Positions 1 to 64,000 of a stretch of 64,000 bases of DNA are shown piece by piece. Made by a program: the position numbers and the translations under genes. The notes beneath the pieces were generated by a model. That model made no database searches and was not told the DNA's origin. It saw only the letters and a list, made by a program, of their open reading frames with translations. The stretch is from the sequence record MZ501089. One strand, given 5' to 3'. This DNA is from Escherichia phage KarlGJung. Within the stretch, counting starts at the first letter, position 1, and every line of letters starts with the position of its first letter.

Positions 1-692
1 ACCGTGACCGTGTACGCATTAACGGTTCTGGATGGATTGCTAGACAACCGGGTGATTGGGGCAACCAATGGCGAGTAGAAGCTCCATTATTCGTTGATCA
101 TGGTTATGTTTCACAGGATTGTTATTATCCTATTCTTAAAGCAAGAAGCGTTATAACCAATCAAGGATATAGCACCGCTGTTGACTTTGGTATGCGTCGT
201 ATTCCATCACAGTGGGGGCAAGCAATCATTCGTGTCGGATCCACGGAGGCTTCTCCTGATGCTGGACACCCACAAGCTGTGTTTGAATTCCATCATGATG
301 GATTCTTTTATACACCAGGAAATGGTAGCTTTAGCGATGTGTATATTCGTTCTGACTCCCGTCTCAAGATTAATAAAGAAGAATTAGAATATGGAGCGGT
401 CGAAAAAGTTTGCCGACTGAAAGTTTATATTTACGATAAAGTTAAGTCTATTAAAGACCGTAGTGTTATTAAACGTGAAGTTGGTATTATTGCTCAGGAC
501 CTTGAAAAGGAATTACCGGAAGCTGTATCTAAAGTTGAAGTTGATGGATCTGATGTTCTGACAATTTCTAACTCTGCTGTGAATGCTCTTTTAATTAAGG
601 CTATTCAGGAAATGAGTGAAGAAATTAAAGAATTGAAAACGCCTCTCTTTACTAAAATTGCTCGCAAAATTAGTAAATATTTTAAATTCTAA
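1..692 (+). CDS. 37: Long tail fibre distal subunit gp37, C-terminal fragment (5' end outside window), ending in an intramolecular-chaperone-like domain
   Basis: Frame 3 open from nt 3 to TAA at 690-692; C-terminal motifs SDSRLKINKEELEYGAVEKV...GIIAQDLEKELPEAV...LLIKAIQEMSEEIKELK; followed by gene 38 and t. Confidence 0.7.
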   Translation, partial: RDRVRINGSGWIARQPGDWGNQWRVEAPLFVDHGYVSQDCYYPILKARSVITNQGYSTAVDFGMRRIPSQWGQAIIRVGSTEASPDAGHPQAVFEFHHDGFFYTPGNGSFSDVYIRSDSRLKINKEELEYGAVEKVCRLKVYIYDKVKSIKDRSVIKREVGIIAQDLEKELPEAVSKVEVDGSDVLTISNSAVNALLIKAIQEMSEEIKELKTPLFTKIARKISKYFKF

Positions 693-696
693 CAAC

Positions 697-715
697 AAGG
701 GGGAAATGCCCCCTT
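697..715 (+). other. G5/C5 stem-loop between genes 37 and 38, just 5' of the gene 38 Shine-Dalgarno
   Basis: Inverted repeat aagggggaaatgccccctt read directly. Confidence 0.45.
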
Positions 716-728
716 TGGAGTATAAATT

Positions 729-1511
729 ATGGCAGTAGTTGGTGTTCCTGGTTGGATTGGAAGTTCAGCCGCAAATGAAACAGGACAGCGCTGGATGAGT
801 CAAGCGGCTGGTCAATTAAGATTGGGTGTTCCTTGCTGGATGAGTCAATTTGCAGGTCGCTCACGAGAAATTATTCACACGCTTGGAGCAGACCATAACT
901 TCAATGGTCAATGGTTCCGAGATAGATGTTTTGAGGCAGGTAGTGCACCTATAGTGTTTAATATTACGGGTGATTTAGTATCATATTCTAAAGATGTTCC
1001 TTTATTCTTCATGTACGGAGATACACCAAATGAATATGTTCAGTTAAATATACATGGCGTAACGATGTATGGACGTGGCGGTAATGGTGGTAGCAATAGT
1101 CCTGGCTCAGCTGGAGGTCATTGTATTCAAAACGATATTGGTGGGAGACTAAGAATTAATAATGGTGGAGCTATTGCTGGCGGCGGTGGCGGCGGTGGCG
1201 GCGGATATTATTCTCCTTTTTCACAAATGAGATTAACCTTTGGCGGTGGTGGTGGGCGTCCGTTTGGTGCACCTGGCGGATCTATTGATATGCAATCAGG
1301 CGCAACTGCTGGTACTATTTCTGCACCTGGCTCAGGATCCGTGAATGGTATCTATAATGGTGGAAACGGTGGTGAAGTAGGTTCCGCGGGAGGTAGATGC
1401 AATATTCGCGGTCAAGGATCTGAATATAATGGCGGCGCTGCTGGTTATGCTGTCATAGGGTCTGCTCCAACGTGGCAAAATGTTGGAGCAATATATGGTC
1501 CAAGAGTATAA
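729..1511 (+). CDS. 38: Receptor-recognising adhesin gp38, T2/T6 type with glycine-rich motifs
   Basis: 260 aa track ORF; SD GGAG; several Gly-rich blocks including nine consecutive Gly (nt 1179-1205); position between 37 and t. Confidence 0.75.
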
Positions 1512-1541
1512 TGTGAATAAATACCCTTAAAAGGAGGGTCT

Positions 1542-2198
1542 ATGGCAGCACCTAGAATATCATTTTCGCCCTCTGATATTCTGTTTGGTGTTCTAGATCG
1601 CTTGTTCAAAGATAACGCTACCGGGAAAGTTCTTGCTTCCCGGGTAGCTGTCGTAATTCTTTTATTTATGATGGCGATTGTTTGGTATAGGGGAGATAGT
1701 TTCTTTGAGTACTATAAGCAATCAAAGTATGAAACATACAGTGAAATTATTGAAAAGGAAAGAAATGCACGCTTTGAATCTGTCGCCCTGGAACAACTCC
1801 AGATAGTTCACATATCATCTGAGGCAGACTTTAGTGCGGTGTATTCTTTCCGCCCTAAAAACTTAAACTATTTTGTTGATATTATAGCATACGAAGGAAG
1901 ATTACCTTCAACAATAACTGAAAAATCACTTGGAGGATATCCTGTTGATAAAACTATGGATGAATATACAGTTCATTTAAATGGACGTCATTATTATTCC
2001 AACTCAAAATTTGCTTTTTTACCAACTAAAAAGCCTACTCCCGAAATAAACTACATGTACAGTTGTCCATATTTTAATTTGGATAATATCTATGCTGGAA
2101 CGATAACCATGTACTGGTATAGAAATGATCATATAAGTAATGACCGCCTTGAATCAATATGTGCTCAGGCGGCCAGAATATTAGGAAGGGCTAAATAA
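1542..2198 (+). CDS. t: Holin T
   Basis: 218 aa; SD AAGGAGG; N-terminal cytoplasmic segment, one TM (VAVVILLFMMAIVWY), large periplasmic domain; matches T4 holin length and layout. Confidence 0.85.
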   Translation: MAAPRISFSPSDILFGVLDRLFKDNATGKVLASRVAVVILLFMMAIVWYRGDSFFEYYKQSKYETYSEIIEKERNARFESVALEQLQIVHISSEADFSAVYSFRPKNLNYFVDIIAYEGRLPSTITEKSLGGYPVDKTMDEYTVHLNGRHYYSNSKFAFLPTKKPTPEINYMYSCPYFNLDNIYAGTITMYWYRNDHISNDRLESICAQAARILGRAK

Positions 2199-2471
2199 TT
2201 ATTTGTTCGTATACATCTCTAGATATCGATATACACCCTCAAAACCCTCGTTGAATTCGTCGATGAGGGTTTTCTTATCTTCTTGAGTTAATTCAGAAAC
2301 AATTTTACGGAATGAATTCTGATTTAATTTTCTACCTTCATGCGTTACTCCAATCTCATTCAGAAATGCAATAAAATTAGCACGATTCTCAACAATATCT
2401 TCTCTGGAAAATTTAATCAAAATAGACGCAACAGTAATAATTTCACGAACTGTATCAATGTTTTTATTCAT
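2199..2471 (-). CDS. asiA: Anti-sigma-70 factor AsiA
   Basis: 90 aa MNKNIDTVREIITVASILIKFSREDIVENRANFIAFLNEIGV...; convergent with t with no intergenic nucleotides. Confidence 0.85.
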   Translation of the reverse strand: MNKNIDTVREIITVASILIKFSREDIVENRANFIAFLNEIGVTHEGRKLNQNSFRKIVSELTQEDKKTLIDEFNEGFEGVYRYLEMYTNK

Positions 2472-2483
2472 TAACTATACCAC

Positions 2484-2636
2484 TCAATTAGTTGACTTTG
2501 TTATAATATCATCAGACGTTTGATTTGTAAACTGGTCTGTGCTATTTTCTTCAAAAATTTTTTCTACGAATTCCTTGAACGACTTACGTTCCTGAGCTAC
2601 ATTATGCTCGATTACTTTTTCAAGATTATGACTCAT
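2484..2636 (-). CDS. Hypothetical 50 aa protein (below track cutoff)
   Basis: Hand-translated MSHNLEKVIEHNVAQERKSFKEFVEKIFEENSTDQFTNQTSDDIITKSTN; its ATG overlaps the upstream stop (ATGA). Confidence 0.3.
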   Translation of the reverse strand: MSHNLEKVIEHNVAQERKSFKEFVEKIFEENSTDQFTNQTSDDIITKSTN

Positions 2637-2911
2637 TCGAAATAATCTTCAATTTCATAATCATGGACATAAATCATTATAGTTTTTAATACATCATCAA
2701 TACTTTTTCCTGGAGCTGGAATTACGTAAAAATATCCTGCTTTTGAGAGGTCTTTATAAGTTCCAATCAAGAAATCATTATTCTCAAGATGTAACTCTTC
2801 AACTAATTCATTGACAATTGAATGGTATAGGTTTGGTAGAAACTTATATAGCTTTTCTAGAATATCAATTTTGATTGTGTATTGAACCACGGACTGAGAA
2901 TCAATAATCAT
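2633..2911 (-). CDS. arn: Arn-like acidic protein (candidate anti-restriction DNA mimic, McrBC inhibitor in T4)
   Basis: 92 aa, 16 Asp/Glu vs 7 Lys, SD AGGGGAAGG; size and position (after asiA) as T4 arn; sequence identity not verified. Confidence 0.5.
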   Translation of the reverse strand: MIIDSQSVVQYTIKIDILEKLYKFLPNLYHSIVNELVEELHLENNDFLIGTYKDLSKAGYFYVIPAPGKSIDDVLKTIMIYVHDYEIEDYFE

Positions 2912-2988
2912 AGACCTTCCCCTTATGTTTCTGTTTGCGATTAGATTCTTTAAACGCTTTCTTCTTATCCTTATGGACAGAAGCTTTA

Positions 2989-3213
2989 TTAAAATTGTGT
3001 TTTGCGACTAAATTGTTCATAGTGCTGAATTACCTCTCTCAAACACTTGCATGTGAATGAAAACTTTTTAGCTACACCACATTCAAATATATGTTCTCTT
3101 AAATCACGTGTGTCAGTATATCCCATCTCAACAATAAAATGTCTTATTAGATTTTTATCTTTATCATTGAGAGAATTAAAATAATCGGATTTTGAATTAA
3201 TTTCCCTGGCCAA
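2989..3213 (-). CDS. Hypothetical protein, 74 aa
   Basis: Track ORF on early strand in the arn-motA interval. Confidence 0.4.
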   Translation of the reverse strand: MAREINSKSDYFNSLNDKDKNLIRHFIVEMGYTDTRDLREHIFECGVAKKFSFTCKCLREVIQHYEQFSRKTQF

Positions 3214-3493
3214 ATTGAATCACCTTCAGTTGACGTTTTAGTTCTTTTATCATTTCTTCGTTCATCGCAATATAAAGATCGCGTAAAGCAGGTTTTAACA
3301 TTCCATTTACTGGAGAACTAAATGGACATACATAATCTTTTCCTACGAGCTTTTTGGTGAATTCCATATCACAGAACTGAAATGCCGGTTCATTGGCATA
3401 AATTCCCCAATTAGTTGACATCATTTTATTGGCATATTCCAACGCCTGGATTTGATTCTTAATTCCATCAATTTGAAACTTTTTAATATTCAT
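3197..3493 (-). CDS. Hypothetical protein, 98 aa
   Basis: Track ORF on early strand; stop overlaps next start. Confidence 0.45.
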   Translation of the reverse strand: MNIKKFQIDGIKNQIQALEYANKMMSTNWGIYANEPAFQFCDMEFTKKLVGKDYVCPFSSPVNGMLKPALRDLYIAMNEEMIKELKRQLKVIQFGQGN

Positions 3494-3954
3494 TAGTAAA
3501 GGTCCTCAGAGTAAAGTTCTTTTTCACTACCACCGCGTTCAATACGTACTTGTCCGGCGTAAGTTGCAATAATCATTGCTTCTTCACGTGTCCAGTAATT
3601 GCTATACTGATCAATAAACCCTTGGTCATCATCACAAACTTGCTGAGTAACTAATTGGGGTTTAACTACATCTAAAACTTCTGCCATATCTTTAGAATAA
3701 TGACGAGCACCTGGAATAACAAGAGTTCGTCCATCTTTTAATTTAAAACGGTTGGCGGCACAAACAATTCGTCGTTGATACTTTTGGTTTTCATCCCAGT
3801 ATGCGGTCTGCCAACAGATTTCAGGAACTTCTTTTAGAATATCTTCTTCTGTGCATTTATAACCATGCGCTTTAAATTTTTCAACAAGACTTTCTGGAGT
3901 TTCACGACATAAAGGAACATTCAGCATTTTTAAACGATTAATAAATGGGTTCAT
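3493..3954 (-). CDS. Hypothetical protein, 153 aa
   Basis: Track ORF on early strand; stop/start overlaps with neighbours. Confidence 0.5.
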
Positions 3955-4280
3955 TTAAACCATCCTTTAATACGTTGCCATAAAGTTTTCTGTTGAGCTT
4001 TGTTAACACCAATTGAACGAATAACTGGTTGAGATTCCTGAAATTCTTTATAATCAGCAAGGTAAATTTCGTAAGCTGCATCCGTAAATGAACTTATCGC
4101 TGCCATAAAATTATTGCGAATACCTACTGGAGCATCTTTACTTTCACGAATAATCATGTATTTACCAGTCTTAATCTTTACGATAGTTCCAAGATAAGCT
4201 CCATGGTACCAGATGTCCCAACCCTCTTGAGTAGGTTCTACACAACGACGAAGTTCATTGACAATTTCTAACTTGTTCAT
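3951..4280 (-). CDS. Hypothetical protein, 109 aa (immediately downstream of motA)
   Basis: Track ORF; stop overlaps next start. Confidence 0.45.
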
Positions 4281-4290
4281 TATTTATTCC

Positions 4291-4926
4291 TCACAGTTCA
4301 GATGCTACAGTGATTACAGCTTCAATGTTTTCTGCCGAGCGTTTAATGTCAAGATACACATTACCGTTTTTAGCGATTTTACATGACATTCCGATATCAG
4401 TAAATTTCTGAATATGATGTTCCATCATTTTGTATCCAAAAATTCGCATATTTCCATTATTGTTAATTTCAAAATTACGAATTCCGTGAGTGCGTTTTTC
4501 TAAAATGGCAAGATAATTACTACGATAAGTTTCAACCTTTTTAAGAACAAATCCATTTTCATCTAAAAGTTTTAACATGAGGTCTTTATCTTCTTCCATA
4601 TCAGAAGTAATCTCACGAGCTTTACGAGTTGCTCGTTTTTTCAGTAGTTCCGGAGCATTTTCCTGCGCGTATAAAGTTGCTGCGTTTGAAATAATATCTT
4701 GAGCTTCACCTGTAATGATTAATCCATCACCAGATTTCTCCACCAGGCCTTTTTTAATCAATACCCCAATATTACTATTAACTACTGCGTTACCTAAATC
4801 TGGATGCACCTCACGAACTTCTGCAGCTGTAATGAAATCTTTCTTAGCAATGGTAATTAAAATCGCAGCAGTTTTTTCATTCAGAACATCGTTAGAAGCT
4901 TTGATGATGTAAGTTACTTTAGACAT
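4291..4926 (-). CDS. motA: Middle-transcription activator MotA
   Basis: 211 aa MSKVTYIIKASNDVLNEKTAAILITIAKKDFITAAEVREVHPDLG...; ATG start checked. Confidence 0.85.
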   Translation of the reverse strand: MSKVTYIIKASNDVLNEKTAAILITIAKKDFITAAEVREVHPDLGNAVVNSNIGVLIKKGLVEKSGDGLIITGEAQDIISNAATLYAQENAPELLKKRATRKAREITSDMEEDKDLMLKLLDENGFVLKKVETYRSNYLAILEKRTHGIRNFEINNNGNMRIFGYKMMEHHIQKFTDIGMSCKIAKNGNVYLDIKRSAENIEAVITVASEL

Positions 4927-4963
4927 TTTAATCTCCGTTTCAGTTCATTTATTTGATAGGTCT

Positions 4964-4992
4964 ATAGTATCATGTTTAAAGCAGAAGTAAAC
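4964..4992 (-). promoter_or_regulatory. Early promoter upstream of motA (GTTTAC-N17-TACTAT)
   Basis: gtaaac at 4987-4992 and atagta at 4964-4969 on + strand, i.e. -35/-10 on mRNA strand; AT-rich upstream. Confidence 0.55.
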
Positions 4993-5031
4993 ACTTTTTT
5001 GCACTCTTTTTCAAGAGCTCTAATAAAGTAC

Positions 5032-5259
5032 TTACTTAATGTTCAGATTACGAACTTCGATTTCGTCTTCATGGGCAAAATCAAACTGTTTGAATTCTGT
5101 GTCACCTTTAAATTTAAAAATCATTGTGAAGAAAGTCAGAACACCAGGTTTTTCTTCACGAACTCCACAGATATCATATTCAATACCATCTACAACCAGT
5201 TTGTTAGCAGTCAGAGCATTTTTAGCTTTAACGATTTCGTTTTCGATTTTAAATTTCAT
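5032..5259 (-). CDS. Hypothetical protein, 75 aa
   Basis: Track ORF with own early promoter and ATG start. Confidence 0.45.
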   Translation of the reverse strand: MKFKIENEIVKAKNALTANKLVVDGIEYDICGVREEKPGVLTFFTMIFKFKGDTEFKQFDFAHEDEIEVRNLNIK

Positions 5260-5308
5260 TTTTTGTATCTCCGGGTTGTTTGTTTCAGTTCATTTATTTG
5301 ATAGTTGT

Positions 5309-5338
5309 ATAGTACCACAGTATGCTTTGGTTGTAAAC
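5309..5338 (-). promoter_or_regulatory. Early promoter (GTTTAC-N18-TACTAT)
   Basis: gtaaac 5333-5338, atagta 5309-5314; upstream AT-rich tract. Confidence 0.55.
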
Positions 5339-5368
5339 CGTTTTGTGAAAAAATTTTTGAAATAAAAA

Positions 5369-5390
5369 AGGGAGAGCCGAGGCTCTCCCT
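5369..5390 (-). terminator. Intrinsic terminator hairpin followed by U-run on mRNA strand
   Basis: gggagagc-cgag-gctctccc stem-loop; mRNA continues tttttatt. Confidence 0.6.
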
Positions 5391-5394
5391 AAAA

Positions 5395-5544
5395 TTACTG
5401 CATGACTGTGATAACTGTCATGATAACACGTTGAATTCCGAACGCAAGAAGACCTCCTGCTACGGCAGGAACAACACCTAAACCCGCCAGTAAAATGCCA
5501 CCAGATACTAATGCAGCGCTTGTGATACCAATGAATGGACTCAT
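5395..5544 (-). CDS. 49 aa glycine-zipper membrane peptide (below track cutoff)
   Basis: Hand-translated MSPFIGITSAALVSGGILLAGLGVVPAVAGGLLAFGIQRVIMTVITVMQ; ATG overlaps gp52 TGA (ATGA); terminator follows. Confidence 0.45.
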   Translation of the reverse strand: MSPFIGITSAALVSGGILLAGLGVVPAVAGGLLAFGIQRVIMTVITVMQ

Positions 5545-6869
5545 TTGATTTCCTCTAAATCTTTGGTGTATTCTGTAACTACATCAGTAGTTTTCCAATA
5601 TTCGTTTTCTTCTTTTTTGGCTTTAGCTTCTTCAGCAAGTTTCTTTGCTTCGTCGGAAGTCATATGAAAAATGTTCATTCCAACTAGTTTATCAACATAA
5701 GAAGAATACATATCAATTTTAGAAAGTTCTTCGGTCAGTTCTTTGCGAGTTTTACCTTGTACAACAATTTCACCTGAAATTACTTTCTTAATGAAATGTG
5801 CCTTGGCAAAAGCTAAACGAAATGCTGATTCAGTTTCTTTGATTTTGTTATCAATTCGTTTTTGGACATAAGTTTTACGAACTTCAACGAAGTCTTTGAT
5901 TAAATCAACTACATTATCGTAAACTTGCAGCTTTCCTTTCTCATTAATGACGGTAATATTCTGGGAACGACGCTCAATCAACCCGAAGTCTTTCATAATT
6001 TTTGCATGGCGTTCTTCTTCATTATCGCTCAAAGAGTATTCTTTTCGGAATTTAACTTTGAAGCCAAAGCCATGCTCACCACAAGCATCATCCCATGTAA
6101 TGAAGCCTTTATCTTCAAGCGGGTCTAAGATTTTACTCACATAAGTTTCACGATCATACTTATATGGAATCTCAGTGATATGCATTTGAGTTCGTGAAGT
6201 AAACTTATATGTTCCACGAATTTCATATTGCCCATCAATTTCAACGACTTCACCACGAAATTCTGGGAATTCTACCTTCGGTTTAGTTACTTTCTTTCCT
6301 TGAAGAGCTTGCAGTACAGCTTTCTTGACAGAAGAAACACTATGAGGAAGAATGTAAGTTGCATAACCAGTTGCAATACCGGAAACGCCATTAAGAAGAA
6401 CAGTAGGAATAATAGGCAAATAGAAAGCAGGCGGAATGTGTTCTTTATCTTGATGTACTGGAGCATATTCAGTATCTTTATATACGTTATAGAAATTTTT
6501 ACTTACACGAGCAAAAATATAACGACTTGCTGCTGCCTTTTGGACAGTACGAGAACCAAAGTTTCCTTGACCGTCTAACAGAGGAAAGTTATTATTCCAA
6601 GTGTTAGCCATCAAAGCACCTGCGTCTTGCGCAGAGTTTTCACCATGATGATATCCAAGGTCCGCTACACCGCCTGCGATAGAAGCGAGTTTGTGAAACT
6701 TATCTTTATTTCCTCGTGCCAAATCAAGAGCTCGAGCAATAACAAATCGTTGAACTGGCTTAAATCCGTCAATCATATTTGGAATGGCACGATTTTCAAC
6801 CGTGTACATAGCATAAGCCAATGCTTCATTATCAATGATACTTTTTAAATCACGATTATTCAGTTGCAT
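5541..6869 (-). CDS. 52: DNA topoisomerase II medium subunit gp52 (GyrA-like)
   Basis: 442 aa; MQLNNRDLKSIIDNEALAYAMYTVENRAIPNMIDGFKPVQRFV...; active-site region ASRYIFA. Confidence 0.9.
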   Translation of the reverse strand: MQLNNRDLKSIIDNEALAYAMYTVENRAIPNMIDGFKPVQRFVIARALDLARGNKDKFHKLASIAGGVADLGYHHGENSAQDAGALMANTWNNNFPLLDGQGNFGSRTVQKAAASRYIFARVSKNFYNVYKDTEYAPVHQDKEHIPPAFYLPIIPTVLLNGVSGIATGYATYILPHSVSSVKKAVLQALQGKKVTKPKVEFPEFRGEVVEIDGQYEIRGTYKFTSRTQMHITEIPYKYDRETYVSKILDPLEDKGFITWDDACGEHGFGFKVKFRKEYSLSDNEEERHAKIMKDFGLIERRSQNITVINEKGKLQVYDNVVDLIKDFVEVRKTYVQKRIDNKIKETESAFRLAFAKAHFIKKVISGEIVVQGKTRKELTEELSKIDMYSSYVDKLVGMNIFHMTSDEAKKLAEEAKAKKEENEYWKTTDVVTEYTKDLEEIK

Positions 6870-6873
6870 AAAT

Positions 6874-7014
6874 TTACCATACTAGTGAATGTAGTGCCAT
6901 AATAACATCAGAAATGAAAAGCACGACTTGAATTAATCCGAACATTATTCCGTAATATAATGCTATCAATAAAATAGCAAGGGCTAATGAATAGCCCAAG
7001 ATTTTCTTAATCAT
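6874..7014 (-). CDS. 46 aa membrane peptide (below track cutoff)
   Basis: Hand-translated MIKKILGYSLALAILLIALYYGIMFGLIQVVLFISDVIMALHSLVW. Confidence 0.4.
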   Translation of the reverse strand: MIKKILGYSLALAILLIALYYGIMFGLIQVVLFISDVIMALHSLVW

Positions 7015-7165
7015 TAGTAGATAACAACACAAATGTTAAATATGCACACATACCCTGAGCTAAAGCTTGCGAAAACACACTGCTGGCATCAATACAGATA
7101 GTTAAAACACATGCTACTATCCAACAAATAAATGAAATAACTCCTAATAATTTTGCGATATTCAT
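7007..7165 (-). CDS. 52 aa membrane peptide in the position of T4 ac (below track cutoff)
   Basis: Hand-translated MNIAKLLGVISFICWIVACVLTICIDASSVFSQALAQGMCAYLTFVLLSTND; SD GAGG. Confidence 0.4.
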   Translation of the reverse strand: MNIAKLLGVISFICWIVACVLTICIDASSVFSQALAQGMCAYLTFVLLSTND

Positions 7166-7172
7166 ATTTTCC

Positions 7173-7253
7173 TCACTGGCGTCCGAAGACGCCTTTAGTT
7201 TTAAGATTATTACGATAGAACTGCATCACGTGTTCGTTGTGGAAATTACTCAT
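7173..7253 (-). CDS. stp: Stp peptide (26 aa; activator of host PrrC anticodon nuclease in T4)
   Basis: Hand-translated [26 protein letters not shown], matching recalled T4 Stp; TAATG overlap with ndd stop. Confidence 0.7.
7178..7193 (-). other. UUCG-tetraloop hairpin spanning the 3' end of stp
   Basis: ggcgtc-cgaa-gacgcc on + strand (loop UUCG on mRNA). Confidence 0.45.
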
Positions 7254-7711
7254 TAATACGCCTGCAAAACGAATTTAAAATTATCAGCCAACATACGGTT
7301 CATTTCTTCAAGTGTTTGATACTCAGAATGATGATTACGAGTAAACGCTAAAGCTAACTGTCCTTTTCCAAATCCCGTCGTCAGAGGTTTCATCTTAGAA
7401 GCAGGCAGATAAAATACTGTGTATACCATATTGTTATTTGCAATAGTACATGCAAGCTGAGACCGACGTTGACGAATATGACTTAGAACTGCACTGAATC
7501 CTTGCTTAGAACGCTGATTACCTACATAAAATCGTGCAGACACACATGGATTACTAAATGGACGACCATCTAATTTACTTACTAAAAAATAAAATCCAGG
7601 TTTAGATAAAATATCTTTATGCGGAGTTCCCAAAAACCACTCACCACCCTTGATTGTACCAATAACAGTAGCGCCTGCATTATTCAGATCAGTAACAGTC
7701 ATGTATTTCAT
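7253..7711 (-). CDS. ndd: Nucleoid disruption protein Ndd
   Basis: Track ORF 7253..7759 trimmed to internal ATG with SD GAGGA: [43 protein letters not shown]... Confidence 0.7.
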
Positions 7712-7771
7712 ATTAATTTCCTCTAAATTATTTTCTACTCCAAGGCCGCATGAATACACGCGGCCATTAAA

Positions 7772-7987
7772 TTAATCGTCGCAGTCGACGCTCAATTCCC
7801 AAAACTCTTCTACGGTATAAGTTTCAGTATCATTTTCAATACAGAAACGTTCATTACTGTTATTTGCTAAAGTAGCATTAACTGTCATTTTTTCGCTAGT
7901 GCTCTTAAGAGGTGAAATACGAATTAACTGATCACCGTTATCTAAACAAAAAATTTCACCAACTTTTACATCTTTAAAACTTTTCAT
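7772..7987 (-). CDS. Hypothetical protein, 71 aa
   Basis: Track ORF on early strand. Confidence 0.4.
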   Translation of the reverse strand: MKSFKDVKVGEIFCLDNGDQLIRISPLKSTSEKMTVNATLANNSNERFCIENDTETYTVEEFWELSVDCDD

Positions 7988-8102
7988 AATTCACCTCAAG
8001 GAGTATAAAATCCAAACGCAGTTGTTGACCATCCCATCCAATATGGAAAATTTGCACCAATGTAAAACATAAGAATATAAAACCAACCGCTCAGCAAATT
8101 CA

Positions 8103-8321
8103 TCATTTTACACCATTCCAAATTGTTTCAACCACGGATTTTAAACCATTTTGATGAATATCAATTCCGACTACTGTCATCAAATAGATTCCAACTACAA
8201 CTGAACCTAAGGCAAAAATCAGCATGAAAATGAATAAAGCCGGAAAAATATTATCGAAAAACCATTCAATAAATGTAAAAGCACTGCGTTTACGCTTCAT
8301 ATTTTCCTCACATAAATCCAA
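8103..8321 (-). CDS. Hypothetical small membrane protein (start uncertain)
   Basis: Track ORF with hydrophobic core FPALFIFMLIFALGSVVVGIYLMTVVGI. Confidence 0.3.
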   Translation of the reverse strand: MDLCEENMKRKRSAFTFIEWFFDNIFPALFIFMLIFALGSVVVGIYLMTVVGIDIHQNGLKSVVETIWNGVK

Positions 8322-8421
8322 AGTAAGCGTTTAATACATCAATCATTAAAACGATTGGGAATATACTCAAAACTACTAGTATTATAACTACATTCCATAT
8401 AGCTTTAACAATCTTTTTCAT
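8308..8421 (-). CDS. 37 aa membrane peptide (internal ATG of track ORF 8308..8556)
   Basis: MKKIVKAIWNVVIILVVLSIFPIVLMIDVLNAYFGFM; SD GGAGG; early promoter just upstream. Confidence 0.3.
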   Translation of the reverse strand: MKKIVKAIWNVVIILVVLSIFPIVLMIDVLNAYFGFM

Positions 8422-8449
8422 TTTCTGTTCCTCCGTAGTTGATAGGGTA

Positions 8450-8479
8450 ATAGTACCACGGAAGAACAGTCTTGTAAAC
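8450..8479 (-). promoter_or_regulatory. Early promoter (GTTTAC-N18-TACTAT)
   Basis: gtaaac 8474-8479, atagta 8450-8455. Confidence 0.5.
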
Positions 8480-8664
8480 AACTTTTTTAAAAATATTCGT
8501 AATAAATGTGAATACCAACTACTACCGCTGAAACCTGTGCAACCAACCACGCACAAGCAATAAGTACAGAATTCAAAATTTTCATAATAACCTCATTACA
8601 AAAGTAAATGTTAAACAAATTAATGGAATACTAATTAACCAAACAAAACACCACCATAATGAAC

Positions 8665-8928
8665 TCATAGTTCAATCTCAGCGATTTTCATTTCATTATT
8701 GTTAATAGCATTTTTAAGACTATCCGAAAGAATTACATTCCAGTGGTCATTCATATGACCATTAACTAAGCGTGTAATTTCTTCGGGAGTTGAAAAATAA
8801 GGCGTATCAGACTCCCAATGCGATAATCCTAAGCGAGTATAAATCATGCCTTCATCATCGCTAGAATATTCAACTGACACAAACTCATCAGTTATTTTAT
8901 GTTTAACGTAAAAGAACTTAAATTTCAT
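8665..8928 (-). CDS. Hypothetical protein, 87 aa
   Basis: Track ORF; SD GGAGG; early promoter upstream. Confidence 0.45.
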   Translation of the reverse strand: MKFKFFYVKHKITDEFVSVEYSSDDEGMIYTRLGLSHWESDTPYFSTPEEITRLVNGHMNDHWNVILSDSLKNAINNNEMKIAEIEL

Positions 8929-8956
8929 TTTCTGTTCCTCCGTAGTTGATAGTTGT

Positions 8957-8986
8957 ATAGTACCACGGTCCTTGTGGTATGTAAAC
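8957..8986 (-). promoter_or_regulatory. Early promoter (GTTTAC-N18-TACTAT) with a small hairpin in the spacer
   Basis: gtaaac 8981-8986, atagta 8957-8962; spacer contains ccac..gtgg inverted repeat. Confidence 0.55.
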
Positions 8987-9003
8987 TGTTTTATGAAAAT
9001 TTT

Positions 9004-9561
9004 TTAAATGGAAAGATACCATCCGCTGTAGTTGCTTTTTCTTACAACTTTACGAAGGTCTTCTCTGTCACCGATGAACTTCGGAGTGTACTGGATGACA
9101 CCTGGATGAATTTCTTTAGTGTTGAATATAATTATACAGTCGGCGACTTGATGATTTAGAATGGGCCCTAGATTTATTCCAGAACCATATTGATACTCTC
9201 CGCTGCATCCCGTTGTTACCGAAATCCAACGCGAGTCAGTTTGATGTGTCTTAACTTCTACGCGAAGCCCACAGTATTTTGGATGTGCTAAAACATCCCA
9301 TGCATATGTGTACGGATCATCGACATCTTCTTGGCCTTTATTGACATATCCGCTTAGCCAATCTGCCACGAAAAACTCGGCGTACACAGCGATACGGCAT
9401 CTTTCGATAACTTCTGCCTTATCCTGATTTGGGTTTTGTTTTAAAGAGTATCTTGCAGTATCAGCAATTTTGACCTTCATTTCACTAGTCAAGTCACTGT
9501 TCGATAGGGTAAATGACGGAATCTGAAATAGTCTCTGCAAACCCGGATTCGTTTTCTGCAT
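9004..9561 (-). CDS. denB: Endonuclease IV DenB-like
   Basis: 185 aa track ORF; size and position (between ndd block and rIIB) as T4 denB; sequence identity not verified. Confidence 0.5.
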   Translation of the reverse strand: MQKTNPGLQRLFQIPSFTLSNSDLTSEMKVKIADTARYSLKQNPNQDKAEVIERCRIAVYAEFFVADWLSGYVNKGQEDVDDPYTYAWDVLAHPKYCGLRVEVKTHQTDSRWISVTTGCSGEYQYGSGINLGPILNHQVADCIIIFNTKEIHPGVIQYTPKFIGDREDLRKVVRKSNYSGWYLSI

Positions 9562-9628
9562 TTAAACTTTCCTTTTATGTCTGAATCACTGGTATTCATA
9601 TAATAAATCATAATTTCTCTTAAAACAA

Positions 9629-9644
9629 AAGGGCCGAAGCCCTT
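9629..9644 (-). terminator. UUCG-tetraloop hairpin / probable terminator
   Basis: aagggc-cgaa-gccctt, T-rich flank. Confidence 0.5.
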
Positions 9645-9647
9645 ATT

Positions 9648-9842
9648 TTATTTGAATTGTGCAATTCTTTTCTCTAGACATTCAGCATAAGATTTCATTG
9701 AGATGAACTGTGAAAGTAGCAGTTCTTGCTCAACTGCACTAACTGTTAGAAACTTTGCGCTTTCTAAAAATTTACTCAGTGCATTAATTTTGAGCATTAA
9801 TTGATCGTATTCTTCTTTTACTCGTGCTTGATAACCTAACAT
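9648..9842 (-). CDS. Hypothetical protein, 64 aa (rIIB-distal)
   Basis: Track ORF; SD AAGGAA. Confidence 0.4.
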   Translation of the reverse strand: MLGYQARVKEEYDQLMLKINALSKFLESAKFLTVSAVEQELLLSQFISMKSYAECLEKRIAQFK

Positions 9843-9856
9843 AATTTTCCTTAGTT

Positions 9857-9872
9857 AAGGGCCGAAGCCCTT
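9857..9872 (-). other. UUCG-tetraloop hairpin overlapping the rIIB stop codon
   Basis: aagggc-cgaa-gccctt. Confidence 0.5.
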
Positions 9873-10809
9873 ATTTAAATTGTTCAGTAACGTCTTCAAC
9901 TACTTCGTATTGGCAGGTACGCATTTTAGCATCGTTGTAATCAATCGGAATTGATACTACATCACGCGGATGTACTTTAACTTTTACGACTAGGCTGGTT
10001 GAACTGCCAAAGTGACGAATATAAGATTTAGAACACACATGCAGACCACGAGAACAAGTTTGTGTATCATCGTCATTCACACGAGTACGTGGCATTTTAA
10101 CTACTTTACCCGGACTGTTATCAAAGGTGTTTGAGTGACAGTCAAAGTAATTGCTGCGAACTACTTTCCAAGCATAGAAGTAACCATCTTCTGTAATTTC
10201 AATATCGTTTGCTACCAAGAAATCAAAGAGTCGAGATACCGCTTTTTGGCTTGGGTTTTCCAGCAGATTTTCCAAGAACGGAAAATAAAATTCAAAGTTT
10301 TCGCCTTTTTCCATCGAGTCAAGAATACGATCAACCAAACCAGACCGCAATTCGATATTTTGATAGAACAAGCTTCCACCTTCAATTCGAACATCGCCGG
10401 AAATATATTTTTCAACAGCACGGCGAACATTAATTTTTTGTGCAGCTTCTTCCAGCTTATCCGCTACAAGCAGATTAAGAATTTCCTGGAAGTTTGAATG
10501 AGTATTAGGAGTTGCGTTATAAGTTACACCGTCAACAGTAATTGAAATGAATTTTTTAGATGCATTCCAAATAATGTCAGATTTAGCAACTGGAGCAATA
10601 ACTGCATCGCTATTAACTTTAACTGTAATATCACCGCTAATAGTAACTTTAGGGCGTTTAGCTTCTTCAGCATTTTTCAAAACACGACGGATTGTGTCAA
10701 CCGATACATCCTTCCAATAAGCTAATTCCTGTTGGGTATAATTACCACTTGAATACAGTTTAACAATTTCAGCTTGTTCGTTTTTGGTCAGGCATTTAAT
10801 ATTGTACAT
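9871..10809 (-). CDS. rIIB: rIIB protein
   Basis: 312 aa MYNIKCLTKNEQAEIVKLYSSGNYTQQELAYWKDVSVDTIRRVLKN...; follows rIIA. Confidence 0.85.
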   Translation of the reverse strand: MYNIKCLTKNEQAEIVKLYSSGNYTQQELAYWKDVSVDTIRRVLKNAEEAKRPKVTISGDITVKVNSDAVIAPVAKSDIIWNASKKFISITVDGVTYNATPNTHSNFQEILNLLVADKLEEAAQKINVRRAVEKYISGDVRIEGGSLFYQNIELRSGLVDRILDSMEKGENFEFYFPFLENLLENPSQKAVSRLFDFLVANDIEITEDGYFYAWKVVRSNYFDCHSNTFDNSPGKVVKMPRTRVNDDDTQTCSRGLHVCSKSYIRHFGSSTSLVVKVKVHPRDVVSIPIDYNDAKMRTCQYEVVEDVTEQFK

Positions 10810-10820
10810 AATTTTCCTTA

Positions 10821-12998
10821 TTAGGCCGCAAGGGCCTTCATAGTTTTAGCGATTTGGGAAACTTCATCATCACTTAAAGAGTTGCGATAACCGATGAAGT
10901 CGGAAACAATACGGAATTTCTTGGTAAACTCAGCAACCATTTTATCACTATTTTTTGAAGCATTACGTGATAATTCATCAAAAAGATTAGTTACCGTCCA
11001 GATGTCATGACCGATGGTATCTTTTCCACCATTAAAATATACACCGCGCAATGAACTAACTATATTAGCGAGTCGTGTATATTCTTCAGAAACTTCATCT
11101 GTACTGAAGTACTTCATCATAAAATCTAGTTCAGGATGCTTGATAATTTTATCAATATATCGTTGAGCTGAACTTGAATAACCTACATACTTATCATAAT
11201 CTACATCATCAAAAGCATCTACATATAAATCACGCAAAGCTTCAAAAATACATTGGCACTGACCGAGCTCTTTTACCTTTTTCTGCAAAAGCGGACGAAT
11301 AACATAAAATTCATTAATGCCAATAAGATTAGCCATACGAATCAAAATATTCATAGATGGATGACAAAGCGATGTAGTACCATCCATAGAGAAAATATCA
11401 GAACGATGCATATACGCTACATAACCAGTAATTTCATCTGCTTCTGACGTAAGTGTAAATAGTTCCTCTTTTTCCCAGCGCCCGTCTTTAATTTCAAACT
11501 TAAATGCTGTAGCAGCTTTAGGACGAGGAGCTTTACTTTTAACTACCTTTGGAATATAACTTTTTACTAAAGCTTCAATTTCTGACAAATAGTGAATGTT
11601 AACTTCATCACTTTCAAACATCGCCATAATATCAGGGAGTAAATCAATCTGCGATTCTACTTCCGGATTAATAAACAGAAGACGCTCATTGTGATGAATA
11701 TTTAAAGTGTTATTAAATTCACTATCATCTAACGCATGTGCTAATCCACGGACAATATTAACACGATTTTTAATATTATCAATAACGATATTAATTTTTG
11801 TTGTATTAATACCAAACAGACGATAACTTGATGCAACGGCTGAAGTTTCATGACTTTGCTTAATACGCTTCAGTCGAGGGTCAAGATTTACTTCATACAC
11901 AACCCCTGCATTGCATAGCTTACTGTCAGGTTCAAACATGCTCTGCATTTTCTTATATGACAGATTTTTAGTCGTGAATTTGACTGAATTACTAATCATA
12001 TAATCTCGAGCAGAATACCCCATCTTCATCAATTCACGATATGTATGACGAGGAGATGTAGATTCTTTAAATCGTTTTACATCTTCATTAAATGCTTTCT
12101 CACTAAGCTCTTTAACTCGTTCAATAATATTTTTACGAGTACGATCATCCAATGAAAGAGCTTCACGTGATGGAGCAATATCAAGTGAACCCATTGGAAA
12201 CTTAATGTAATTTACTTCATTGCGAATGCTTAGCCAGTTACGGTCTCTAATAACACCATCGATAGGATAAACAATACCGCCATAGATAGCATATAATCCA
12301 CCACGATCTGGCCAGTATCTTTCTGGATTTACACCGTAATAGTCATCAAAATCCGGAAAATAATCAATTTCGCGGTCAAGACCATTAATGATAGCCAAAT
12401 CTTTGAACGGTCGCATGATATAAGAAACTTCATAAGCAAAGTTTCTAAAGTCTTTTTCTTCAACTGGAACTACGATTTCAATACCAGTTTTATCATCTGG
12501 ACCCATTTCTTTCACGAATGTAGGTTTAATTTGTGGACCATCGCCATCCATGTAAGCTACATAACCACGAATTTCACCTTTATGATACGAAGTAATACTA
12601 AATGTATCAGTATAACTAAACGGAGATTTAGAACCTAAACCAAATCCGCCAATGAAATCGTTAGATTCAGCCTTAGATGAACTGAAGTATGAATTATACA
12701 AACCAGGAGAATTATCATCACCCTGAATATCAAAATCACTCATACCCGGACCAAAATCTCGACAAACAAATCGCGGATCTAATCGTCCTGGAACTTGTAT
12801 GATAAATTTTTCAGGATTTCCATTAAGTGCATGGGCATCAATCATATTAGTAATTAATTCACGGACTACTGCACGAATCTTGTTTGTATACAAATCAGAT
12901 GACAGAATTTTAAATACTTTAGGAGATGCTGTGATGCTAAATGCTTTTGATTTAGAACCATTGCCAAGAATTGTTTCTTTTTCAGTGGTGATAATCAT
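10821..12998 (-). CDS. rIIA: rIIA protein
   Basis: 725 aa [56 protein letters not shown]... (GHKL-type ATPase-like N-terminus). Confidence 0.9.
10823..10837 (-). other. GC hairpin between rIIA and rIIB
   Basis: aggcc-gcaag-ggcct. Confidence 0.4.
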
Positions 12999-13008
12999 AA
13001 TTTCCTCA

Positions 13009-13212
13009 TTAATTCATATTACGCTTAATAACTTCAGCAACTTCTAGTAATTCATCTTTAGTTGCAGTGTCGGATTGAATTTTATCTCTAATATCTTTAA
13101 AGCGGTTTTTAAATTCTTCGGCTTCTCCCATATCGAAAAAGCGTTGAATGATTCTATATTCTCGATGAACTGCTTTATCAAAAAGTTCTAAATTTACTTT
13201 ATATGATTTCAT
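13009..13212 (-). CDS. rIIA.1-position hypothetical protein, 67 aa
   Basis: Track ORF with ATG start and early promoter upstream. Confidence 0.5.
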
Positions 13213-13237
13213 TTCAATATCCTCATTTGCCCAATTA

Positions 13238-13267
13238 ATTATACCACATCCTTGTGGTAAAGTAAAC
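13238..13267 (-). promoter_or_regulatory. Early promoter (GTTTAC-N18-TATAAT) with spacer hairpin
   Basis: gtaaac 13262-13267, attata 13238-13243; spacer accacatccttgtggt. Confidence 0.55.
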
Positions 13268-15084
13268 TACTGGCTCATCCATTCTTTACGAAGGTCAGCA
13301 TTATCTCCCATGAGCATTTCAAAAAGCTCTTTCCAGTTCTCAGGAAGTTTAACAACATCATATACTGGATTTTGAATCATCTCACGATATTCAGATTTTT
13401 CCAAAGAGCCAAGTCCTTTAATATAACGGATGCTATGTTTAGGTAGAGCATCTTTAGCACTCTCATATTCAGCGACTGTATAAAACCATTCTTGTTTTTT
13501 ACCGACCTGAGCGATGATTACAGGAGTTTTGACAAAACGAATTCTTCCTTGCTCAAACAGTTCTGGCCAATTACTAAAAAACCCGAGCAGAGAAGGATAA
13601 ATGCTTCCTAGACCATCATGGTCAGCATCAGTCATAATAGCAATATTATGATAATTCAAGTTTTCAGCTTTTTCACCGAGAACTAATCCAGTGATTGCGC
13701 AAATATCAAATAGTTCTTTGTTTTTAAGCATATCTGCATAAGACATACCCCAACTGTTGAGAACTTTACCGCGCAATGGATAACCACCGTGAAGTTCTTT
13801 ATCACGAACATCAATAAGATATCCGATAGCCGAATCACCCTCAGTCAAGAAAAGAGTAGTGTCAGCATCTTTACCACAAAGATTCGCTTTGATATGTTTA
13901 TGAACCTTAGCTTTAGAAGCCTTTTTAGCTGCTTTAGTTTCTGCTGCTTTTTCTGCCGCCAATTTACGAGCCAAAGCAGCTTCAATAATCGGCATTAGAA
14001 TTGCTTCATTATTTAGAATAGCGCGTGAAATCTTTTTAGCATCAAGTTGAATATGACTACGAATTTCGCCAAATGGAGAAGTCAAACGCTCTTTAGTTTG
14101 AGAATCAAATCGCATGTTTTTCATATCACGAACAAACATAACGATAGTCAAACATTCTTTAACACGCGCTTTAGTTACATCAATTTTGAACTTACGTTTG
14201 ATTTGTGGAATAAGGTCTTCACAAATATCATCCATAACACAGTCAATGTGATGGCCACCATTCTTAGTGTGAATGTTATTGACGTATGTTAATTGACGAA
14301 AACCATCCGGTGAACGACCAACCGCAATAGAACAATTTTCTTGTTCTTGAACAATAGCATGCTCATCATATTGGCGTGCATATTTCTTAAAATTGCCCTG
14401 AACCTTTTTACCATTAAAGGTAAATTGAATATCAGGATAAACTACTGCAAGTGTCTGGAGACGATCTAGTGTAATGTCAAGATAAACTTGGGACAGCTCA
14501 TTAGTTTCAAATGACATAAAATCAGGAATGAAAGTAACACGAGTTCCTTTCCATTTTCCAGGAATAGTTTCCCATGATTTATTTTCCATGCCATTTGAAC
14601 AACGAACTACAATATTATTTTGACCATCACCAGTTTCACCGACAAACATCACAGAAAAAATGTTTGTCAAACTAGAACCAACACCATTCATACCGCCAGT
14701 GACGCGTTCTTTATCATCACCGAAGTTACCACCTGCTTTTGGAATAGTCCATGCAGCAACAGGACCAGGAATTTCTTCACCGGTAGGTGTTTTAACCATC
14801 GCCTGCGGAATACCACGACCGTTATCTTCAACTGTTACTTGATTGTTTTTAATAGTAACATTAATTTTATTTGCGAATTTAAACTTAGTACGAATACCTT
14901 CATCTACTGAGTTATCGATAATTTCATCAATAAGCTTAACAAGACCAGGTACATACTGAACACTTTCCCATTTACCAAACAGAAAGCGCTCATGCATTTC
15001 ATTAGCAGAAGAGCCAATATACATGCCGCTACGCTTTTTGATATGTTCAATATCGCTCAGAATTTTAATTTCATTCTTAATCAT
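13267..15084 (-). CDS. 39: DNA topoisomerase II large subunit gp39, contiguous GyrB-like ATPase plus Toprim (no gene 60 split)
   Basis: Track ORF 606 aa from GTG; ATG one codon in gives 605 aa; GHKL motifs (VEDNGRGIP), Toprim (LFLTEGDSA), C-terminal region continuous. Confidence 0.9.
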   Translation of the reverse strand: MIKNEIKILSDIEHIKKRSGMYIGSSANEMHERFLFGKWESVQYVPGLVKLIDEIIDNSVDEGIRTKFKFANKINVTIKNNQVTVEDNGRGIPQAMVKTPTGEEIPGPVAAWTIPKAGGNFGDDKERVTGGMNGVGSSLTNIFSVMFVGETGDGQNNIVVRCSNGMENKSWETIPGKWKGTRVTFIPDFMSFETNELSQVYLDITLDRLQTLAVVYPDIQFTFNGKKVQGNFKKYARQYDEHAIVQEQENCSIAVGRSPDGFRQLTYVNNIHTKNGGHHIDCVMDDICEDLIPQIKRKFKIDVTKARVKECLTIVMFVRDMKNMRFDSQTKERLTSPFGEIRSHIQLDAKKISRAILNNEAILMPIIEAALARKLAAEKAAETKAAKKASKAKVHKHIKANLCGKDADTTLFLTEGDSAIGYLIDVRDKELHGGYPLRGKVLNSWGMSYADMLKNKELFDICAITGLVLGEKAENLNYHNIAIMTDADHDGLGSIYPSLLGFFSNWPELFEQGRIRFVKTPVIIAQVGKKQEWFYTVAEYESAKDALPKHSIRYIKGLGSLEKSEYREMIQNPVYDVVKLPENWKELFEMLMGDNADLRKEWMSQ

Positions 15085-15136
15085 CACTTATCCTCGTTTG
15101 GTTTCGGGAATATTATACTCCAGTAATCATAAAGCT

Positions 15137-15154
15137 AAAGGCCCGAAGGCCTTT
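15137..15154 (-). other. UUCG-tetraloop hairpin upstream of gene 39
   Basis: aaaggcc-cgaa-ggccttt. Confidence 0.5.
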
Positions 15155-15424
15155 TTATTTAAAACGAATAGTTGAATCCTTAAAGAACAGCCCAGAACAT
15201 ACTGTTCCTTCTACTTTCTGCCCGGTAGGTCCAACAGCACGAAATCCAGTATGTTGGAAATCATTTTCAGAGCAACCAAACCAGTTATATCCAGTGATTT
15301 CAATATTCGTAAAACCACTTGATGATAAAATTTTAGTTGCATTATCAGCATCAGTACATCCTACTAAAGATACTGCTAATACTAATGCTGCGATAGAACG
15401 ATTAACATATTTCATAATTTTCAC
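15155..15424 (-). CDS. Putative lipoprotein, 89 aa
   Basis: Signal peptide plus lipobox: MKIMKYVNRSIAALVLAVSLVGC. Confidence 0.5.
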   Translation of the reverse strand: MKIMKYVNRSIAALVLAVSLVGCTDADNATKILSSSGFTNIEITGYNWFGCSENDFQHTGFRAVGPTGQKVEGTVCSGLFFKDSTIRFK

Positions 15425-15792
15425 TTAAATTTAATGGCTTGAAGGAGACTAATAATTCTTAAACGGCTTCTTTCATCTTTAACTGTAAAAGAAAGAGGAT
15501 CGCCAGATTTCATAGTGATAGTGCATTCAAAATCAAAATCTTCGGAAACTTCTTTGAAGAAGTCAAATTCTTCATCATAAATTAGAACATTACTCTGACA
15601 ACTATGAAGAATTTTTCCATCATTTCCAGATGCTGTACTAATCATTGTAACATTATGACCTTTCATATCTTCAACGATAAATTCACTAGTCAATATTACA
15701 GCATTAATAGAACTATTCCTATTACTAGCAGAAAGTAGATATTTCTGTTCTTCACCTTCACGAATGCAATATTTCTTACCGATTTTAAACAT
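15421..15792 (-). CDS. Hypothetical protein, 123 aa
   Basis: Track ORF; ATG start. Confidence 0.45.
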   Translation of the reverse strand: MFKIGKKYCIREGEEQKYLLSASNRNSSINAVILTSEFIVEDMKGHNVTMISTASGNDGKILHSCQSNVLIYDEEFDFFKEVSEDFDFECTITMKSGDPLSFTVKDERSRLRIISLLQAIKFK

Positions 15793-15794
15793 AA

Positions 15795-15971
15795 TTACCC
15801 TTTAAGTAAGTCGTAAAATCCACCATTCACATGCTTAGGAGCAGAAGGCCGACGAGTAGACAAACGATGACATTTAGGGCAAACATCATTTTCTCGTTCA
15901 GAAATCTTTTTAATTTTTTCATATTCATGCCCGCAATCTTCGGATTGGCATTTATAATCATACATTGGCAT
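15795..15971 (-). CDS. FmdB-like CxxC zinc-ribbon protein, 58 aa (below track cutoff)
   Basis: Hand-translated MPMYDYKCQSEDCGHEYEKIKKISERENDVCPKCHRLSTRRPSAPKHVNGGFYDLLKG; SD AAGGAA. Confidence 0.5.
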   Translation of the reverse strand: MPMYDYKCQSEDCGHEYEKIKKISERENDVCPKCHRLSTRRPSAPKHVNGGFYDLLKG

Positions 15972-15973
15972 AA

Positions 15974-16393
15974 TTATTCCTTAAAGTGTGCTTTCAGCAT
16001 TTGATACAAGGACCATGCCTGTTCATTATTTTCAATAGTAACTTTCATGACAGGAAATTCTGTGAAATCTTCTATTTGTTCTTGCTCTTCCTGCTCTTGT
16101 TCTTCAGCTGCCTGGTATGGATTTTCCACTTCATCAAAGAATTCAGCTTCGCTAGTAGAAAGCCAAATAAAATCTTCATCCAAAATATCTTTACCGGAGG
16201 ATAATGCCAATCTTCCAGTAGATGTCACAATTTTAGTAGGACGACCAAGATAGTCAATATCTATAACTTTAAAAGGTTCCATACCTAAACGTCGTGCATA
16301 AATTCCGTTTTCAGTATGGTCTTTAATAAAAGCTTCTTGAGCTTGTTTATTTTTAAATTGATACCATTTATTAACTTCAAATTTAATAGCCAT
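15974..16393 (-). CDS. Hypothetical acidic protein, 139 aa
   Basis: Track ORF; [10 protein letters not shown] acidic tract. Confidence 0.45.
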
Positions 16394-16608
16394 TAATAAA
16401 TTTCCTTCCAGTAAGTTGTTCCATCTTCAGTAATTTCACGAAATACACCATAAATTGGTTGTTTATCACCAACCTTTTCATACACATAAACCGAAGTCAA
16501 GTGAGTAAACTTGATGGTGTGTTCCTTTTGAACTACTACCAAATCTGGATTGAATAATACATCTTCAAATTCGTCATTAGTGCAGTTCTGAACAATTTTA
16601 CGTTTCAT
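16393..16608 (-). CDS. Hypothetical protein, 71 aa
   Basis: Track ORF; start overlaps upstream stop. Confidence 0.4.
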
Positions 16609-16621
16609 TACAATTTCCTCA

Positions 16622-16891
16622 TTAATTGAACAGTGGAGCGATGCGTTTCAGAAGAGTAGCAGCACCTTTGGCAAATTTTACATCATGAAAAACAGTTTCT
16701 TCTTCCGTTACAACACGAGCTTTAATGTTTTCACAATCCCAATTTTTGCGAACAATCTTCAAAAGCTGCAGTAAATCTTTACATTCAGCAATATCGATAA
16801 CACATCCACGAGAATCTTCCATTATCGCACGATAACCGTAAGCCATACCATAATCATTAAAAGATTGCTCGATGATAATTAAGTTTTCCAT
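16622..16891 (-). CDS. Hypothetical protein, about 89 aa
   Basis: Track ORF 16622..16903 trimmed to internal ATG behind the shared leader ggagaataaaATG. Confidence 0.4.
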   Translation of the reverse strand: MENLIIIEQSFNDYGMAYGYRAIMEDSRGCVIDIAECKDLLQLLKIVRKNWDCENIKARVVTEEETVFHDVKFAKGAATLLKRIAPLFN

Positions 16892-16988
16892 TTTATTCTC
16901 CAAGTTATTTTCTGTATCAGTAGTTGATATTGATATAGTACCATAATCAACTACTGATGTATATAGTTTTATGAAAAAATTTTAAACT

Positions 16989-17480
16989 TTATGCATAGCG
17001 AGCTTTGCTGTAGTGTTTAATCCAACTTTCAGGAATGACTTTGTATGTTCCTAAAAATACCGCGTTGTATAACTTAACGCCATCTTCTACCCATTGATCG
17101 GTAATGTATGCACACATAGCGCGAGTACGGTTAACAACACCTTCCTCACCTTCAGTAAATTCAAACTCATAAGGAGCAACGAACTTGATAGCTTGACCGA
17201 GTTTCCACTTAAAGTCTACACCTACATGCGAAGTATCAATCGTTTCAATTCCTTTAGCGGGAACAGCTTTCAAAAACGCAGGCTCAAGAAATTTCCATCG
17301 AACATAACCAAACTGAGGTTTAGACATTCCATCTTTAGGAATGATACGCACTTTTACTTCAGAATCTTCATCTTTAACACCATGTTTAAGCTGAATGCTT
17401 ACGACTTCAACCAATTTTCCTGCTGCCTTAGAACGGGATTTATCAGATACACGAGCAATTTCACCGATATTAATATTCAT
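16989..17480 (-). CDS. motB: MotB-like protein
   Basis: 163 aa; size and position between the 39 block and dexA as T4 motB; sequence identity not verified. Confidence 0.5.
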   Translation of the reverse strand: MNINIGEIARVSDKSRSKAAGKLVEVVSIQLKHGVKDEDSEVKVRIIPKDGMSKPQFGYVRWKFLEPAFLKAVPAKGIETIDTSHVGVDFKWKLGQAIKFVAPYEFEFTEGEEGVVNRTRAMCAYITDQWVEDGVKLYNAVFLGTYKVIPESWIKHYSKARYA

Positions 17481-17553
17481 AATTATCTCTCACTTGTTAA
17501 AAAGATTTTATACTCCGCAGGACCATTATACTCTGGTCCCAAGAGTTTGTAAA

Positions 17554-18054
17554 CTAGCTTACACGAACATTAATCACTGCGCTGCGAGGAACTACAGAGT
17601 ACTCTCCAGCATGAACTACATTAAGAAGTTCAACGCCATCTTCAACCCACTGGTCAGTTACCCAACCGCCAACCGGATTCGCGAATGGACGACGAATATA
17701 AACTGCCTTACACAACAAATCAGTCGGGTCTTCAATTTTTTCAACTGGTGTTACATACATAGAAACTAAATCCATATCAATATGGGATTTTTCTTGTTCT
17801 TCTTTTTCAATTTCTGTCAATAAATTGAAATCTTCTTCATAGATGATGAATGATGATACCCTTCCATAATAGTTTCTAATTTCCATGTACACTGTACCAA
17901 TGAGAATTCCGCTATTAACACTAATAACAGTAAAAGGATATCCGCCAGTTGTACCAAGAAGTTCCCAAAACTTGCTATCAGTCGTATTCGACATTGTCTG
18001 GAAATCAATTTCAGATGGTTTTTTCATTTGATACGTAGTATTAATTTTAATCAT
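17554..18054 (-). CDS. MotB paralog (shared C-terminal domain)
   Basis: 166 aa; C-terminal WVTDQWVEDGVELLNVVHAGEYSVVP matches MotB YITDQWVEDGVKLYNAVFLGTYKVIP. Confidence 0.5.
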   Translation of the reverse strand: MIKINTTYQMKKPSEIDFQTMSNTTDSKFWELLGTTGGYPFTVISVNSGILIGTVYMEIRNYYGRVSSFIIYEEDFNLLTEIEKEEQEKSHIDMDLVSMYVTPVEKIEDPTDLLCKAVYIRRPFANPVGGWVTDQWVEDGVELLNVVHAGEYSVVPRSAVINVRVS

Positions 18055-18064
18055 AATTTTCTCT

Positions 18065-18568
18065 TTAGTCTAAGGTAATAAAGCCTTTTAGTTCGGCATG
18101 AGATTTGCGGAACATTACTTGATGCCCGCCAACGATAACTTGGTCATCTGGTACTTCGTATACAGCGAGATAAAATCCTTTAGAAGATAATTCTTCCCGC
18201 TCTTCTCGTGTGAACCATCTCATCATATCATATTCGCTAGCGAAAGCAAAATGATAAAGAGCTATAAACCATCCGGGAATATAATGATCTACGCCTACAT
18301 ATTCTTCTTTCTCAAAGTTAGTATTAATTGCTATATTAGCATTTTTAACTAATAATTTGTCTTCGCGCGGAAGAGGAATTCTTTTATTATCATTACTATG
18401 ATGCATAAAATTAGGTCTGTCATAACCTACACGTAATAACCACTCTTCACTCCATGAATCTATTATACTTCTATATGGCGTTATTTGAACACAAAGATCT
18501 CGACGTATTGTTATAGCATCTTCATAATTAAGAATACTAAATGATGATTCAACACGATAAATTTTCAT
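18065..18568 (-). CDS. Hypothetical protein, about 167 aa
   Basis: Track ORF 18065..18607 trimmed to internal ATG with SD GAGGA. Confidence 0.45.
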   Translation of the reverse strand: MKIYRVESSFSILNYEDAITIRRDLCVQITPYRSIIDSWSEEWLLRVGYDRPNFMHHSNDNKRIPLPREDKLLVKNANIAINTNFEKEEYVGVDHYIPGWFIALYHFAFASEYDMMRWFTREEREELSSKGFYLAVYEVPDDQVIVGGHQVMFRKSHAELKGFITLD

Positions 18569-18595
18569 TTTATTATCCTCAGTAGCTATGGTGTT

Positions 18596-18625
18596 ATAAT
18601 ACCACAACTAACCGAGGAAGTAAAC
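18596..18625 (-). promoter_or_regulatory. Early promoter (GTTTAC-N18-TATTAT)
   Basis: gtaaac 18620-18625, ataata 18596-18601. Confidence 0.5.
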
Positions 18626-18631
18626 AACTTT

Positions 18632-19315
18632 TTATCGTTTTGTTGGAAGAGATAGAGGATCGCACTCTTCCTCTGACGGAGCATCTTCAAGACCCATAGC
18701 ATAGCGCAAAGCATACTTCATCATCAGGATGTCTTTCGCACAGTCATGAATAGAATCATGCGCAACGAATCCATCTAAAGTTCCTTTTGGAAGAGGACAC
18801 GTGGTCATATCACGAACAAGGAGAAGTGCTTCAATTCTGGTACGAATATCACGCTGATTCCAAAATTTACAAGGTTCTAACTTAAATGTATCAAGCTCAT
18901 TCTCGGAAACGCCGTTAAGACGTTGAATATCGCGAATGAGATCGACTAAAATTGGAAAATCAAACGACATTCCACGGCACCAGCCTTGAGATTTCCAAGG
19001 ATCGATATTATGCGCATTGATGTAATCATTAAATTTTGCAATACCATCGATAGTGCTTACATCTTCATCTGATGGCGCAATATTTTTTCGAGCTTCAGGA
19101 GATTGATTCTTCCACCATTCGATAGTGCTTTTAGTAAAAAGACGATGTCCTTTTTGGCTTTTTAAATCAAATTTGATTTTAATGCCACGTGAAACTAATT
19201 CATCAAATGTTTCAACGACTTCTGGATTAGGGTCAAAAGCAATTACAGCCAAATCAATAACAGCTGCTTTTTCACCGCTTCCCATTGTTTCAAAATCTAT
19301 AATAAAATCAAACAT
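18632..19315 (-). CDS. dexA: Exonuclease A (DexA), DnaQ-like 3'-5' exonuclease
   Basis: 227 aa MFDFIIDFETMGSGEKAAVIDLAVIAF... (DEDD exonuclease motif I). Confidence 0.8.
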   Translation of the reverse strand: MFDFIIDFETMGSGEKAAVIDLAVIAFDPNPEVVETFDELVSRGIKIKFDLKSQKGHRLFTKSTIEWWKNQSPEARKNIAPSDEDVSTIDGIAKFNDYINAHNIDPWKSQGWCRGMSFDFPILVDLIRDIQRLNGVSENELDTFKLEPCKFWNQRDIRTRIEALLLVRDMTTCPLPKGTLDGFVAHDSIHDCAKDILMMKYALRYAMGLEDAPSEEECDPLSLPTKR

Positions 19316-19590
19316 TAAATTTTCCTTGCTAAATCGCGAATTTGACCTACAGTATAATCTTGGATATAAACTTTATTAATAGGCTCATCAATAAATTTTG
19401 CCATAGATTCAATATCTTTTTGTATCTCTTCAAGACTGTATACTATCTTTAAAGCTTTTTCGCGAATAGTAATATTTTCAGGACTAGAATTTTCCTCAAT
19501 GACAGCTTTAACATTTGTCATAAGAGATTTAAACTGATGCAAACTTAATTCAATCATTAATAACCGCCTTATAAAGATGGCTAATTTCAC
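19315..19590 (-). CDS. Hypothetical protein, 91 aa (paralog of next ORF)
   Basis: Track ORF; shares L-EEI-+D...V-I-DY--G-I motif with 19550..19810. Confidence 0.4.
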   Translation of the reverse strand: MKLAIFIRRLLMIELSLHQFKSLMTNVKAVIEENSSPENITIREKALKIVYSLEEIQKDIESMAKFIDEPINKVYIQDYTVGQIRDLARKI

Positions 19591-19810
19591 CTAAAGCATA
19601 ATCACTGATTGTGACAGTTTTCACTTCACCACAAAAGAATTCTAACGCAATCAAATCTCGTTCAATTTCTTCCAATTGAAGCATTAACTTACCAGATTCA
19701 ATTTTTACATTTCTACGATTTTTACTATAAGCTATTTCATAAATTTCGCTCACTTTATCTTGAAGAAGATAAAACTGATCTTTAGTTATTTCCACGAATA
19801 GCTTCCTCAA
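19550..19810 (-). CDS. Hypothetical protein, 86 aa (paralog of previous ORF)
   Basis: Track ORF; tandem paralog. Confidence 0.4.
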   Translation of the reverse strand: MRKLFVEITKDQFYLLQDKVSEIYEIAYSKNRRNVKIESGKLMLQLEEIERDLIALEFFCGEVKTVTISDYALGEISHLYKAVIND

Positions 19811-20042
19811 ATTTAATTAGTAATTTACAGACACTTTCATCTAATGTAATTACTGTATCTGTATTACTATGATATGATTGTTTTTCAATTCGTTTAATTG
19901 CTAATATAGTATCACTTATAAGATAAAGCTTATGAAGGAGCTCAGCTCCTGTTACCATAACATTAAGATTATCTTGCTTATTAGTATGCTTCCTTATACC
20001 ATCTATTAGACGATTTAAATATTTTGAATTGATGTTAATCAT
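19782..20042 (-). CDS. Hypothetical protein, 86 aa
   Basis: Track ORF immediately upstream of the dexA.x paralogs. Confidence 0.4.
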   Translation of the reverse strand: MININSKYLNRLIDGIRKHTNKQDNLNVMVTGAELLHKLYLISDTILAIKRIEKQSYHSNTDTVITLDESVCKLLIKFEEAIRGNN

Positions 20043-20048
20043 ATATCC

Positions 20049-21368
20049 TCACACATAAAATACGTCATAACGACCACGGGTAACACCAACATAAAGAAGT
20101 TGTTGAGCTAATTCAGCATCTGCATAATGAATGCAAGGCGTATAAATGAAAGCACGGTCTACAGACATACCCTGAGCTTTATGGAATGTTGATGCAGGAA
20201 GTGCTTTCACTTTACTAAACTGTGATTTAGCATCCCAAAAATCACTCCATGGAGCTTTTCCGCCTTTGTTCCAATTTTTATAAGTTTCTGCCGTTTTACC
20301 TAAAAATAGGTTAAACTTATACAGTTCTTCATCAGATGAAATTATTTTAATCTTTTCACGATAATATTCATCATCGCCATAAGTTTCTACTGTTAAATCC
20401 CAATGACGAATTAGATATTCTCCAGGAACACCACGAGCTTTAACAAACGTCGATGTATACTCTGCTTCTATAATACGAACTAATTGTCCGTTATTAAAAA
20501 TAATTTCTGACACAGGCTTTCCATCAATTTTATATGTTTTAATTAATGGTTCCTGCATTACAATAATTTCACCGACAATAAAATCTTTATCAGTTTCAAA
20601 AATCTTTTTACGAATAATGCTATTTAACTTGTCAACAGATTTATTCGTAAATGCCATTACGCGATTTTCAAACAAATCATCTAGTGATTTGACGATTGAA
20701 AAATAATTTACCATAAAATCGCGTAAAGCGGTATCACCAGTAAATCCACGTACTCCATGACCGTCAACAACTTTATCATAAATCCACTTACCGTTGCGAA
20801 CATCAGTAGCTACATCAATAATAGGAGCATTACTGCGTTTAACTTCAGTAAGTTCACACTGATAAAAATCTTTGTGTGTAAAGAATGGACTGATATAAGC
20901 AGTATTTTCTCCTGGATCAACAGGTCTAATTTGCTTATTATCACCTATTCCAATTATAGTACACCAAGGTGGAATAGTTGAAAGCAGAATTTTAAATAGC
21001 TTTCTATCATACATTGACACTTCGTCGCAGATTAATACCCTGCATTTAGCTAAATCTGGTACTTCCTTCTGTTCAAAAAGAACGTTTTCTTCATACGTAA
21101 CTGGGTTAATTTTAAGAATACTATGAATAGTACTTGCTTCTTTCCCTGATAGTTTTGAAAGAATCTTTTTAGCTGCATGAGTAGGAGCTGCTAAAATAAT
21201 ACCAGTTTCACCCGTAGATATTAAAGCTTCAATGATGAACTTAGTAAGAGTAGTCTTACCGGTACCGGCAGGTCCATTAATAGTTACATGGTGTTTCTTT
21301 TCTTTAATAGCCTTCATAACAGTGTTAAAGGCATTTTTCTGGCCTTCGGTCAAATCATCAAATGTCAT
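20049..21368 (-). CDS. dda: Dda DNA helicase (SF1B)
   Basis: 439 aa MTFDDLTEGQKNAFNTVMKAIKEKKHHVTINGPAGTGKTT...; Walker A GPAGTGKT. Confidence 0.9.
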   Translation of the reverse strand: MTFDDLTEGQKNAFNTVMKAIKEKKHHVTINGPAGTGKTTLTKFIIEALISTGETGIILAAPTHAAKKILSKLSGKEASTIHSILKINPVTYEENVLFEQKEVPDLAKCRVLICDEVSMYDRKLFKILLSTIPPWCTIIGIGDNKQIRPVDPGENTAYISPFFTHKDFYQCELTEVKRSNAPIIDVATDVRNGKWIYDKVVDGHGVRGFTGDTALRDFMVNYFSIVKSLDDLFENRVMAFTNKSVDKLNSIIRKKIFETDKDFIVGEIIVMQEPLIKTYKIDGKPVSEIIFNNGQLVRIIEAEYTSTFVKARGVPGEYLIRHWDLTVETYGDDEYYREKIKIISSDEELYKFNLFLGKTAETYKNWNKGGKAPWSDFWDAKSQFSKVKALPASTFHKAQGMSVDRAFIYTPCIHYADAELAQQLLYVGVTRGRYDVFYV

Positions 21369-21676
21369 CGTAAATTCCCTGCAATTGGTATACTAACAAT
21401 ACGCCCAGTATCTAAAATTCGCTGATATAATCTTTGCGTGTCTACGTCAGGCTTAACATGTTTAACTTCTATTTTATTAAACCAAAATTTACGTGGAGTC
21501 TCAACTAATCTTGGAATTCCCTTACCTAAAGCTAGTCGATACTGCTCTTTAAGAGTAGTAAATACTTTATCAGCAATATTCCATTCAAAAAATACAGCAG
21601 GACGATGTTCATCAAGCGGAACTGGCGCCGTAAATCCGTCTTTGTCTCGGTAAACTATCGCGTATACATAAACCAT
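21365..21676 (-). CDS. dda.1-position hypothetical protein, 103 aa
   Basis: Track ORF; stop overlaps dda start. Confidence 0.5.
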   Translation of the reverse strand: MVYVYAIVYRDKDGFTAPVPLDEHRPAVFFEWNIADKVFTTLKEQYRLALGKGIPRLVETPRKFWFNKIEVKHVKPDVDTQRLYQRILDTGRIVSIPIAGNLR

Positions 21677-21677
21677 A

Positions 21678-22424
21678 TTATCCTCGGATAAGTTTAAAAA
21701 TTGAACAATTTAGCGGGTATCCTCTTTTCAGTTTAAGTTTATCAATAAAAGACAAGTTTTGATACCGCTCTACACCTTGAATAATTTTATCACACATATC
21801 ATATTGCATTTCTGCTTCTGACAACTTTTTCACAATTTTCCAATCCGAGCCTTTAAGAAGAACGTTCAATTTAACAACTTCAGCACCTTCTGCTATGCGA
21901 GAACCATCAATACGAGCTTTGAGTGCTATAATCCTTAGCTTAATGTCAGATGTCTGTTTTGATTTAGAAAGCTGAGAAATGTGTTCAATTCGGTTTTCAC
22001 GTTTTTTCTGTATAGCTTTAATTTGATTATAAGTCTTTTTGATTTTAGCCCATTTCTTTTCATCTAAATTTAGTTTATGAACTTTTTTCGCAGATGAATG
22101 ACCAATTCGCAAAGCAAATAAATCACGCTTTTCAATCAACTCTTCTAAAGTATAATCAGAACGAAATGTATTATACTTTTTCTTTACTGCAATAACATTC
22201 CCTTTAATGTATCCAACGTTATTATCAAAACGTTCTAATGATAATTTCTCTCCTTCAATACGATTATCAAAAGGTTCTCCCGAGTAAGCACAAACTTTTT
22301 GATCTAAAATGTTCTTAATGTAATTGAAGTCTAAGTTAAAATCTTTAGAACGTCTTTTTGCAGATGCCTGAGTATGCTCTAGACGACGTTTAATTTTACG
22401 AATTTGGTTATTAGACAGCTTCAT
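21678..22424 (-). CDS. Hypothetical basic protein, 248 aa, in the position of T4 srd
   Basis: Track ORF; position between dda.1 and modA; Lys/Arg-rich; identity with Srd not verified. Confidence 0.4.
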   Translation of the reverse strand: MKLSNNQIRKIKRRLEHTQASAKRRSKDFNLDFNYIKNILDQKVCAYSGEPFDNRIEGEKLSLERFDNNVGYIKGNVIAVKKKYNTFRSDYTLEELIEKRDLFALRIGHSSAKKVHKLNLDEKKWAKIKKTYNQIKAIQKKRENRIEHISQLSKSKQTSDIKLRIIALKARIDGSRIAEGAEVVKLNVLLKGSDWKIVKKLSEAEMQYDMCDKIIQGVERYQNLSFIDKLKLKRGYPLNCSIFKLIRG

Positions 22425-22460
22425 ATTTTTCTCACATCTTACGGACGGTTAACTACTTAT

Positions 22461-22490
22461 ACTATAACATTTTTACCTTAACTTGTAAAC
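22461..22490 (-). promoter_or_regulatory. Early promoter (GTTTAC-N18-TATAGT)
   Basis: gtaaac 22485-22490, actata 22461-22466. Confidence 0.5.
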
Positions 22491-22546
22491 AACTTTATGA
22501 AAAATGCTTTAAAACTTTCATGGTATAATGAATCTAAGTCCTTCCA

Positions 22547-23149
22547 TTATAGATTAAATCCTTCAAAATCAAGAGTATAGATAGTGTATGTTGAATACTT
22601 TTTATACTCGTATCTATCCGCAATTCTAAATACACTTCCAGCTGGTATCATTACTTCTTGTTCATCTGAAACTAATTCCATATTACGATAGCGATGGCTA
22701 TCCGGAAACTTAAAACTCGGACTATATTCTTTACAACGTAGAGCTTTTATAGCATACTCCTGGAAATTGAATACCATAGGAGCTTTGAATTCAAAAATAA
22801 CTTGTGTGTTATACTCTAAACCGGAAGCAAAATGTAGAGCTATATTTTTATCATATGAAGCTGATACGACTTTATCAAATGTAATAATATCAATTCCTTG
22901 ATTTAATACTTGCTTAGTCTCAGCTGGAACACCTCTCCAAAGAGGTTTATCGTTTGGTTCCAAACGAGATTTGATTATTTCATTTAACCAAGTATGGTCA
23001 TCTGGTTTATTAGTAATACAATGAATTAAAAGTTCAATTTCAGATAAATTAAACCCTTCAGAAAGTAATTCTTCACGAATAGAAGCACGCACCGATGCAT
23101 CCATTGATTTGATTTTAAAATCTTTTAATTGCATTGCTGAATATTTCAT
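22547..23149 (-). CDS. modA: ADP-ribosyltransferase ModA
   Basis: 200 aa; R (LWRGV), S-x-S (SAS) and EQEVMIP catalytic signature; ATG start. Confidence 0.65.
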   Translation of the reverse strand: MKYSAMQLKDFKIKSMDASVRASIREELLSEGFNLSEIELLIHCITNKPDDHTWLNEIIKSRLEPNDKPLWRGVPAETKQVLNQGIDIITFDKVVSASYDKNIALHFASGLEYNTQVIFEFKAPMVFNFQEYAIKALRCKEYSPSFKFPDSHRYRNMELVSDEQEVMIPAGSVFRIADRYEYKKYSTYTIYTLDFEGFNL

Positions 23150-23769
23150 TCAACTACCTCAATATCATACACTTTAAATGTTCCAAATGAATCGTGTAAT
23201 TTTTCTTTTGAAATAGAAGTTATTCTATACTTTCCAATTGGAATCATCCATTCTTGTTCACGCACAATCATCATTAAGTTATCAGTACGCTCTGAATCTA
23301 ATCCATCAGTATCTTCATATGTATACTTAAATTCAGTATTAGGAGAAGAAAGTATAATATCGCTGATATGGTCAGAATAATTAAAAGCTTTATCAGTTTT
23401 TAAGCGAAATATTATTTCAGTGAAATACTCAACATAAGAAAAACCACATGCTGTGTGCAAACTAGTAGTAAATGAATCTACTCTGTTCGTTGAAAACACT
23501 TCTCCGACTTGTAAATCTTTAATGAGTTCTTTTGTCGATTTTGATATACCACGATATAGCTGATAAGGCGATTTAGTTAAATGCTTTTTAACGATTTTAT
23601 TCAACTGCCGATGAAGAGCTTCATTCTTTTTGGCTTCCATACACTGCCAAAGAACTGACTGTTCAAAGTCAGTAAATTTTTCACAGACCTTTTTGTACAT
23701 ATCATATTGAAAATCAACACTTTCAGCTTTTATAGATAACTGTTCAACATCTGCGAGATTAATAATCAT
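23146..23769 (-). CDS. modB: ADP-ribosyltransferase ModB
   Basis: Track ORF 23146..23781 trimmed to internal ATG with SD GGAGG (207 aa); LYRGIS, STN, EQEWMIP motifs; stop overlaps modA ATG. Confidence 0.65.
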   Translation of the reverse strand: MIINLADVEQLSIKAESVDFQYDMYKKVCEKFTDFEQSVLWQCMEAKKNEALHRQLNKIVKKHLTKSPYQLYRGISKSTKELIKDLQVGEVFSTNRVDSFTTSLHTACGFSYVEYFTEIIFRLKTDKAFNYSDHISDIILSSPNTEFKYTYEDTDGLDSERTDNLMMIVREQEWMIPIGKYRITSISKEKLHDSFGTFKVYDIEVVE

Positions 23770-23795
23770 GATAGCCTCCATATACTTCAGAAGCT

Positions 23796-23825
23796 ATCAT
23801 ATCATTGTTAGGAAGGAAAGTAAAC
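23796..23825 (-). promoter_or_regulatory. Early promoter (GTTTAC-N18-TATGAT)
   Basis: gtaaac 23820-23825, atcata 23796-23801. Confidence 0.45.
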
Positions 23826-23836
23826 AACTTTTTGAA

Positions 23837-24019
23837 TTATTTTGCCCAGGGAGCCCAAGGCGGAGGGTCAAGATGGTATGAAGCTAGTTCTTCTAGAAGA
23901 GCATCTGGGGCTTCAATTCCATAATTCTGTAATACTATACGGTACTCTTTCTTATAATCACTAGAATCATTCTGGATATTCGTAGAATGATTATCTTCTA
24001 ACATCTCAAATAAATCCAT
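23837..24019 (-). CDS. Hypothetical acidic protein, 60 aa
   Basis: Track ORF. Confidence 0.3.
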   Translation of the reverse strand: MDLFEMLEDNHSTNIQNDSSDYKKEYRIVLQNYGIEAPDALLEELASYHLDPPPWAPWAK

Positions 24020-24027
24020 ATTAATTC

Positions 24028-24510
24028 CTAGCGATAAAAACCAAAATAACGATTAGCTTCAATAATCTTTCTTTCTTCTTCAGATATTCTCCAGCGTAGT
24101 CCAACATCAAAATGAGCCCAGACCATCTTAACAAATGCATTTATATCTTTAATATCTTCAATAATGAATGTTTTACTTTTAGAAGGTTGACCTGCTAAAT
24201 TAAGTGCTAATTTAACTTTATCGTCTTCAAACAGGGCAAAAAGACCATATTCATGAGCTCTTTTATAGCCTTTAATAGTTAAAGCTTCAGAAGAAGAAAA
24301 CGGTGAATCAGTATTCTGTAAAATATCTTCAGTATGCTTTATAATTAGAATAACATTTTCTGGATATTTTCTTTCTTTTATATCTTTAATTAAAAGATCC
24401 GGATTTTCTGCTAAAGGAATAATTAATGAGCATTTTTTATCAAGTGCATTTACTGATTTACCTTCTTTAGACATAAATTCTATTGAATAATGTTTTGCTA
24501 CTTCAATCAT
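24028..24510 (-). CDS. Hypothetical protein, 160 aa (mrh region)
   Basis: Track ORF; ATG start. Confidence 0.4.
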
Positions 24511-24667
24511 GTGATTTCCTTTTGCCTACTAATGGGCCGTCAGGAATTTTGTTTTCCTGGATATATTTCTCATTTTCTTCCATCATTTTACTGCCAATTT
24601 TAAGAAGCAAATCCAGTGCTTCATTTGCTTTAGCCTTGGCCTCTTCTAGCGTCATATCTCTGTTCAT
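24503..24667 (-). CDS. Hypothetical 54 aa protein (below track cutoff)
   Basis: Hand-translated [54 protein letters not shown]; ATGA overlap upstream. Confidence 0.3.
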
Positions 24668-24867
24668 GATTTATCCCCATAGATATCTCTCATCAATTTA
24701 AGCGCTGAGCGTTCTAATTTCTTTTCTTTCTCAGCACTAATCATTGATTTCATCCATTCTTCTGATTCGTTCTGCATTTCTTTATTTGCTTGTTCAACCC
24801 AACCATCATCAATATACATCGAGTTTGGTCTATTGAACCATTCAAGCATCTTCTTCAGAGCTTTCAT
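24664..24867 (-). CDS. Hypothetical protein, 67 aa
   Basis: Track ORF. Confidence 0.4.
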
Positions 24868-25339
24868 TTGTTTTACCTAAAACAACAGTAGGAGCATCAT
24901 CAAATTCATGAATTTTGAGCAAATTTGGATGTAAACTATTCCATACAGAAGAAATAAAGTATGATAAAGCATCTTCACTCGCAATTATAAATTTATTTCC
25001 TTTATCTATTTTCCAACTATATACTGAATCGTACGAATAAAAAGATAAAGGTTTATCATTATATTGTTCTGCGCTAACATTAATGTATTCTGATTTAGTA
25101 AATGCTTCAATTGCTCTAAACGGAATATTTGGTACAGTTTCAATAATACCAATCTTTTTAAGTTTTATTTCAGCATCTTCTGGAACTGGCATTGAAACGA
25201 AATTTTCTACGAGATACATTGGGTCACAATAACCCTTATCAATCATTACTGCTACAGTAATTGGAACATCTTTAGCAAATGACAAACTATTACTGCTAAT
25301 ATACATTTCAAACAAAATCGCTTCCATAATTTTCCTCAA
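24842..25339 (-). CDS. Hypothetical protein, 165 aa
   Basis: Track ORF. Confidence 0.45.
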
Positions 25340-25677
25340 TCACAAGATGTAGATGAACAACTAGAATCACAAGAACTTCCACATGAATCGCCCGTCCACA
25401 CATGAACAGGAACATTAGTATCATATGAATCAGAACTAGACTGTGTATTCTGCGTATTAGATGATGTAGTAGGTGTTGACCAGCGCCAAGGATTTTTATA
25501 ATATTCTTGGGCTTCTTCATAAGTCATAGTAACTGCTTCTACTGTTCCATCTCCCATATAAACATACTCAACTACAGTTAAAGGAAGGTAGTCATTTGAA
25601 ATAGGAACTACACCTTCTCCGGGAGTTGTAGAGAAAAAATCTGTAAAGAAACTTTTAAACCAATTAAAGATAAACAT
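25336..25677 (-). CDS. Hypothetical protein, 113 aa, with Ser/Cys/Asp-rich C-terminal tail
   Basis: Track ORF; tail [19 protein letters not shown]. Confidence 0.45.
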
Positions 25678-25883
25678 TACAAAAAGCCTTTCTTGAATTC
25701 GACTTGCTTCTCACCATAATCATATCGAATTTCTGCATTAAATTCGACAGAACCATCTGCGTACATCATAAATGAATGCACAACAACTTCTGTAGACCAT
25801 GGTTGTAGTTCATATTTCTTCATTACGTGTCGTGAAATGATAATATCTAAATCTTCATTCGGTTTAATCCAACGATTTAACAT
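25677..25883 (-). CDS. Hypothetical protein, 68 aa
   Basis: Track ORF with early promoter upstream. Confidence 0.4.
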   Translation of the reverse strand: MLNRWIKPNEDLDIIISRHVMKKYELQPWSTEVVVHSFMMYADGSVEFNAEIRYDYGEKQVEFKKGFL

Positions 25884-25909
25884 AGCGCTCTCCTCTATAA
25901 GATAATTCT

Positions 25910-25939
25910 ATTATACCATACTCATTTTGGAAAGTAAAC
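25910..25939 (-). promoter_or_regulatory. Early promoter (GTTTAC-N18-TATAAT)
   Basis: gtaaac 25934-25939, attata 25910-25915. Confidence 0.5.
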
Positions 25940-25953
25940 CATTTAAATGAAAA

Positions 25954-25975
25954 AAGGACTCCCGAAGGAGTCCTT
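25954..25975 (-). terminator. Intrinsic terminator downstream of soc
   Basis: aaggactcc-cgaa-ggagtcctt; mRNA continues ttttcattt. Confidence 0.6.
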
Positions 25976-25981
25976 GAATTA

Positions 25982-26227
25982 TTAACCACCAGTTACTTTC
26001 CACAAATCTTCGTTTGCAGCAATCCATTCAGTACGCTGATTTTCTTCATATACAGTAGTATATGCTGCTTTTTCTGAAGGGAACGTCTGGTAATGAGCAC
26101 CAGAAATTTTGTGAACGTCAGAATAAAGAGGGAAAGCTACTGAAATTTCCTTTCCTTCAATTTTCTTATTTCCATCTAATTTCTGCTCAAATGTTTTGAT
26201 ATTAACATAACCGCGAGTACTAGCCAT
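25982..26227 (-). CDS. soc: Small outer capsid protein Soc
   Basis: 81 aa MASTRGYVNIKTFEQKLDGNKKIEGKEISVAFPLYSDVHKISGAHYQTFPSEKAAY... Confidence 0.9.
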   Translation of the reverse strand: MASTRGYVNIKTFEQKLDGNKKIEGKEISVAFPLYSDVHKISGAHYQTFPSEKAAYTTVYEENQRTEWIAANEDLWKVTGG

Positions 26228-26257
26228 GTAATTCTCCTTTTATTTAAATTACATGAT

Positions 26258-26265
26258 TATTTATA
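26258..26265 (-). promoter_or_regulatory. Late promoter TATAAATA for soc
   Basis: tatttata on + strand = TATAAATA on mRNA strand, about 30 nt upstream of the soc ATG. Confidence 0.6.
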
Positions 26266-26295
26266 ATAAATTCTCGCGGCTTTTAAGACGAGCTG

Positions 26296-26814
26296 TTAAT
26301 AACCTCGGTCTTGACGAACGAAATTTTCAGCATTTTTCAGATAATAAAGTTTAAAGATTTCTTCTGCTGTAAGACCAAGACCTTGAAACATGTTCAGAAC
26401 AAAATGGAGAATATCAATCATTTCGAATTTGATTTCTAACTGGTCCTGTGGAGACAAATCAGTAATCAGAGTTTCACGACGTTCACCATGCTGAGCTTTC
26501 CACGGCTTCCATACAGCAGATGCATCTTTTTCGCCATTGCTCATACCACCAAGAGAAGTCAGAAGTTCGCGGAATTCATCATCAATATAATCTTTCTGAT
26601 TACGCAGCCAATCAACAACTTCACCTGCAGTAGCCAAATCATCAGGATGACGGTTATATTCAGGTTTATCTTTAGCTAAACGAATCTGCAGAGATTTCTG
26701 CATGTCAAGCATTACCTGCAGCGGGTCTTTTTCATCACCGAGAATATCCCAATATTCATTTTGAGCTTTATCAGCGCCTTCGATCAGTTGACTACATTCG
26801 TTAAAGTAAGCCAT
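26296..26814 (-). CDS. 56: dCTP pyrophosphatase gp56
   Basis: Track ORF 26296..26829 (TTG) trimmed to ATG: MAYFNECSQLIEGADKAQNEYWDILGDEKDPLQVMLDMQ... Confidence 0.85.
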   Translation of the reverse strand: MAYFNECSQLIEGADKAQNEYWDILGDEKDPLQVMLDMQKSLQIRLAKDKPEYNRHPDDLATAGEVVDWLRNQKDYIDDEFRELLTSLGGMSNGEKDASAVWKPWKAQHGERRETLITDLSPQDQLEIKFEMIDILHFVLNMFQGLGLTAEEIFKLYYLKNAENFVRQDRGY

Positions 26815-26874
26815 TATTTTTCCTTTCAATTCATTAATAAGTTAAATAATTATATCATTTGAGTATGTAAGCAA

Positions 26875-27663
<789 letters not shown>

Positions 27664-27667
27664 TCAT

Positions 27668-27862
27668 TTATTGCAGCAAAAAAAATGAATTATACAATTC
27701 ATCATCATATGTATTTGATAGTAATACTAACACGTTTTGCGATTTAGCATATTCATTAAACCTCGCCTGAATAGTTGGATTATCAGTAAATGATTCTCTT
27801 TTTGTCCATTTATTACGTGGATAATATCCGCATGGTAAAAAATCTAATATCATCCTCAGCAA
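27668..27862 (-). CDS. Hypothetical protein, about 61-64 aa (start uncertain)
   Basis: Track ORF begins at TTG; ATG three codons in; early promoter upstream. Confidence 0.3.
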   Translation of the reverse strand: MLRMILDFLPCGYYPRNKWTKRESFTDNPTIQARFNEYAKSQNVLVLLSNTYDDELYNSFFLLQ

Positions 27863-27880
27863 TTTATTTTATAATACCAT

Positions 27881-27910
27881 AACAAGCTGAAAAAGTAAAC
27901 AAATTTATGA
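27881..27910 (-). promoter_or_regulatory. Early promoter (GTTTAC-N18-TATTAT)
   Basis: gtaaac 27905-27910, ataata 27881-27886. Confidence 0.5.
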
Positions 27911-27944
27911 AATTTGTGATAAATATTAATTTAAAGGAGGACAT

Positions 27945-28145
27945 ATGGTACAAAAATTAATGGCACTTGTTAATGCCATAAAAGGTAATAAAAAACGTAT
28001 AGCTTTTACTATTTCTGCTATGGTAGGAATTTTACTCTGGAATTTTGTTTTATCGCCAATTGCTATTGCTCACGGCGTTAATATTCCAGTAATTACTCTT
28101 GATACATTCGTAGATTTAGCATTTGCTTTGGTTGGGTTAATTTAA
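27945..28145 (+). CDS. Plus-strand small membrane protein, 66 aa
   Basis: Strong SD AAAGGAGG 4 nt before ATG; two hydrophobic segments; stop shares TTAA with the gene 61 stop. Confidence 0.45.
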   Translation: MVQKLMALVNAIKGNKKRIAFTISAMVGILLWNFVLSPIAIAHGVNIPVITLDTFVDLAFALVGLI

Positions 28146-29170
28146 ATCTTGGCATATTTAGATAGCCTCATTTTAGCCATCAACCCTTGGGCAATATTAT
28201 TTTTCATATATTCCATAATTTGTTCAGGGGTTGCACCTTCCTTTCTAATCATATCATTAACATCTTTTGATTTCCAGGGAGATTTATCCCAAAACATAAC
28301 CCTTTCTCCTGCATCAACTAATTTAGTCATTCGCTTAATTGTATCAGGGTGACGAGGTTCATTATCTAAGACCCACACTCGTCTATCTTTAAATGGAACA
28401 ATTTCTAGGTCTAATTGACCACCCGTAATAGCTATACCATTTTCAATAAAAAGTGAATCTATAGGTCCTTCTAGAACATATACATCGCCATCTTTAACTC
28501 GTTCGACTCCATAGATTTTTGTTGCCTCAGGATAAGCTTTGATGGTGATATATTTTTGAGGAGCATCTTTCTTTAATGCACGTCCTTGAAAAGACTCAGC
28601 TTTTCCATTAGCATTATAAATTGGAATAACAAGACGAGGCTCAGAAATTTCCTTTTTGTATGTTCCCGGTGCTATGCTATTAACTAATTTAGGCCATTCG
28701 GTTGTAAACCAAAGATATTTCCATTTATCCTTTGGAATACAACGAGCTTTTACATATTTTATAATTGGATGGTCTTCCGCCAGTTTATCTAATCTAACGC
28801 ATGACGGAAGAGATTTAATTATTTTCTTCTCAGGTTGTTTAGGAAGTTCTTTAGGTTTTTCTACTGGACGACTTTTACCTTTTTCTTTTCTTATTTCAAA
28901 GATATACTCACGATATAAATCAGGTTCAAACTCCTTTAAATATATTCCGATTGGTGCATGATAGTTACAGTTATAACAATGAATATTTCCTTCATTATTA
29001 TCGCCATAATACCATCCACGAGCTTTATTCTGGTCGGTTTTTGAATCTCCACAAACAGGGCATCTAAACCGTAATTTAAAAGTTGAACTATTATTTACTT
29101 GTGTGAATTTAGGTAAATGAGCTAATGCACGGTATGCAAACTCATTATCAATCCAAGGTATTGATGACAT
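28142..29170 (-). CDS. 61: DNA primase gp61
   Basis: 342 aa MSSIPWIDNEFAYRALAHLPKFTQVNNSSTFKLRFRCPVCGDSKTDQNKARGWYY... (zinc ribbon plus Toprim). Confidence 0.9.
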   Translation of the reverse strand: MSSIPWIDNEFAYRALAHLPKFTQVNNSSTFKLRFRCPVCGDSKTDQNKARGWYYGDNNEGNIHCYNCNYHAPIGIYLKEFEPDLYREYIFEIRKEKGKSRPVEKPKELPKQPEKKIIKSLPSCVRLDKLAEDHPIIKYVKARCIPKDKWKYLWFTTEWPKLVNSIAPGTYKKEISEPRLVIPIYNANGKAESFQGRALKKDAPQKYITIKAYPEATKIYGVERVKDGDVYVLEGPIDSLFIENGIAITGGQLDLEIVPFKDRRVWVLDNEPRHPDTIKRMTKLVDAGERVMFWDKSPWKSKDVNDMIRKEGATPEQIMEYMKNNIAQGLMAKMRLSKYAKI

Positions 29171-29172
29171 TT

Positions 29173-29337
29173 TTACTCTTCTTTTTCTTTAGATTCCTCT
29201 TTTTTCTTTTTAGGAATCTGTTCAGGACCTTTATTTACTACAGCGCCTGATGTTGTTCCAGTAGAGATATTTTCAGGATTACCACCTGAATCTCCAGCGA
29301 CCATATCTTCTTTGATAAATTCTTTATATGTTTTCAT
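29173..29337 (-). CDS. Hypothetical 54 aa protein with Lys/Glu-rich tail (61.1 position; below track cutoff)
   Basis: Hand-translated MKTYKEFIKEDMVAGDSGGNPENISTGTTSGAVVNKGPEQIPKKKKEESKEKEE. Confidence 0.35.
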   Translation of the reverse strand: MKTYKEFIKEDMVAGDSGGNPENISTGTTSGAVVNKGPEQIPKKKKEESKEKEE

Positions 29338-29338
29338 A

Positions 29339-29695
29339 TTAACCTCTATTCATAAAAGCATTAAAAATTTGGTCATCAATAGATGGTGCAGTAATATTTT
29401 CTGCATCATTTAGCAAATCATTAATTTCATCAGATAGCATAACACATGTACCTTTATTTCCTGTAATTGTTACTGCGCAATTACGAACGTTTTCTTTATT
29501 AAATTTTAGGTTAATATTTTCGTAATGAAAATCCTTTAATGCCGAATATATCTTTAAAATGAAATTGTCTTTTACTACAATAAACCCAACCTCACTATTA
29601 AAACGTGGTTCATGGAAACTGTAATAAACCTTTTCATCTATAAAATCGTATGAAATTTTTTCCATTTTTAAATATGAAAATTCAGAACTATACAT
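29339..29695 (-). CDS. Hypothetical protein, 118 aa
   Basis: Track ORF. Confidence 0.45.
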   Translation of the reverse strand: MYSSEFSYLKMEKISYDFIDEKVYYSFHEPRFNSEVGFIVVKDNFILKIYSALKDFHYENINLKFNKENVRNCAVTITGNKGTCVMLSDEINDLLNDAENITAPSIDDQIFNAFMNRG

Positions 29696-29707
29696 ACTAA
29701 CCTCTAA

Positions 29708-30001
29708 TTACTCACCTACCACTTCAGCGATGATATTTTTGTTATTAAAGTTTTTATCGCAATACAGAACATAATTATACTGCATTACACCACCAGACTT
29801 AAGCTGTTTTTGCACTTCGGCTTTCATTTCAGGACGATCGCGCTCAACGATATTCATAATATCTGCTTCAATTTGAGTTTCAACCTCAGTCTGATCCGCA
29901 GTCATAGACCATTCGCACAAATCTTTATCATAGCCTGCCATAGCAGGCTGAGCAGCACAAGAAGATAAAGCAAAAATTGTAGCAAAGATAAATTTTTTCA
30001 T
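29708..30001 (-). CDS. sp: Spackle-like periplasmic protein
   Basis: 97 aa with signal peptide MKKFIFATIFALSSCAAQPAMA; position 61.3; size as T4 Sp. Confidence 0.6.
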   Translation of the reverse strand: MKKFIFATIFALSSCAAQPAMAGYDKDLCEWSMTADQTEVETQIEADIMNIVERDRPEMKAEVQKQLKSGGVMQYNYVLYCDKNFNNKNIIAEVVGE

Positions 30002-30059
30002 GATAATCTCCTCAGTAGTTTATGTTTATAGTATCTCAATTTCCAACAAAAGTAAACAG

Positions 30060-30317
30060 TTATTTTAAAACTTCTGCATAATCACATGTTACAAACTGTT
30101 TCTCTAGCTTAACGATCTTACGAAAATACCTTTTACACTGACGAATCTGCCGCTTCGTAGGACGTACAGCAAACTTAATAAATTCCACTCGACCAGATGG
30201 AGGACTTTCTTCTGGTGGAATATCTAATACCAATTCCCACGTATCTGCAATAAGTGCTTTGAATTGTGTATTTTTCCTGACGTTATACGGAGTAGGTTTA
30301 AATAAAACAATATGCAT
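30060..30317 (-). CDS. Hypothetical protein, 85 aa (61.4 position)
   Basis: Track ORF. Confidence 0.45.
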   Translation of the reverse strand: MHIVLFKPTPYNVRKNTQFKALIADTWELVLDIPPEESPPSGRVEFIKFAVRPTKRQIRQCKRYFRKIVKLEKQFVTCDYAEVLK

Positions 30318-30318
30318 A

Positions 30319-30501
30319 TTATCCTCGGCAATCTACTTCACACACTTTCTTGTCATCAATGAAAGCTTTAACTAATGCTTTATTAACTTCAGCATACTGA
30401 GTAGTAGCCCATTGAACGTCATCTTTCATCATTGTGGTTTCTTTAGTAAACATGCTTTCATTCTTAAACCACCCCATAAAAACTACCTTTAGCAATTCCA
30501 T
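30319..30501 (-). CDS. dmd: Dmd-like antitoxin (inhibitor of host RnlA/LsoA toxins in T4)
   Basis: 60 aa MELLKVVFMGWFKNESMFTKETTMMKDDVQWATTQYAEVNKALVKAFIDDKKVCEVDCRG; position 61.5 next to gene 41. Confidence 0.6.
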   Translation of the reverse strand: MELLKVVFMGWFKNESMFTKETTMMKDDVQWATTQYAEVNKALVKAFIDDKKVCEVDCRG

Positions 30502-30530
30502 AACAATCTCCTCATTTAACCAACAAGACT

Positions 30531-30560
30531 ACTATACCATAGTCTTGTCAGCTTGTAAAC
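30531..30560 (-). promoter_or_regulatory. Early promoter (GTTTAC-N18-TATAGT), -35 overlapping the gene 41 stop
   Basis: gtaaac 30555-30560, actata 30531-30536. Confidence 0.5.
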
Positions 30561-31987
30561 TAAAATTTTAATTCATTTGCCAAAGCATCTAACTGAGCTC
30601 GAGTCGATTCGTTTCTTTGATAGCGATTCTGCTCAGCTTGTATCTGTTGTGAACCTGCTACCTCACTCACTTCAGTTGGAGTAGAATCTTGTTCAATTTC
30701 TACCCATTTCTGATTTCCTTTTTGAACACCCATCAAAAACTTATTCCATTTGTTCTTATCGCCATATCGTGATTTGATTTGCTTAATGAGTTGTTGTTCA
30801 GCAGCTGCTAGCTCCTCGGTTTCAATGACCGCAAGCATAAAATCAGCTGTTGCTGGAAGACCGGCAGATTCTGCAATATCGCTCATGTTAACATCAGAAG
30901 AATCCCAAGCTTGTTTACCAACCTGTGCTGCAGTCCAAAGAACAGTTTCGGTTTCAACAGCAAGAGCACGTAATTCCTCTGCAATGGCTTTAACAGTTGT
31001 GTAACTATTTTCTGAGTAAACTCTAATGCGGCAAGATTTACAAATACCCAGATAGTCGACAATAATGATTGTTGGAACAAAATTCTTCTTGAGCTTTAAT
31101 TCGTTTAAAAGCGATCGAAATGTATTAGCATCTGCTCCACCAGTAGGATACTGTTTAACTATTAAACGACCGAGAGTAGATTTCTCGCGCCATTTTTCCA
31201 TTTTTCCTTTATACTCAGCGTAAGAAATATGCCCGTCATCAATGTCATCAAGAGAAACATCAAGCATATTAGCATCAATACGCTTAGCACAGACTTCTTC
31301 TGCCATTTCCATGGAAATGTAAAGAACATTATGTCCGAGCTGCAAATAATCTGCTGCCAATGAACACAGACCTAATGACTTACCGACGTTAACACCAGCC
31401 ATTAAAACGTTCAGTGTTCCAGTTTCAGCTCCACCTTTAGTAATTTTATTTAGAATTTTGAGTCTAAATGGAACCTTACGAGCTTTATTCATATAAGATA
31501 GCCAACGTGCTTCGTAGTCATCCATCCAATCATGACCAACGTAACTATCAAATGAAATTGATAATGCTTGGCGCATGATGTCAGGAATAGCACCTACATC
31601 TGGCATTTTCTTATTTCGTTTTTCCGGAGGAAGCTCAGCATTAGTTTGAATTTCAATTATTTTAGACGTAGCATTAAACATCGCCCTTTGCTGAACATAT
31701 TTTTCTGTTTCTTTTACTAACCAGCTATGGTCTTCTGGAGAATCGGCTAGTTTCGAAATAAGTGTTTTTACACCAGAATATTCTGTTTCAGTAAATGAAC
31801 TATTTTCTAATGCAACATTTAACGCATTAATAGATGGAACGCTATGGTACTCATTAACATGAGATTTAATTAATTTGAACGTATTTTTAGCTGGACCACT
31901 TTCAAAATATTCTGAATCCATATATGGCCAAACTTTTGAAAAATAAGCTTGATCAAATATGAGATGAGAAAGAATAATTTCTACCAC
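30560..31987 (-). CDS. 41: Replicative DNA helicase gp41 (DnaB-like)
   Basis: 475 aa MVEIILSHLIFDQAYFSKVWPYMDSEYFESGPAKNTFKLIK...; Walker A GVNVGKS; apparent GTG start. Confidence 0.9.
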   Translation of the reverse strand: MVEIILSHLIFDQAYFSKVWPYMDSEYFESGPAKNTFKLIKSHVNEYHSVPSINALNVALENSSFTETEYSGVKTLISKLADSPEDHSWLVKETEKYVQQRAMFNATSKIIEIQTNAELPPEKRNKKMPDVGAIPDIMRQALSISFDSYVGHDWMDDYEARWLSYMNKARKVPFRLKILNKITKGGAETGTLNVLMAGVNVGKSLGLCSLAADYLQLGHNVLYISMEMAEEVCAKRIDANMLDVSLDDIDDGHISYAEYKGKMEKWREKSTLGRLIVKQYPTGGADANTFRSLLNELKLKKNFVPTIIIVDYLGICKSCRIRVYSENSYTTVKAIAEELRALAVETETVLWTAAQVGKQAWDSSDVNMSDIAESAGLPATADFMLAVIETEELAAAEQQLIKQIKSRYGDKNKWNKFLMGVQKGNQKWVEIEQDSTPTEVSEVAGSQQIQAEQNRYQRNESTRAQLDALANELKF

Positions 31988-31996
31988 ACTTACTCC

Positions 31997-32341
31997 TTAA
32001 AAGAATTTAAATTTTTTCTTTGACCTTTTATTAAATGCATCTTGTAGTTGCATTGTAATACATTTTTCTACATGAGGAGCTAACTCAGCTTTTCTTTCTT
32101 GGTCAAGAACAGCAAAGTCCATTACGACTTTTCCATCAACCCAATCTAATTTTGTCACATACACAATGTGTGTAGAACCGTCTTCTAGTTTAATGACAAT
32201 CTCCTGGATAACATTTTCCATGGCAGATTTAATTATCTTAAGAGATTCATTAAAAAGACGTTCTTTTCTTTCTTCTTCCCCCTCCGAAGAGGGGGATTCA
32301 TCGATAATTTCTAGATCTAAATCTAAATCATCTTTATTCAT
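31997..32341 (-). CDS. 40: gp40 (head-assembly-associated protein)
   Basis: Track ORF 31997..32359 (GTG) trimmed to ATG overlapping the uvsX stop; 114 aa MNKDDLDLDLEIIDESPSS... Confidence 0.55.
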   Translation of the reverse strand: MNKDDLDLDLEIIDESPSSEGEEERKERLFNESLKIIKSAMENVIQEIVIKLEDGSTHIVYVTKLDWVDGKVVMDFAVLDQERKAELAPHVEKCITMQLQDAFNKRSKKKFKFF

Positions 32342-33515
32342 TAAATTCTTCCATATCACTTAGCTGATCTAGGTCAGTTTCTAAATCAGCAGCTGATTTA
32401 CTTTTACTTTCTGGAGATTTAAATTTTTCAACCTTTGAGTTAATCAATTCATCAACTTCAGCTTCAACAATTTCATTACTATCAATAGCACCTAACTGAT
32501 AAGCACGTTTAATAGCATCTCGGAATGGTTGATGCTTAAATAAAGGACCCCAGAATGTAGTGCAGTTGGTATCTTTTGCACGCCAAGATTTTTCTTCGCG
32601 AATCATCTCACCGGTTTCTTCATCAAGAAATTCACGGGCATACCAGCCATTTTTAGGTTTTACTACAAATCCTAATTCTAGAGCCATATCTAACAATCCA
32701 GAATAAGGATCGATACCACCGTCAAATTTAACATCAATAAAGAATTTACTTTTTTCTTTAACGGTACGAGATTTTTCTACATTTAGAACAAATTGATACC
32801 CCTGAAGATCAGAACCATCTTTAATTTGACGTTTACCGATAATGAATACAGTATCAGCCGAATACATTACGCCTGTACCGCCTGTCATCACGGTTTTACT
32901 AAACATTTCAATTGTTTCAATTGTATGGTTAACCGCAACGCACGGAATATTTTTAATGCTAAAGTAAGGAGTAACAATACGGAATAATGACTTCAGTGAT
33001 TTAGCACGAGTCATATCTGCCACAGATTTTTCATTCAAGGCATCTTCCGTTTCTTTCTTAGAAGCCATATTACCAATTGAGTCGATGAATACTATAACCT
33101 TTTCACCACGCTCAATAGCTTCAAGCTGATTCACCATATCAATTTTCAGCTGTTCAACTGATTGAATTGGCGTATGAATTACACGTTCCGGGTCAACTCC
33201 CATGGATCGCAAATAAGCTGGAGTAATACCAAATTCGCTATCATAGAATAGACAAACCGCGTCAGGATATTTGTTCAAATATGCCGCAACCATAGTCAAA
33301 GACATATTTGATTTAAAGTGTTTAGAAGGCCCTGCGAAAATAGTTAAACCAGACTGCATACCGCCATCAATCGCACCAGAAATAGCAATATTAAGCATTG
33401 GAATTTTTGTACGAATTACATCCTTTTCATTAAAGAATTTAGATGTAGTCAGTTCAGCAGTCATTTTAGAAGTGGAAGCTTTAATCAAACGGGATTTTAA
33501 ATCTGCAATAGACAT
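32334..33515 (-). CDS. uvsX: UvsX recombinase (RecA-like)
   Basis: 393 aa MSIADLKSRLIKASTSKMTAELTTSKFFNEKDVIRTKIPMLNIAISGAIDGG...; Walker A GPSKHFKS. Confidence 0.9.
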   Translation of the reverse strand: MSIADLKSRLIKASTSKMTAELTTSKFFNEKDVIRTKIPMLNIAISGAIDGGMQSGLTIFAGPSKHFKSNMSLTMVAAYLNKYPDAVCLFYDSEFGITPAYLRSMGVDPERVIHTPIQSVEQLKIDMVNQLEAIERGEKVIVFIDSIGNMASKKETEDALNEKSVADMTRAKSLKSLFRIVTPYFSIKNIPCVAVNHTIETIEMFSKTVMTGGTGVMYSADTVFIIGKRQIKDGSDLQGYQFVLNVEKSRTVKEKSKFFIDVKFDGGIDPYSGLLDMALELGFVVKPKNGWYAREFLDEETGEMIREEKSWRAKDTNCTTFWGPLFKHQPFRDAIKRAYQLGAIDSNEIVEAEVDELINSKVEKFKSPESKSKSAADLETDLDQLSDMEEFNE

Positions 33516-33592
33516 TCATTTTTTCCATAGGCATCATTATATTTTCCTCACTGGTTAAAGATAGAGTAATTATAACACAATAAATTTAGGCA

Positions 33593-34435
33593 TTAATCAA
33601 CTGCTATTGGATGAATAGCATTAAACTTATGAAATGCTTCTGATTTTTCTTTGCGCGAAACACACATGCGAAGAACCTTTAATGGCTCGTCTTCTTCACC
33701 CAACGATTTTCGTTTTTCGATATTAGAAGTTTTCCAACGAGCTTGCTCTGGAAACTCTCTATTGATTTGCTCAAGCGCTCTATTATGTTTAGAATTACTA
33801 CGAATTGAACTGCACCCGCCAGGAGCTTGTGCTTTTCCAGATACAACCAGATATTTGAACAAGGCCAAATGCGGATAACCTTGATTAATTAAATTGAGAA
33901 ATGCATACATATCTTCGCATAAATCAATTTTTCCATACCCAATTTGTTCTGTCGTAAGTTTTCCAAGGTCATACCATGTATTCGTGAATCCATATGAATT
34001 TTCACGATAATTACCCCAAGATGAAGTAATTTTAAAAATTGGTAGGCGAGCATGACCGTGATAATACCCACAATCCATGGCATCTTCGACGTATTGAATC
34101 AATTCATAGAACTGTTCACGAGTCAATTGATTGACTTTATCCACACAACGACGATCATCTCTTTTTCGCATTGAACTCATACGAATAGTAGTATCATCGT
34201 CAATCATCCAGATTCGTTGACCTGCATACATATCAGTAATTGCTTTACGAGTACCGGCAATTCCGTTTACATCATCAGGAATAGTTATAATTTTAGCTCT
34301 AGACCCATAGGCATCATAATAAGCTTTTTCTTCATGTTCACGCACTACAATATGGGGTTCATAATCAGTCGGAAACATATCAAGGGCAGAAACTGCCCCG
34401 ACACGCTGATAACTTGGAATTACGAATTGAATCAT
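33593..34435 (-). CDS. GT-A-fold glycosyltransferase in the beta-gt locus (candidate hmC-DNA sugar transferase)
   Basis: Track ORF 33593..34441 (GTG) trimmed to ATG overlapping the gp42 stop (ATGA); VIPSYQR N-terminal motif and IWMIDDDTTIR DxD motif; 280 aa. Confidence 0.55.
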   Translation of the reverse strand: MIQFVIPSYQRVGAVSALDMFPTDYEPHIVVREHEEKAYYDAYGSRAKIITIPDDVNGIAGTRKAITDMYAGQRIWMIDDDTTIRMSSMRKRDDRRCVDKVNQLTREQFYELIQYVEDAMDCGYYHGHARLPIFKITSSWGNYRENSYGFTNTWYDLGKLTTEQIGYGKIDLCEDMYAFLNLINQGYPHLALFKYLVVSGKAQAPGGCSSIRSNSKHNRALEQINREFPEQARWKTSNIEKRKSLGEEDEPLKVLRMCVSRKEKSEAFHKFNAIHPIAVD

Positions 34436-35172
34436 TTCCACTCACCTTTATAGTCTTTTTTCACAATATGAGTTTCGCCAGTATTCCACCAATGATCAAC
34501 CAAGTAAAAATGACGAGAATATACATGAAGACTTCCAACATTCCATATAATAGAACCTGCTTTATACTGACGAGTTGAATCGCCTGCATTCAAATCAGAT
34601 ACTAATTTATCTAATACGTATTTTTGCCATGCATAATCATTACGGAATCCGAAGACCACGTCATTTGAGCGCATGCTTACTACTGCATTGACTTTCTTAT
34701 CACGAATCAGGTACTGTACTGTATTAGTACACATGAAATCTGACATACCATCTTTATTGTAGTCAAATTGCATGGATGGACGAGTATAAATCATGATACC
34801 ACGTCGAGAATCAGGATTTTGACCAAGTTCAGCTAAACACATATCATACTGGGCATAGTTATCTTCTGACCAGATAGCCCAGCCATAATTCGAGTTAATT
34901 TCACCTTTAGAAGATGCTACTTGTTGCCAAATCTTCGGTGTTTCACCCGGAATATCTTTAACGAACAAGCTCTTAGATTTATACCATTCAAGTTCACGCT
35001 GAATGTATTCATCATTAAGAGCGCCAAAAATAAACGGTTCATCTGCTATAAATGATGCGCCAATAATTTCAATAGTTTTAACGCCAGTTTTATCAACTAC
35101 GAAATCTTTTTCTTTTAATGCAAGCCCCAAATAAAGACGGATTTCTTCAACTGTCATAGAGTCACTAATCAT
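34432..35172 (-). CDS. 42: dCMP hydroxymethylase gp42
   Basis: 246 aa MISDSMTVEEIRLYLGLALKEKDFVVDKTGVKTIEIIGASF... Confidence 0.9.
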   Translation of the reverse strand: MISDSMTVEEIRLYLGLALKEKDFVVDKTGVKTIEIIGASFIADEPFIFGALNDEYIQRELEWYKSKSLFVKDIPGETPKIWQQVASSKGEINSNYGWAIWSEDNYAQYDMCLAELGQNPDSRRGIMIYTRPSMQFDYNKDGMSDFMCTNTVQYLIRDKKVNAVVSMRSNDVVFGFRNDYAWQKYVLDKLVSDLNAGDSTRQYKAGSIIWNVGSLHVYSRHFYLVDHWWNTGETHIVKKDYKGEWK

Positions 35173-35325
35173 TTAAACCTCAATTGATACATTCATATTT
35201 AACTTGTAACAGTAATAAACCCCAGCCTAAAATAATAGTTGGAATCATAAGAGGAACCGTTACACTATAGTATATACTTATTATAATCATCAAGATTAAA
35301 AGCAACACTGCTATAATTTTGCTTT

Positions 35326-35577
35326 TCATTCCTTCTCTCTGATGATAATTACCTGATTTGGTTGTGCAGACTTTTTAGTTTCACCCGCAATTGACCAAAT
35401 AAATGTAATAAACCAACCAATAATTGACCAGTTAAACAGTAAAGATGTGAAAAAGATTCCTATTGTCGATTTTGACCCACGCATCAAGGCGATAAACCAT
35501 GGAAGCATGTATATAATAATAGCCAACACACCTGAAACTAAAACCATAAAAATTGAACCTGCTACTAAAGTTTCCAT
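35326..35577 (-). CDS. imm: Superinfection immunity protein Imm
   Basis: 83 aa two-TM protein METLVAGSIFMVLVSGVLAIIIYMLPWFIALMRGSKSTIGIFFTSLLFNWSIIGWF... Confidence 0.8.
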   Translation of the reverse strand: METLVAGSIFMVLVSGVLAIIIYMLPWFIALMRGSKSTIGIFFTSLLFNWSIIGWFITFIWSIAGETKKSAQPNQVIIIREKE

Positions 35578-35584
35578 GTTTTCC

Positions 35585-35965
35585 TCACTTAGTCAAATTT
35601 TTTACACATGAATTATAAGAATTCACTACATACTCCATCGGAGCATTTTTACCGGTACGCCATTGGTAATTATTAGCCCAATTAGCCCAAATTTCGGCGC
35701 AGTAGTTTTCAATTTTTTCTTCGCGTGTAATTACATCAGAATTACGATATGCTTGAGCAGATTCATCTGGACGAATAGCTTCGTCAAAATTCGCCTGCAT
35801 TTGTTCTACTGTCTGTTTTGGAGCTTCTTTATAACACTTGACATTAGGATTATAAAATTTGCTTGAACAATTTACAATTTTTCCTACATCAGACTGATTT
35901 ACTACCGGTCCTTGAGCTACACAACCAGTAAGACCTAATGCAATAACCAAAATAGCGATTTTCAT
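35585..35965 (-). CDS. Putative lipoprotein, 126 aa (imm.1 position)
   Basis: Signal peptide/lipobox MKIAILVIALGLTGC. Confidence 0.5.
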   Translation of the reverse strand: MKIAILVIALGLTGCVAQGPVVNQSDVGKIVNCSSKFYNPNVKCYKEAPKQTVEQMQANFDEAIRPDESAQAYRNSDVITREEKIENYCAEIWANWANNYQWRTGKNAPMEYVVNSYNSCVKNLTK

Positions 35966-35975
35966 AATAATTTCC

Positions 35976-36212
35976 TCAAATGCAAGTAGTAATTACTCCA
36001 GTAGTGCTTATGCAGGTATTACCCATTTGCACACCTAAAGATCCATTTGTATTCACATGAAGATTATCATCAATTTTAACTGATATTTTACCATTAGTGT
36101 GAATAACGGTGCTAGATTCAATCACAGGTTGAGTATCATTTTCAACACTAACAAATGGAACTGCTGCTAATGCAACTAAACAAACTGCTAAGCATCCCAT
36201 AACAATTTTCAT
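35976..36212 (-). CDS. Small secreted/membrane protein, about 78 aa
   Basis: Track ORF 35976..36224 (TTG) trimmed to ATG; signal-like MKIVMGCLAVCLVALAAVPFVSV. Confidence 0.4.
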   Translation of the reverse strand: MKIVMGCLAVCLVALAAVPFVSVENDTQPVIESSTVIHTNGKISVKIDDNLHVNTNGSLGVQMGNTCISTTGVITTCI

Positions 36213-36246
36213 TTTATTCTCCAAATCCGTATTAGTTGATAGTTGT

Positions 36247-36276
36247 ATAGTACCATGGAAGAACAGTCTTGTAAAC
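36247..36276 (-). promoter_or_regulatory. Early promoter (GTTTAC-N18-TACTAT)
   Basis: gtaaac 36271-36276, atagta 36247-36252. Confidence 0.55.
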
Positions 36277-36362
36277 AGTTTTGTGAAAATTTTTTAGGGA
36301 ATTCTAAAGGTCCAGAATCATCTGTTTTTCATAAGTATAGATTTATATTACTTGTATGAAAA

Positions 36363-36380
36363 AGGGACCCGGAGGTCCCT
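36363..36380 (-). terminator. Hairpin/terminator downstream of gene 43
   Basis: agggacc-cgga-ggtccct; mRNA continues ttttcat. Confidence 0.55.
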
Positions 36381-36392
36381 AGATTTATTCTA

Positions 36393-39089
36393 TCAGCCAA
36401 ACAGGAAGTCTAACGAAGCTTTTTCTTCATAGTCCATGCCAGCCGATTCACACATACCCGCAAGCGGTTTAACAAACGATTTTTGGAACAAAGTTGAGTA
36501 GTCAATCCAAGACAGTACGTCAGAACGAATTTCTTTTGGAAGTTCTGTACCCGACGGCCAAGCAATGCATTTGTCACCAAATGGATTTCCTTCACGCAAT
36601 GGAAGAACCATTACTTTATTTCCATCCAAAATTGGAGCTACACCTAAACCGCTAACAGCTCGACGATAAGTTAGCACACCACGAATATGGAACGGACATT
36701 TAAATCCTGGCCAACCTTTATCATCATATTTCGCTATATCGTTCGCAGTTTTTACTTCAGCAATAACTTTATAGTCAAGTTGACGATATTCTTTCTCGAA
36801 GTTCTTGTAATATTCTTGGACAGACTCTTCACCTTCCTGAAGAATACGACGAATACTTTCTTCGAGAGCTTCTTGGACCGCTTTAGGCGTTGAACTCTGC
36901 TGAGTTTCCATACCCATGATTTTTAGATGTGGTTCAGCAAAACGCTTATCTTCCATATCATAAACGTTCAGAGCATAACGCTTTTTCGCTTTCCAAAATC
37001 CACCAACGCCCTTTGAACCAAGTGGAGGGCAAGAAATAGCTTCACGGTCCATATGCATCAGATGCTCGCGGTTATTCATATAATCACATAACTCACGATA
37101 TGCAACATCAATCATAGGTTCCATCTTTTTCTTACCGAACTGATTCATAAATTCAACCAAATCGTTCTGCTCTTTGAATCGGTCAAGACCAACTTTTTCA
37201 ATAACTTTATCTACACAAACATATACCGAATCAGTATCACCTGCTGCGATGAAATCTTCGCCATTAGTTCCACATACTTTATTCAGATACTCATTAATTT
37301 TACGAGCAATCCACTGAATACCAACTTGGCCGAAAATTGTGATAGCAGTAGCATTTCGCAAATCATAGTAACGGAAATGAATATTACCAAGAGCACCATA
37401 AAGGCTGTTAATAAGAATTTTACGGTTCAGCTGATTTGTATTAGCAAGTGTAGCCGCTTTTTCACATTCTTCAATCAAACTATTGAGAACAGATTCAGTA
37501 TAATTCGATAGTTCATTTAAGAAATCATCACTGAACTTAACATATCGTTTAACTTCAGGTTTAGTTGAACAAGACCCTGCGCCTTTCATAATAATCTTTT
37601 TAATAGCTTCGGCATTCATTTCTTCAGCGAACATTTTCTTTTTCCAATCTTTACGCTGGAAAAATACTTTAGCGATTTCCTTTGGAATGATACCTTCTTG
37701 ATGCTTATCATACATCCATCCATTCGGAGAACAAGAATATTCATCACTCGGTTTAGGAGCTGTTCCTGCGATATATTCATGAATTGGATGAACTTTAAAC
37801 TGACCACGAATAGTCTCAGGACTAATGTTAACCTGACGAATAATGCTAGGATACAGAGACGTCAAGTCAAAACTCATAATATATCGACGAGCAATTGGTT
37901 TAGGTTCAAACACAAATGCACCCGGAAAACTTTGTTTAACGTGCGAACCTTGTTGAGGAATAACCTTATGTTCACCTTTCAATGAGTTAAAAATAATAGC
38001 ATCCCAAGTTTTAATAGGACTCATTACACCGGAAAAAGGCATTTTAGCGTAATAAGACATACTTAAAACTAGATCGATAAACCCGCGAATTTTATCAATT
38101 GCTTGAACTGATTCTACGTCAATGATGTTATAACTGATATATCGTTGATGATTAGTCTCACGAAGTTTATTAATAGGACCATCGTACGGTAATTTACCTT
38201 TTTTGGTTTCATGCTGAGCAACTGATTCCAAAGAGAATGACGGCAAATTAGTAAATGCGAATTTCTTATACAAATCTAAATAATCAAGAATAGATACGCC
38301 ATCAATAGAATAAATTTCTTTGCTACCGTACATATTTTGAATTAGTTTAGATTTTACTCGACCGATTGGAGAGAAGCGTTTCATACTACGTTCACCGAGA
38401 ACCATTTTAACACGATTCATGATATACGGAACGTCAAATCCCTCAATATTCCAACCAGTAAAAATAGCAGGTCGTTTCTGTTCCCAGAGATTAATATATT
38501 CCATGAGCATATCACGCTCATTATCAAATGGCATATAAATTACTCGGTCAAGAATTTCTTGAGGAACTTCATCACCACCTTCACAGTCAAGCTTAGCAGC
38601 TAACTTTGCATCCCATTTTGATACTGAACCGTACATTGAATTCAAAAGGTCGAAAACATAAAAACGATCATCAATTGAATCGTAATGAGTGATAGCATCA
38701 ATTTCATATTCAGCTTTCATTGGGTCAGGAAATTTATCACCAGTAACCTCAATGTCACAGTTAGCTACACGAACAAATTTTCGGTCATAAACAATTTCTG
38801 AACCATACGTATCACTGATATAAGCGAGTTTAAAATCGTTCATACCGAGAGCTTCGAGACCGATGTCTTCCATTCGCTTCATCCAATCTCGAGCATCTTT
38901 CATTGATGGAAATTTTTGAGGAGCGCAATTTTTACCATAGATGTCTTTGTACTTTGACTCTTCCTTACAATGTCTAAACATAGTTGGAAGATATTCTACT
39001 TCGCGAGTACGTTCCTTTCCATTTTCATCAATATAACGTTCAACAATGTTATTTCCGACTGTTTCGATAGAGATATAAAATTCTTTCAT
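36393..39089 (-). CDS. 43: DNA polymerase gp43 (family B)
   Basis: 898 aa MKEFYISIETVGNNIVERYIDENGKERTREVEYLPTMFRHCKEESKYKDIYG...; exo motifs FDIET-like, pol motifs DTDS. Confidence 0.95.
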   Translation of the reverse strand: MKEFYISIETVGNNIVERYIDENGKERTREVEYLPTMFRHCKEESKYKDIYGKNCAPQKFPSMKDARDWMKRMEDIGLEALGMNDFKLAYISDTYGSEIVYDRKFVRVANCDIEVTGDKFPDPMKAEYEIDAITHYDSIDDRFYVFDLLNSMYGSVSKWDAKLAAKLDCEGGDEVPQEILDRVIYMPFDNERDMLMEYINLWEQKRPAIFTGWNIEGFDVPYIMNRVKMVLGERSMKRFSPIGRVKSKLIQNMYGSKEIYSIDGVSILDYLDLYKKFAFTNLPSFSLESVAQHETKKGKLPYDGPINKLRETNHQRYISYNIIDVESVQAIDKIRGFIDLVLSMSYYAKMPFSGVMSPIKTWDAIIFNSLKGEHKVIPQQGSHVKQSFPGAFVFEPKPIARRYIMSFDLTSLYPSIIRQVNISPETIRGQFKVHPIHEYIAGTAPKPSDEYSCSPNGWMYDKHQEGIIPKEIAKVFFQRKDWKKKMFAEEMNAEAIKKIIMKGAGSCSTKPEVKRYVKFSDDFLNELSNYTESVLNSLIEECEKAATLANTNQLNRKILINSLYGALGNIHFRYYDLRNATAITIFGQVGIQWIARKINEYLNKVCGTNGEDFIAAGDTDSVYVCVDKVIEKVGLDRFKEQNDLVEFMNQFGKKKMEPMIDVAYRELCDYMNNREHLMHMDREAISCPPLGSKGVGGFWKAKKRYALNVYDMEDKRFAEPHLKIMGMETQQSSTPKAVQEALEESIRRILQEGEESVQEYYKNFEKEYRQLDYKVIAEVKTANDIAKYDDKGWPGFKCPFHIRGVLTYRRAVSGLGVAPILDGNKVMVLPLREGNPFGDKCIAWPSGTELPKEIRSDVLSWIDYSTLFQKSFVKPLAGMCESAGMDYEEKASLDFLFG

Positions 39090-39147
39090 AGATATTCCTT
39101 AGTTTATAGCCCGAGTTATTAGGCTCTTGATATATTATACTCCAAAT

Positions 39148-39165
39148 AAGGGGCCGAAGCCCCTT
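39148..39165 (-). other. UUCG-tetraloop hairpin between regA and gene 43
   Basis: aaggggc-cgaa-gcccctt. Confidence 0.5.
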
Positions 39166-39167
39166 GC

Positions 39168-39536
39168 TTAATTACCAATCGTATATTTAGGAACGAGTTT
39201 CCATTCATGTTTTTGTTTAAAAGAAATAACTCGGAAGTTATTAGTTAAATCTTTCATAAAAGTTCTTTGTCCAGGAACGATTTCAATCAGTCCCCAATCT
39301 TCTAACAGCCATGCAATCGAATCACGACGAACTTCATCTTCTTCTGTCATTTCAACTTGACGGCCATCCATACGAAGCATTTCTTTAAAATGAACGATAT
39401 AGTATAGTCCTTTTTTCTGAAGAATATGACAGGACTGATACAGAACTTTATCTTTATTATTAGCAATTCCCATACGAGTCAAAGTTTCTTTTACTTTCAG
39501 AAAATCTTCAGGTTTTTTAAGAGTAATTTCAATCAT
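39168..39536 (-). CDS. regA: Translational repressor RegA
   Basis: 122 aa MIEITLKKPEDFLKVKETLTRMGIANNKDKVLYQSCHILQKKGLYYIVHFKEMLRMDGRQ... Confidence 0.9.
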   Translation of the reverse strand: MIEITLKKPEDFLKVKETLTRMGIANNKDKVLYQSCHILQKKGLYYIVHFKEMLRMDGRQVEMTEEDEVRRDSIAWLLEDWGLIEIVPGQRTFMKDLTNNFRVISFKQKHEWKLVPKYTIGN

Positions 39537-39537
39537 T

Positions 39538-40101
39538 TTACCATTCCAATGCTAGTTTTTTGAGTTGTTTCTGTTCTTTTACGTTCTTAGTCACTTCTTT
39601 CAAAAAATCATCCGTGACTAATCCTTTAAGTTCTTTTAATACTAAAGGTAGTTTTCCATTTTTAGTAAGAATTGATTTATAGTTAATTGCATCATTTGTA
39701 TTAACTTGATACCGTTTAGCAAGTAACTTAATAATCAATACTTCGGTAGAATCTTCAACCAGTTTTGCCCATTTACCATATCTTTTACCACGAGGAACTG
39801 CAGCCATTAGATAATTAAAATGGGCTTCATCACTTAAGCCTGATCCAATTAAATTCATAGCATATACAGCTGGCATGCACTCTGGAAATTGTGATAATGC
39901 ATTTTCAACCATGAATTTTGAATAATCTTTTTGAGCAATAGAGCATTTAGTTTTATTATTAATAGCTCCAATTATTTCAAAAAACTCATTTTCAGCTTTT
40001 TCTTTAAAAGAATCAGCAGCGGATTGGACAGCTGTCCAATCTTTTGAATACCAAGCAACTTGATGCTCGTTTAATTGAATATCATCTTCAAATAAGCTCA
40101 T
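39538..40101 (-). CDS. 62: Clamp loader small subunit gp62
   Basis: Track ORF 39538..40122 (GTG) trimmed to ATG: [45 protein letters not shown]... 187 aa. Confidence 0.85.
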
Positions 40102-40102
40102 A

Positions 40103-41062
40103 TCACTTCCACTGCATTTCACATGCTAACTGAATGAAAAGATAAGCTAGATGCAATTCAGTATTAGCTGCAATACCATGATACTGGTTATTTTCACCAA
40201 CAATTTCATACATACGAATAATACTTTGCGGAGTTACGCGTGTATAGATTTCTTCGGCAAGTTTACCCACGAACCACGAATAATCAGCTGCATATTTTGG
40301 TGCTAAAGCTCTGAGTTGTTTAACATCTTTATTTTTGAGAGACTCAAGAACATCATCAATAGCACCACGATCGTTAGTAACCAGTGATAAAATACCAGCA
40401 TCCAAAACACCTTTAGATGAATAACTATCGAGCTCGCCAATAGTTTTACGAAAATCAGGAAAATTCTTTTTAACCAAAGCTGCTACAACTTTCATATCAG
40501 CTATAGCAATACCTTCATGTTTACAGATTTCGGTCAACCGACGAATCATCTGCTTCATCATTTCAATTTTATCTTCATCGGTCGGTTGACCGAATGTGAT
40601 AACTCGGCAGCGTGACTGAAGCGGTTTAATAATACCATCAATATTGTTAGCAGTAATAATAATACTACAGTTTGAGCTGTAAGCTTCCATAAAGGAACGA
40701 AGATGTCGCTGAGATTCTGCTAAACCTGAACGGTCAAATTCATCAATAACGATTACTTTTTGACGACCATCAAATGAAGCGGCGCTGGCAAAATTAGTCA
40801 AAGGACCACGAACGAAATCAATTTTACAATCTGACCCATTCACAAACATCATATCAGCATTTACATCATGACACAATGCTTTTGCTACAGTTGTTTTACC
40901 TGTTCCTGGAGAAGGAGAATGAAGAATAATATGTGGAATCTTACCTTTACTTGTAATAGATTTAAAGGTTTCTTTATCAAAGGCGGGAAGAATACATTCA
41001 TCGATAGTAGATGGACGATATTTCTGTTCAAGAATGTGTTCTTTTTCATTTACGGTAATCAT
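40103..41062 (-). CDS. 44: Clamp loader ATPase gp44 (AAA+)
   Basis: Track ORF 40103..41077 (TTG) trimmed to ATG: [58 protein letters not shown] 319 aa. Confidence 0.9.
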
Positions 41063-41096
41063 AATTTCCTCATTCAAGTTTTAGTGTAAATTATAA

Positions 41097-41110
41097 AGGG
41101 CCGAAGCCCT
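41097..41110 (-). other. UUCG-tetraloop hairpin between genes 45 and 44
   Basis: agggc-cgaa-gccct. Confidence 0.5.
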
Positions 41111-41113
41111 CTA

Positions 41114-41800
41114 TTAAAAATCGTGGGTAGAATCAGCTTCAAGAGCTACTACATAATTCGCATGTTCACCTTCAAATTTAGCAGCGCCTTGTTTACCTTT
41201 TGCCCAGAGCAGAAGTTTATAATTTCCTGGTTGCATTTTCATATTTGCCATATTGATAATGAAATTAAATGTGTTTTCACCATCATAATCACCAAGAGTC
41301 AAAGAATATTTAACACGAGTCAAAGCAGAATCTTCTACTTTATTAAAACCGTTAATTACGATTTTACCTTCTTTTACTGTGATAGCAATTGTATCAATCT
41401 GCAGACCGCGAGATACACGCAACAGCTGTTGAAGGTCTTCAGCTTTAATTTCGGTAACAACAGATGCTACCGGGAATGGAATTGGTTTATTAGGAGCAAC
41501 TACTGTACTCGGATCGGCTGCTGGCCAAAAAATTGTTGAACGGGCATCAGCAATTTTAATATTTCCATCTTCTGACTGGGAAATTTCTGCATCATCATTA
41601 ACTAGAGACAGAATACCGAGAAAACCGTTCAAATCGTAAATTGCTACATCAAAATCAATAGTGTCAGAAATATTTGCTTCCGCGTAAGTTGTACCATTAA
41701 CTGCGCGAGTCATAATAAATTGACCGGATTTAAGCATAATACCAGAGTTAATAGTAGCGAAATTTTTGAGCAGAGCAGTAGTATCTTTAGACAGTTTCAT
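41114..41800 (-). CDS. 45: Sliding clamp gp45
   Basis: 228 aa MKLSKDTTALLKNFATINSGIMLKSGQFIMTRAVNGTTYAEANISDTIDFDVAIYDLNGFLG... Confidence 0.9.
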   Translation of the reverse strand: MKLSKDTTALLKNFATINSGIMLKSGQFIMTRAVNGTTYAEANISDTIDFDVAIYDLNGFLGILSLVNDDAEISQSEDGNIKIADARSTIFWPAADPSTVVAPNKPIPFPVASVVTEIKAEDLQQLLRVSRGLQIDTIAITVKEGKIVINGFNKVEDSALTRVKYSLTLGDYDGENTFNFIINMANMKMQPGNYKLLLWAKGKQGAAKFEGEHANYVVALEADSTHDF

Positions 41801-41855
41801 GTAATTTCCTTCAATTCAAATGAGATTTAATTTTATAACTAATTTAATAAAGCAA

Positions 41856-42245
41856 TTAACGATTAAAATCAGCCGCAATTGTTTCCGCAACAATTTGAGC
41901 AGCAACAATTAGACGTTCATCTGCATTACCGCAATAATCATCTTCAAGACGTTCACCACATGAAGTCATAATAAATTTAGCACCGGCGTTTAGGGATTCT
42001 GTAGTATGTTTGCGCATTAGTTCAATCCATTTATTACTTACTTCACGATCGATAGCTTCATAATATGCATGACGAGCAGGTGCAGATTTAATTTTGTTCT
42101 GAATAACTTCCATTGCGTTATCAGAAAGAGACAAAACCCATGCTCGACGAATTTTATTTTGGTTTTGTGGATTTGATTCAGAACGCACGTGTTTTGGCTG
42201 AATATCTTTTACATCAACAGTATAATTCACAGTAATTTTAGTCAT
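41856..42245 (-). CDS. rpbA: RNA polymerase-binding protein RpbA-like
   Basis: 129 aa; size and position between 45 and 46 as T4 rpbA; identity not verified. Confidence 0.5.
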
Positions 42246-42254
42246 AATACACCT

Positions 42255-42443
42255 TTAGTCATAATAATCAGTAACAGTCCAAGCTTCATTTCTATTGGAC
42301 ATTATTTTTGTATATTCTGCTTTAAATGCATTCCTAAGCATAGATTCAGTAACTATATGCTCTTCATTAGAAAAATTATTTCTCAGAATATATCGTTTTA
42401 TTTCAGGAATAGTTAATAGATGCTGTCCGGTTGAATATTCCAT
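42255..42443 (-). CDS. Hypothetical protein, 62 aa
   Basis: Track ORF. Confidence 0.4.
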   Translation of the reverse strand: MEYSTGQHLLTIPEIKRYILRNNFSNEEHIVTESMLRNAFKAEYTKIMSNRNEAWTVTDYYD

Positions 42444-42498
42444 GTTTTTCCTCCATAGAGATTATACTCTAATAAATTAAAGCATAATCTCTTATAAA

Positions 42499-44181
42499 TT
42501 AAACCATTACAGTAAATCGACCAACTTTCTTCATTTGAAGATGCTGACCATATGCTTGTGGGTCATGGTCTCTATGCGAAATAACAAAAACATTAGTATT
42601 TTTTAAACTATCTAAAATAGTTGAAATAGCTTTTACACCTTCAACATCGGTCGCTGAATCAAAAACTTCGTCAAGAATTAACGTGTTTATTTTAACACCT
42701 GAAACTTTTTCAGCAATATCACGCCAAGTAAATAAAAGAGCAATATCAATTCGTGCTTTTTCACCTTGACTGAATGAAGCATAACTAAAATCTTCACGAC
42801 CACGGGATTTAATTGTCTCATTAAATTCTTCATCTAATGTAAACACATAATCCGCTTCCATTATTTTAAGATAATGGTTAATCTGCTTATTAAATAATGG
42901 AATGTACTTTTTAATAATAGCACCTTTAATACCAGAATCTTTGAGCATATCAGTCAAAATTCCTCGGTGGTATTTTTCCATTACTAAATTAGTTTTTGTC
43001 TTAACAATTTTATCAAGTTCTTCTTGAAGCAGTGCTATTTCATCAGCATGGTCAATAAACTCAGAAGATGCTTTTTCTATAGCCGCTTTAACTTTTTTAG
43101 CTTTATCTACCGTCGTGATTAGAGATTGCTTTTTATTGCGAATATCATTTGCCAACGACTGTTGGGTTTTAATATTATCTCGGTATTCATCAACAAGAAC
43201 TTTTAAATTATCACGATGTGTTGAAAGCTGTTCAAACGAATGCGTACATTCAGAAACTTTATCTTTAATTTTAGAAACAACTTTATCACCGGAACTCAAT
43301 TGTGACAAACAGGTTGGACATAATCCACCTTCGTGATACATATTAATGACTTTATTATACGAGTCAATTTTTGATTTAATTAAAACTGCTTCTTGACCGA
43401 TTTTATTAAATGCATCAGTCGGGTCTTCATCTAAAACAATATTAACTAATCTTTCGTTAGCTTCTTCTATTTCCGATTTTAGCGTTCTAGCTTCTTTTGC
43501 CAAATCATCATACATATTTTGCAGACGAGTAAGGTTGTCACCAGTTAATTTTTTCTGGCGTTCAACATTATCATTATATATTTTAATTTGTTGAATAATA
43601 CTATCTTTTTTAACATCAAGCACTTGATTCTGCGAATTTAATTCACGTATTAGTGCTTTATTAAGCTTATCCATTTCAGCTAATGTTCCTACCTCAAGCA
43701 GGTCTTCTACAAGCTTTCTTCGCGCAGGGGTCGACAAACCCATGAAAGGGGTATACCCTGCTGTACCAAGGACAACAATCTGCTTGAAACTGGCATATGA
43801 CATTCCGATAAGCTGTTCAAATTCTGCTTGGAAATCTTTACTGCTGGCAGATTCATTAAGACGTGTACCGTTAACGGTGATTTCGAAAACGTTTGGTTTT
43901 TGTCCTCTTTTGATATAGTACTTTTTCTCATCATATTCCATCCACAGTTCAACTAAAAGTTCTTTCTTATTTGTGCTGTTTATTAATTGACCTTTCTTTA
44001 CATCGCGAAATGGCTTGCCAAAAAGCCCAAATGTGATGGCTTCTAGCATAGTAGACTTACCACCGCCATTTCGTCCAGTAATAAGAGTTTTTTGAACCTT
44101 ATCTAATTGAATGTCAATAGGATTTCCACCTACTGACATTATATTTTGATACCTAACTCGGTTTAGTTTAAAATTCTTCAC
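42499..44181 (-). CDS. 46: Recombination/repair ATPase gp46 (Rad50/SbcC-like)
   Basis: 560 aa; Walker A GRNGGGKST, coiled-coil middle with CPTC zinc hook, C-terminal ABC signature; apparent GTG start overlapping upstream TGA. Confidence 0.85.
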   Translation of the reverse strand: MKNFKLNRVRYQNIMSVGGNPIDIQLDKVQKTLITGRNGGGKSTMLEAITFGLFGKPFRDVKKGQLINSTNKKELLVELWMEYDEKKYYIKRGQKPNVFEITVNGTRLNESASSKDFQAEFEQLIGMSYASFKQIVVLGTAGYTPFMGLSTPARRKLVEDLLEVGTLAEMDKLNKALIRELNSQNQVLDVKKDSIIQQIKIYNDNVERQKKLTGDNLTRLQNMYDDLAKEARTLKSEIEEANERLVNIVLDEDPTDAFNKIGQEAVLIKSKIDSYNKVINMYHEGGLCPTCLSQLSSGDKVVSKIKDKVSECTHSFEQLSTHRDNLKVLVDEYRDNIKTQQSLANDIRNKKQSLITTVDKAKKVKAAIEKASSEFIDHADEIALLQEELDKIVKTKTNLVMEKYHRGILTDMLKDSGIKGAIIKKYIPLFNKQINHYLKIMEADYVFTLDEEFNETIKSRGREDFSYASFSQGEKARIDIALLFTWRDIAEKVSGVKINTLILDEVFDSATDVEGVKAISTILDSLKNTNVFVISHRDHDPQAYGQHLQMKKVGRFTVMV

Positions 44182-44441
44182 AAAAGATTCCTTTTAATGT
44201 ATCTTTTAGACCATTCTATCATATCATCATAATCTAAAAAGTATTCATCAAATTCAGCCATGCAAACAACGCCTTGTGCTGTTTTTGATGTAATATAAAT
44301 TATTCCAACATATCTAGAATCTTCTTCGGTATAATCAATGTTTGCTATGAATTCATCATTAATGTTAAATGTCGAAAACTTCACAGTATGCATCCTTAAT
44401 ACAAGATACAGCCATATCTCGTAATGATTTAGGTGTGTCAT
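44178..44441 (-). CDS. Hypothetical protein, 87 aa
   Basis: Track ORF between 47 and 46. Confidence 0.45.
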   Translation of the reverse strand: MTHLNHYEIWLYLVLRMHTVKFSTFNINDEFIANIDYTEEDSRYVGIIYITSKTAQGVVCMAEFDEYFLDYDDMIEWSKRYIKRNLL

Positions 44442-44628
44442 TATCTAAAATGTTGAAGTTAAAAGATACAGCCCAGTCAGTGCAGACAGTAACCTTTTTA
44501 ATACAATTATCTTCAACCTCTAACGGTTCAAACCAATATTCAATAATTTCTTTATGCCCAATATCATCTTTTACTTCGCATTCAAAATGTTGACTCATCA
44601 TAACATTTTTAAATTCATCAAAAGTCAT
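44365..44628 (-). CDS. Hypothetical protein, 87 aa (start may be internal)
   Basis: Track ORF; overlaps downstream ORF. Confidence 0.4.
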   Translation of the reverse strand: MTFDEFKNVMMSQHFECEVKDDIGHKEIIEYWFEPLEVEDNCIKKVTVCTDWAVSFNFNILDNDTPKSLRDMAVSCIKDAYCEVFDI

Positions 44629-45644
44629 TGTGTTGCCTCTACATATAACTGATTTGCATATTGAATAAGTGCTTCACGGTCAGAATCAGTGATGTCTGGA
44701 ATTGCATTAATATACTCTTCCATTAATGTCTGAAGCGATTGAACTTCAACTTCTTCACTGTCATCTGACTCGACAGAGTTATCAATCTTTGACACAACTC
44801 GTAATGAATGCACAACTTTTTCTAGTTCAGATTCGAACTTCGTTAGATTTTTGTCTACTTCAGTTACTATAACACGTACTGATAGATTTGTAAAATCTTT
44901 ATAGTCAATTTTTCCTTTAAATGGATAATGAATTCTGCGATGCCAAGTAGTGTTGTTTGGAATAAATTCCATTCGTTCTGTTTCTGTATCAAACATCCAG
45001 AACCCGCGAGGGTCATTCTCGTCACCTGCAGTTAGTGTCCATGGTGTCCCAATATATCTGACATTTGCAGCCTCAGAGATAGTATGGAAGTGACCAGACC
45101 ACACCTCTTTATAAGTCTTAAGGAAATCAGGTTCAAGACCGTGAGATTTCATTCCTTTATAAAAATAAAATCCATTCAGCTCCCAGTGACCAACACAAAA
45201 AGAAGCAGATGAAGTTTTGATGTGTTCAAGAATTTCACCAGTATTTTCTTCACACATCCAAGGAATTAAATCAATCAAACATCCGTCAAAATCTACTGTA
45301 GTAGGCTTATCATATACTTTAACATTATGATATTTAGCCAAAAGCTCAGTAGAGGCATTTGGAGTTAAAGTATTTTTAAAGTGCATATCATGGTTTCCTA
45401 CAACAGTATGTAGGGTAATACCAGCATCATCAAGCATTTGAACTATTTCACGAGCGAACTCCATAGTTTTATGCGTGATTGCTTTTCGCACATCAAAAAT
45501 ATCGCCGTATTGAATCCAGGTAGTAATTCCATTTTTCTTAGAATATTCTATCGCTTGCTTAATTCCATCCAACTGAATGGATTGAACCCACTCATCATCG
45601 GCTTTAACGCCTAAATGCCAATCACCTAAATTTAAAATTTTCAT
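44625..45644 (-). CDS. 47: Recombination nuclease gp47 (Mre11/SbcD-like)
   Basis: 339 aa MKILNLGDWHLGVKADDEW...; phosphoesterase motifs GDWH, GDIFD, GNHD. Confidence 0.85.
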   Translation of the reverse strand: MKILNLGDWHLGVKADDEWVQSIQLDGIKQAIEYSKKNGITTWIQYGDIFDVRKAITHKTMEFAREIVQMLDDAGITLHTVVGNHDMHFKNTLTPNASTELLAKYHNVKVYDKPTTVDFDGCLIDLIPWMCEENTGEILEHIKTSSASFCVGHWELNGFYFYKGMKSHGLEPDFLKTYKEVWSGHFHTISEAANVRYIGTPWTLTAGDENDPRGFWMFDTETERMEFIPNNTTWHRRIHYPFKGKIDYKDFTNLSVRVIVTEVDKNLTKFESELEKVVHSLRVVSKIDNSVESDDSEEVEVQSLQTLMEEYINAIPDITDSDREALIQYANQLYVEATQ

Positions 45645-45781
45645 ATATCAAGAACCGTCATTGAAATGCAAAATAAAATTATTGAAATAAATCCATCTGG
45701 AGTGCTAAAGAACCCAATCCAACATGCTCTAGTGAATAGATAAAATGCAAGAAAAAGTATCACATATCCAAGAAATATCAT
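45641..45781 (-). CDS. 46 aa membrane peptide translationally coupled to gene 47 (below track cutoff)
   Basis: Hand-translated MIFLGYVILFLAFYLFTRACWIGFFSTPDGFISIILFCISMTVLDI; ATGA overlap. Confidence 0.4.
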   Translation of the reverse strand: MIFLGYVILFLAFYLFTRACWIGFFSTPDGFISIILFCISMTVLDI

Positions 45782-45804
45782 TATATCAAACTCCGTATAA
45801 AGCT

Positions 45805-45822
45805 AAAGGGCCGAAGCCCTTT
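45805..45822 (-). other. UUCG-tetraloop hairpin overlapping the agt stop codon
   Basis: aaagggc-cgaa-gcccttt. Confidence 0.5.
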
Positions 45823-47023
45823 ATTTTGTAATAATGTCAAACTGTTCTTTAAAGCAGAAGCTTGAATCTTGATGCTGATACAAAAATTCATATGCTTTTT
45901 CACGCTCACGGTCATAAAGAGCTCGGTCAGATGACAGTTCTTTAATACGTTCAAATGTTGATTCCATATCATTTTCATCAAACCAAATGATACCGCTATC
46001 ATGCGAGGTCAAAGGAGTATTATCAACACGGAATTTTAAATTTTCGCCAGTAGATTTCCAAAATACCGGAATTGTTCCACATGCACCAAGCTCGAGATGA
46101 GTATATTCTAAAGAGCGCTGTAGATATTTTTTATCCAACTTACTCAACTGATAACCAAATCCGGATTTACTCATACGTTCAAGCATTTCGCTATTTACAT
46201 AACGATCGAGAATTTGCGTTGGTAAATTAGGAGCAATTTTAATTTGGTCTACTTGATGAAGACGATAATACTCGTATGGAATTCCTTTTTCTTTAATAGG
46301 AATGAACGCTGGAGAACGTTCCAGACCTTCCATAATAGTACTTAGTCCTGCAGGTTTAAGATGTTTTTCGTGAAAATCAAACATCTGATAAAAACCTTTC
46401 CATGTAGTCGTACGACCAATCCAACGGTTGACATTCATGTTAATTTCAGAAACATCTTTCCAGTAGGTTGACCGAACCTTCGCAATATCCATAGGAGGCT
46501 GAAAGTTATATACGGTCGGCGCTTCTTCAATATCATCAAACAGAGAAACAGTTTCTGGATACCATTCTTTCATCAGAACTTTATTAAAATCACCATTATC
46601 AGAATGGCTAAAAATAACATCAGCTCGACTAACAGTTTCTTCTAATCCCAAATTTCGACGCAAAGAAAGAGAAGAATGGTCATGTTGATAAACTACAACA
46701 CGAACCGAAGGTTTAATGTTATCAATAATTTTTTTATAGTTATTAATAGTGTCTTCTTCAACTGAAGTAGCAGGAACTGAATTGATAATTAGAATATCAC
46801 AATCATTTACCAGCTTAAGTGTTTTATCGTATTCTTTTGCCAATAAAACCGGAATTGAAAATGATTTATAATCATGTGCACAGTTACGAGTAAATGATTT
46901 ATCTTTAGCATAAACCAAAGTTACTTCATGACCATTTTTAATAAACCAATCACGTTGCTCGAGCGAGAATTTTGTTACACCACAACCTTCAAGACCTCGA
47001 GCCATAAAAATACATACTTTCAT
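45821..47023 (-). CDS. agt: DNA alpha-glucosyltransferase (hmC alpha-glucosylation)
   Basis: 400 aa MKVCIFMARGLEGCGVTKFSLEQRDWFIKNGHEVTLVYAKDKSFTR... Confidence 0.9.
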   Translation of the reverse strand: MKVCIFMARGLEGCGVTKFSLEQRDWFIKNGHEVTLVYAKDKSFTRNCAHDYKSFSIPVLLAKEYDKTLKLVNDCDILIINSVPATSVEEDTINNYKKIIDNIKPSVRVVVYQHDHSSLSLRRNLGLEETVSRADVIFSHSDNGDFNKVLMKEWYPETVSLFDDIEEAPTVYNFQPPMDIAKVRSTYWKDVSEINMNVNRWIGRTTTWKGFYQMFDFHEKHLKPAGLSTIMEGLERSPAFIPIKEKGIPYEYYRLHQVDQIKIAPNLPTQILDRYVNSEMLERMSKSGFGYQLSKLDKKYLQRSLEYTHLELGACGTIPVFWKSTGENLKFRVDNTPLTSHDSGIIWFDENDMESTFERIKELSSDRALYDREREKAYEFLYQHQDSSFCFKEQFDIITK

Positions 47024-47074
47024 TTAATATCCTCTTTGTTTTGGTTTATTTTACCAAAAATTTATAAAGCAATA

Positions 47075-47092
47075 TAGGAGCCGAAGCTCCTA
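47075..47092 (-). other. UUCG-tetraloop hairpin upstream of agt
   Basis: taggagc-cgaa-gctccta. Confidence 0.45.
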
Positions 47093-47263
47093 TCCGCATA
47101 ATACGCCATACAGAGGCTCGTTAGAACTTTTAAATTTTATGCGCTTATATGTTATAGTTCCTTCTGCTTTAGCTTTATCATGAGACTCTTTAAAGCGTCT
47201 CAGCATTTCCTCTTTAGAGGAATGAATTTTATTATAATCTATTTCAGAAGTCTGGGTGTTCAT
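47090..47263 (-). CDS. Hypothetical 57 aa protein (below track cutoff; weak SD)
   Basis: Hand-translated MNTQTSEIDYNKIHSSKEEMLRRFKESHDKAKAEGTITYKRIKFKSSNEPLYGVLCG. Confidence 0.3.
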   Translation of the reverse strand: MNTQTSEIDYNKIHSSKEEMLRRFKESHDKAKAEGTITYKRIKFKSSNEPLYGVLCG

Positions 47264-47266
47264 CTT

Positions 47267-47473
47267 TCACAGTTGCCACCATTTTTTAACTTGATAAGAA
47301 TCAACCCACACTTTCATATTAGGGTCTGCTCTTACAATAGGAGGATTAACTTCTTTAATTGAACTATCATGGTATTCTTTTTCAGAAATTTTCACACAAA
47401 GATGACCATTCAAAGATTCAGTAAATCCTGCATTAATTTTAAGACGCTTGAATTTTACGTGTGTAAGCATCAA
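47267..47473 (-). CDS. Hypothetical protein, 68 aa
   Basis: Track ORF. Confidence 0.4.
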   Translation of the reverse strand: MMLTHVKFKRLKINAGFTESLNGHLCVKISEKEYHDSSIKEVNPPIVRADPNMKVWVDSYQVKKWWQL

Positions 47474-47756
47474 TCATATCCTCAATTTGCGATCTAGTAG
47501 TCTTCCAAAGAATACTGATAAGTTCATCGTTATATGGCTGTTTTAGAATATCCCGACTTTTCTTGATAGCATATTCGTATTGAGCAAAATTATTATTTTC
47601 AGCTGCGATCTGAGCGTGCTTATAAAGACGATTCAGTTCGCGTTTGTTTTTAGACAATAACTTATTTGCTTTTCTTTCTGCTTCAAGACGGTTCTTTTCT
47701 TCAATAGAAGAAATAAGCTTTTCCACTTCATCATTAATTTCGGGTTTATCAGTCAT
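47439..47756 (-). CDS. Hypothetical protein, 105 aa
   Basis: Track ORF. Confidence 0.45.
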   Translation of the reverse strand: MTDKPEINDEVEKLISSIEEKNRLEAERKANKLLSKNKRELNRLYKHAQIAAENNNFAQYEYAIKKSRDILKQPYNDELISILWKTTRSQIEDMIDAYTRKIQAS

Positions 47757-47757
47757 A

Positions 47758-47976
47758 TTATTTCTCTAATATAAAATAAAAATCATCATCTGTTAAATGA
47801 TACCGATAGTTTAATTCTACACCATTAGATTTAAAAGCGGTATCATACGGATTTTCTGGATCAATATCAATGTCAAGAGCTAAAACTTCCCTGAGATACA
47901 TTTTAAGTAAATAGGGAATAGCTTCAACTTCAGGTATTTCTTCCAAGAATCCGGAGAGGTTAATCGTTAGCCTCAT
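47758..47976 (-). CDS. Hypothetical protein, 72 aa (55.1 position)
   Basis: Track ORF. Confidence 0.4.
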
Positions 47977-48517
47977 ATAAAAAATCCAAACTAGGAGAAT
48001 CGTCTACAACACTTTTCTTTTCAGCCCCCGGTGTTCTATAGGTTGATTCTTCGTAATGCGTCATTTTATCGTAGATGTCTTGAATAAAAGTTTCATCTAC
48101 TAACGCAACCATATCGTCGTCACGACTGTCATAGACATTGTGAACGAAGTAACTATATTTCTTTGCAACTTCCTTACGTTCTTTTTTAATACGCTGGACG
48201 AATGCATTAAAACAAGCTTGAGTTATATACGCATGTGGGTTTTTATATTTCGTTTCATCAAAATTATGAAGCCCCTTAATAGAAGCTTCTATACCATCTG
48301 CAATCATTTCTTGTTTCCAAGACTGGGTGTATCCTGAAAAGTTGAAACGTTTAGATAAGCCTTCTGCAATAAGCATAATGGCTAATCCAATAGTATCATT
48401 TTGACGAACTACTTTATTTGGGTCTTTATTATTTGCTAATTCTGTTTTCCAATCAATAATAGCTTGTAAAAGCTCTTTATTGTTTACGTAATTATATTTA
48501 GGCTTAGTTTCTGACAT
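47960..48517 (-). CDS. 55: Late-transcription sigma factor gp55
   Basis: Track ORF 47960..48523 (GTG) trimmed to ATG with SD AGAGGTG: [53 protein letters not shown]... 185 aa. Confidence 0.85.
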
Positions 48518-48595
48518 TTTCACCTCTTAGCTCAATTCATAGATCTATTATATCATAATATTTGAAGATCTATCTTAAAGCATAGAGGATATCAG

Positions 48596-48865
48596 TTATC
48601 TAAGTAAACAGTATGCTTGGAATACTTTTTCCATCATCTTTTTAAATTCATGAATATCTATATAATGACTAGTTAAATCAGCATGATATAAAAAGTCTAA
48701 AAACTTTTCATGTGTACTAACATATTCACTTTCATTTAATTCAGAAACATGACTTTCCCAATATCCAACACCAGTTTTATTTGGGAAAAATGAAATTTTC
48801 ATGTATTGGTCAACATAGAAAATGCCATAATTTTCAATAGTAATAGAAATATTAATAAATTTCAT
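48596..48865 (-). CDS. Hypothetical protein, 89 aa
   Basis: Track ORF. Confidence 0.4.
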   Translation of the reverse strand: MKFINISITIENYGIFYVDQYMKISFFPNKTGVGYWESHVSELNESEYVSTHEKFLDFLYHADLTSHYIDIHEFKKMMEKVFQAYCLLR

Positions 48866-49077
48866 ACATTCATCAACTTAGCCGCTTCAAGAGCTGCATC
48901 TAGTGAATCAAATTGGTCAACATATTCAATCAATTCGCCATAATTGGCATATAACCACCATTGGCTAAATTCATACTCAAGGATGAATCCATTTCCTTCA
49001 ATTTGAGTTAAACCATTGCCGTTTGTATTTACTTCATACCCAGCGAGACGTAAATCGTTAATAAGAGCTTCGTTCAT
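48862..49077 (-). CDS. Hypothetical protein, 71 aa
   Basis: Track ORF; ATGA overlap. Confidence 0.4.
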   Translation of the reverse strand: MNEALINDLRLAGYEVNTNGNGLTQIEGNGFILEYEFSQWWLYANYGELIEYVDQFDSLDAALEAAKLMNV

Positions 49078-49079
49078 AA

Positions 49080-49406
49080 TTATACCTTAGTAATTTTCAG
49101 GTCTGCAAATTTTTTCTTGCGTTGATTTTTCATGCGACGAATAGTTTTATCGGAAATTTCATGCTTTTGATAAGCTTTAGATTCTACACCAAAAGCTTTA
49201 ACATCAAATTCTGACAAGATATATTGAACCAACAATTCACGGATAGTATTACGTCCAATCTTCTGATCATTCTGTTTCATCGTCTGATGAAGCTCTTTTT
49301 CCCATTTATCCAAAATTTGAGGAGTTACAATATCGCCTTTTTCTAGCAAAGAAACTACTTTATCATATGCGTAAGAATTAATGACGTTTTTAATTTGAAT
49401 AGTCAT
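49080..49406 (-). CDS. Hypothetical protein, 108 aa
   Basis: Track ORF. Confidence 0.45.
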   Translation of the reverse strand: MTIQIKNVINSYAYDKVVSLLEKGDIVTPQILDKWEKELHQTMKQNDQKIGRNTIRELLVQYILSEFDVKAFGVESKAYQKHEISDKTIRRMKNQRKKKFADLKITKV

Positions 49407-49444
49407 ACATTATCCTCAATTACGTTAAAATTTTATTATCCAAA

Positions 49445-49460
49445 AAGGGCCGAAGCCCTT
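49445..49460 (-). other. UUCG-tetraloop hairpin
   Basis: aagggc-cgaa-gccctt. Confidence 0.5.
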
Positions 49461-49659
49461 AGCTAAACTTTTTGGCACCCTTCCAGCCTTCATACATCAT
49501 TGCGGCTGATATTAATATTGCTCCTGAGCAACTTGAATATTTGTGATTCCAAAACCAGTTTAGAAAAACTTCATCATTAATACCTTGGGCTATCATATTT
49601 TCAAAGAACTGACGACGAGATTCGGCAATTCGTTGTGATAATTTAGATTCAGGATTCAT
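49459..49659 (-). CDS. Hypothetical protein, 66 aa
   Basis: Track ORF. Confidence 0.4.
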   Translation of the reverse strand: MNPESKLSQRIAESRRQFFENMIAQGINDEVFLNWFWNHKYSSCSGAILISAAMMYEGWKGAKKFS

Positions 49660-49791
49660 TTAAATTTTCCAGTTACCGTTTTCATCAATAAATTTAATCC
49701 AGTCATTTACTGACCACTTAGTTGTATCACCTTTTGGAGTAACATTTAAAGTGTATAACCCCTGCTTAAAAAGCATTCGTTTGATATTCAT
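49660..49791 (-). CDS. Hypothetical 43 aa protein (internal ATG of track ORF 49660..49875)
   Basis: MNIKRMLFKQGLYTLNVTPKGDTTKWSVNDWIKFIDENGNWKI; SD GAGGAA. Confidence 0.3.
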   Translation of the reverse strand: MNIKRMLFKQGLYTLNVTPKGDTTKWSVNDWIKFIDENGNWKI

Positions 49792-49798
49792 AATTTCC

Positions 49799-50092
49799 TC
49801 AGCTGTAACGATAACACTCGTTTGATTTACGTTTAGCAACTCGTTGAGAAGTATTATAATCAAAATCATCGTCAATGTAAACTGATTTTTTCAACTTTCT
49901 TACTTCACCACGTAATTGGCGATTTAGCTCATCTTTAACTTCTGAATCAATACCTTTCATTCTACGCCATTTATCTGAGCGAAAAATGTTTTCAACCATA
50001 TCTTTATGACTTACACCATCAGGAGCTTTACGCTTTCCGAAATAGTCATAATCACGCACTTTTAAGTCTTTACGACGATACGTTTTACCCAT
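49799..50092 (-). CDS. Hypothetical basic protein, about 97 aa
   Basis: Track ORF 49799..50131 trimmed to internal ATG with SD AAGGAAA: MGKTYRRKDLKVRDYDYFGKRKAPDG... Confidence 0.35.
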   Translation of the reverse strand: MGKTYRRKDLKVRDYDYFGKRKAPDGVSHKDMVENIFRSDKWRRMKGIDSEVKDELNRQLRGEVRKLKKSVYIDDDFDYNTSQRVAKRKSNECYRYS

Positions 50093-50267
50093 AGAGTTTA
50101 ATTTCCTTAGCAACTGAACTAAATGCAGCACGATCGCAAATCATGCGTTTATGTAACTTGAGTATAATATAGCAAACTTCAAAACTATTTACATGAGTAA
50201 CACGAACAGCATTACCATTAATGAGATAATACTGTCCCTTTTTAATTTCTTTATCAACCATAACCAT
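50085..50267 (-). CDS. Hypothetical protein, 60 aa
   Basis: Track ORF with early promoter upstream. Confidence 0.35.
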   Translation of the reverse strand: MVMVDKEIKKGQYYLINGNAVRVTHVNSFEVCYIILKLHKRMICDRAAFSSVAKEIKLYG

Positions 50268-50297
50268 ATCAATTCCTCAAAGGTAATTCATATGTTA

Positions 50298-50327
50298 ATA
50301 ATACCACGGTTTGAACTTATTGTAAAC
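50298..50327 (-). promoter_or_regulatory. Early promoter (GTTTAC-N18-TATTAT)
   Basis: gtaaac 50322-50327, ataata 50298-50303. Confidence 0.55.
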
Positions 50328-50408
50328 AACTTTGTGAAAAATATTTTAGGGAATGACAAGAAGGGAACGATAGCTTAGAATGGTAATATACAGAATGTAA
50401 GAAAGAAA

Positions 50409-50421
50409 GGCCCAGAGGGCC
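50409..50421 (-). other. GC hairpin just downstream of nrdH
   Basis: ggccc-aga-gggcc. Confidence 0.4.
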
Positions 50422-50425
50422 CGCC

Positions 50426-50734
50426 TTAGTCTTCTATGATATCTCTATCGTATCCAAGTGAAATGAGAGTTTCTTTGAAGTGTTTAATGTTCTTTTGTCT
50501 AGAATCATTGATGAAAATGACTGGATAACGAATGTTAAGAGATGTGAATCCAGCGCGTTTAGCAAGAGATACAATCAGTGGACGATCATACTCAATCTTA
50601 CCATTATTTGTAAGAACTTTATAGAAAGTAAAAGGAGCATTGAGCTCCTTTAGAAGTTTTGTAACTGATTGACATCCAGGACAACGACCTACTTCATCTG
50701 GAATTCCATAGACTTCAATCTTATTTTGTTTCAC
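50426..50734 (-). CDS. nrdH: Glutaredoxin-like protein NrdH
   Basis: 102 aa with CPGC redox motif (EVGRCPGCQS); apparent GTG start with SD AAGGAA; upstream of nrdG/nrdD. Confidence 0.55.
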   Translation of the reverse strand: MKQNKIEVYGIPDEVGRCPGCQSVTKLLKELNAPFTFYKVLTNNGKIEYDRPLIVSLAKRAGFTSLNIRYPVIFINDSRQKNIKHFKETLISLGYDRDIIED

Positions 50735-50736
50735 AA

Positions 50737-50949
50737 CTATTCCTTACTAAGAGCAGCATTCAGCTTGTTAGTAATTTTATCCAGACGCTCATTGAACTCA
50801 CTAGAAGATAAGCCCTTTTCTGGAGAAATCAAACTAATCACGAAAAATATAGCAATAAAAGGAATAAGGAAAATAGCTCCAACTGCCATAAACAGAAAGA
50901 ATGTTACAGTTGTAAGAAAATCAGCTAAACCTTTACGAAATTTATACAT
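50737..50949 (-). CDS. Small membrane protein, 70 aa
   Basis: Hydrophobic TFFLFMAVGAIFLIPFIAIFFVISLI. Confidence 0.4.
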   Translation of the reverse strand: MYKFRKGLADFLTTVTFFLFMAVGAIFLIPFIAIFFVISLISPEKGLSSSEFNERLDKITNKLNAALSKE

Positions 50950-51064
50950 ATTTTACCCTTAATTGATTAACCAAGCATTGATAAGCACTAAACTATATTG
51001 AGAATAAAATTCTGGACCAAAATGAAAAATCATATCATTTATAGTATCCATAATGCAATTCAAT

Positions 51065-51535
51065 TTAATCATGTTTCCACACCCCATCGGTATTTGACCA
51101 AAGTCGCTGATTATCTGATCCTCGCCACAGCTTTTTAGTCGGAAGATTTTTCTCATACTTCCCATCAATAATAACATCAACATATTTAAGCATTTCTAGT
51201 TGTTTAATATCTTCAAACTTATATCCTGTCCATAACCAAATGCTTTTATTGGGATAAAGATTTTTTACTGTTTGAACAATGCAATGAATAACATCTCGAT
51301 TATCCGGATAGAGAGGGTCTCCTCCAGTTATAGTCAATCCTTCTATATAATCATTATTCAAACATTCAATTAATTGTTCTAGTGTTTCACCAGTGAATGG
51401 AATACCATTTCTAGCATTCCATGTTGATTTATTATAACACCCTTCGCATTTATGCAAACAACCTGTAACGAAAAGAACGACCCTGCAACCAGGGCCATTC
51501 ACAAAATCGCAAGGATAAAATCTATCATAATTCAT
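51065..51535 (-). CDS. nrdG: Anaerobic ribonucleotide reductase activating protein NrdG (radical SAM)
   Basis: 156 aa MNYDRFYPCDFVNGPGCRVVLFVTGCLHKCEGCYN; ATGA overlap with nrdD stop. Confidence 0.85.
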   Translation of the reverse strand: MNYDRFYPCDFVNGPGCRVVLFVTGCLHKCEGCYNKSTWNARNGIPFTGETLEQLIECLNNDYIEGLTITGGDPLYPDNRDVIHCIVQTVKNLYPNKSIWLWTGYKFEDIKQLEMLKYVDVIIDGKYEKNLPTKKLWRGSDNQRLWSNTDGVWKHD

Positions 51536-53349
51536 TGATGCTTAACCCTATGCATGATTTCTTTATTTTTGCCGAGATTAAATCCACGTTCGTTCGGATT
51601 TCCCAAATAACCACATGTTCTTCTTATTGTGTTCATCTTTTTAGGATCAGTTTCTCCACAAATAGAACAAACAAATCCGTTTTCAGTAGGAGTCATTTCA
51701 TGGGTACTTCCACATGTAAAACATTTATCTACTGGCATATTAACACCAAAATAATCTAAATGTTGTGCAGCATAATCCCATACGGCCTCAAGACCCTTTA
51801 AGTTATTTTTCATATCAGGAAGTTCAACATAAGAAATGTGACCACCTGTCGCAATGAAATGATATGGCGCTTCACGAGAAATCTTTTCAAACGGAGTAAT
51901 ATTTTCTTCTACTGAAACGTGGAAACTGTTAGTGTACCAGCCTTTATCGGTAACATCTTTTACACTTCCATATTTTTCTGTATCAAGTTTACAGAAGCGA
52001 TAACAAAGGTTTTCAGCAGGAGTCGAATATAAACTAAAAGCAAATCCAGTTCTTTCAGTCCACTGTTTAAGATGAGCATTCATCTTAGTTAAAATTTCTT
52101 GTCCAATATCACGACCTACAAGAATATTCAATTCGTGAATACCAATGTATCCTAGAGACACTGAACTTCTGCCATTTTTAAATAACTCAATTATATCGTC
52201 ATCAGGTTTAAGACGAACCCCGAATGCACCTTCTTGGTAAAGAATAGGAGCAACAGTCGCTTTAACTCCTTTTAAGGAACTAATTCTACACATCAATGCT
52301 TCAAAACATAAATCCATTCGTTCATTGAACAATTCAACAAATTTCTGTTCATTGAATTGTGTTCCAATATAAGAATCTAACGCGATACGAGGAAGATTCA
52401 GTGTTACAACACCGAGATTATTACGTCCATCAAGAATTTCATTGCCAGTCGAATCTTTCCATACGCCCAAGAAACTACGACAACCCATTGGAGAAACAGG
52501 AATAGATGAGCCGGTGATAGCTTTATTGTTCTTAGCTGAAATAATGTCAGGATACATCCTTTTGCTTGCGCACTCTAGAGCAAGCTGCTTAATATCATAG
52601 TTCGGATCGTCTTTATAAAGATTAACACCTTCTTCAACGAACATAACAAGCTTAGGGAAAATAGGAGTTATCCCATCACGACCAAGACCTTTAATACGAT
52701 TTTTCAGAATTGCTTTCTGAATCATTCGTTCAGTCCAGTCAGTTCCCGTACCAAATGTAATTGTTACAAAAGGAGTCTGTCCGTTTGAACTAAAGAGAGT
52801 ATTTACTTCATATTCATAAGCTTGGAATGCATCGTATACGTCTTTTTCTGTTTTAGATTGAGCATAATTCAACGCATCGGCGATTTGCCATTTTTCTGCA
52901 TCCTCAATATGTTTTGCATAGGTGCGTTTAACATAAGGAGAAAGTACTTTATCTACATTCGCAAAAGTCGTTCCGCCGTATTGGTGAGAAGCAACCTGTG
53001 CGGTAATTTGTGCCATAATTGCAGTAGCAACACCGATTGATTTAGGAGTTTCAATCTGTGCATTACCAAGCTTAAATCCATTCTCAAGCATTCCTTTTAA
53101 ATCTACTAAACAACAATTAGTAAATGGAAGAGCAGGGGAATAATCAATATCGTGGAAATGGATAATTCCGCTTTCATGCGCTTTCATAATAAAAGACGGG
53201 ACCATATTTTTGGCAATGTGTTTAGACACAATACCAGCCATAAGGTCCCGTTGAGTTGGAAAAACACGAGAATCTTTATTAGCATTCTCGTTTAAAAGGT
53301 CTTTATTAGTTTTATGAATCAATCCTTCAATTTCTTTTTCAATTGTCAT
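51532..53349 (-). CDS. nrdD: Anaerobic ribonucleoside-triphosphate reductase NrdD (uninterrupted)
   Basis: 605 aa continuous ORF; C-terminal zinc ribbon CFTCGSTHE...CSICGE and glycyl-radical motif RTCGYLG. Confidence 0.9.
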   Translation of the reverse strand: MTIEKEIEGLIHKTNKDLLNENANKDSRVFPTQRDLMAGIVSKHIAKNMVPSFIMKAHESGIIHFHDIDYSPALPFTNCCLVDLKGMLENGFKLGNAQIETPKSIGVATAIMAQITAQVASHQYGGTTFANVDKVLSPYVKRTYAKHIEDAEKWQIADALNYAQSKTEKDVYDAFQAYEYEVNTLFSSNGQTPFVTITFGTGTDWTERMIQKAILKNRIKGLGRDGITPIFPKLVMFVEEGVNLYKDDPNYDIKQLALECASKRMYPDIISAKNNKAITGSSIPVSPMGCRSFLGVWKDSTGNEILDGRNNLGVVTLNLPRIALDSYIGTQFNEQKFVELFNERMDLCFEALMCRISSLKGVKATVAPILYQEGAFGVRLKPDDDIIELFKNGRSSVSLGYIGIHELNILVGRDIGQEILTKMNAHLKQWTERTGFAFSLYSTPAENLCYRFCKLDTEKYGSVKDVTDKGWYTNSFHVSVEENITPFEKISREAPYHFIATGGHISYVELPDMKNNLKGLEAVWDYAAQHLDYFGVNMPVDKCFTCGSTHEMTPTENGFVCSICGETDPKKMNTIRRTCGYLGNPNERGFNLGKNKEIMHRVKHQ

Positions 53350-53819
53350 TTTAAACTCTTTCTAAGCTGCTTCTTGAATGAAGCTATTAATTGTGTTTTG
53401 GTGTCAGATTCATTATATTCAAATCCTCTTTGAAGCATCTCGGCCATCATTTCCTCTTTTCCTAAACGAGAAAATTCCTTTGATTTATCTCCAACAAAGT
53501 TAGGGTGAATATTATTTTGGGTGTAATCGGATTTTAAATAAGTAAGTAAATTTTCTAACCATTCAAGATAATCAACACCTTGTCCCTTTAAGCCAGAACG
53601 ATTAAATTTATGCTTCATTTGACCTTCTGCGGCATTGCATAGATTACAAAGCAATCCACGTACCTTTCCTGCTTTTGGTCCATTTAATTCATGGTCATGA
53701 TCAAGATGATTAGCTTGAACATCAGGATTTAGTTCTCGTTGGCAAATTAAGCATTTACCGTTTTGTGCATTATAAAATTTTTGTTTTTCTTCTTTGTATA
53801 ATTTGCCAGTCAATAACAT
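53346..53819 (-). CDS. 49: Endonuclease VII gp49 (Holliday junction resolvase)
   Basis: 157 aa MLLTGKLYKEEKQKFYNAQNGKCLICQRELNPDVQANHLDHDHELNGPKAGKVRGLLCNLCN... Confidence 0.85.
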   Translation of the reverse strand: MLLTGKLYKEEKQKFYNAQNGKCLICQRELNPDVQANHLDHDHELNGPKAGKVRGLLCNLCNAAEGQMKHKFNRSGLKGQGVDYLEWLENLLTYLKSDYTQNNIHPNFVGDKSKEFSRLGKEEMMAEMLQRGFEYNESDTKTQLIASFKKQLRKSLK

Positions 53820-53861
53820 AATAAAACCCTTACCTTAAATAGATAAGGGTATTTATTATTT

Positions 53862-54038
53862 TTAAGTATTGTAAAACATTCGATGCAATCGTTTATACTG
53901 TCGAATCATCTTTTTAGTAGGACGAGAATAAGTTCCTACGCAAGTGGTCATATGAGGGTCCGTAGAATGTCCTTTAATAAAAAGTTTCCAAACCTTACCG
54001 CCATTTAACTTTTCAGTATAAACCAATTCGGTTTTCAT
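53862..54038 (-). CDS. Hypothetical 58 aa protein whose C-terminus duplicates that of the next ORF (below track cutoff)
   Basis: Hand-translated MKTELVYTEKLNGGKVWKLFIKGHSTDPHMTTCVGTYSRPTKKMIRQYKRLHRMFYNT. Confidence 0.3.
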   Translation of the reverse strand: MKTELVYTEKLNGGKVWKLFIKGHSTDPHMTTCVGTYSRPTKKMIRQYKRLHRMFYNT

Positions 54039-54074
54039 TAAAATGTCCTGTCAGAAAAAGAATTTTGAGTTTTT

Positions 54075-54578
54075 TCAAGTATTATAAAACATTTGATGCA
54101 ATCGCTTATATTGCCGAATCTTTTGGTCAGAAAAAGAAATTTGAGTTTCAAGCCATTCAATGTACTCTGCGGCAGCTTGCATCAGGTTACCTTCATAGCC
54201 ATCGTTATTTTCTTGTGCAGCTAATTTAGCTAATGCGTATGAAATACGTTCACCTTGAAAACCGGCTTTAGGCTTCTGAACAACTTGATTAGTTCGCTCT
54301 ACAACTTCTTCAATTTCGCCATTTTCGACTGATTCAGTATTCCACAAGCACCAATACGTAATTGGCTTATCGTAGATGTTAATAATCTTTCCGTCGGAAA
54401 GTTCAATTTCAATAATTCCAGTGTCAGGCTCTATATCATCTTCACATTCTTTTACAAGTTCACGAACTTTAAAGACAGTACCTGCACTAAGTTCCGGCCA
54501 GTAATTACATAGCCCTGTATCAACACGATTAATTCTAAACCACTTATCTACTGTAATCATGTCCCATCTCCATATCAA
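54075..54578 (-). CDS. Hypothetical protein, 167 aa (49-nrdC interval; start uncertain)
   Basis: Track ORF; C-terminus KIRQYKRLHQMFYNT. Confidence 0.4.
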   Translation of the reverse strand: MIWRWDMITVDKWFRINRVDTGLCNYWPELSAGTVFKVRELVKECEDDIEPDTGIIEIELSDGKIINIYDKPITYWCLWNTESVENGEIEEVVERTNQVVQKPKAGFQGERISYALAKLAAQENNDGYEGNLMQAAAEYIEWLETQISFSDQKIRQYKRLHQMFYNT

Positions 54579-54855
54579 TTAAGTCATTTATCGTTGGTTC
54601 ATTATATACTGTTTCTTCATCAGTGTAAACCGGTTCTTCCGGCTCTGGCTCTACAGTTTCCCATCTAGCCGCCCACCAAGGTTTAACCCCGAAGCTTATT
54701 AAGTTCTTCATAATCAATCCAGGATTCTAATCCTGATGGCAAATCAGATTCAATTTCCCAAAGAAGCTCTTCAATTTTCTGAAGACGATCTAGTTCTTCG
54801 GCTGGAATAGTAACCATTGACGGAGCTCGTGATACATTAATATCGTAAATCATAT

Positions 54856-55071
54856 TTACCCCAATTTAACCATACAATCGCCGTATTTCCACTTAGAAAT
54901 AGACTTTTCACCATTAGAATAATAAACTTCGAGTTTAGCACGATTATTTTTAATTTGAATAACCTTGGCTGTCATCAAAGTTCCATACCCATAATAAACT
55001 GCAACTTCATCACCTACATATACCGCGCTTCCGCGGTAATCATGAATATAGTCAGTTCCTTCGAGCATCAT
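54856..55071 (-). CDS. Hypothetical protein, 71 aa
   Basis: Track ORF. Confidence 0.4.
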   Translation of the reverse strand: MMLEGTDYIHDYRGSAVYVGDEVAVYYGYGTLMTAKVIQIKNNRAKLEVYYSNGEKSISKWKYGDCMVKLG

Positions 55072-55331
55072 TTAAAATATTCTCGCAGTTGGTCAAATCC
55101 ACCAATATGACTTCCATCAGGAGCAAATACCTGGGGCATTGTCAAGCCGATTTGAGTATCACGACCTAGTTTAGTCAGAAGCTCAGCAATTTTCTCATCA
55201 TCAAAAACACCTTTTTCCGGCATAATGTTGATAAATTCAAACGGCTGTTTCTTCACGGTCAAAAGACGTTTTGCATTATCGCAATACACACATTTATGAA
55301 TGTTGCTATCATAACCATATACTTTAAACAT
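55068..55331 (-). CDS. nrdC: Thioredoxin/glutaredoxin NrdC
   Basis: 87 aa MFKVYGYDSNIHKCVYCDNAKRLLTVKKQPFEFINIMPEKGVFDDEKIAELLTKLGRD...; CVYC active site. Confidence 0.85.
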   Translation of the reverse strand: MFKVYGYDSNIHKCVYCDNAKRLLTVKKQPFEFINIMPEKGVFDDEKIAELLTKLGRDTQIGLTMPQVFAPDGSHIGGFDQLREYFK

Positions 55332-55332
55332 A

Positions 55333-55575
55333 TTATTCCTTAATTCCTAGTACTTGTTTAAAAGTCTCGTCGTAATCAAGACTTTGGCCCGTTTGTTCTT
55401 TATGTTTGTATATAATATCACTTACTTCTGATAGCATATTTTTATATGAACGAGTTAAAGCAGATTTAAGCACGCTGTATCTATCAGGAAATTTACCGTG
55501 TTCATTATAATAAGCTATTGCTAATTCACGGACTGCCTTTTCAGCAGCCTCCATATATTCTTTACGCTTGGTCAT
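55333..55575 (-). CDS. Hypothetical protein, 80 aa
   Basis: Track ORF. Confidence 0.45.
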
Positions 55576-55577
55576 TT

Positions 55578-55967
55578 TTAATCCAAAATATTATTAGGCA
55601 TTGGTTGAACACTCACAAGTTCTTTAAAGAACTCAGTAGAGTCAGGCAATTTAACCATTTCCGGAGCATGCTTACTGAATTTATGTTTACATTGACGGCA
55701 TTTATATTCAAGCTCTGGTTTACGCCAGTTAATCAATTGAACTTGTTCAGTACCGCATTCAGGGCAATTAGGAACGTTTTTAGAAGCTCTTTCACGTCGT
55801 TCAACCATAGCCATAATAGCATCCCATGCTGGAGGTTTAAAATCTAAATCGTCGCAGCCGTGAATCTTTCCACGCATTTCCATATCATCTTCCTCACCAG
55901 CCATAATAATTTTAATTAAACTGGAATTACTTGAAGCTGCAATGTCTTCTAATAAACGCTTTTTCAT
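55578..55967 (-). CDS. Hypothetical protein, 129 aa, with CxxC...CxxC zinc ribbon
   Basis: Track ORF; CPECGTEQ...CRQCKHKF. Confidence 0.45.
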
Positions 55968-56893
55968 TTCAATACCTCAATAGCATTACGTAAACCATTT
56001 GCTTTTGCATTAAGAGCTTTTAACAATTTGGTGTGTTCTGCAATTTGGGCTTCAACTTCAGTCAAACGGGCATTGAGATATTCACGTTCTTCACTCAGAT
56101 TATCAACCTTTTCTACTTTAGGCTCTTTTACAACTGTCTTATATGTATTAGGGTTCTTCAGTTTAATTAGAATGCGTGAACTGTATAACATTGAACCATT
56201 ATCTTCGGTTTCGTCATACATTTCCACTACGTCCATAATTTTTAACATCATGCGGAGTTTATAAGACAACGAACGAATAGTTTTGTTGTGCTTATTAATT
56301 TCTTTAGCTGTCATGGTGCCAAGATTACGTGAGTAATAATAAGGAACCTGGATATTAATTAATACTGATGAACCACCTGGCTTGTGTGTTACTTCATCAG
56401 CAATAACCCAGTCCTTAACATGAACTGTATTTGTACGGTCATCGCCCGCGGTAAATAGTTTGCGAGCATGCTTAAAAAGCATATTCACTTGGGTATTGAA
56501 TTGACAAGCAAATTTATCAGCAAATTTAGTTTCAGGAATGGTAGATAACCAATCAGCCAAATGGGTCTTTTTAACATCGTTAACAATAGTAAATTGAACC
56601 AAATCGGTTATAGATGTCTCAGATTTAATGAAGCTCGGCTTCATAAAGTTTTTAATGTTATCACGAGCTACAGTAGAAGATAACATACGAGAACGTTTAA
56701 ACCATTCAAGCAAATTGCCTAACGAATGAGAATAAGCGTTTTGAGTATCTTTACAGATATGATTTTCCTGGCCAACATATTGAAGGAAATCACGAAGAAT
56801 ATTATTGATTACTGCTCTGTGTCCGATTTGATAATTACGGTGTTTAGTAATAAGACTGTCAAAATAATCAATATAATGTTTACGAGTTTTCAT
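55964..56893 (-). CDS. Paralog-family protein A (309 aa): unique N-domain plus C-terminal PVE/coiled-coil module
   Basis: Track ORF; tail [54 protein letters not shown]. Confidence 0.5.
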   Translation of the reverse strand: MKTRKHYIDYFDSLITKHRNYQIGHRAVINNILRDFLQYVGQENHICKDTQNAYSHSLGNLLEWFKRSRMLSSTVARDNIKNFMKPSFIKSETSITDLVQFTIVNDVKKTHLADWLSTIPETKFADKFACQFNTQVNMLFKHARKLFTAGDDRTNTVHVKDWVIADEVTHKPGGSSVLINIQVPYYYSRNLGTMTAKEINKHNKTIRSLSYKLRMMLKIMDVVEMYDETEDNGSMLYSSRILIKLKNPNTYKTVVKEPKVEKVDNLSEEREYLNARLTEVEAQIAEHTKLLKALNAKANGLRNAIEVLK

Positions 56894-56945
56894 GTTCTTC
56901 TCACTTGGTTAATGGTTTATACTCCGAGCCATCCTTGGCTTTAAA

Positions 56946-57947
56946 TTACTTAATTAACTGTAAAGCTTGTTCAAGACGATCCAGGCGATTAACAGATTCT
57001 TCCCAAATCCTTTTAGCCTGCTCATATTCTTTCTGTGCTTTATTAGAAATTTCTAGAACTTCTTTATAAGCTTTTTCTAGTGCAATAACTTCTGGACGAA
57101 TTTCTACCGGTTCAGGTGAATCGTCAAGATTATCCATTAGTTCCTCAAGGGTAGTTTCTTCTTTAGGAGTATTCACAATTTCATCACATTTTTGTTGATA
57201 AATTTCTTTATCAGTAGGTGAGTACGCGCACTTTACTTCACGAAGACTAATTACAATTTTATATCCTTCCCAACCACCCATATTTTTGAAAGGATATGTA
57301 TGAATACTTTTTACAGTTTCCATACAATCCAAAGCCGTCTCTAATTGATGAGTTATAGTGCTAGCAATTGAGAAAAATTTATTAATATTCTTTTGGTTAG
57401 CTTCTGGTGTAAAAAATTCGTAATTCACAAAAACAGCTACTTTATTTTTATCAAGCTCATATTCTTTTACGATAATCATATCAGAAGCCAAAGGATGAAT
57501 TTGACGATAATCGCCATAACATAATTTAGAAGCTGATTTTAGAATTTGTCCTTTAAAAAGTCTGAAATTACTAATCCAACGACGAGTAAAAATATTCTTA
57601 GGGTCTTCTTTGATATTAAGATGATAAGAATTAACATCACCGAACCAATTGTATCCTATTACACCTTTAGTTCGTTTAATTTCTTTCCCAAAATTACCAA
57701 GAATATCCCGATTAACCAAATATGAAAGAAGACGAGACCCTTTAAAGATTATCTTAATATCATCTTTATCTACACGGCTAGAAATTTCACGAACTTCATG
57801 AATAAATTTACTGGAAGAAACAATACTTGCATCAATACTGCTGAGCCATTGATTGATAATAGAAAGAACAGCGTTCTGACTAGACATGGGTTTAACTTTA
57901 TCATCAATAACGCTATTGAATGATTTGATATATTCGTTACGAGTCAT
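56946..57947 (-). CDS. Paralog-family protein B (about 333 aa)
   Basis: Track ORF 56946..57977 trimmed to ATG with SD GAGGAG; tail SPEPVEIRPEVIALEKAYKEVLEISNKAQKEYEQAKRIWEESVNRLDRLEQALQLIK. Confidence 0.5.
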   Translation of the reverse strand: MTRNEYIKSFNSVIDDKVKPMSSQNAVLSIINQWLSSIDASIVSSSKFIHEVREISSRVDKDDIKIIFKGSRLLSYLVNRDILGNFGKEIKRTKGVIGYNWFGDVNSYHLNIKEDPKNIFTRRWISNFRLFKGQILKSASKLCYGDYRQIHPLASDMIIVKEYELDKNKVAVFVNYEFFTPEANQKNINKFFSIASTITHQLETALDCMETVKSIHTYPFKNMGGWEGYKIVISLREVKCAYSPTDKEIYQQKCDEIVNTPKEETTLEELMDNLDDSPEPVEIRPEVIALEKAYKEVLEISNKAQKEYEQAKRIWEESVNRLDRLEQALQLIK

Positions 57948-57975
57948 ATTAATCTCCTCAGTAGAAAGTAAGAAC

Positions 57976-58005
57976 ATTATACCACATCCTTGTGGTAAAG
58001 TAAAC
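57976..58005 (-). promoter_or_regulatory. Early promoter (GTTTAC-N18-TATAAT) with spacer hairpin
   Basis: gtaaac 58000-58005, attata 57976-57981; spacer accacatccttgtggt. Confidence 0.5.
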
Positions 58006-59024
58006 TAGTTTAGTGCGTTTAGTGCGTTGTTCAGTTTAGAACGTTGCTTCGTGAGATTTTTGACTTTTTCTTGTGCTTTTTCTAGCATCTTTTCAGCTTC
58101 TAACACTTCATTGGTCGCTTTAACGAGTTCATCATCTACTGCCTTAAGGGACTTCTCAATCGCATCCGCGTGCCATTTTTCAACAGGTTTAAGACTCGGA
58201 TTTTCAATAGGAAGAAAATTCACTTTATTGAATTTCCATGCATCCTTATTACCTGAGCTATACATCCAAAATTTAGGATCGTTTGATGAGCAATTAGATA
58301 AATTTAAGTTATCTTGCACTTCCTGCTTTTTCTCTTGCGGGACTTCATCCTTTCTCAAAAAATCGTATTTAAATGAAACGATCATATCAAGTTCATACGT
58401 TGTTGTATGTTCCCAATTTCGCTCAAAATGAGGTAAAATCTTAGACTGAACAGCGGCAACAACATCCATATACTTAAATGCTTCTGTCAACTGTGATTTA
58501 AGGCATTCACAAATTGAAAGAGAATTTTTTGTATTAGGTTTAAAGCTAATTCGTGCAGTTCTATTATTTTCTTTTAATGGTCTTACTTCCATCTGAAGAG
58601 TATAACCATCAAATTTCAGGTTCTTTAAGTTAATGTCAGAACCTTTTAATCGACTAGCCGTCGACAAAATTTGCTTTAATTGTTTACGGAATAGAGCAAT
58701 AAATCTCCATTCAAGACGGTAATGATTTGGATTAAAAAATCCTGTTGATAAATCAACCTTACTCTGACCAACGCCTTGAACAAATAGAGGATTTTTATAA
58801 TCAATAGTTTTACAGAAATCGGTGAGCTGTTCGCGAGCAGTCATTTGCGTAATATATCCAGCTTTATCAAAATGTCGCAGCCATTCACTGCTATTCATAT
58901 ACTTAAAGTGAATGGAACTATTAACTCTATCAGGGTCTAAATTATTTTGGCACAAAAATGTCATAACATTACGGGTATAGCTGGCATTACGAACCATATC
59001 TTCAATTTGAGAACGAGTTTTCAT
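58005..59024 (-). CDS. Paralog-family protein C (339 aa)
   Basis: Track ORF; tail SLKPVEKWHADAIEKSLKAVDDELVKATNEVLEAEKMLEKAQEKVKNLTKQRSKLNNALNALN. Confidence 0.5.
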   Translation of the reverse strand: MKTRSQIEDMVRNASYTRNVMTFLCQNNLDPDRVNSSIHFKYMNSSEWLRHFDKAGYITQMTAREQLTDFCKTIDYKNPLFVQGVGQSKVDLSTGFFNPNHYRLEWRFIALFRKQLKQILSTASRLKGSDINLKNLKFDGYTLQMEVRPLKENNRTARISFKPNTKNSLSICECLKSQLTEAFKYMDVVAAVQSKILPHFERNWEHTTTYELDMIVSFKYDFLRKDEVPQEKKQEVQDNLNLSNCSSNDPKFWMYSSGNKDAWKFNKVNFLPIENPSLKPVEKWHADAIEKSLKAVDDELVKATNEVLEAEKMLEKAQEKVKNLTKQRSKLNNALNALN

Positions 59025-59032
59025 AGTGTTCC

Positions 59033-59935
59033 TTAAGATTTAAGTAAATCAACAATTTTAATTAATTTTTCACGCTCAGATTTAGCTTTACTACTCAATC
59101 CAGATAGTCTGAAAATTTCATCGTCATACTGTTGAATAGAAATATTTAGCTCTTCAATTTGCTTATTAAAATAATCAATTTGCTCAGAATGTTTTTCATT
59201 ACTGCGAACTGGTACAGGTTTTGTAGGCAATTTAGTTAAACTGGATTCATCCGGGCGATAAATTAAAATACAACTTGAACCAATCGGGCATTTAGCACCA
59301 GACACATATTCTAATGTTCCGGCTTCTTTTAAAACTTCAAAAGCTAAACAGAGATGATGCCCCATATTAACATAATCTGTAGAGCGAGCTCTGACGTAAT
59401 AATCATCGCCGCGAATACTAAATTTAAAGCATTTAAGGTCTTCTGTATTATTGGTCTTAAAAATCATTTGTTTATCTAGACCTTTAGCTAATCGAGCGCC
59501 TAATGCTAATAATCGTCGTTGATTTTCCCACAAATCTGCGATCATTTGGTCAAATGATAATTTCGGCATTAGTCGACCATAAAGGTCATATCCTTTATTA
59601 TAATTGCGAAGAATTTCACTTGCATTAATACGAGACAATGCTCCAATTTTATTAAGGGCTTTCATAATGCGATTAGATAAACCCATTCCAGACCCGTTTG
59701 TTCGCTGTAAATGTTTTTCTAATCCAAATCCAATATCAACTTTAAATTTATCTAAAATTTCAGCATGAACATCTCTGTCAATAACATTCAAATCCAAAGT
59801 TGGGTTAAATCTATGAAAAAATTTATCTGGCTCTCCACGACGAAGTACAGTCCATTCATTCAATTTTTTATTAACTAAAGATTTAATTACTGCATTGACA
59901 TTATTAATTACTACTGACATATTTTCCTCACTCAA
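59033..59935 (-). CDS. Paralog-family protein D (300 aa)
   Basis: Track ORF; tail PTKPVPVRSNEKHSEQIDYFNKQIEELNISIQQYDDEIFRLSGLSSKAKSEREKLIKIVDLLKS. Confidence 0.5.
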   Translation of the reverse strand: MSEENMSVVINNVNAVIKSLVNKKLNEWTVLRRGEPDKFFHRFNPTLDLNVIDRDVHAEILDKFKVDIGFGLEKHLQRTNGSGMGLSNRIMKALNKIGALSRINASEILRNYNKGYDLYGRLMPKLSFDQMIADLWENQRRLLALGARLAKGLDKQMIFKTNNTEDLKCFKFSIRGDDYYVRARSTDYVNMGHHLCLAFEVLKEAGTLEYVSGAKCPIGSSCILIYRPDESSLTKLPTKPVPVRSNEKHSEQIDYFNKQIEELNISIQQYDDEIFRLSGLSSKAKSEREKLIKIVDLLKS

Positions 59936-59947
59936 TTTTCAATTTTA

Positions 59948-60337
59948 CTAAATACGCAGAATATGATGGAAAAGACTAATATAAGCACCGCATACAGATT
60001 GAACTAATACCATTCCAAAGAACCAAACAATATTATCAAACAATGTCTGTTTTACGTCGAAAGGACGTAAACTTACAGTAATATTATCACCTTTTTCTAT
60101 TGAAGAATACATCTCCGGTGAAATATATTCGCTAAATCTATAACCGTCATTTAGTTCATATACGGCAATAAACGATAAACTAGACCCCTTTCCTTGAGTT
60201 CCTGTAAAGGTATTAACTACAGTAACATCATAATCTTTATAATGCATATAATCATTAATTGCGTAATAACCATATGCAATTACTATACATAAACAACATA
60301 TCAATAAATTCAATCTTTTAATTATCAACTGTTTCAT
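59948..60337 (-). CDS. Membrane-anchored protein, 129 aa
   Basis: N-terminal TM LLICCLCIVIAYGYYAI and C-terminal hydrophobic segment. Confidence 0.45.
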   Translation of the reverse strand: MKQLIIKRLNLLICCLCIVIAYGYYAINDYMHYKDYDVTVVNTFTGTQGKGSSLSFIAVYELNDGYRFSEYISPEMYSSIEKGDNITVSLRPFDVKQTLFDNIVWFFGMVLVQSVCGAYISLFHHILRI

Positions 60338-60392
60338 AATAATCTCAATTAAAAGGGCTTAGAACCATTATACCATCCTTGGTATAAAGCGG

Positions 60393-60920
60393 TTATGCGA
60401 GTACCGTCTTTAACCGTTCTTCAAACTTCCGAAGAGTATTCTGGCGTTCGGCTCTTTGCTTTTTGTAAGTTTCAATACGCTCTGAAATGAGAGTGTATCG
60501 TTCATTTACTGATTCTTTCATAAAATCAGGAATTTCACGAGAAGCTTTAATCTCATTAAATTTATCAATAACAGCTTGCTCTTCAGCAATTAAGTTATCA
60601 TACATCAAAATATCTTTCTTGATGAACTCAATATCTTCTTGAGTTACACGAGATAACTTAGATGCTTTATCCTTTTTGTACTGTTCATTAGTATCACGAG
60701 ACCAGTGTAATGTACGATTTTTATTCGTATTCTTATAAATTTCTACAATACCAATCTCATCAATAATAACGATCCAATTCCAACGGGATTTGTAAATTTG
60801 TCCTCCATCAACTGTGATTTCACCTCCGATTGAGATGTCATTAAAGAACTTGCTTTGTGCTTCAGATTTAAATTTACCATCGTTGTAATTTACCAAGTTG
60901 AAAATATCTTTAGCGTTCAT
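60393..60920 (-). CDS. Hypothetical protein, 175 aa, with coiled-coil C-terminus
   Basis: Track ORF; ATG start; SD GGAGG. Confidence 0.45.
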   Translation of the reverse strand: MNAKDIFNLVNYNDGKFKSEAQSKFFNDISIGGEITVDGGQIYKSRWNWIVIIDEIGIVEIYKNTNKNRTLHWSRDTNEQYKKDKASKLSRVTQEDIEFIKKDILMYDNLIAEEQAVIDKFNEIKASREIPDFMKESVNERYTLISERIETYKKQRAERQNTLRKFEERLKTVLA

Positions 60921-60948
60921 TTTCTGTTCCTCCGTAGTTGATAGTTGT

Positions 60949-60978
60949 ATAATACCACAGAGGAACAGTCTTGTAAAC
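60949..60978 (-). promoter_or_regulatory. Early promoter (GTTTAC-N18-TATTAT)
   Basis: gtaaac 60973-60978, ataata 60949-60954. Confidence 0.5.
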
Positions 60979-60980
60979 CA

Positions 60981-61295
60981 CTAAAAGAAACTTCTTTCAC
61001 AATTTTTTCCACTGAACCAAGCGCTCACTGCTTTCTTAGTCTCAGGAGCAGTGTTATCCATAAACCATTCAAAGGCAGCCTTTTTATGATTCTGGAGGGC
61101 TTCTCGGGCTTTAATCTGTTCACGGTCTATTAACACTAACATATGAGCCTTTCTTGTCACCAAGGGCTTCTTATGATTTTTTGAATACTCCCAATCATTT
61201 GTCCATCGCATCGTTGTTGCGAACTGAAATACTGCTTCTTTAATTTTAGTTTCGTAAATTTCACGAGCCTTTGAGTATAACATCATTACCTCCAT
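60981..61295 (-). CDS. Hypothetical protein, 104 aa
   Basis: Track ORF; ATG start. Confidence 0.4.
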   Translation of the reverse strand: MEVMMLYSKAREIYETKIKEAVFQFATTMRWTNDWEYSKNHKKPLVTRKAHMLVLIDREQIKAREALQNHKKAAFEWFMDNTAPETKKAVSAWFSGKNCERSFF

Positions 61296-61384
61296 TTACC
61301 AGTTTAATTCTAGTCATCTTTTTGATGGCAGTCCATATAATCTATTTCTGAACTGCCTTTTTATCTTAGAAGGCCTCTTATGAA

Positions 61385-62353
61385 TTATTTCAGAAGAGTA
61401 ACCTCAGCGATTTCTTCCCAACCGTTTTTGTCGGTCATAATAAAGTCAGCAAGATAAAGAGCAGTACGCAGTGAAACATTGCGTAAACGATTAACATTGA
61501 CTTTCATCCATGATAATGCTTTATAAGTTTCTTCATCAGAAAGACCACGCTTTTGCATCATGTCAGTTGAAAGAATAACATCTTCAACCCTGACCATAAT
61601 TTCTTCATTAGTGTGAACACCCAAATCCAAATAAACTGAGCGGGACACTAATGCTTGTAAATGTGGAGCAAGTTTAGTACCACGGTCTAATTCGCGGTCA
61701 ATGTCAACGTTTGTGATAAAAACAATCGTTCCTTTAAATTCAAACTCACGCTCAATGCCTTTTTCTTCTAAGTAAGAAGATGCGGTGCTCCAGCAGACTT
61801 TACGGGTCTCTCCAGTGTCCAGAGCAGCTTTCAGAAGATTAAGAATGTCCATATCAGAGAAAACATCCACATCATCAATCAAAAGGACAGAATTCTCTTC
61901 ACGATTATTCCAAAGCTGCTCATAAAGACCAATACCAGAGATTTTACCATTAATGCTTTTATATTCAATGTATCCAATATCATTTGCTTTATTTAAAGCT
62001 TTATCTAAAGAATACGTTTTACCAATACCTGCTGCACCAGAGATAATTAATGAACGAATGTTTCCGTTAATAATACCATTCGTCATCATTCCCATAACAT
62101 TAAATCTTTTATTAATGCGGGTTTTCATATCTTCATACGATTCTTTAACTTCTTCAACTTTTACACCATCATATGAAATGTCTGATTTGTAAACCCAAAC
62201 ACCGCGACGTTTACCGTCAATTTCAACAAAAACTTTACCATCTCCTTGTGCATCTACCGGAGCATTATCTGGGAACCATTCGCCTAAGAGCTCAAAAGTT
62301 CCAGAGATTTCTTTACCGAAGTAGATACCCTTATTGATAGTTACAGTTTTCAT
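61385..62353 (-). CDS. P-loop NTPase (AAA-like), about 322 aa
   Basis: Track ORF 61385..62365 (TTG) trimmed to ATG; Walker A GAAGIGKT, Walker B VLLIDDVD. Confidence 0.55.
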   Translation of the reverse strand: MKTVTINKGIYFGKEISGTFELLGEWFPDNAPVDAQGDGKVFVEIDGKRRGVWVYKSDISYDGVKVEEVKESYEDMKTRINKRFNVMGMMTNGIINGNIRSLIISGAAGIGKTYSLDKALNKANDIGYIEYKSINGKISGIGLYEQLWNNREENSVLLIDDVDVFSDMDILNLLKAALDTGETRKVCWSTASSYLEEKGIEREFEFKGTIVFITNVDIDRELDRGTKLAPHLQALVSRSVYLDLGVHTNEEIMVRVEDVILSTDMMQKRGLSDEETYKALSWMKVNVNRLRNVSLRTALYLADFIMTDKNGWEEIAEVTLLK

Positions 62354-62387
62354 TTTATTCTCCAAATCCGTATCAGTTGATAGTTGT

Positions 62388-62417
62388 ATAGTACCATAAA
62401 GCTTTATGCTTGTAAAC
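62388..62417 (-). promoter_or_regulatory. Early promoter (GTTTAC-N18-TACTAT)
   Basis: gtaaac 62412-62417, atagta 62388-62393. Confidence 0.55.
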
Positions 62418-62446
62418 AGTTTTGTGAAAAATTTTTGAAATAAAAA

Positions 62447-62466
62447 AGGGAGCCCGAAGGCTCCCT
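62447..62466 (-). terminator. Intrinsic terminator (UUCG hairpin plus U-run)
   Basis: agggagcc-cgaa-ggctccct; mRNA continues tttttatttc. Confidence 0.6.
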
Positions 62467-62467
62467 A

Positions 62468-63481
62468 TCATTTATAATAACTTCGGTGGTTTTCAAGATA
62501 GACCTTCTCAAGGAAGTCATCCCAGAAACTCATGTCTACTGTTTTAGGCATACCATTCTTAGAAGCTTCAGTAGATGCTGCTTCTACTTGATCGACCACA
62601 TCTTCCAAAAACTCTTGAACTGTTTTAAATGGATGTTTACCCAACTTCACGTCGAGAATAAATGGAGCATCTTGGAGTGGATAAATCAAGTCGCCAGTTT
62701 TGTAAATTTCCAATAGTTGAAGTCCACCACGACAAGCATGACTTAGTGCTTTCCAATCAATACCTTCATTAGCTTCGGCCTTACGAGCACGTTCACCATA
62801 TTCAGCATCTAATTTGTTCAGTGACTGCTTAAGCTCAATAAGAGAAAGCGTTGTCTGATATTTACGACCCAACACTGTGTAAAACGTCTGTGGGCCTGTT
62901 TTCTCATGATTATGGAACACCCATTCACAGAATTCGTTTTCTGGAAGACGATGCTTAATATCTTCAACTTTAGTACGACGCTGCTTAATGGAACCGTCTT
63001 CTTGGTAATCAACCCATTGCTCAGGGATTTGATTAACTACTTTCAATACATCACGTAATGCAGCCAAACGAGAACCCTTGACACCGTATTTAGAAGCTTG
63101 CTTGCGGACATATCCTAAATAGGATTTCATGTTAGTCGTATAAAAACGAGAACGGTTGTCTTGAATAAACTTCCACACATCAGGCAAATCAGATTTAACC
63201 ACTAGTTCAGGTGGAGTGTGAAGCATATCCAATGCTACAGTTTCACCATCTGCTGCTAATTTAAAGAAATATTTAAGACTGTATAGTTCATGGTCAATAT
63301 CATCTTTAGTGTTTTTAGATGATGTGTTGTTAGTGTTTTTACTCATGTGCTCTTTGACATTTCCGACAAGAATATCGCGAGCAGGAGGAACAAAGATTTC
63401 TTTAAAATCTACATCAGATTCTGGGGTAGAAGTTCCATAAAGATGACTACCAAAATAGCTTTTCATTACTGTTTTCATCAT
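62468..63481 (-). CDS. Predicted pol-beta-superfamily nucleotidyltransferase, 337 aa
   Basis: N-terminal YFGSHLYGTSTPESDVDF (G-S ... D-x-D signature). Confidence 0.5.
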   Translation of the reverse strand: MMKTVMKSYFGSHLYGTSTPESDVDFKEIFVPPARDILVGNVKEHMSKNTNNTSSKNTKDDIDHELYSLKYFFKLAADGETVALDMLHTPPELVVKSDLPDVWKFIQDNRSRFYTTNMKSYLGYVRKQASKYGVKGSRLAALRDVLKVVNQIPEQWVDYQEDGSIKQRRTKVEDIKHRLPENEFCEWVFHNHEKTGPQTFYTVLGRKYQTTLSLIELKQSLNKLDAEYGERARKAEANEGIDWKALSHACRGGLQLLEIYKTGDLIYPLQDAPFILDVKLGKHPFKTVQEFLEDVVDQVEAASTEASKNGMPKTVDMSFWDDFLEKVYLENHRSYYK

Positions 63482-63939
63482 TCAGCCTTATATTCAATAA
63501 CAGGACATACTTTAGCTTTACGAGCTTTTAAAAATTCAACGATAATCGATTTCTTGGGTTGAATAGGAGGTAAACCTTTATTTTTCCTATCAATGTTTTC
63601 TACGTGTAAAGCATAATCCTTTTTCCATTTATAATCTTTATATTTTTCACGCAAATGTACAGGAATAACAAATGAACCAATAATAAGTAAAATAAGCAAA
63701 ATGGCAAGTATAAATGCTGATGGAATAAGAGTCCATAAACTACCAAAAATAAGCCATTTCTGTATGATTTCTGCACAGATAATAGTTAGACCTGCGAGTA
63801 TAGTACATCCGAAAAAAGAAACGAAAAATGTAGGGATAACAATAGACCAAAAGTATGCACACAGTGTCTTAGGTCGTTTCCATTCGTCGTTAAACAGTTT
63901 GAATAATTTATAGTGCCAAGAGTTTTCATTAATAATCAT
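63478..63939 (-). CDS. Multi-pass membrane protein, 153 aa
   Basis: Track ORF; hydrophobic segments FWSIVIPTFFVSFFGCTILAGLTIICA and LIPSAFILAILLILLIIGSFVIPV. Confidence 0.45.
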   Translation of the reverse strand: MIINENSWHYKLFKLFNDEWKRPKTLCAYFWSIVIPTFFVSFFGCTILAGLTIICAEIIQKWLIFGSLWTLIPSAFILAILLILLIIGSFVIPVHLREKYKDYKWKKDYALHVENIDRKNKGLPPIQPKKSIIVEFLKARKAKVCPVIEYKAE

Positions 63940-64000
63940 AATTATCCTTTCATTGAAGGTGTAACAGTTGTTAAATACTTAATCATAGCTTCAGCTTCTG

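Follow-up and report, generated by a model that had tools for sequence, protein, structure and literature searches.

Gene 39.2 of an Escherichia Tequatrovirus: a conserved early zinc-ribbon protein most likely acting on host GroEL

The window analyzed here, i.e., a stretch of 64,000 nucleotides of Escherichia phage KarlGJung (MZ501089), contains on its minus strand an ORF of 58 codons that, judging from its sequence and position, is the orthologue of gene 39.2 of phage T4, which encodes Gp39.2 (a.k.a. NwgI). The gene is truly protein-coding and evolves under strong purifying selection; its product is an early zinc-ribbon protein that most likely acts on host GroEL. An earlier sequence-only reading of this DNA called the ORF unannotated and treated it as unexplored. 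In fact, it is annotated in Shigella phage JK38, T4, RB69, RB49, RB43 and hundreds of other records, and a genetic role in the modulation of host GroEL has been published for the T4 and RB69 versions, as relayed in later papers. Thus, 39.2 is an already known, named and annotated T4-type early gene, and for the window itself there is little novelty. It does constitute a cautionary case of annotation. No experiment in the literature searched backs the label "FmdB-like transcriptional regulator," whereas the one tested phenotype, as later papers report it, lies in modulating the host chaperonin. In the T4 reference genome, the gene model is still cut short at 45 aa.

The 39.2 Gene and Its Surroundings

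The ORF of 58 aa that had been reported from the sequence is present as described, starting with ATG at 15971-15969 and ending with TAA at 15797-15795; its product reads MPMYDYKCQSEDCGHEYEKIKKISERENDVCPKCHRLSTRRPSAPKHVNGGFYDLLKG. A good Shine-Dalgarno sequence had been noted as well, and AAGGA is indeed found six nucleotides ahead of the ATG, within the last codons of goF (Table 1). It is unchanged in an alignment of the window with three T4 records and is the putative ribosome-binding site of 39.2. The goF stop codon TAA (15974-15976) and the start codon of 39.2 together make TAATTATG, and an identical junction connects the 3' end of 39.2 with the next gene. Translationally coupled early genes of phages are typically packed in this way, and 39.2 may likewise be coupled to its neighbors. 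Two other ORFs overlapping 39.2 were dismissed: one of 44 aa on the minus strand (15827-15961) lies inside a frame under strong purifying selection, and one of 57 aa on the plus strand (15831-16004) is antisense to that frame.

The genes on the minus strand are arranged in the order motB, an ORF of 93 aa, cef, goF, 39.2, a goF paralogue of 123 aa, 39.1 and the topoisomerase gene 39. The best match to a sigma-70-like promoter that a consensus scan found on the coding strand lies upstream of motB, and it probably starts an early transcript that runs through ORF93, cef, goF, 39.2 and the goF paralogue to 39.1. The only terminator-like site found within this transcript is a weak hairpin of 5 bp at 16457-16474. 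The GC-rich hairpin directly after the stop codon of 39.1, which has a weak T-tail on the minus strand (AGCTTTATGATT), is a putative terminator and probably marks the end of the transcription unit.

Several neighboring features deserve mention in their own right. Gene 39.2 is flanked by two genes of the goF family, as the 123-aa ORF directly downstream is a paralogue of goF; the E-values of the two against phrog_622 are 6.6e-30 and 1.1e-40. This copy, located between 39.2 and 39.1, is lacking in T4, whereas 418 phage records have it. The 39.1 orthologue encodes 89 aa (phrog_902) with a lipoprotein-like start, ...AALVLAVSLVGC, which suggests a small phage lipoprotein encoded next to cytoplasmic early proteins. 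Gene 39 consists of one ORF of 606 aa; RB69 and JK38 also have it in one piece. The window shows neither the division into genes 39 and 60 that is specific to T4 nor the mobA remnant and the gene 60 translational bypass that go with it. Between the hairpin and gene 39, the arrangement tAGCTTTA, 12 nt, TATAAT resembles the MotA-dependent middle promoters of T4, and a candidate MotA box lies at about -30.

Table 1. Coordinates of gene 39.2 and of neighboring features in the window.
Feature	Position	Strand	Basis or remarks
Sigma-70-like promoter, TTTACA-17-TATAAT	17525..17553	-	Upstream of motB; 11/12 consensus matches
goF	15974-16393	-	phrog_622
Putative Shine-Dalgarno sequence, AAGGA	15978..15982	-	6 nt upstream of the 39.2 ATG, within the last goF codons
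CDS of the gene 39.2 orthologue (Gp39.2/NwgI; FmdB-family zinc ribbon)	15795..15971	-	ORF, profiles, orthology, dN/dS
First zinc knuckle, C8-Q-S-E-D-C13 (C-x4-C)	15933..15950	-	Alignments; putative zinc binding, from the family
Second zinc knuckle, C31-P-K-C34 (C-x2-C)	15870..15881	-	C31 and C34 invariant or nearly so in alignments
C-terminal motif, S43-APKHVNGGFY-D54	15810..15845	-	Counterpart of cellular FmdB FKGSGFYxTDY; putative role
goF paralogue, 123 aa	15421-15792	-	phrog_622
39.1 orthologue, 89 aa	15155-15424	-	phrog_902
Putative terminator, GC-rich hairpin AAAGGCC-TTCG-GGCCTTT	15137..15154	-	Directly after the 39.1 stop codon
Middle promoter-like segment	15100-15135	-	Between hairpin and gene 39; candidate MotA box
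Topoisomerase gene 39, 606 aa	13267-15087	-	Single ORF

Orthology to Gene 39.2 of T4

The window belongs to a Tequatrovirus, as other genomes of this genus match it at 95-98.5% identity. The 1.6-kb stretch around 39.2 is matched by 625 T4-type records and is 98.5% identical to that of Shigella phage JK38, in which the order of the genes is the same and the corresponding gene (JK38_00006) is annotated as "zinc ribbon domain-containing protein." The gene order in T4 is goF-39.2-39.1-39, with 39.2 occupying the slot of the window ORF. Because of this position between goF and gene 39, the ORF is considered the orthologue of T4 39.2. RB69 (Mosigvirus), RB49 (Krischvirus) and RB43 (Pseudotevenvirus) each possess a homologue of 53-59 aa ahead of their gene 39; among these three phages, goF adjoins the homologue only in RB69.

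The window protein and the 58-aa Gp39.2 of T4T, a re-sequenced T4, are identical at 47 of 58 positions (81%; no gaps, E = 5e-37). They have the same length, slot, four cysteines and SAPKHVNGGFYDLLKG tail, but differ by 11 substitutions, e.g., G14/H15 for A/K and S38-T-R-R-P for A-V-R-L-V. Since the identity of the window protein is about 91-93% with the RB69 protein and 79-81% with the T4-type allele, this Tequatrovirus carries an RB69-like allele of 39.2, which is nearer to the Mosigvirus form than to that of T4.

The T4 reference sequence itself (RefSeq NC_000866; AF158101, originally M89919) is annotated with a 39.2 gene of 45 aa. When the region was aligned (L002, positions 5398-5839 of NC_000866; L036 and L037, positions 193-632 of T4T, HM137666, and of MT984581, two T4 genomes re-sequenced independently) together with the window, the reference was found to contain one extra T (GCT TCC TAA vs. 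GCT CCT AAG) as well as several substitutions. All of the re-sequenced T4 genome records listed differ by ~3% from the reference over a stretch of 300 bp, and in HM137666 and MT984581 the gene is annotated as 177 nt and 58 aa. Because these two re-sequenced genomes lack the extra T and encode 58 aa, the 45-aa model is the result of a one-base sequence error, and it loses precisely the conserved C-terminal motif discussed below. Gene 39.1 is annotated as 198 nt in the reference vs. 261 nt in T4T and MT984581.

Conservation and Selection

A tblastn search found 39.2 in 885 phage records, 851 of which match with a coverage of at least 80%. When eleven distinct nucleotide versions, i.e., those of the window, JK38, RB69 and IMG/VR contigs, were compared by the Nei-Gojobori method, dN/dS was 0.02-0.14 wherever the ratio was informative, with dS being often saturated. 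The few uninformative pairs were either near-identical without non-synonymous changes or had saturated synonymous sites.

The length of 58 aa is by itself uninformative in this AT-rich window, which contains dozens of comparable ORFs in 6 kb. As many ORFs of similar length are thus expected by chance, one might regard this one as a chance ORF or as a decaying remnant without function, particularly as frameshifted versions of 45-47 aa exist in a few database records (Shigella phage vB_SsoM_113, Salmonella phage Manna and the T4 reference); each is due to a sequencing error or represents an occasional pseudogene. However, the low dN/dS ratios, the number of well-covered records, the position, which is kept in four genera, and the profile matches (E ~1e-11; see below) leave this reading a negligible probability, and a phenotype of a 39.2 deletion has been published as well, as relayed in later papers. 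Because of the profile E-values, the conservation in 885 records and dN/dS, the gene is beyond chance, and the conservation statistics have already refuted the chance-ORF reading.

A Zinc Ribbon of the FmdB Family

The sequence-only reading had assigned the protein to the FmdB family of zinc-ribbon proteins and had proposed an HMM search as a check. In this search, the protein scored 45.7 bits (E = 6.7e-12) against Pfam PF09723 (Zn_ribbon_8) and 44.9 bits (E = 8.7e-12) against NCBIfam TIGR02605 (FmdB family zinc ribbon protein; CxxC_CxxC_SSSS), both above the curated cut-offs of 34.4 bits (gathering) and 31.3 bits, respectively, which bears out the assignment. In PHROGs, the protein is assigned to phrog_1076. 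It did not reach the cut-off of the RPWMISH domain protein model NF053663 (31.2 vs. 120 bits), of which only the shared zinc-ribbon N-terminus matches.

The N-terminus, MPMYDYKC, shows the FmdB signature M-P-x-Y-[DE]-Y-x-C, as had been recognized in the form MPxY(D/E)Y(K/R)C. M1 and C8 do not vary among 56 family members, and P2, Y4 and Y6 hardly do. The four cysteines, C8, C13, C31 and C34, are arranged as C-x4-C, 17 residues, C-x2-C. Hence, of the CxxC-N17-CxxC pattern proposed earlier, the spacer and the second knuckle are correct, but the first knuckle is C-x4-C. As residues 1-41 of the protein align to positions 1-39 of the Pfam profile, the protein has an insertion of two residues. In three alignments (A1, A4 and A5), C8 never varies and C13 hardly ever does. 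By analogy with the family, this four-cysteine ribbon is predicted to bind zinc. The pattern of zinc ligands differs among the phage homologues: the first knuckle is C-E-E-H in RB49 (5128-5301), with a His in place of the second Cys, and C-x-C in the L021 and L023 types, and the second knuckle is C-E-C in RB43 (7453-7614).

A second conserved element follows the ribbon. It is kept in four genera of the Straboviridae in the forms NGGFYD, NGGYYD, KGGFPY and HGGFYD. For comparison, one genome per species was scanned with the pattern MP[MLT]Y[DT]YKC, which yielded 80 cellular loci, a sample biased by the pattern. A GSGFY-type motif after the ribbon is present in all but one (L114) of these 80 homologues. 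Along the pattern A-P-x(3-6)-G-x-G-[FW]-Y, the C-terminal motif of the window protein aligns with the ...GAGxIFKGSGFYxTDY of the cellular proteins, and also with RB49, RB43 and further phage forms. Thus, the phage-encoded protein shares with the cellular FmdB proteins the MPxYDYKC start, two Cys knuckles ~17 residues apart and A-P...G-x-G-F-Y after the ribbon. It differs from them by the C-x4-C instead of C-x2-C in the first knuckle and by the absence of a low-complexity tail rich in Ser, Lys and Ala, as it ends four residues past GGFYD. Phage Gp39.2 thus amounts to the bare conserved core of the FmdB family and lacks the long tail, rich in Ser and Lys, that the cellular members have. The G-G-F-Y-x-L-L tail also resembles the A-G-G-I-V-L of the GroES mobile loop; this is mere resemblance, on which no claim is based.

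An AlphaFold model built on an alignment of 56 sequences has a mean pLDDT of 74.6 and shows four short beta strands around the knuckles (residues 3-8, 16-20, 28-30 and 37-40) with pLDDT ~84, followed from about residue 42 by a non-regular tail of low confidence. This moderate-confidence model is consistent with a small zinc ribbon with a flexible tail. A model based on a shallow alignment of seven proteins, which is all that a single-sequence homology search with the 58-aa query yielded, was discarded (pLDDT 50.6, spurious helices). A profile search of PDB sequences revealed no solved homologue; its matches were tandem C2H2 fingers and were spurious, as YKCPECGKSF spans two fingers. A Foldseek search of the PDB with the 56-sequence model gave nothing below E = 0.2, and the weak matches were generic zinc-ribbon modules, such as the N-terminal domain of MCM, RbpA and S27e, which are unusable for deducing a function.

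Modulation of GroEL

Ang and Georgopoulos reportedly first selected the 39.2 gene from RB69, and its homologues from T4, RB43 and RB49 are said to behave alike. The suppression that it exerts is reportedly allele-specific, and its overproduction is said to be toxic. According to a later account, which names Ang and Georgopoulos (Genetics 190:989, 2012) as the source, the product of T4 39.2, a peptide of 58 aa, subtly modulates GroES/GroEL (PMC5153855). Genetic and biochemical studies described there suggest that Gp39.2 moves GroEL toward its open conformation, which can bind GroES cochaperones of both host and phage origin. In the same account, certain groEL mutant hosts block a T4 39.2 deletion mutant completely, but not the wild type. 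Gp39.2 of T4 suppresses phenotypes of groEL and groES mutants, as relayed in later papers. The role in GroEL modulation is transferred to the window allele by homology to the T4 and RB69 proteins, to which it is 81-93% identical, and the protein would have a contact surface for GroEL.

Taken together with the sequence features, the following scenario may be proposed. The 58-residue early protein, a predicted four-cysteine zinc ribbon (C8, C13, C31 and C34) with a short flexible G-G-F-Y tail, probably owes its mRNA to the early promoter ahead of motB, and its translation probably takes place within a series of closely packed and possibly coupled genes, with TAATTATG on both sides. It would then act on the host GroEL chaperonin, as the genetics indicate for the T4 and RB69 proteins, and push it to an open state able to bind a lid, either host GroES or the phage co-chaperonin Gp31. 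Thereby, GroEL-dependent folding could be kept working on hosts in which GroEL/GroES fits the phage poorly. In the literature, as far as relayed, Gp31 of T4, CocO of RB49 and Gp39.2 have a common purpose, i.e., adapting the GroEL machine of the host to the phage. However, Gp31 and CocO are GroES-like heptameric lids, whereas Gp39.2 is a zinc ribbon of 6.6 kDa described as modulating the conformational equilibrium of GroEL rather than serving as a lid. There is no sequence or fold relationship between them, and no Cpn10 match to the window protein was found in the Pfam profile search.

In a time-resolved RNA-seq study, the 39.2 mRNA of T4 is listed in the early class, and the same table records no mass-spectrometric detection of Gp39.2 in infected cells (Class_P = NA; PMC9697503, Table S2). 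The latter is unsurprising for a protein of 6.6 kDa that is represented in the listed reference entry by the 45-aa gene model.

Many records present the protein instead as an "FmdB-like transcriptional regulator," a label propagated by RefSeq, and phrog_1076 is filed under "transcription regulation." Accordingly labeled, Gp39.2 would bind DNA or RNA polymerase and alter early transcription, which could be reconciled with the location of the gene in a neighborhood of early genes for host takeover (motB, goF and srd, among others) and with the weak, non-significant Foldseek match (E ~0.9) to the sigma-binding factor RbpA. However, the label is inherited from the family name, and the name fmdB comes from a gene neighboring formamidase. 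The latter context is seen in Bordetella, where genes for an amide ABC transporter and FmdA_AmdA are followed by one for Zn_ribbon_8. Literature searches on FmdB in zinc-ribbon, phage or chaperone contexts gave incidental mentions only and no experiment behind a role in transcription for any family member. Furthermore, a Pfam profile search detected no recognizable DNA-binding domain in the window protein, and the only experimental phenotype of 39.2 reported in the papers that relay it concerns GroEL. Thus, a function in transcription is very improbable, and an action on GroEL is preferred. The label itself should not be equated with a function.

FmdB Homologues in Cellular Chaperone Operons

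The FmdB family is widespread in bacteria and is annotated almost everywhere as "putative regulatory protein." Gp39.2 is the only experimentally characterized member that we found, and its phenotype, as relayed, concerns GroEL. Among the 80 cellular loci of the pattern-biased sample, 28, all of them in Planctomycetota, have fmdB directly after groES-groEL-dnaJ-grpE on the same strand, as the last or next-to-last gene of the cluster. They span groups such as Phycisphaerales, Sedimentisphaerales, Tepidisphaerales, Pirellulales and Gemmataceae (L039, L041, L042, L044, L050, L052, L068, L072-L075, L077, L078, L081, L085, L086, L089, L097, L099, L109, L110, L112, L115, L116 and others, with fmdB at ~4001). 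In L068, the order of the products by Pfam is Cpn10, Cpn60, DnaJ (three domains), GrpE, Zn_ribbon_8 and YacG, with a gap of 3 nt between grpE and fmdB. An apparent GrpE-FmdB fusion ORF in L097, a locus of a metagenome-assembled genome, was traced to a frameshift in grpE. In one locus of the Bacteroidota (L111), a dnaK gene of 635 aa (2076-3983) is followed after 17 nt by fmdB (4001-4246).

These arrangements also bear on the question whether GroEL is the primary target of Gp39.2. The protein might act on host proteostasis elsewhere, e.g., on DnaK/DnaJ/GrpE or as a general zinc-ribbon holdase or adaptor, in which case the suppression of groEL and groES mutations would be indirect. Indeed, the nearest neighbors of the cellular fmdB genes belong to the Hsp70 system, i.e., grpE and dnaJ in Planctomycetota and dnaK in L111, rather than being groEL itself. 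However, the operons of Planctomycetota contain groES-groEL too, and the suppression by 39.2 is reportedly allele-specific. Moreover, it is only certain groEL mutant hosts that block T4 without 39.2, and the genetic and biochemical studies point to the open/closed equilibrium of GroEL, both according to the account of Georgopoulos (PMC5153855). Hence, a primary target other than GroEL is unlikely, and GroEL is favored as the target of Gp39.2.

A broader possibility is that the whole FmdB/Zn_ribbon_8 family consists of small chaperone accessory factors for GroEL and/or DnaK-DnaJ-GrpE, with Gp39.2 being a captured and minimized copy; at present, this generalization is rather doubtful. The operon context in Planctomycetota agrees with the phage genetics in hinting at chaperones, but this analogy is a lead, not a finding, and the arrangement may go back to a single inherited event in one phylum. 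If the chaperone context holds in a proper survey, it would provide a testable function for a large uncharacterized family of zinc-ribbon proteins.

The fmdB loci of other lineages show no link to chaperone genes, which speaks against the broader reading: in Bordetella the neighbor is formamidase, elsewhere there are unrelated housekeeping genes, and in one further locus fmdB is accompanied by unrelated genes. With names read from cluster representative sequences, the neighbors in Ignavibacteriota are apparently prs, ctc and pth, on the opposite strand, and those in Saganbacteria cysS and serS, whilst rsmD- and coaD-like genes are found near fmdB in some Bacteroidota.

Follow-up and report, generated by a model that had tools for sequence, protein, structure and literature searches.

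A conserved small gene convergent with the primase gene of T-even phages, with the signals of a late gene and a predicted inner-membrane product

The stretch of DNA analysed here (the window; 64,000 nucleotides of Escherichia phage KarlGJung, sequence record MZ501089) is a segment of a T-even (Tequatrovirus) genome. Between positions 2199 and 63939, only five stretches of at least 150 nt are not covered by a minus-strand open reading frame (ORF) of 50 aa or more. One of these stretches, the 279 nt from 27863 to 28141, is filled by a small ORF on the plus strand, and no minus-strand ORF of at least 30 aa lies over it except for the 4-nt overlap of its stop codon with that of gene 61, the gene of the DNA primase. 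A first-pass annotation, made from the letters of the sequence, had singled out this 66-aa plus-strand ORF within a minus-strand region, and both its coordinates and the strand bias are borne out. The other stretches of at least 150 nt devoid of a minus-strand ORF of at least 50 aa in the same interval are located at 5260-5540, 35173-35325, 36225-36392 and 50268-50425. The features of the locus are summarized in Table 1.

Table 1. Genes and sequence signals around the small plus-strand ORF (positions in the window)
Feature	Positions	Strand	Remark
Gene 56, dCTPase	26296-26829	minus	local gene order
dam, DNA adenine methyltransferase	26875-27654	minus	variable upstream neighbour
64-aa remnant ORF of the 186-aa phrog_8706 gene	27668-27862	minus	indel hot spot immediately upstream of the putative small-ORF promoter
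Late-promoter-like box GATAAATA	27918-27925	plus	core ATAAATA at 27919-27925; differs from the T4 late promoter TATAAATA by G at -13
Shine-Dalgarno sequence AAAGGAGG	27933-27940	plus	4-nt spacer ACAT, then ATG
Small 66-aa ORF	27945-28145 (stop codon included)	plus	phrog_2024 member; equivalent to RB69ORF029w / RB32ORF030w
Terminator-like hairpin	27950-27979	minus	inside codons 2-12 of the small ORF
TTAA common to both convergent stops	28142-28145		ORF TAA 28143-28145; gene 61 TAA on the minus strand, 28144-28142
Gene 61, DNA primase	28142-29170	minus	convergent neighbour of the small ORF
Stem-loop in the gene 61 3' end	28181-28233	plus	36-88 nt beyond the small-ORF stop; pyrimidine-rich tail

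The small ORF starts with an ATG at 27945 and its 66-aa product reads MVQKLMALVNAIKGNKKRIAFTISAMVGILLWNFVLSPIAIAHGVNIPVITLDTFVDLAFALVGLI. About 19-20 nt separate the end of the late-promoter-like box from this ATG, and the base preceding the core is a G, which gives a match of 7/8 to the T4 late promoter. Here, three further observations of the first-pass annotation were reproduced, namely the Shine-Dalgarno (SD) sequence at a spacing of 4 nt, the ATAAATA element with its seven matching positions out of eight, and the TTAA through which the stops of the ORF and of gene 61 overlap by four bases.

Judged by its substitution pattern, the small ORF is a genuine protein-coding gene of the T-even lineage. 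By tblastn, 692 phage records were found to contain the ORF in intact form; the amino-acid identities span about 48% to 100%, with about 500 records at 90% or more and about 190 below 60%. The comparison at the nucleotide level comprised thirteen loci. The dN/dS ratio of the ORF is ~0.1, and pairwise values mostly range from 0.07 to 0.3 inside each genus. Among ten Tequatrovirus sequences, the segregating sites are distributed over the three codon positions as 7/2/13, and 14 synonymous stand beside 8 nonsynonymous changes, with 77% of the possible changes being nonsynonymous (P=7e-5). Four Mosigvirus sequences gave a similar picture (sites by codon position 6/0/15; 15 synonymous and 6 nonsynonymous changes; P=8e-6). 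Between Tequatrovirus and Mosigvirus the differences by codon position amount to 29/12/43, so that third positions dominate.

To describe the distribution, the region downstream of the primase gene was sampled across T4-like phages. The small ORF is present at the equivalent site in six genera, Tequatro-, Mosig-, Dhaka-, Gapriver-, Jiaoda- and Marfavirus, and two divergent metagenomic contigs (L014 and L016) also carry it beside the primase gene. It consistently lies on the strand opposite to primase and next to the primase 3' end. The ORF is absent at this site in Roskildevirus Cronus, Pseudotevenvirus PF-CE2, the unclassified Klebsiella phage PhiK2046 and Krischvirus SSG23, and in these four lineages gene 56 comes directly after primase. 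The first-pass annotation had made its reading dependent on conservation across T-even genomes, and this conservation, at one and the same site in six genera, is what was observed.

Twelve sequences from the six genera and the metagenomic contigs align nearly without gaps at 18-68% identity to the protein of the window. Invariant in this alignment are M1, W32, N33, P38, G44 and P48, and position 53 is always acidic. A profile built from the alignment retrieved 116 protein clusters, all of 63-69 aa and all from T4-like phages, with Escherichia, Shigella, Klebsiella, Enterobacter and Yersinia as hosts and with nearly every entry named 'hypothetical protein'. An earlier HMMER profile search against 1.84 billion representative proteins yielded only 6 clusters, all belonging to the same family.

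The flank of the small ORF that faces away from primase is variable and consists of dam, phrog_8706, homing endonucleases or gene 56. In phage Lutter it contains dam and the 186-aa phrog_8706 gene, in the window dam and the 64-aa remnant, and in T4 dam alone. A homing endonuclease occupies this place in fPS-2, Dhakavirus and Jiaodavirus, and gene 56 alone is found in ime09 and Mosigvirus, where dam is absent. The remnant in the window matches only positions 122-179 of the 186-aa phrog_8706 protein, the gene of which is intact in Lutter (L006 1555-2115) and deleted in T4. Judging by these comparisons, the interval between dam or gene 56 and the putative promoter of the small ORF is an indel hot spot. 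In all flank arrangements compared, the ORF and its upstream signals remain with the primase end. The end-points of the phrog_8706 deletion in T4 are located at the short repeats gcgat / gtgat. In RB69 (L019 4155-5001) the genes sp, imm and imm.1 adjoin each other a few genes from the small ORF, and imm of T4 is located elsewhere; by this adjacency, envelope-related genes cluster near primase in Mosigvirus.

The 4-nt overlap between the stops of the ORF and of gene 61 recurs in Mosig-, Dhaka- and Marfavirus. Elsewhere the spacing is a 9-nt gap (L014), a 14-nt overlap (L016), an 18-nt gap (Jiaodavirus) or a 200-nt gap (Gaprivervirus). The sharing of TTAA by both stops was therefore rejected as a conserved functional feature, since the spacing ranges from a 14-nt overlap to a 200-nt gap.

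With regard to family membership, residues 2-66 of the small protein match positions 1-65 of the 65 positions of the phrog_2024 profile (E = 5.4e-31). The ORF is placed as members of this family are, that is, convergent with gene 61 and downstream of gene 56, dam or a homing endonuclease. Together with RB69ORF029w and RB32ORF030w it forms one family, covering the full profile at the same position between gene 56 and gene 61 and on the same strand. No difference between phrog_2024 and the small ORF was noted; the function of the family is unassigned and neither a Pfam nor an NCBIfam model exists for it. Pfam gave no match at E <= 10, and no relative was found in NCBIfam or by a profile search of the PDB. 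PADLOC assigned 0 families to the 12 family members, and Foldseek against BFVD returned only the family itself and weak 63-aa matches from T4-like phages. Furthermore, hhalign comparisons with holin T and with Spackle (Sp), both taken from the window, gave probabilities of 0.1% and 0.5%, respectively. One UniRef entry names a 63-aa variant 'Holin', which is a label only.

The box upstream of the ORF belongs to a rare motif. In the 64-kb window, ATAAATA occurs 6 times on both strands together, and 39.9 +/- 6.0 copies are expected from dinucleotide-preserving shuffles, which corresponds to an about 7-fold depletion and thus to a strong avoidance of the late-promoter core in this mostly early region. 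Three of the copies precede holin t (1517, plus), soc (26258, minus) and gene 49 (53850, minus). The remaining ones are located before the small ORF (27919, plus), antisense inside t (1663, minus) and at 4281 (minus). In T4, holin t, soc and gene 49 count among the classic genes that are late or boosted late. In the window, where the three were identified by Pfam (gene 49 as the endonuclease VII gene), the motif stands 18-30 nt upstream of each. The holin t unit, AATAAATA-N7-AAAAGGAGG-N4-ATG, and that of the small ORF, GATAAATA-N7-AAAGGAGG-N4-ATG, have a nearly identical layout. At 4274-4288 on the minus strand, AATAAATA abuts the ATG of a 109-aa ORF without a Pfam match (3954-4280). This box cannot serve the 109-aa ORF in the usual way, since a start 6 nt downstream falls inside the ORF.

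Across the phages compared, the box has been kept 14-26 nt before the ATG in 9 of the 10 lineages despite diverged flanking bases. It reads TATAAATA in Dhaka- and Marfavirus, AATAAATA in Tequatrovirus of the ime09 type, in Mosigvirus and in L016, CATAAATA in Gapriver- and Jiaodavirus, and GATAAATA in T4 and the window. L014 is the sole deviating lineage, with TATTAATA in place of ATAAATA. A GGAG or AGGAGG element precedes the ORF in all lineages compared. Late genes are preceded at a short distance by a box of the TATAAATA type that spans about -13 to -6, and such a box is present here with 7/8 positions. The G at -13, found in the window and in T4, is a rarer variant than T or A. Of 50 T4 late promoter sites, 32 are perfect, nine have an A at -13 and the others show other single deviations (PMC2988020); in comparative work the -13 position was found to be poorly conserved (PMC1524935).

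The strand itself points in the same direction. Early and middle transcripts of T4 are all of one polarity and only late transcripts run either way (PMC2988020). As the small ORF is encoded on the other strand, early and middle transcription do not reach it, and matches resembling sigma-70 promoters on the ORF strand do not exceed chance. The late expression suggested by the first-pass annotation is hence supported by three independent lines, which are the avoidance of ATAAATA, the conservation of the box and the strand. Transcription from the ATAAATA box late in infection appears strongly supported on these grounds, and the start is predicted around 27929-27932, ~6 nt downstream of the box. 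Taken together with the features of the product described below, the small ORF is probably a gp55-dependent late gene that encodes an inner-membrane protein.

The product is predicted to contain one strong transmembrane (TM) segment, residues 19-42 (nt 27999-28070), with a KD19 value of 2.0 for residues 19-37. Five K/R are present among the first 18 residues, including a basic cluster K13-R18, and residues 2-13 form an amphipathic helix. According to the positive-inside rule, the N-terminus is predicted to be cytoplasmic. The C-terminal residues 45-66 are moderately hydrophobic, contain the only acidic residues of the protein, D53 and D57, and by prediction would not insert by themselves. The AF2 model displays helices at residues 2-13, 16-42 and 52-62 (mean pLDDT 75). 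The first-pass annotation had described a small membrane protein with two hydrophobic segments. Hydropathy and the AF2 model support the membrane protein with a strong N-in TM helix; of the two segments, the first was confirmed and the second is marginal. With this marginal C-terminal segment, both an N-in/C-out topology, in which the C-terminal helix is at the periplasmic face, and a helical hairpin, in which it is folded back, would fit the prediction.

The invariant residues W32-N33, P38, G44 and P48 are located in the outer half of the TM helix or just beyond it. Helix-helix association is often driven by an Asn within the membrane. Since W32-N33 and P38 are invariant within the membrane, we infer that the protein may function in oligomeric form or through binding to a larger membrane protein. 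A dual start as in lambda S (M1...K4...M6) was considered and rejected, as M6 is conserved only in Tequatrovirus and has no SD of its own. Only one soluble tryptic peptide of usable length, LMALVNAIK, is released from the small protein, besides a hydrophobic peptide of 48 residues.

Several known systems can be compared. With the T4 holin T (gene t, PF11031) and small class II/III holins the small ORF has in common late expression, here predicted, a very short leader and a strong SD, and like holin T it would give an inner-membrane product with a cytoplasmic N-terminus. In contrast, holin T comprises 218 aa and the small protein only 66 aa, without a periplasmic domain or a charged C-terminal tail. 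Holins are small proteins with one or more TM domains, which applies here (residues 19-42); a highly charged, hydrophilic C-terminal domain is lacking, as the last 24 residues are hydrophobic with D53 and D57 as the only charges, and Pfam, PHROG and hhalign place the protein in no described holin family. A classification as holin was therefore not adopted. Spackle (sp, gene 61.3) and Imm resemble the small protein in genomic neighbourhood, small size and envelope location, the latter being predicted for the small protein. However, both are encoded by early minus-strand genes, and Sp is a secreted periplasmic protein. MgrB and AcrZ are small bitopic membrane regulators of bacteria. The similarity to them, which is based on general knowledge, concerns the size, the single TM helix and the conserved polar and aromatic intramembrane residues that suggest a larger partner. 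They differ in that there is no homology and that the small protein is phage-encoded and, as predicted, late.

Two RNA hairpins are found close to or within the ORF. On the minus strand, ATGGCATTAACAAGTGCCAT followed by TAATTTTTGT (27979-27950) forms an 8-bp stem with a T tract and a fold z-score of -2.1. In the record of fPS-2 a terminator is annotated at the same place, and Mosigvirus ST0 has no equivalent. This hairpin may be the terminator of the gene 61 transcript in Tequatrovirus.

The plus-strand stem-loop falls within the part of gene 61 that encodes IAQGL...ATPEQ. It is found, with a sequence that varies between lineages, in Tequatro-, Mosig- and Gaprivervirus as well as L016 (z = -2.3 to -4.3), is weak or absent in Marfa-, Dhaka- and Jiaodavirus and in L014, and is absent in all four lineages without the small ORF. 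Its folding as plus-strand RNA is favoured over that as minus-strand RNA by 4-7 kcal/mol in Tequatrovirus and Gaprivervirus; in Mosigvirus and L016 both strands fold equally well. Tentatively, it could represent the 3' end or the terminator of the late transcript. It is not regarded as a proven terminator, as its tail is pyrimidine-rich and not a U run, and this reading is further weakened because only some lineages show the strand asymmetry and because the comparison is confounded by coding constraints. The 18-nt gap between ORF and primase in Jiaodavirus is taken up by a GC-rich hairpin, GGGGCtttgGCCCC (L023 2224-2241), and in L014 the hairpin CTAGGGcttgtCCCTAG with a T-rich run extends across the ORF stop (4190-4225). 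Both look like terminators between convergent genes. Hypothetically, the plus-strand stem-loop and the hairpins at the ORF stop would be alternative ways to end the late transcript.

From these data the following model can be proposed. The small ORF would be a self-contained late transcription unit, arranged tail-to-tail with the primase gene. After the onset of replication, RNA polymerase modified by gp55/gp33/gp45 would initiate at the [T/A/G/C]ATAAATA box (27918-27925) and produce an mRNA with a leader of only ~13 nt and a strong SD. The 66-aa product would enter the inner membrane, where the basic N-terminus with its five K/R stays cytoplasmic, one TM helix (residues 19-42) spans the bilayer and the conserved HG-x-N-x-P...LDTxVD tail is placed at or beyond the periplasmic face. 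Here, W32-N33 and P38 would mediate helix-helix association, either in a homo-oligomer or, more likely, in a modulator of a larger membrane protein. The process acted on would be the envelope late in infection, with lysis timing or envelope integrity as best guess. Our best guess for the small protein is thus a modulator that acts through its TM helix on a late process of the envelope or of lysis; since the family has no characterised relative, the process affected is only a guess. Other roles, such as head assembly at the membrane, anti-defence or host-membrane takeover, are possible.

Exclusion and lysis timing had been named as examples of a role in the first-pass annotation. A function in lysis timing would be in line with the expression signals, as the architecture of promoter and SD is near-identical to that of holin t in the window. 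The protein would be a holin-like protein, an antiholin or a modulator of holin T, co-expressed with t and acting on T in the membrane. The small protein, late and bitopic as predicted, with a conserved polar residue in its TM helix, also speaks for such a role, and the UniRef label mentioned above, although a label only, points the same way. On the other hand, no holin family of Pfam or PHROG was matched and a similarity to holin T is lacking. Where holins typically have a charged C-terminal domain, the small protein ends in a hydrophobic stretch of net charge -2, and the M1/M6 pair, reminiscent of a dual start, is not kept beyond Tequatrovirus. Furthermore, t, rI, rIII, e and the spanin genes are all unlinked to the ORF, and searches for r genes reportedly missed this locus. 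The extensive search of Burch et al. 2011 for T4 rapid-lysis genes (cited in PMC6832632) is reported to have yielded only rI, rII, rIII, rIV (=sp) and rV (=t) and to have been near-saturating. If so, a null allele of the small ORF would probably not show a strong r phenotype. Overall, a lysis-timing factor is considered rather unlikely.

A role in the protection of the envelope late in infection, or in superinfection exclusion, has to be rated as unlikely. Here, the protein would complement the early Imm and Sp while secondary phage adsorb. The ORF is located three to four genes from sp and, in RB69, near sp, imm and imm.1; Spackle is annotated within the flank in four of the ORF-bearing lineages (L014, L016, Jiaoda- and Marfavirus), and the conserved motif lies near the predicted periplasmic face. 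However, no similarity to Sp exists and the known exclusion functions are early. The same low rating applies to the reading of the small protein as an unrecognised player in the late envelope physiology of T-even phages, for instance as a membrane partner of holin T or of RI/RIII lysis inhibition, or as a late envelope protector that sets the collapse of lysis inhibition; we regard this reading as improbable.

It is also conceivable that the late promoter mainly serves to make antisense RNA against the primase 3' end, or to clear or terminate converging transcription, and that the peptide is incidental. Due to the overlapping stops, any late transcript would enter gene 61 antisense, and the plus-strand hairpin in the gene 61 3' end recurs among the ORF-bearing lineages and is missing in those without the ORF. 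T4 also has sites at which both strands are transcribed, each at a different time (PMC2988020). Nevertheless, the purifying selection on the amino acids in two genera, the residues invariant across six genera and the conserved strong SD argue for the protein. In addition, the overlap is not conserved, since the hairpin of Jiaodavirus and L014 is at or before the primase stop and the ORF of Gaprivervirus is 200 nt away. An RNA function is very unlikely as the main role. Finally, a spurious ORF picked up by gene callers, in a gap that is merely the 3' UTR and terminator of gene 61 plus dam promoters, would be in line with the short length, the terminator-like minus-strand hairpin inside the ORF and the lack of annotation in the reference records of T4 and T2, but it is already contradicted by the substitution pattern (dN/dS ~0.1), by a frame intact in 692 records at about 48% to 100% identity, by the conserved SD and late box and by homologs down to 18-27% identity at the same site, and can be dismissed as extremely improbable.

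The family of the small ORF is already catalogued in databases with hundreds of relatives, and its function is unassigned. As RB69ORF029w, RB32ORF030w or phrog_2024 the gene is annotated as hypothetical protein in most relatives. The first-pass annotation had called it uncharacterised, which is correct for the function; the gene itself is annotated in relatives. In the T4 record NC_000866.4, the ORF is located at 17738-17938 (plus strand) in an unannotated gap, and the T2 record likewise lacks an annotation. No NCBI or UniProt accession for the exact T4 protein sequence was found in the collection searched, and no paper found mentions RB69ORF029w, RB32ORF030w or peptide strings of the protein. 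The literature found on T4 Ribo-seq, small proteins or transcription start sites (TSSs) contains nothing on this locus. A T4 transcriptome and proteome paper makes no mention of unannotated or antisense features (PMC9697503), and a T4 dRNA-seq study reports 150 TSSs, 22 of them antisense (10.1101/2024.04.04.588121). Studies that use the NC_000866.4 annotation, as these two do, cannot score the small ORF.

Few genomes in biology are as well annotated as that of T4, yet no gene is entered at this site in the T4 reference record. The comparative evidence says that a conserved protein, predicted to be late and membrane-inserted, is made in T4, T2, T6, RB69 and related lineages. Entering the ORF into the T4 annotation would correct the record in a small but definite way. 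The find itself is a modest one, since the family is already catalogued as hypothetical and nothing falls outside the known kinds of phage genes. If the small protein is indeed an unrecognised player of the late envelope, it would have been missed for decades, because the T4 annotation omits the gene and LMALVNAIK is the only usable peptide.

Follow-up and report, generated by a model that had tools for sequence, protein, structure and literature searches.

The host defences that a T-even phage can evade are determined by the sugar pattern on its 5-hydroxymethylcytosine (hmC). In this work, we ask which glycosyltransferase is encoded between uvsX and gene 42, the slot occupied in T4 by the beta-glucosyltransferase gene (beta-gt), in Escherichia phage KarlGJung (record MZ501089), of which a stretch of 64,000 nucleotides, hereafter the window, was analyzed. 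A first-pass annotation, made from the sequence alone, had proposed a GT-A-type enzyme, preferably the second glucosyl transferase of the T2/T6 type, possibly one adding a different sugar. To the preferred reading, that is a T2/T6-type beta-glucosyl-HMC-alpha-glucosyltransferase (ba-gt), together with the corresponding pathway and the prediction of T6-like DNA, we assign a probability of about 95%.

The open reading frame and its borders

Both the list of open reading frames and the raw sequence contain an intact minus-strand ORF of 843 nt, corresponding to 280 codons plus TAA, with the ATG at 34435-34433 and the stop codon at 33595-33593. The main features of the ORF and of its 5' border are:

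33593..34435, minus strand: ba-gt (ggt, TAGT) coding sequence, 280 amino acids plus TAA, beta-glucosyl-HMC-alpha-glucosyltransferase
34432..34435, minus strand: ATGA overlap between the ba-gt start and the gene 42 stop (TGA), seen in the sequence
34442..34447, minus strand: Shine-Dalgarno-like AGGTGA, 6 nt 5' of the ba-gt ATG, within the 3' end of gene 42

The N-terminal sequence of the protein is MIQFVIPSYQRVGAV, and residues 76-84 read WMIDDDTTI. An alternative GTG, two codons 5' of the ATG, would produce a protein of 282 aa; ATG is the start in every annotated ba-gt orthologue. The overlap of the ATG with the gp42 stop codon, already pointed out in the first-pass annotation, is indeed found at bases 34432-34435, and the same 4-nt ATGA is conserved at every orthologous locus inspected, namely those of PYPS2T, T2, RB14, T6, YUEEL01, EL, CP and BGP. 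From this arrangement we infer, reasonably in our opinion, that ba-gt may be translationally coupled to gene 42, and AGGTGA is a candidate ribosome-binding site. Comparison with the T2 allele reveals 25 nucleotide differences, 23 of which are synonymous, indicating that ba-gt is a real, expressed gene under purifying selection.

A promoter scan of the 32200-36500 region yielded 15 promoter-like sites, against 17.2 expected from shuffled sequence, hence no excess; terminator-like sites were 5, against an expectation of 2.3 +/- 1.3, which is not striking. One of the sequences flagged as terminator-like is a 7-bp GC-rich hairpin, GGGGCAGTTTCTGCCCT, located on the minus strand at 34383-34399, within codons 13-18 of ba-gt and 36 nt past its start. 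The hairpin, shared with T2, T6 and RB14, has no evident function and was given no weight because it lies inside the coding region.

Identity of the protein

The ba-gt protein matches ACP30685 of RB14 at 100% identity. When aligned, as the first-pass annotation had suggested, with the T2 (AP018813) and T6 (MH550421, AP018814) enzymes, it features 99% amino acid identity to them. It matches PHROG 842, "beta-glucosyl-HMC-alpha-glucosyltransferase", over residues 1-275 (E 6.4e-89), and the Pfam family PF20691 (TAGT, TET-associated glycosyltransferase) with a score of 38.9 bits, the gathering score being 27.5; in the latter match, residues 3-207 correspond to positions 2-205 of the 205 in the profile. 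These results support the T2/T6-type second glucosyl transferase preferred in the first-pass annotation. Identity, family, fold, motifs and synteny are all observed in the present analysis.

No substantive difference separates the gene from those of T2, T6 and RB14, which share its length, its slot, the ATGA overlap and the alpha-gt partner. The protein lacks the changes private to T2 (R11H and P251S), as well as those private to T6 (Y40N, D55G and R106H, plus either an amber codon at Q10 or the loss of one Asp). By megablast, 474 GenBank phage records contain ba-gt at at least 90% nucleotide identity and full coverage; many of them are labelled beta-glucosyl-HMC-alpha-glucosyltransferase or beta-alpha-glucosyltransferase, while some carry the label "putative beta-glucosyltransferase". 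ba-gt is thus an already known and ordinary part of most T4-like coliphage genomes. The T2 and T6 ba-gt genes were reportedly cloned by Winkler and Rueger in 1993 (Nucleic Acids Res 21:1500, reference 87 of PMC11946311). The deletion phenotype of the T6 orthologue, the contrast between GT-A and GT-B folds and the synteny with T4 beta-gt have likewise all been published.

Neighbourhood and pathway partners

The 25 kb around ba-gt share 97.3-97.4% identity with many Tequatrovirus genomes, JB75, Shinka and YUEEL01 among them, and the gene order of the window is the same as in these genomes, gene for gene. As judged from its sequence, the window is an ordinary segment of a T2/RB14-like T-even coliphage, extending from the rII region to beyond nrdD. 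The genes relevant to the present analysis are:

34432..35172, minus strand: gene 42, dCMP hydroxymethylase, for the hm-dCMP precursor; PF00303, 98% amino acid identity to the annotated YUEEL01 gene, synteny with T4, T2 and T6
32334..33515, minus strand: uvsX recombinase, downstream flank; PF21134 and PF00154, 100% amino acid identity to YUEEL01 uvsX
45821..47023, minus strand: a-gt, DNA alpha-glucosyltransferase, for the alpha-glucosyl-hmC acceptor of ba-gt; PF11440, E 3.4e-236, profile positions 1-355 of 355
26296..26814, minus strand: gene 56, dCTPase, which keeps unmodified dC out of phage DNA; tblastn with the annotated YUEEL01 dCTPase, 98.8% over 172 of 172 amino acids
26875-27654, minus strand: Dam methyltransferase; PF02086

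Pfam, tblastn and the T4 layout agree in placing ba-gt, as had been proposed, between uvsX and gene 42, in the slot of T4 beta-gt. This location, directly 3' of gene 42 and 5' of uvsX, is the same in T2, T6, RB14, PYPS2T, YUEEL01, EL, CP and BGP. The spacer between ba-gt and uvsX, 77 nt in length (33516-33592), includes TGTTATAAT; in T4 the homing endonuclease gene segA lies between beta-gt and uvsX, whereas the window has no insert there. The alpha-gt noticed in the first-pass annotation is confirmed at 45821-47023 by a match to the full length of PF11440, and its product is identical to the a-gt of phage CP in 399 of 400 amino acids. alpha-gt thus co-occurs with ba-gt, and no T4-type beta-gt was found in the 64-kb window by tblastn.

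Fold, motifs and catalysis

Relatives of the protein were collected down to 28% identity and aligned (alignment A2). The two sequence motifs on which the GT-A proposal had been based are both found within the 280-aa ORF, at residues 6-11 and 79-81:

34403..34420, minus strand: IPSYQR motif, codons 6-11; P7, S8, Y9 and R11 invariant in alignment A2
34193..34201, minus strand: DDD motif (DxD-type), codons 79-81; invariant in alignment A2

Within IPSYQR, conservation is highest at R11, which 14 out of 14 distant relatives retain while Y9 and Q10 vary in these sequences. The DDD motif is also invariant in 20 full-length relatives from viral contigs and in 19 out of 19 distant relatives; neither DDD nor R11 changes in relatives down to 23% identity. 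D175, part of an E174-D175 pair, is invariant in the alignment as well.

The AlphaFold2 model is of moderate confidence overall (mean pLDDT 72.5, pTM 0.73), with a well predicted N-terminal half of alternating strands and helices and three loops, residues 131-150, 203-211 and 244-251, falling below a pLDDT of 50. In the model D79-D80-D81 directly follow the strand formed by residues 74-79, so that the DxD motif comes after the fourth beta strand, as in GT-A enzymes. A fold search with the model returned GT-A enzymes, not GT-B ones. As modelled, ba-gt has a single Rossmann-like nucleotide-diphospho-sugar transferase (GT-A) fold.

A sequence search of the PDB returned only chance matches (E >1), with no related solved structure among them, and for this reason catalytic residues can only be inferred. 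By analogy with GT-A enzymology, DDD would hold a divalent metal and the diphosphate of the UDP-sugar, and by analogy with GT2 enzymes the catalytic base would be an invariant acidic residue, probably D175. Formation of a beta product from UDP-alpha-glucose implies an inverting mechanism, consistent with a GT2-like GT-A enzyme.

The TAGT family features, like ba-gt, a GT-A fold and a DxD motif; it has been described as a sister group of GT2, transferring glucose onto alpha-glucosylated hmC in T2 and T6 (PMC13216743). The modest score of 38.9 bits places the T-even enzymes on a divergent branch of this family. A TET/JBP dioxygenase is absent here, since hmC arises from gp42 at the nucleotide level. 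Cellular GT-A enzymes of the GT2 family, such as TarP (6H1J), the cellulose synthase BcsA and AvpGT, share only 6-15% sequence identity with ba-gt and act on polysaccharide, teichoic acid or lipid, in contrast to ba-gt, whose acceptor is a DNA-borne sugar.

About 70 C-terminal residues of ba-gt (residues 208-280, 33596-33814) fall outside the Pfam TAGT domain. This stretch has a high content of K, R and E and is kept among T4-like homologues, with F228, P229, E250 and R256 invariant; it is a possible DNA- or partner-binding extension.

Proposed glucosylation pathway

What is said here on donor, acceptor, linkage and deletion phenotype comes from published work on orthologues. On this basis, gp42 and gp56 would lead to the presence of 5-hydroxymethylcytosine in place of cytosine in the phage DNA, and alpha-gt, a GT-B enzyme, would attach an alpha-linked glucose to about 75% of the hmC. 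The ba-gt of the window is predicted, by analogy with its orthologues, to use host UDP-glucose for the addition of a second glucose, in beta-1,6 linkage, to the first glucose of alpha-glucosyl-hmC DNA, which would produce gentiobiosyl-hmC (PMC6024577; PMC13216743, with the papers of 1961-62 cited in the latter). Tequatrovirus phages having both a-gt and TAGT do contain gentiobiosyl-hmC, and no beta-glucosyl-hmC, by LC-MS (PMC13390438).

Loss of the ORF had been expected to alter the DNA modification and, for the T6 orthologue, this is indeed the case, since T6 lacking ba-gt contains only alpha-glucosyl-hmC (PMC11078745). The deletion mutant shows increased sensitivity to Brig1, of which the mutant DNA becomes a substrate (PMC11078745). 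The BapA deglucosylase similarly acts on DNA of T6 deleted for g-gt, but not on that of wild-type T6 (bioRxiv 10.64898/2026.02.25.707755). Gentiobiosyl-hmC is resistant to both the Brig1 glycosylase, in vitro, and BapA (PMC11078745; bioRxiv 10.64898/2026.02.25.707755), but DNA containing it is still cleaved by enzymes of the GmrSD family, such as BrxU (PMC13390438).

Predicted modification pattern of the phage

In the Durham phage collection, DNA of phage CP was found by LC-MS to contain about 2/3 gentiobiosyl-hmC and 1/3 5-hmdC, with a trace of the alpha-glucosyl form (PMC13390438). CP differs from the window only at V30A in ba-gt and only at S132R in a-gt. More differences are seen with phages EL and BGP, where hmC, alpha-glucosyl-hmC and gentiobiosyl-hmC occur at about 1:2:2, gentiobiosyl-hmC being about 40% (PMC13390438): 7 ba-gt residues differ from either phage and 34 a-gt residues from EL. 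Because a single residue separates each glucosyltransferase from its CP counterpart, virion DNA is predicted to be T6/CP-like, with about 2/3 gentiobiosyl-hmC, about 1/3 bare hmC and very little mono-alpha-glucosyl-hmC. The ratio is the least secure step of the prediction, because near-identical enzymes give very different amounts of gentiobiosyl-hmC, as in T2 and T6, where its share is 5% and 72%, respectively (PMC6024577, PMC13390438).

The gene places the phage in the common class of Tequatroviruses having alpha-gt and TAGT, which is useful for annotation and for the choice of restriction and defence assays. A third transferase might be encoded in the genome beyond the 64-kb window; one of 753 surveyed phages contains all three transferase types (PMC13216743).

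Among Durham Tequatroviruses, Dam is found only in those having the lower (1:2:2) gentiobiosyl pattern (PMC13390438). A relation between Dam and a lower gentiobiosyl fraction does not hold here, as the window contains Dam along with alleles matching those of CP, a Dam-less phage with a high gentiobiosyl content. Dam presence and transferase alleles are thus not linked.

Alternative readings

Genomic position and some of the GenBank labels ("putative beta-glucosyltransferase") are all that would favour a diverged T4-type beta-gt, of the GT-B fold and GT63 family, an identity which is rejected by every search performed. BLASTP of ba-gt against T4 beta-gt gave an E of 2.2 or worse; PF09198 did not match ba-gt even at E 10, although the positive control, T4 beta-gt, scored 325 bits; and no match was found by tblastn of T4 beta-gt against the whole 64-kb window. 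Similarity to T4 beta-gt, the finding which the first-pass annotation had regarded as contrary to its proposal, was therefore detected neither by BLASTP nor by PF09198 nor by tblastn. Its remark that T4 beta-gt is longer and of a different fold class holds true, the lengths being 351 and 280 aa and the fold search having returned GT-A enzymes. T4 beta-gt (PF09198, GT63, GT-B; PDB 1JG7 according to PMC13216743) is in fact unrelated to ba-gt in both sequence and fold; it lies 23 nt 3' of gene 42, with no overlap, and is followed by segA, while ba-gt overlaps gene 42; and its acceptor is bare hmC rather than alpha-glucosyl-hmC. What the two enzymes have in common is the slot 3' of gene 42, the UDP-glucose donor, the beta linkage and a post-replication DNA substrate. 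An arabinosyltransferase of the RB69 type is also rejected, since BLASTP against the ORF003c candidate gave an E of 1.1 or worse; no similarity was found by BLASTP with ORF052c, from the RB69 sugar cluster. The arabinosyltransferases of RB69 and other Mosigviruses are, like ba-gt, phage DNA glycosyltransferases responsible for mono- or di-saccharide adducts on a modified cytosine (PMC6024577, PMC13390438), but differ from it in locus, sugar and base, 5-hydroxycytosine instead of hmC. The earlier reservation that a different sugar might be added is thus very unlikely to apply, ba-gt being unlike ORF003c and one residue away from the CP enzyme.

Two further readings accept a TAGT enzyme at this locus, and both appear highly improbable. 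One holds that the enzyme is inactive or weak, leaving the DNA mainly mono-alpha-glucosylated, as in T2. Lesions are indeed common in sequenced stocks (R11H in T2, the Q10 amber and the change of DDD to DD in T6), one metagenomic homologue is frameshifted, and close relatives differ widely in how far the second glucosylation proceeds (PMC13390438). The allele of the window, however, is full length, keeps all invariant residues (R11, DDD, D175 and the others) and coincides with the consensus and RB14 protein, one conservative substitution away from the CP enzyme, for which about 2/3 gentiobiosyl-hmC has been reported (PMC13390438). Even less probable, if only by a little, is a different specificity, whereby the enzyme would transfer another sugar, or would act on bare hmC and functionally replace T4 beta-gt, whose exact slot it occupies. 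TAGT enzymes are diverse, occurring with alpha-GT, with beta-GT or alone, and must therefore span more than one specificity (PMC13216743). Nevertheless, the protein is 100% identical to that of RB14, 99% identical to those of T2 and T6 and one residue away from that of CP, and no RB69-like sugar-nucleotide pathway genes are found near ba-gt. Moreover, phages having this pair of enzymes contain alpha-glucosyl-hmC and gentiobiosyl-hmC but no beta-glucosyl-hmC, and about 1/3 remains as unmodified hmC (PMC13390438); the residual hmC argues against an action of ba-gt on bare hmC, which would leave none.

In the corresponding region of RB69 (NC_004928; positions 24047-26213 of locus L047) a thymidylate-kinase-like gene and two small ORFs of unknown function lie between uvsX and ORF048c, the gene 42 homologue. 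This interval contains no glycosyltransferase; a sugar-pathway cluster is found next upstream.

Lesions in the T2 and T6 reference alleles

Within ba-gt, all seven T2 GenBank records, as well as SV76, feature an R11H change (CGT to CAT), located in T2 AP018813 at codon 11 (positions 8093-8095 of locus L003); the equivalent codon of the window, 34403-34405, encodes R11. The 60-nt stretch surrounding codon 11 in T2 has an exact match in no record beyond T2 and SV76, and RB14, the nearest relative, differs from it precisely at the R11H base. All other relatives examined, down to 23% identity, keep R11. The two independent T6 records are affected in different ways: in MH550421 a CAG to TAG change produces an amber codon at Q10 (positions 7951-7953 of locus L002), and the CDS is annotated as starting from M20, while AP018814/NC_054907 lacks the amber codon, but has lost in frame one Asp of DDD (around positions 1035-1043 of locus L045).

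The T6 lesions may be either stock mutations or sequencing errors, and point to departures from wild type in some laboratory stocks or in their sequences. In T2, R11H may account for the presence of only about 5% gentiobiosyl-hmC, against 72% in T6. If R11H is a strong hypomorph, the long-quoted difference between the two phages would be explained, and high gentiobiosylation, predicted also for the phage analyzed here, would be the natural state of Tequatroviruses having alpha-gt and TAGT. That the window contains the undamaged, wild-type form of ba-gt, the damaged alleles being those of the textbook reference phages, is a tentative view, to which we give slightly less than an even chance. Neither R11H nor the T6 lesions were found discussed in this sense in the recent papers covered here. 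The lesions matter to those using these stocks or sequences as modification standards, including T6 as a standard for gentiobiosyl-hmC.

A damaged gene was also observed in IMGVR_UViG_2974573174_000001, a T4-like viral contig of 172 kb, where a ba-gt homologue having 62% identity (positions 3001-3821 of locus L022) carries a frameshift after about 25 codons and retains an ORF of only 49 aa.

Follow-up and report, generated by a model that had tools for sequence, protein, structure and literature searches.

Genes 46, 41, and nrdH of Escherichia phage KarlGJung are very probably translated from GUG codons that stand behind Shine-Dalgarno (SD) sequences, in a genome whose stop-start overlaps are of the kind that goes with tight gene packing and which probably couple translation at some junctions. 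This joint reading comes from a stretch of 64,000 nucleotides of sequence record MZ501089 (the window). The three GUG codons would be decoded as fMet by the initiator tRNA, the standard bacterial mechanism. Both features are already known from the annotation of phage T4, and neither is out of the ordinary where bacterial or phage genomes are compact; GTG starts at about 3% of genes, and stop and start bases shared by about a quarter of adjacent gene pairs, are textbook features of T4. The main relevance is to annotation quality: five of eight sampled public records lose 14 residues of gp46 that align with the N terminus of the Rad50 ATPase.

The window and its genes

A 5-kb query around gene 46 matches approximately 500 Tequatrovirus genomes at 95%–99% identity. 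The window as a whole is about 96% identical in DNA sequence to phage T4 (NC_000866), with window position 10810 corresponding to T4 position 1. Judged by these matches, its source is a T4-like Tequatrovirus. It differs from T4 in being without several of the homing-endonuclease genes and in having a second glucosyltransferase of the T2/T6 type. For the gene map, 107 T4 RefSeq coding sequences were placed on the window by tblastn, and 104 mapped genes were counted. Nearly all window genes are carried by the minus strand. Relatives were taken from IMG/VR scans, which gave 45 loci for gp46 (44 full-length loci were analyzed), 45 for gp41, and 11 for nrdH. The features discussed below are collected in Table 1.

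GTG starts are not unusual in these genomes. Five of the 104 mapped genes begin with it (46, 41, nrdH, 46.1, and dexA.2), as do eight of the 266 principal coding sequences of T4 (mobA, dexA.2, 41, 46, 46.1, nrdH, cd.2, and denA). Apart from 41, 46, and nrdH, T4 RefSeq annotates GTG starts at 46.1, dexA.2, and mobA. The resulting 3%–5% lies below the figure of about 14% usually cited for genes of E. coli K-12. Choosing the longest open reading frame (ORF) is a poor guide to the start: in 31 of the 104 genes, it begins 5′ of the T4-homologous start, at GTG or TTG in 25 cases, and the initial annotation was right to regard several of its ORFs as over-extended.

Table 1. Coordinates of window features (minus-strand features are given as low..high)
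Feature	Coordinates	Strand	Remarks
Gene 52 stop/motA.1 (49 aa) start	5541..5544	-	ATGA junction
dexA.2	19550..19795	-	81 aa; GTG start, missed in the initial annotation; SD AGGA, 8 nt; next ATG at codon 38
modB stop/modA start	23146..23149	-	ATGA junction
Gene 41, DnaB-like replicative helicase	30560..31987	-	475 aa; GTG start 31985-31987
Gene 41 SD TAAGGAG	31993..31999	-	Spacing 5; includes gene 40 stop TAA
Gene 42 stop/beta-glucosyl-HMC-alpha-glucosyltransferase start	34432..34435	-	ATGA junction
Gene 46, Rad50/SbcC-like ATPase subunit of gp46/gp47 recombination nuclease	42499..44181	-	560 aa from GTG
In-frame ATG, gene 46 codon 15	44137..44139	-	Alternative start in several public annotations; probably not the start
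Gene 46 start codon GTG	44179..44181	-	First start-type codon of the ORF; same codon in T4 RefSeq
Gene 46 SD AAGGA	44189..44193	-	Spacing 7 nt 5′ of GTG
Gene 46.1 (DUF5487)	44178..44384	-	68 aa; GTG start, missed in the initial annotation; SD TAAGGA, 8 nt; next ATG at codon 42
Gene 46.2	44365..44628	-	87 aa; 20-nt overlap with 46.1; gene 47 overlaps as ATGA
Gene 47, Mre11/SbcD-like subunit	44625..45644	-	ATGA overlap at each end
47.1/47	45641..45644	-	ATGA junction
Gene 47.1	45641..45781	-	46 aa; first ORF of the overlap chain
nrdH glutaredoxin	50426..50734	-	102 aa; GTG start 50732-50734
nrdH SD TAAGGA	50741..50746	-	Spacing 6; 55.8 stop TAG 2 nt 5′ of GTG
nrdD stop/nrdG start	51532..51535	-	ATGA junction

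GTG starts of genes 46, 41, and nrdH

The proposal that gp46, gp41, and nrdH open with GTG behind an SD sequence was borne out. The same codons are annotated as starts in T4 RefSeq, and all relatives examined have a start codon at the homologous position. In each of the three genes, only three or four sense codons separate the upstream in-frame stop from the GTG, with no start codon among them. Taken with the evidence given below for each gene, this makes the three GTG starts well supported and about as secure as sequence analysis allows. The companion claim, that no in-frame ATG lies nearby, fared unevenly. It holds fully for nrdH, which has none at all, and acceptably for gp41, where the first is codon 23; it fails for gp46, where codon 15 is an ATG.

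The interval singled out in the initial annotation, 42499–44181, coincides exactly with the gene 46 ORF, and the identity of gp46 is clear from several features. Residues 1–560 are 95% identical to T4 gp46, and the Pfam models AAA_23 and SMC_N match above their cut-offs, with a weak match to the Rad50 zinc-hook model below cut-off. The best Rad50 match in the PDB has E = 3.6e-11. Walker A (GRNGGGKS) is found at residue 36, CPTC at 288, SQGE at 471, and LILDE at 501, which is the Rad50/SbcC ABC-ATPase pattern of an N-terminal Walker A, a CxxC hook, and a C-terminal signature with Walker B. The four sense codons that lead from the upstream stop to the GTG (AAG GAA TCT TTT) include no start codon, and the GTG shares bases with the TGA stop of 46.1 (44178–44180) as GTGA. 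Pairing of the SD with the anti-SD is unexceptional at −5.6 kcal/mol (rank 61 of 104 genes). Across the 44 relatives, which span 55%–100% identity, the codon homologous to this GTG is ATG in 30, GTG in 13, and TTG in one, and the K-x-F-K-L that follows the start is kept in all those examined. Residue 5 aligns with residue 2 of P. furiosus Rad50. The residue numbers used in the T4 Rad50 literature (Arg154/Arg155/Lys156) fit a count from the GTG, and a literature search found no usable statement of a GUG start for gene 46.

The SD of gene 41 is one of just two 7-nt matches among the 104 mapped genes, with a pairing energy of −8.7 kcal/mol (rank 10 of 104). The homologous codon is GTG in 39 relatives, ATG in five, and TTG in one (45 in total). 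The protein matches Pfam DnaB_C (3e-17) and, over its full 475 residues, is near-identical to the T4 helicase chains in 8dtp. Structures of the T4 helicase (8dtp, 8due, and others) contain a 475-residue protein with the N terminus MVEIIL. In a 2025 paper (PMC12152347), a T4 laboratory gives GUG as the first codon of the gene 41 ORF and compares GUG with AUG reporters.

The nrdH ORF is without any ATG, and the GTG is the sole ATG, GTG, or TTG codon in frame; the SD pairs at −6.1 kcal/mol. The product matches Pfam Glutaredoxin (24.0 bits, with the cut-off at 22.9), and residues 18–21 form its CPGC active site. In relatives, the start is GTG, TTG, or ATG and lies no more than a few codons from this position; one of them, with a TTG start, likewise has no ATG 5′ of the active site.

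The SD sites of the GTG genes are typical of the genome and not unusually strong. Their mean anti-SD pairing is −6.5 kcal/mol, compared with −5.5 kcal/mol for the 99 ATG genes and a genome median of −5.9 kcal/mol. The idea that a stronger SD compensates for GTG was therefore unsupported (Mann-Whitney p = 0.17), as the middling rank of gp46 also indicates. RNA folding of the three GTG initiation regions gave no significant structure (z = −0.26, +0.78, and +1.21). Neither initiation-site profiling nor N-terminomics of T4 turned up in the literature searched.

Alternatives to GUG initiation

One alternative is that gp46 and, by analogy, gp41 start further in, at whichever ATG comes first in the frame (codon 15 and codon 23, respectively), and that the codons led by GTG are an untranslated leader. 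Gene 46 does contain such an ATG (Table 1), and several public annotations have adopted it. Of eight GenBank/RefSeq records sampled from close relatives, five carry a 546-aa gp46 that begins at Met15 (KAW1E185 from RefSeq, CHD16UKE1, 303Ecol101PP, teqsoen, and Geo), all of them automated calls, whereas the 560-aa protein is annotated from GTG in T4, phiD1, and phage 107. The comparison of relatives makes the shorter proteins very improbable. Diversity at codons 2–14 of gp46 is 0.18, 0.13, and 0.49 at codon positions 1, 2, and 3 (33 unique relatives), and that at codons 2–22 of gp41 is 0.24, 0.15, and 0.50 (27 unique relatives); variation mainly at third positions indicates that the codons ahead of both internal ATGs are translated. 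The SD pairing before these ATGs is weak, −4.3 kcal/mol and ill-placed at approximately 13 nt for gp46 and −1.5 kcal/mol for gp41. One relative (L040) has Leu where gp46 has Met15. Because residue 5 of gp46 aligns with residue 2 of Rad50, a start at Met15 would delete a conserved N-terminal segment (Rad50 residues 2–12). The ATG found exactly at the GTG position in 30 of the 44 relatives settles the correct start of gp46, and for nrdH no ATG is available as a substitute. On this evidence from sequence, the 546-aa annotations of gp46 are wrong.

A different way around GUG initiation would be for part of the gp46 to be made as a 46.1–46 fusion by −1 ribosomal frameshifting at the CUUUUGUGA junction. 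The two frames do overlap at a short U-run (UCUUUUG) directly before the 46.1 stop. The heptamer at the junction does not, however, fit the canonical X XXY YYZ pattern of a slippery site, and no significant structure is predicted downstream of it. Nor is the arrangement conserved: the start position of gene 46 is fixed, but the sequence upstream of it is wholly different in most relatives. With a correctly spaced SD before the GUG as well, the chance that frameshifting contributes seems close to negligible, and the candidate was rejected for want of a slippery site and of conservation. Initiation at the GUG is thus the reading that we retain for gene 46.

Turnover of the start codons

Changes of start codon were counted on neighbor-joining trees built from the relatives. 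At least seven state changes have occurred at the gene 46 start, against a median of four at A/G synonymous sites. ATG and GTG therefore interchange at about the rate of synonymous sites or faster, and the identity of this start codon looks nearly neutral. The gene 41 start appears more stable. Its first base changed three times, against a median of five for A/G synonymous sites and of 10 for four-fold sites, and GTG is retained in 13 of the 17 lineages that are more than 10% apart in protein sequence. As 26% of A/G synonymous sites show equally few changes, this is just a mild hint of constraint, and strong purifying selection on the codon was set aside on the same grounds. Mild selection could explain why most lineages have kept GTG, and so could common ancestry alone. 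We consider it unlikely, from these counts, that selection holds the gene 41 GTG across the Tevenvirinae; if it did, a deliberately sub-maximal or IF3-sensitive rate of initiation would set helicase dosage.

Stop-start overlaps

All five of the overlaps named in the initial annotation are real, and each is a 4-nt ATGA (Table 1). The TAATG junctions that it also mentioned exist but lie at other gene pairs, namely arn.3/arn.2, ndd/stp, cef/goF, dexA.1/dexA, and mrh.2/mrh.1. Among the 103 adjacent co-directional pairs of the window, 15 have a spacing of −4 nt, five a spacing of −1 nt (TAATG), and five a spacing of −8 nt, so that 25 pairs have one of these three overlaps; a further five overlap in other ways, and 24 are separated by a gap of 0–10 nt. 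The corresponding counts for the 256 pairs of the T4 genome are 40 (−4 nt), 25 (−1 nt), nine (−8 nt), 27 (other overlaps), and 49 (gap of 0–10 nt). Spacings of −4, −1, and −8 are enriched across all prokaryotes, both bacteria and archaea (PMC12548453). The overlaps of the window match the tight gene packing of the whole T4 genome and of prokaryotes generally.

This pattern is not due to chance. Between long ORFs, the coding strand has 33 NTGA junctions and the antisense strand 11, a three-fold excess, and 200 shuffles gave a mean of 3.7 and a maximum of 10.

The 47.1-to-46 chain and probable translational coupling

The ORFs 47.1-47-46.2-46.1-46 form an unbroken chain of overlaps, in which gene 46 is last. 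No MotA-box or TATAAATA (late-promoter) motif was seen between genes 47 and 46, and sigma-70-like matches are at background (29 against 24.5 expected). An internal promoter found no support in these scans, and the absence of MotA-box and late-promoter motifs is consistent with a single transcript. The junction at gene 46 is itself widespread: in 37 of the 44 relatives, the ORF 5′ of this gene is 30 codons or longer and terminates in the NTGA overlap. In approximately 15 loci, the overlapping ORF is gp47 itself; elsewhere, it can be 46.1-like. The NTGA is partly forced, since codon 2 of gene 46 is always Lys (AAR).

From the arrangement of the genes, translational coupling at the overlaps is plausible, above all along the 47.1-to-46 chain. 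Ribosomes that end on the upstream ORF would probably aid initiation at some junctions. The top candidate is coupling of 47 to 46, which would help to match the amounts of the two nuclease subunits. In the T4 literature surveyed, coupling is documented for the clamp-loader genes 44/62 only (PMC2988022).

The competing explanation is that the overlaps are a by-product of compaction, with each downstream gene initiated independently from its own SD and no functionally important coupling. Several results speak for this. The second codon begins with A in 69 of 104 genes, so NTGA arises easily. An SD is present at every GTG gene and at most ATG genes, and the folding results gave no evidence that RNA structure masks the three GTG regions such that coupling would be needed. 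With their own SDs and no significant structure, these three regions could equally well support independent initiation, and translation of the upstream gene is not obviously required. All five GTG genes of the window overlap an upstream stop or sit within 10 nt of one, which might suggest that GTG starts depend on termination nearby. The T4 genome gave no support to such dependence, as its GTG genes are no nearer to upstream stops than its ATG genes (six of eight and 144 of 248, respectively; p = 0.28). What compaction accounts for less well is the gene 46 junction, which is kept in most relatives although the ORF that it ends differs (gp47, 46.1-like, or others). The three-fold excess of junctions over the antisense strand and the coupling shown for T4 genes 44/62 also weigh against a mere by-product. 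We regard this explanation as somewhat unlikely and favor coupling at some of the junctions, with that between 47 and 46 foremost.

Comparison with known systems

The closest comparison is with T4 itself. Gene order and the GTG codons of 46, 41, and nrdH are the same in T4 (NC_000866) as in the window, and the proteins are 95%, 99%, and 99% identical, respectively. The sequences 5′ of the three starts are identical over the 25 nt compared, leaving the start sites without difference. More broadly, the three genes resemble the SD-led GUG initiation of E. coli and its phages, with a GUG located 5–7 nt 3′ of AAGGA or TAAGGAG in an unstructured region, and no departure from that type was detected. 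The documented coupled pair of T4, 44/62, has a spacing of +1 in the window (TGATATG) and therefore no overlap. As in known coupled pairs, gp47 and gp46 are subunits of one complex; here, they are joined by overlaps, directly in approximately 15 relatives. The three spacings of −4, −1, and −8 reported for coupled pairs (PMC12548453) are the same three that dominate the overlaps of the window.

Start Codon Assignment among Relatives

Two starts, those of gp46 (the Rad50/SbcC-like nuclease subunit) and of the adjacent ORF 46.1, are in disagreement among public records. When the starts were compared across 42499–44181 and 44178–44394 of the window, with loci L105–L111 included, gp46 was given as 560 aa from a GTG in three records and as 546 aa from an ATG at codon 15 in five. 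For 46.1, five records have a 68-aa product that begins at GTG, and three have 71 aa, with an ATG three codons upstream.

The exact start of gene 41 (replicative helicase) is ambiguous in one clade of gp41 relatives (loci L073–L078, L083, L085, and L088–L092; about positions 989–1003), because the start region reads GAG GTG GTG GAA GTG GTA GAA and so holds three in-frame GTG codons within 15 nt. Locus L093 has the same upstream sequence as this clade, yet carries ATG at the codon homologous to the T4 start.

The nrdH (glutaredoxin) N-terminus was compared between loci L097–L101 and 50726–50760 of the window. In several otherwise near-identical relatives, VEQNSNLKNK... replaces VKQNK..., and the gene upstream of nrdH also differs in these relatives. 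This paired difference suggests a recombination boundary exactly at the nrdH start.

Promoter-like Motifs and Terminator-like Hairpins

The T4 late-promoter core, TATAAATA, occurs only once in 64 kb, at 26258–26265 (−), a short way ahead of soc, a late gene. Shuffled sequences contained approximately 10 copies, with at least one in 100 of 100 cases; judged by this deficit, the core appears to be strongly avoided within the early-gene region. A search for a MotA-box-like pattern (TGCTTNA, 10–14 nt, TANNNT) returned 20 sites in the window against 7.8 expected. Both hairpins listed in the table are annotated as putative terminators in the public Tequatrovirus record KAW1E185, a 99% identical relative.

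Features of the KarlGJung window
Feature	Position	Strand	Remarks
Gene 39	13267–15084	−	One 605-aa ORF
Additional ORF	19782–20042	−	~86 aa; between dda and dexA.2
TAGT-family protein	33593–34435	−	280 aa; Pfam family TAGT
MotA-box-like site	42459–42484	−	Directly after gene 46 stop, ahead of 45.2
Hairpin	45804–45823	Minus-strand RNA	GC-rich, stable, UUCG tetraloop; a-gt/47.1 boundary
MotA-box-like site	47048–47071		Ahead of a-gt
Hairpin	47074–47093	Minus-strand RNA	GC-rich, stable, UUCG tetraloop; upstream of a-gt
nrdD	51532–53349	−	605-aa ORF, unbroken; directly adjoins nrdG

Comparison with T4

No counterpart of the T4 homing-endonuclease genes mobA, segF, segA, mobB, and mobC was found across the whole window, nor was one found there of the T4 nrdD intron with I-TevII. 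The additional ORF, whose stop falls 14 nt within dexA.2, just beyond the dexA.2 GTG start, is absent from T4; it looks as if its interior was lost there through deletion between short ATTAA repeats.

Residues 27–160 of T4 gp60 correspond to the C-terminal residues 472–605 of the gene 39 product (95.5% match) within one ORF; the topoisomerase II large subunit is therefore uninterrupted in KarlGJung, which lacks both the mobA insertion and the 50-nt translational bypass of gene 60. At the position of the T4 beta-glucosyltransferase, KarlGJung has the TAGT-family protein instead. KAW1E185 annotates this product as a beta-glucosyl-HMC-alpha-glucosyltransferase, which points to DNA glucosylation of the T2/T6 type.
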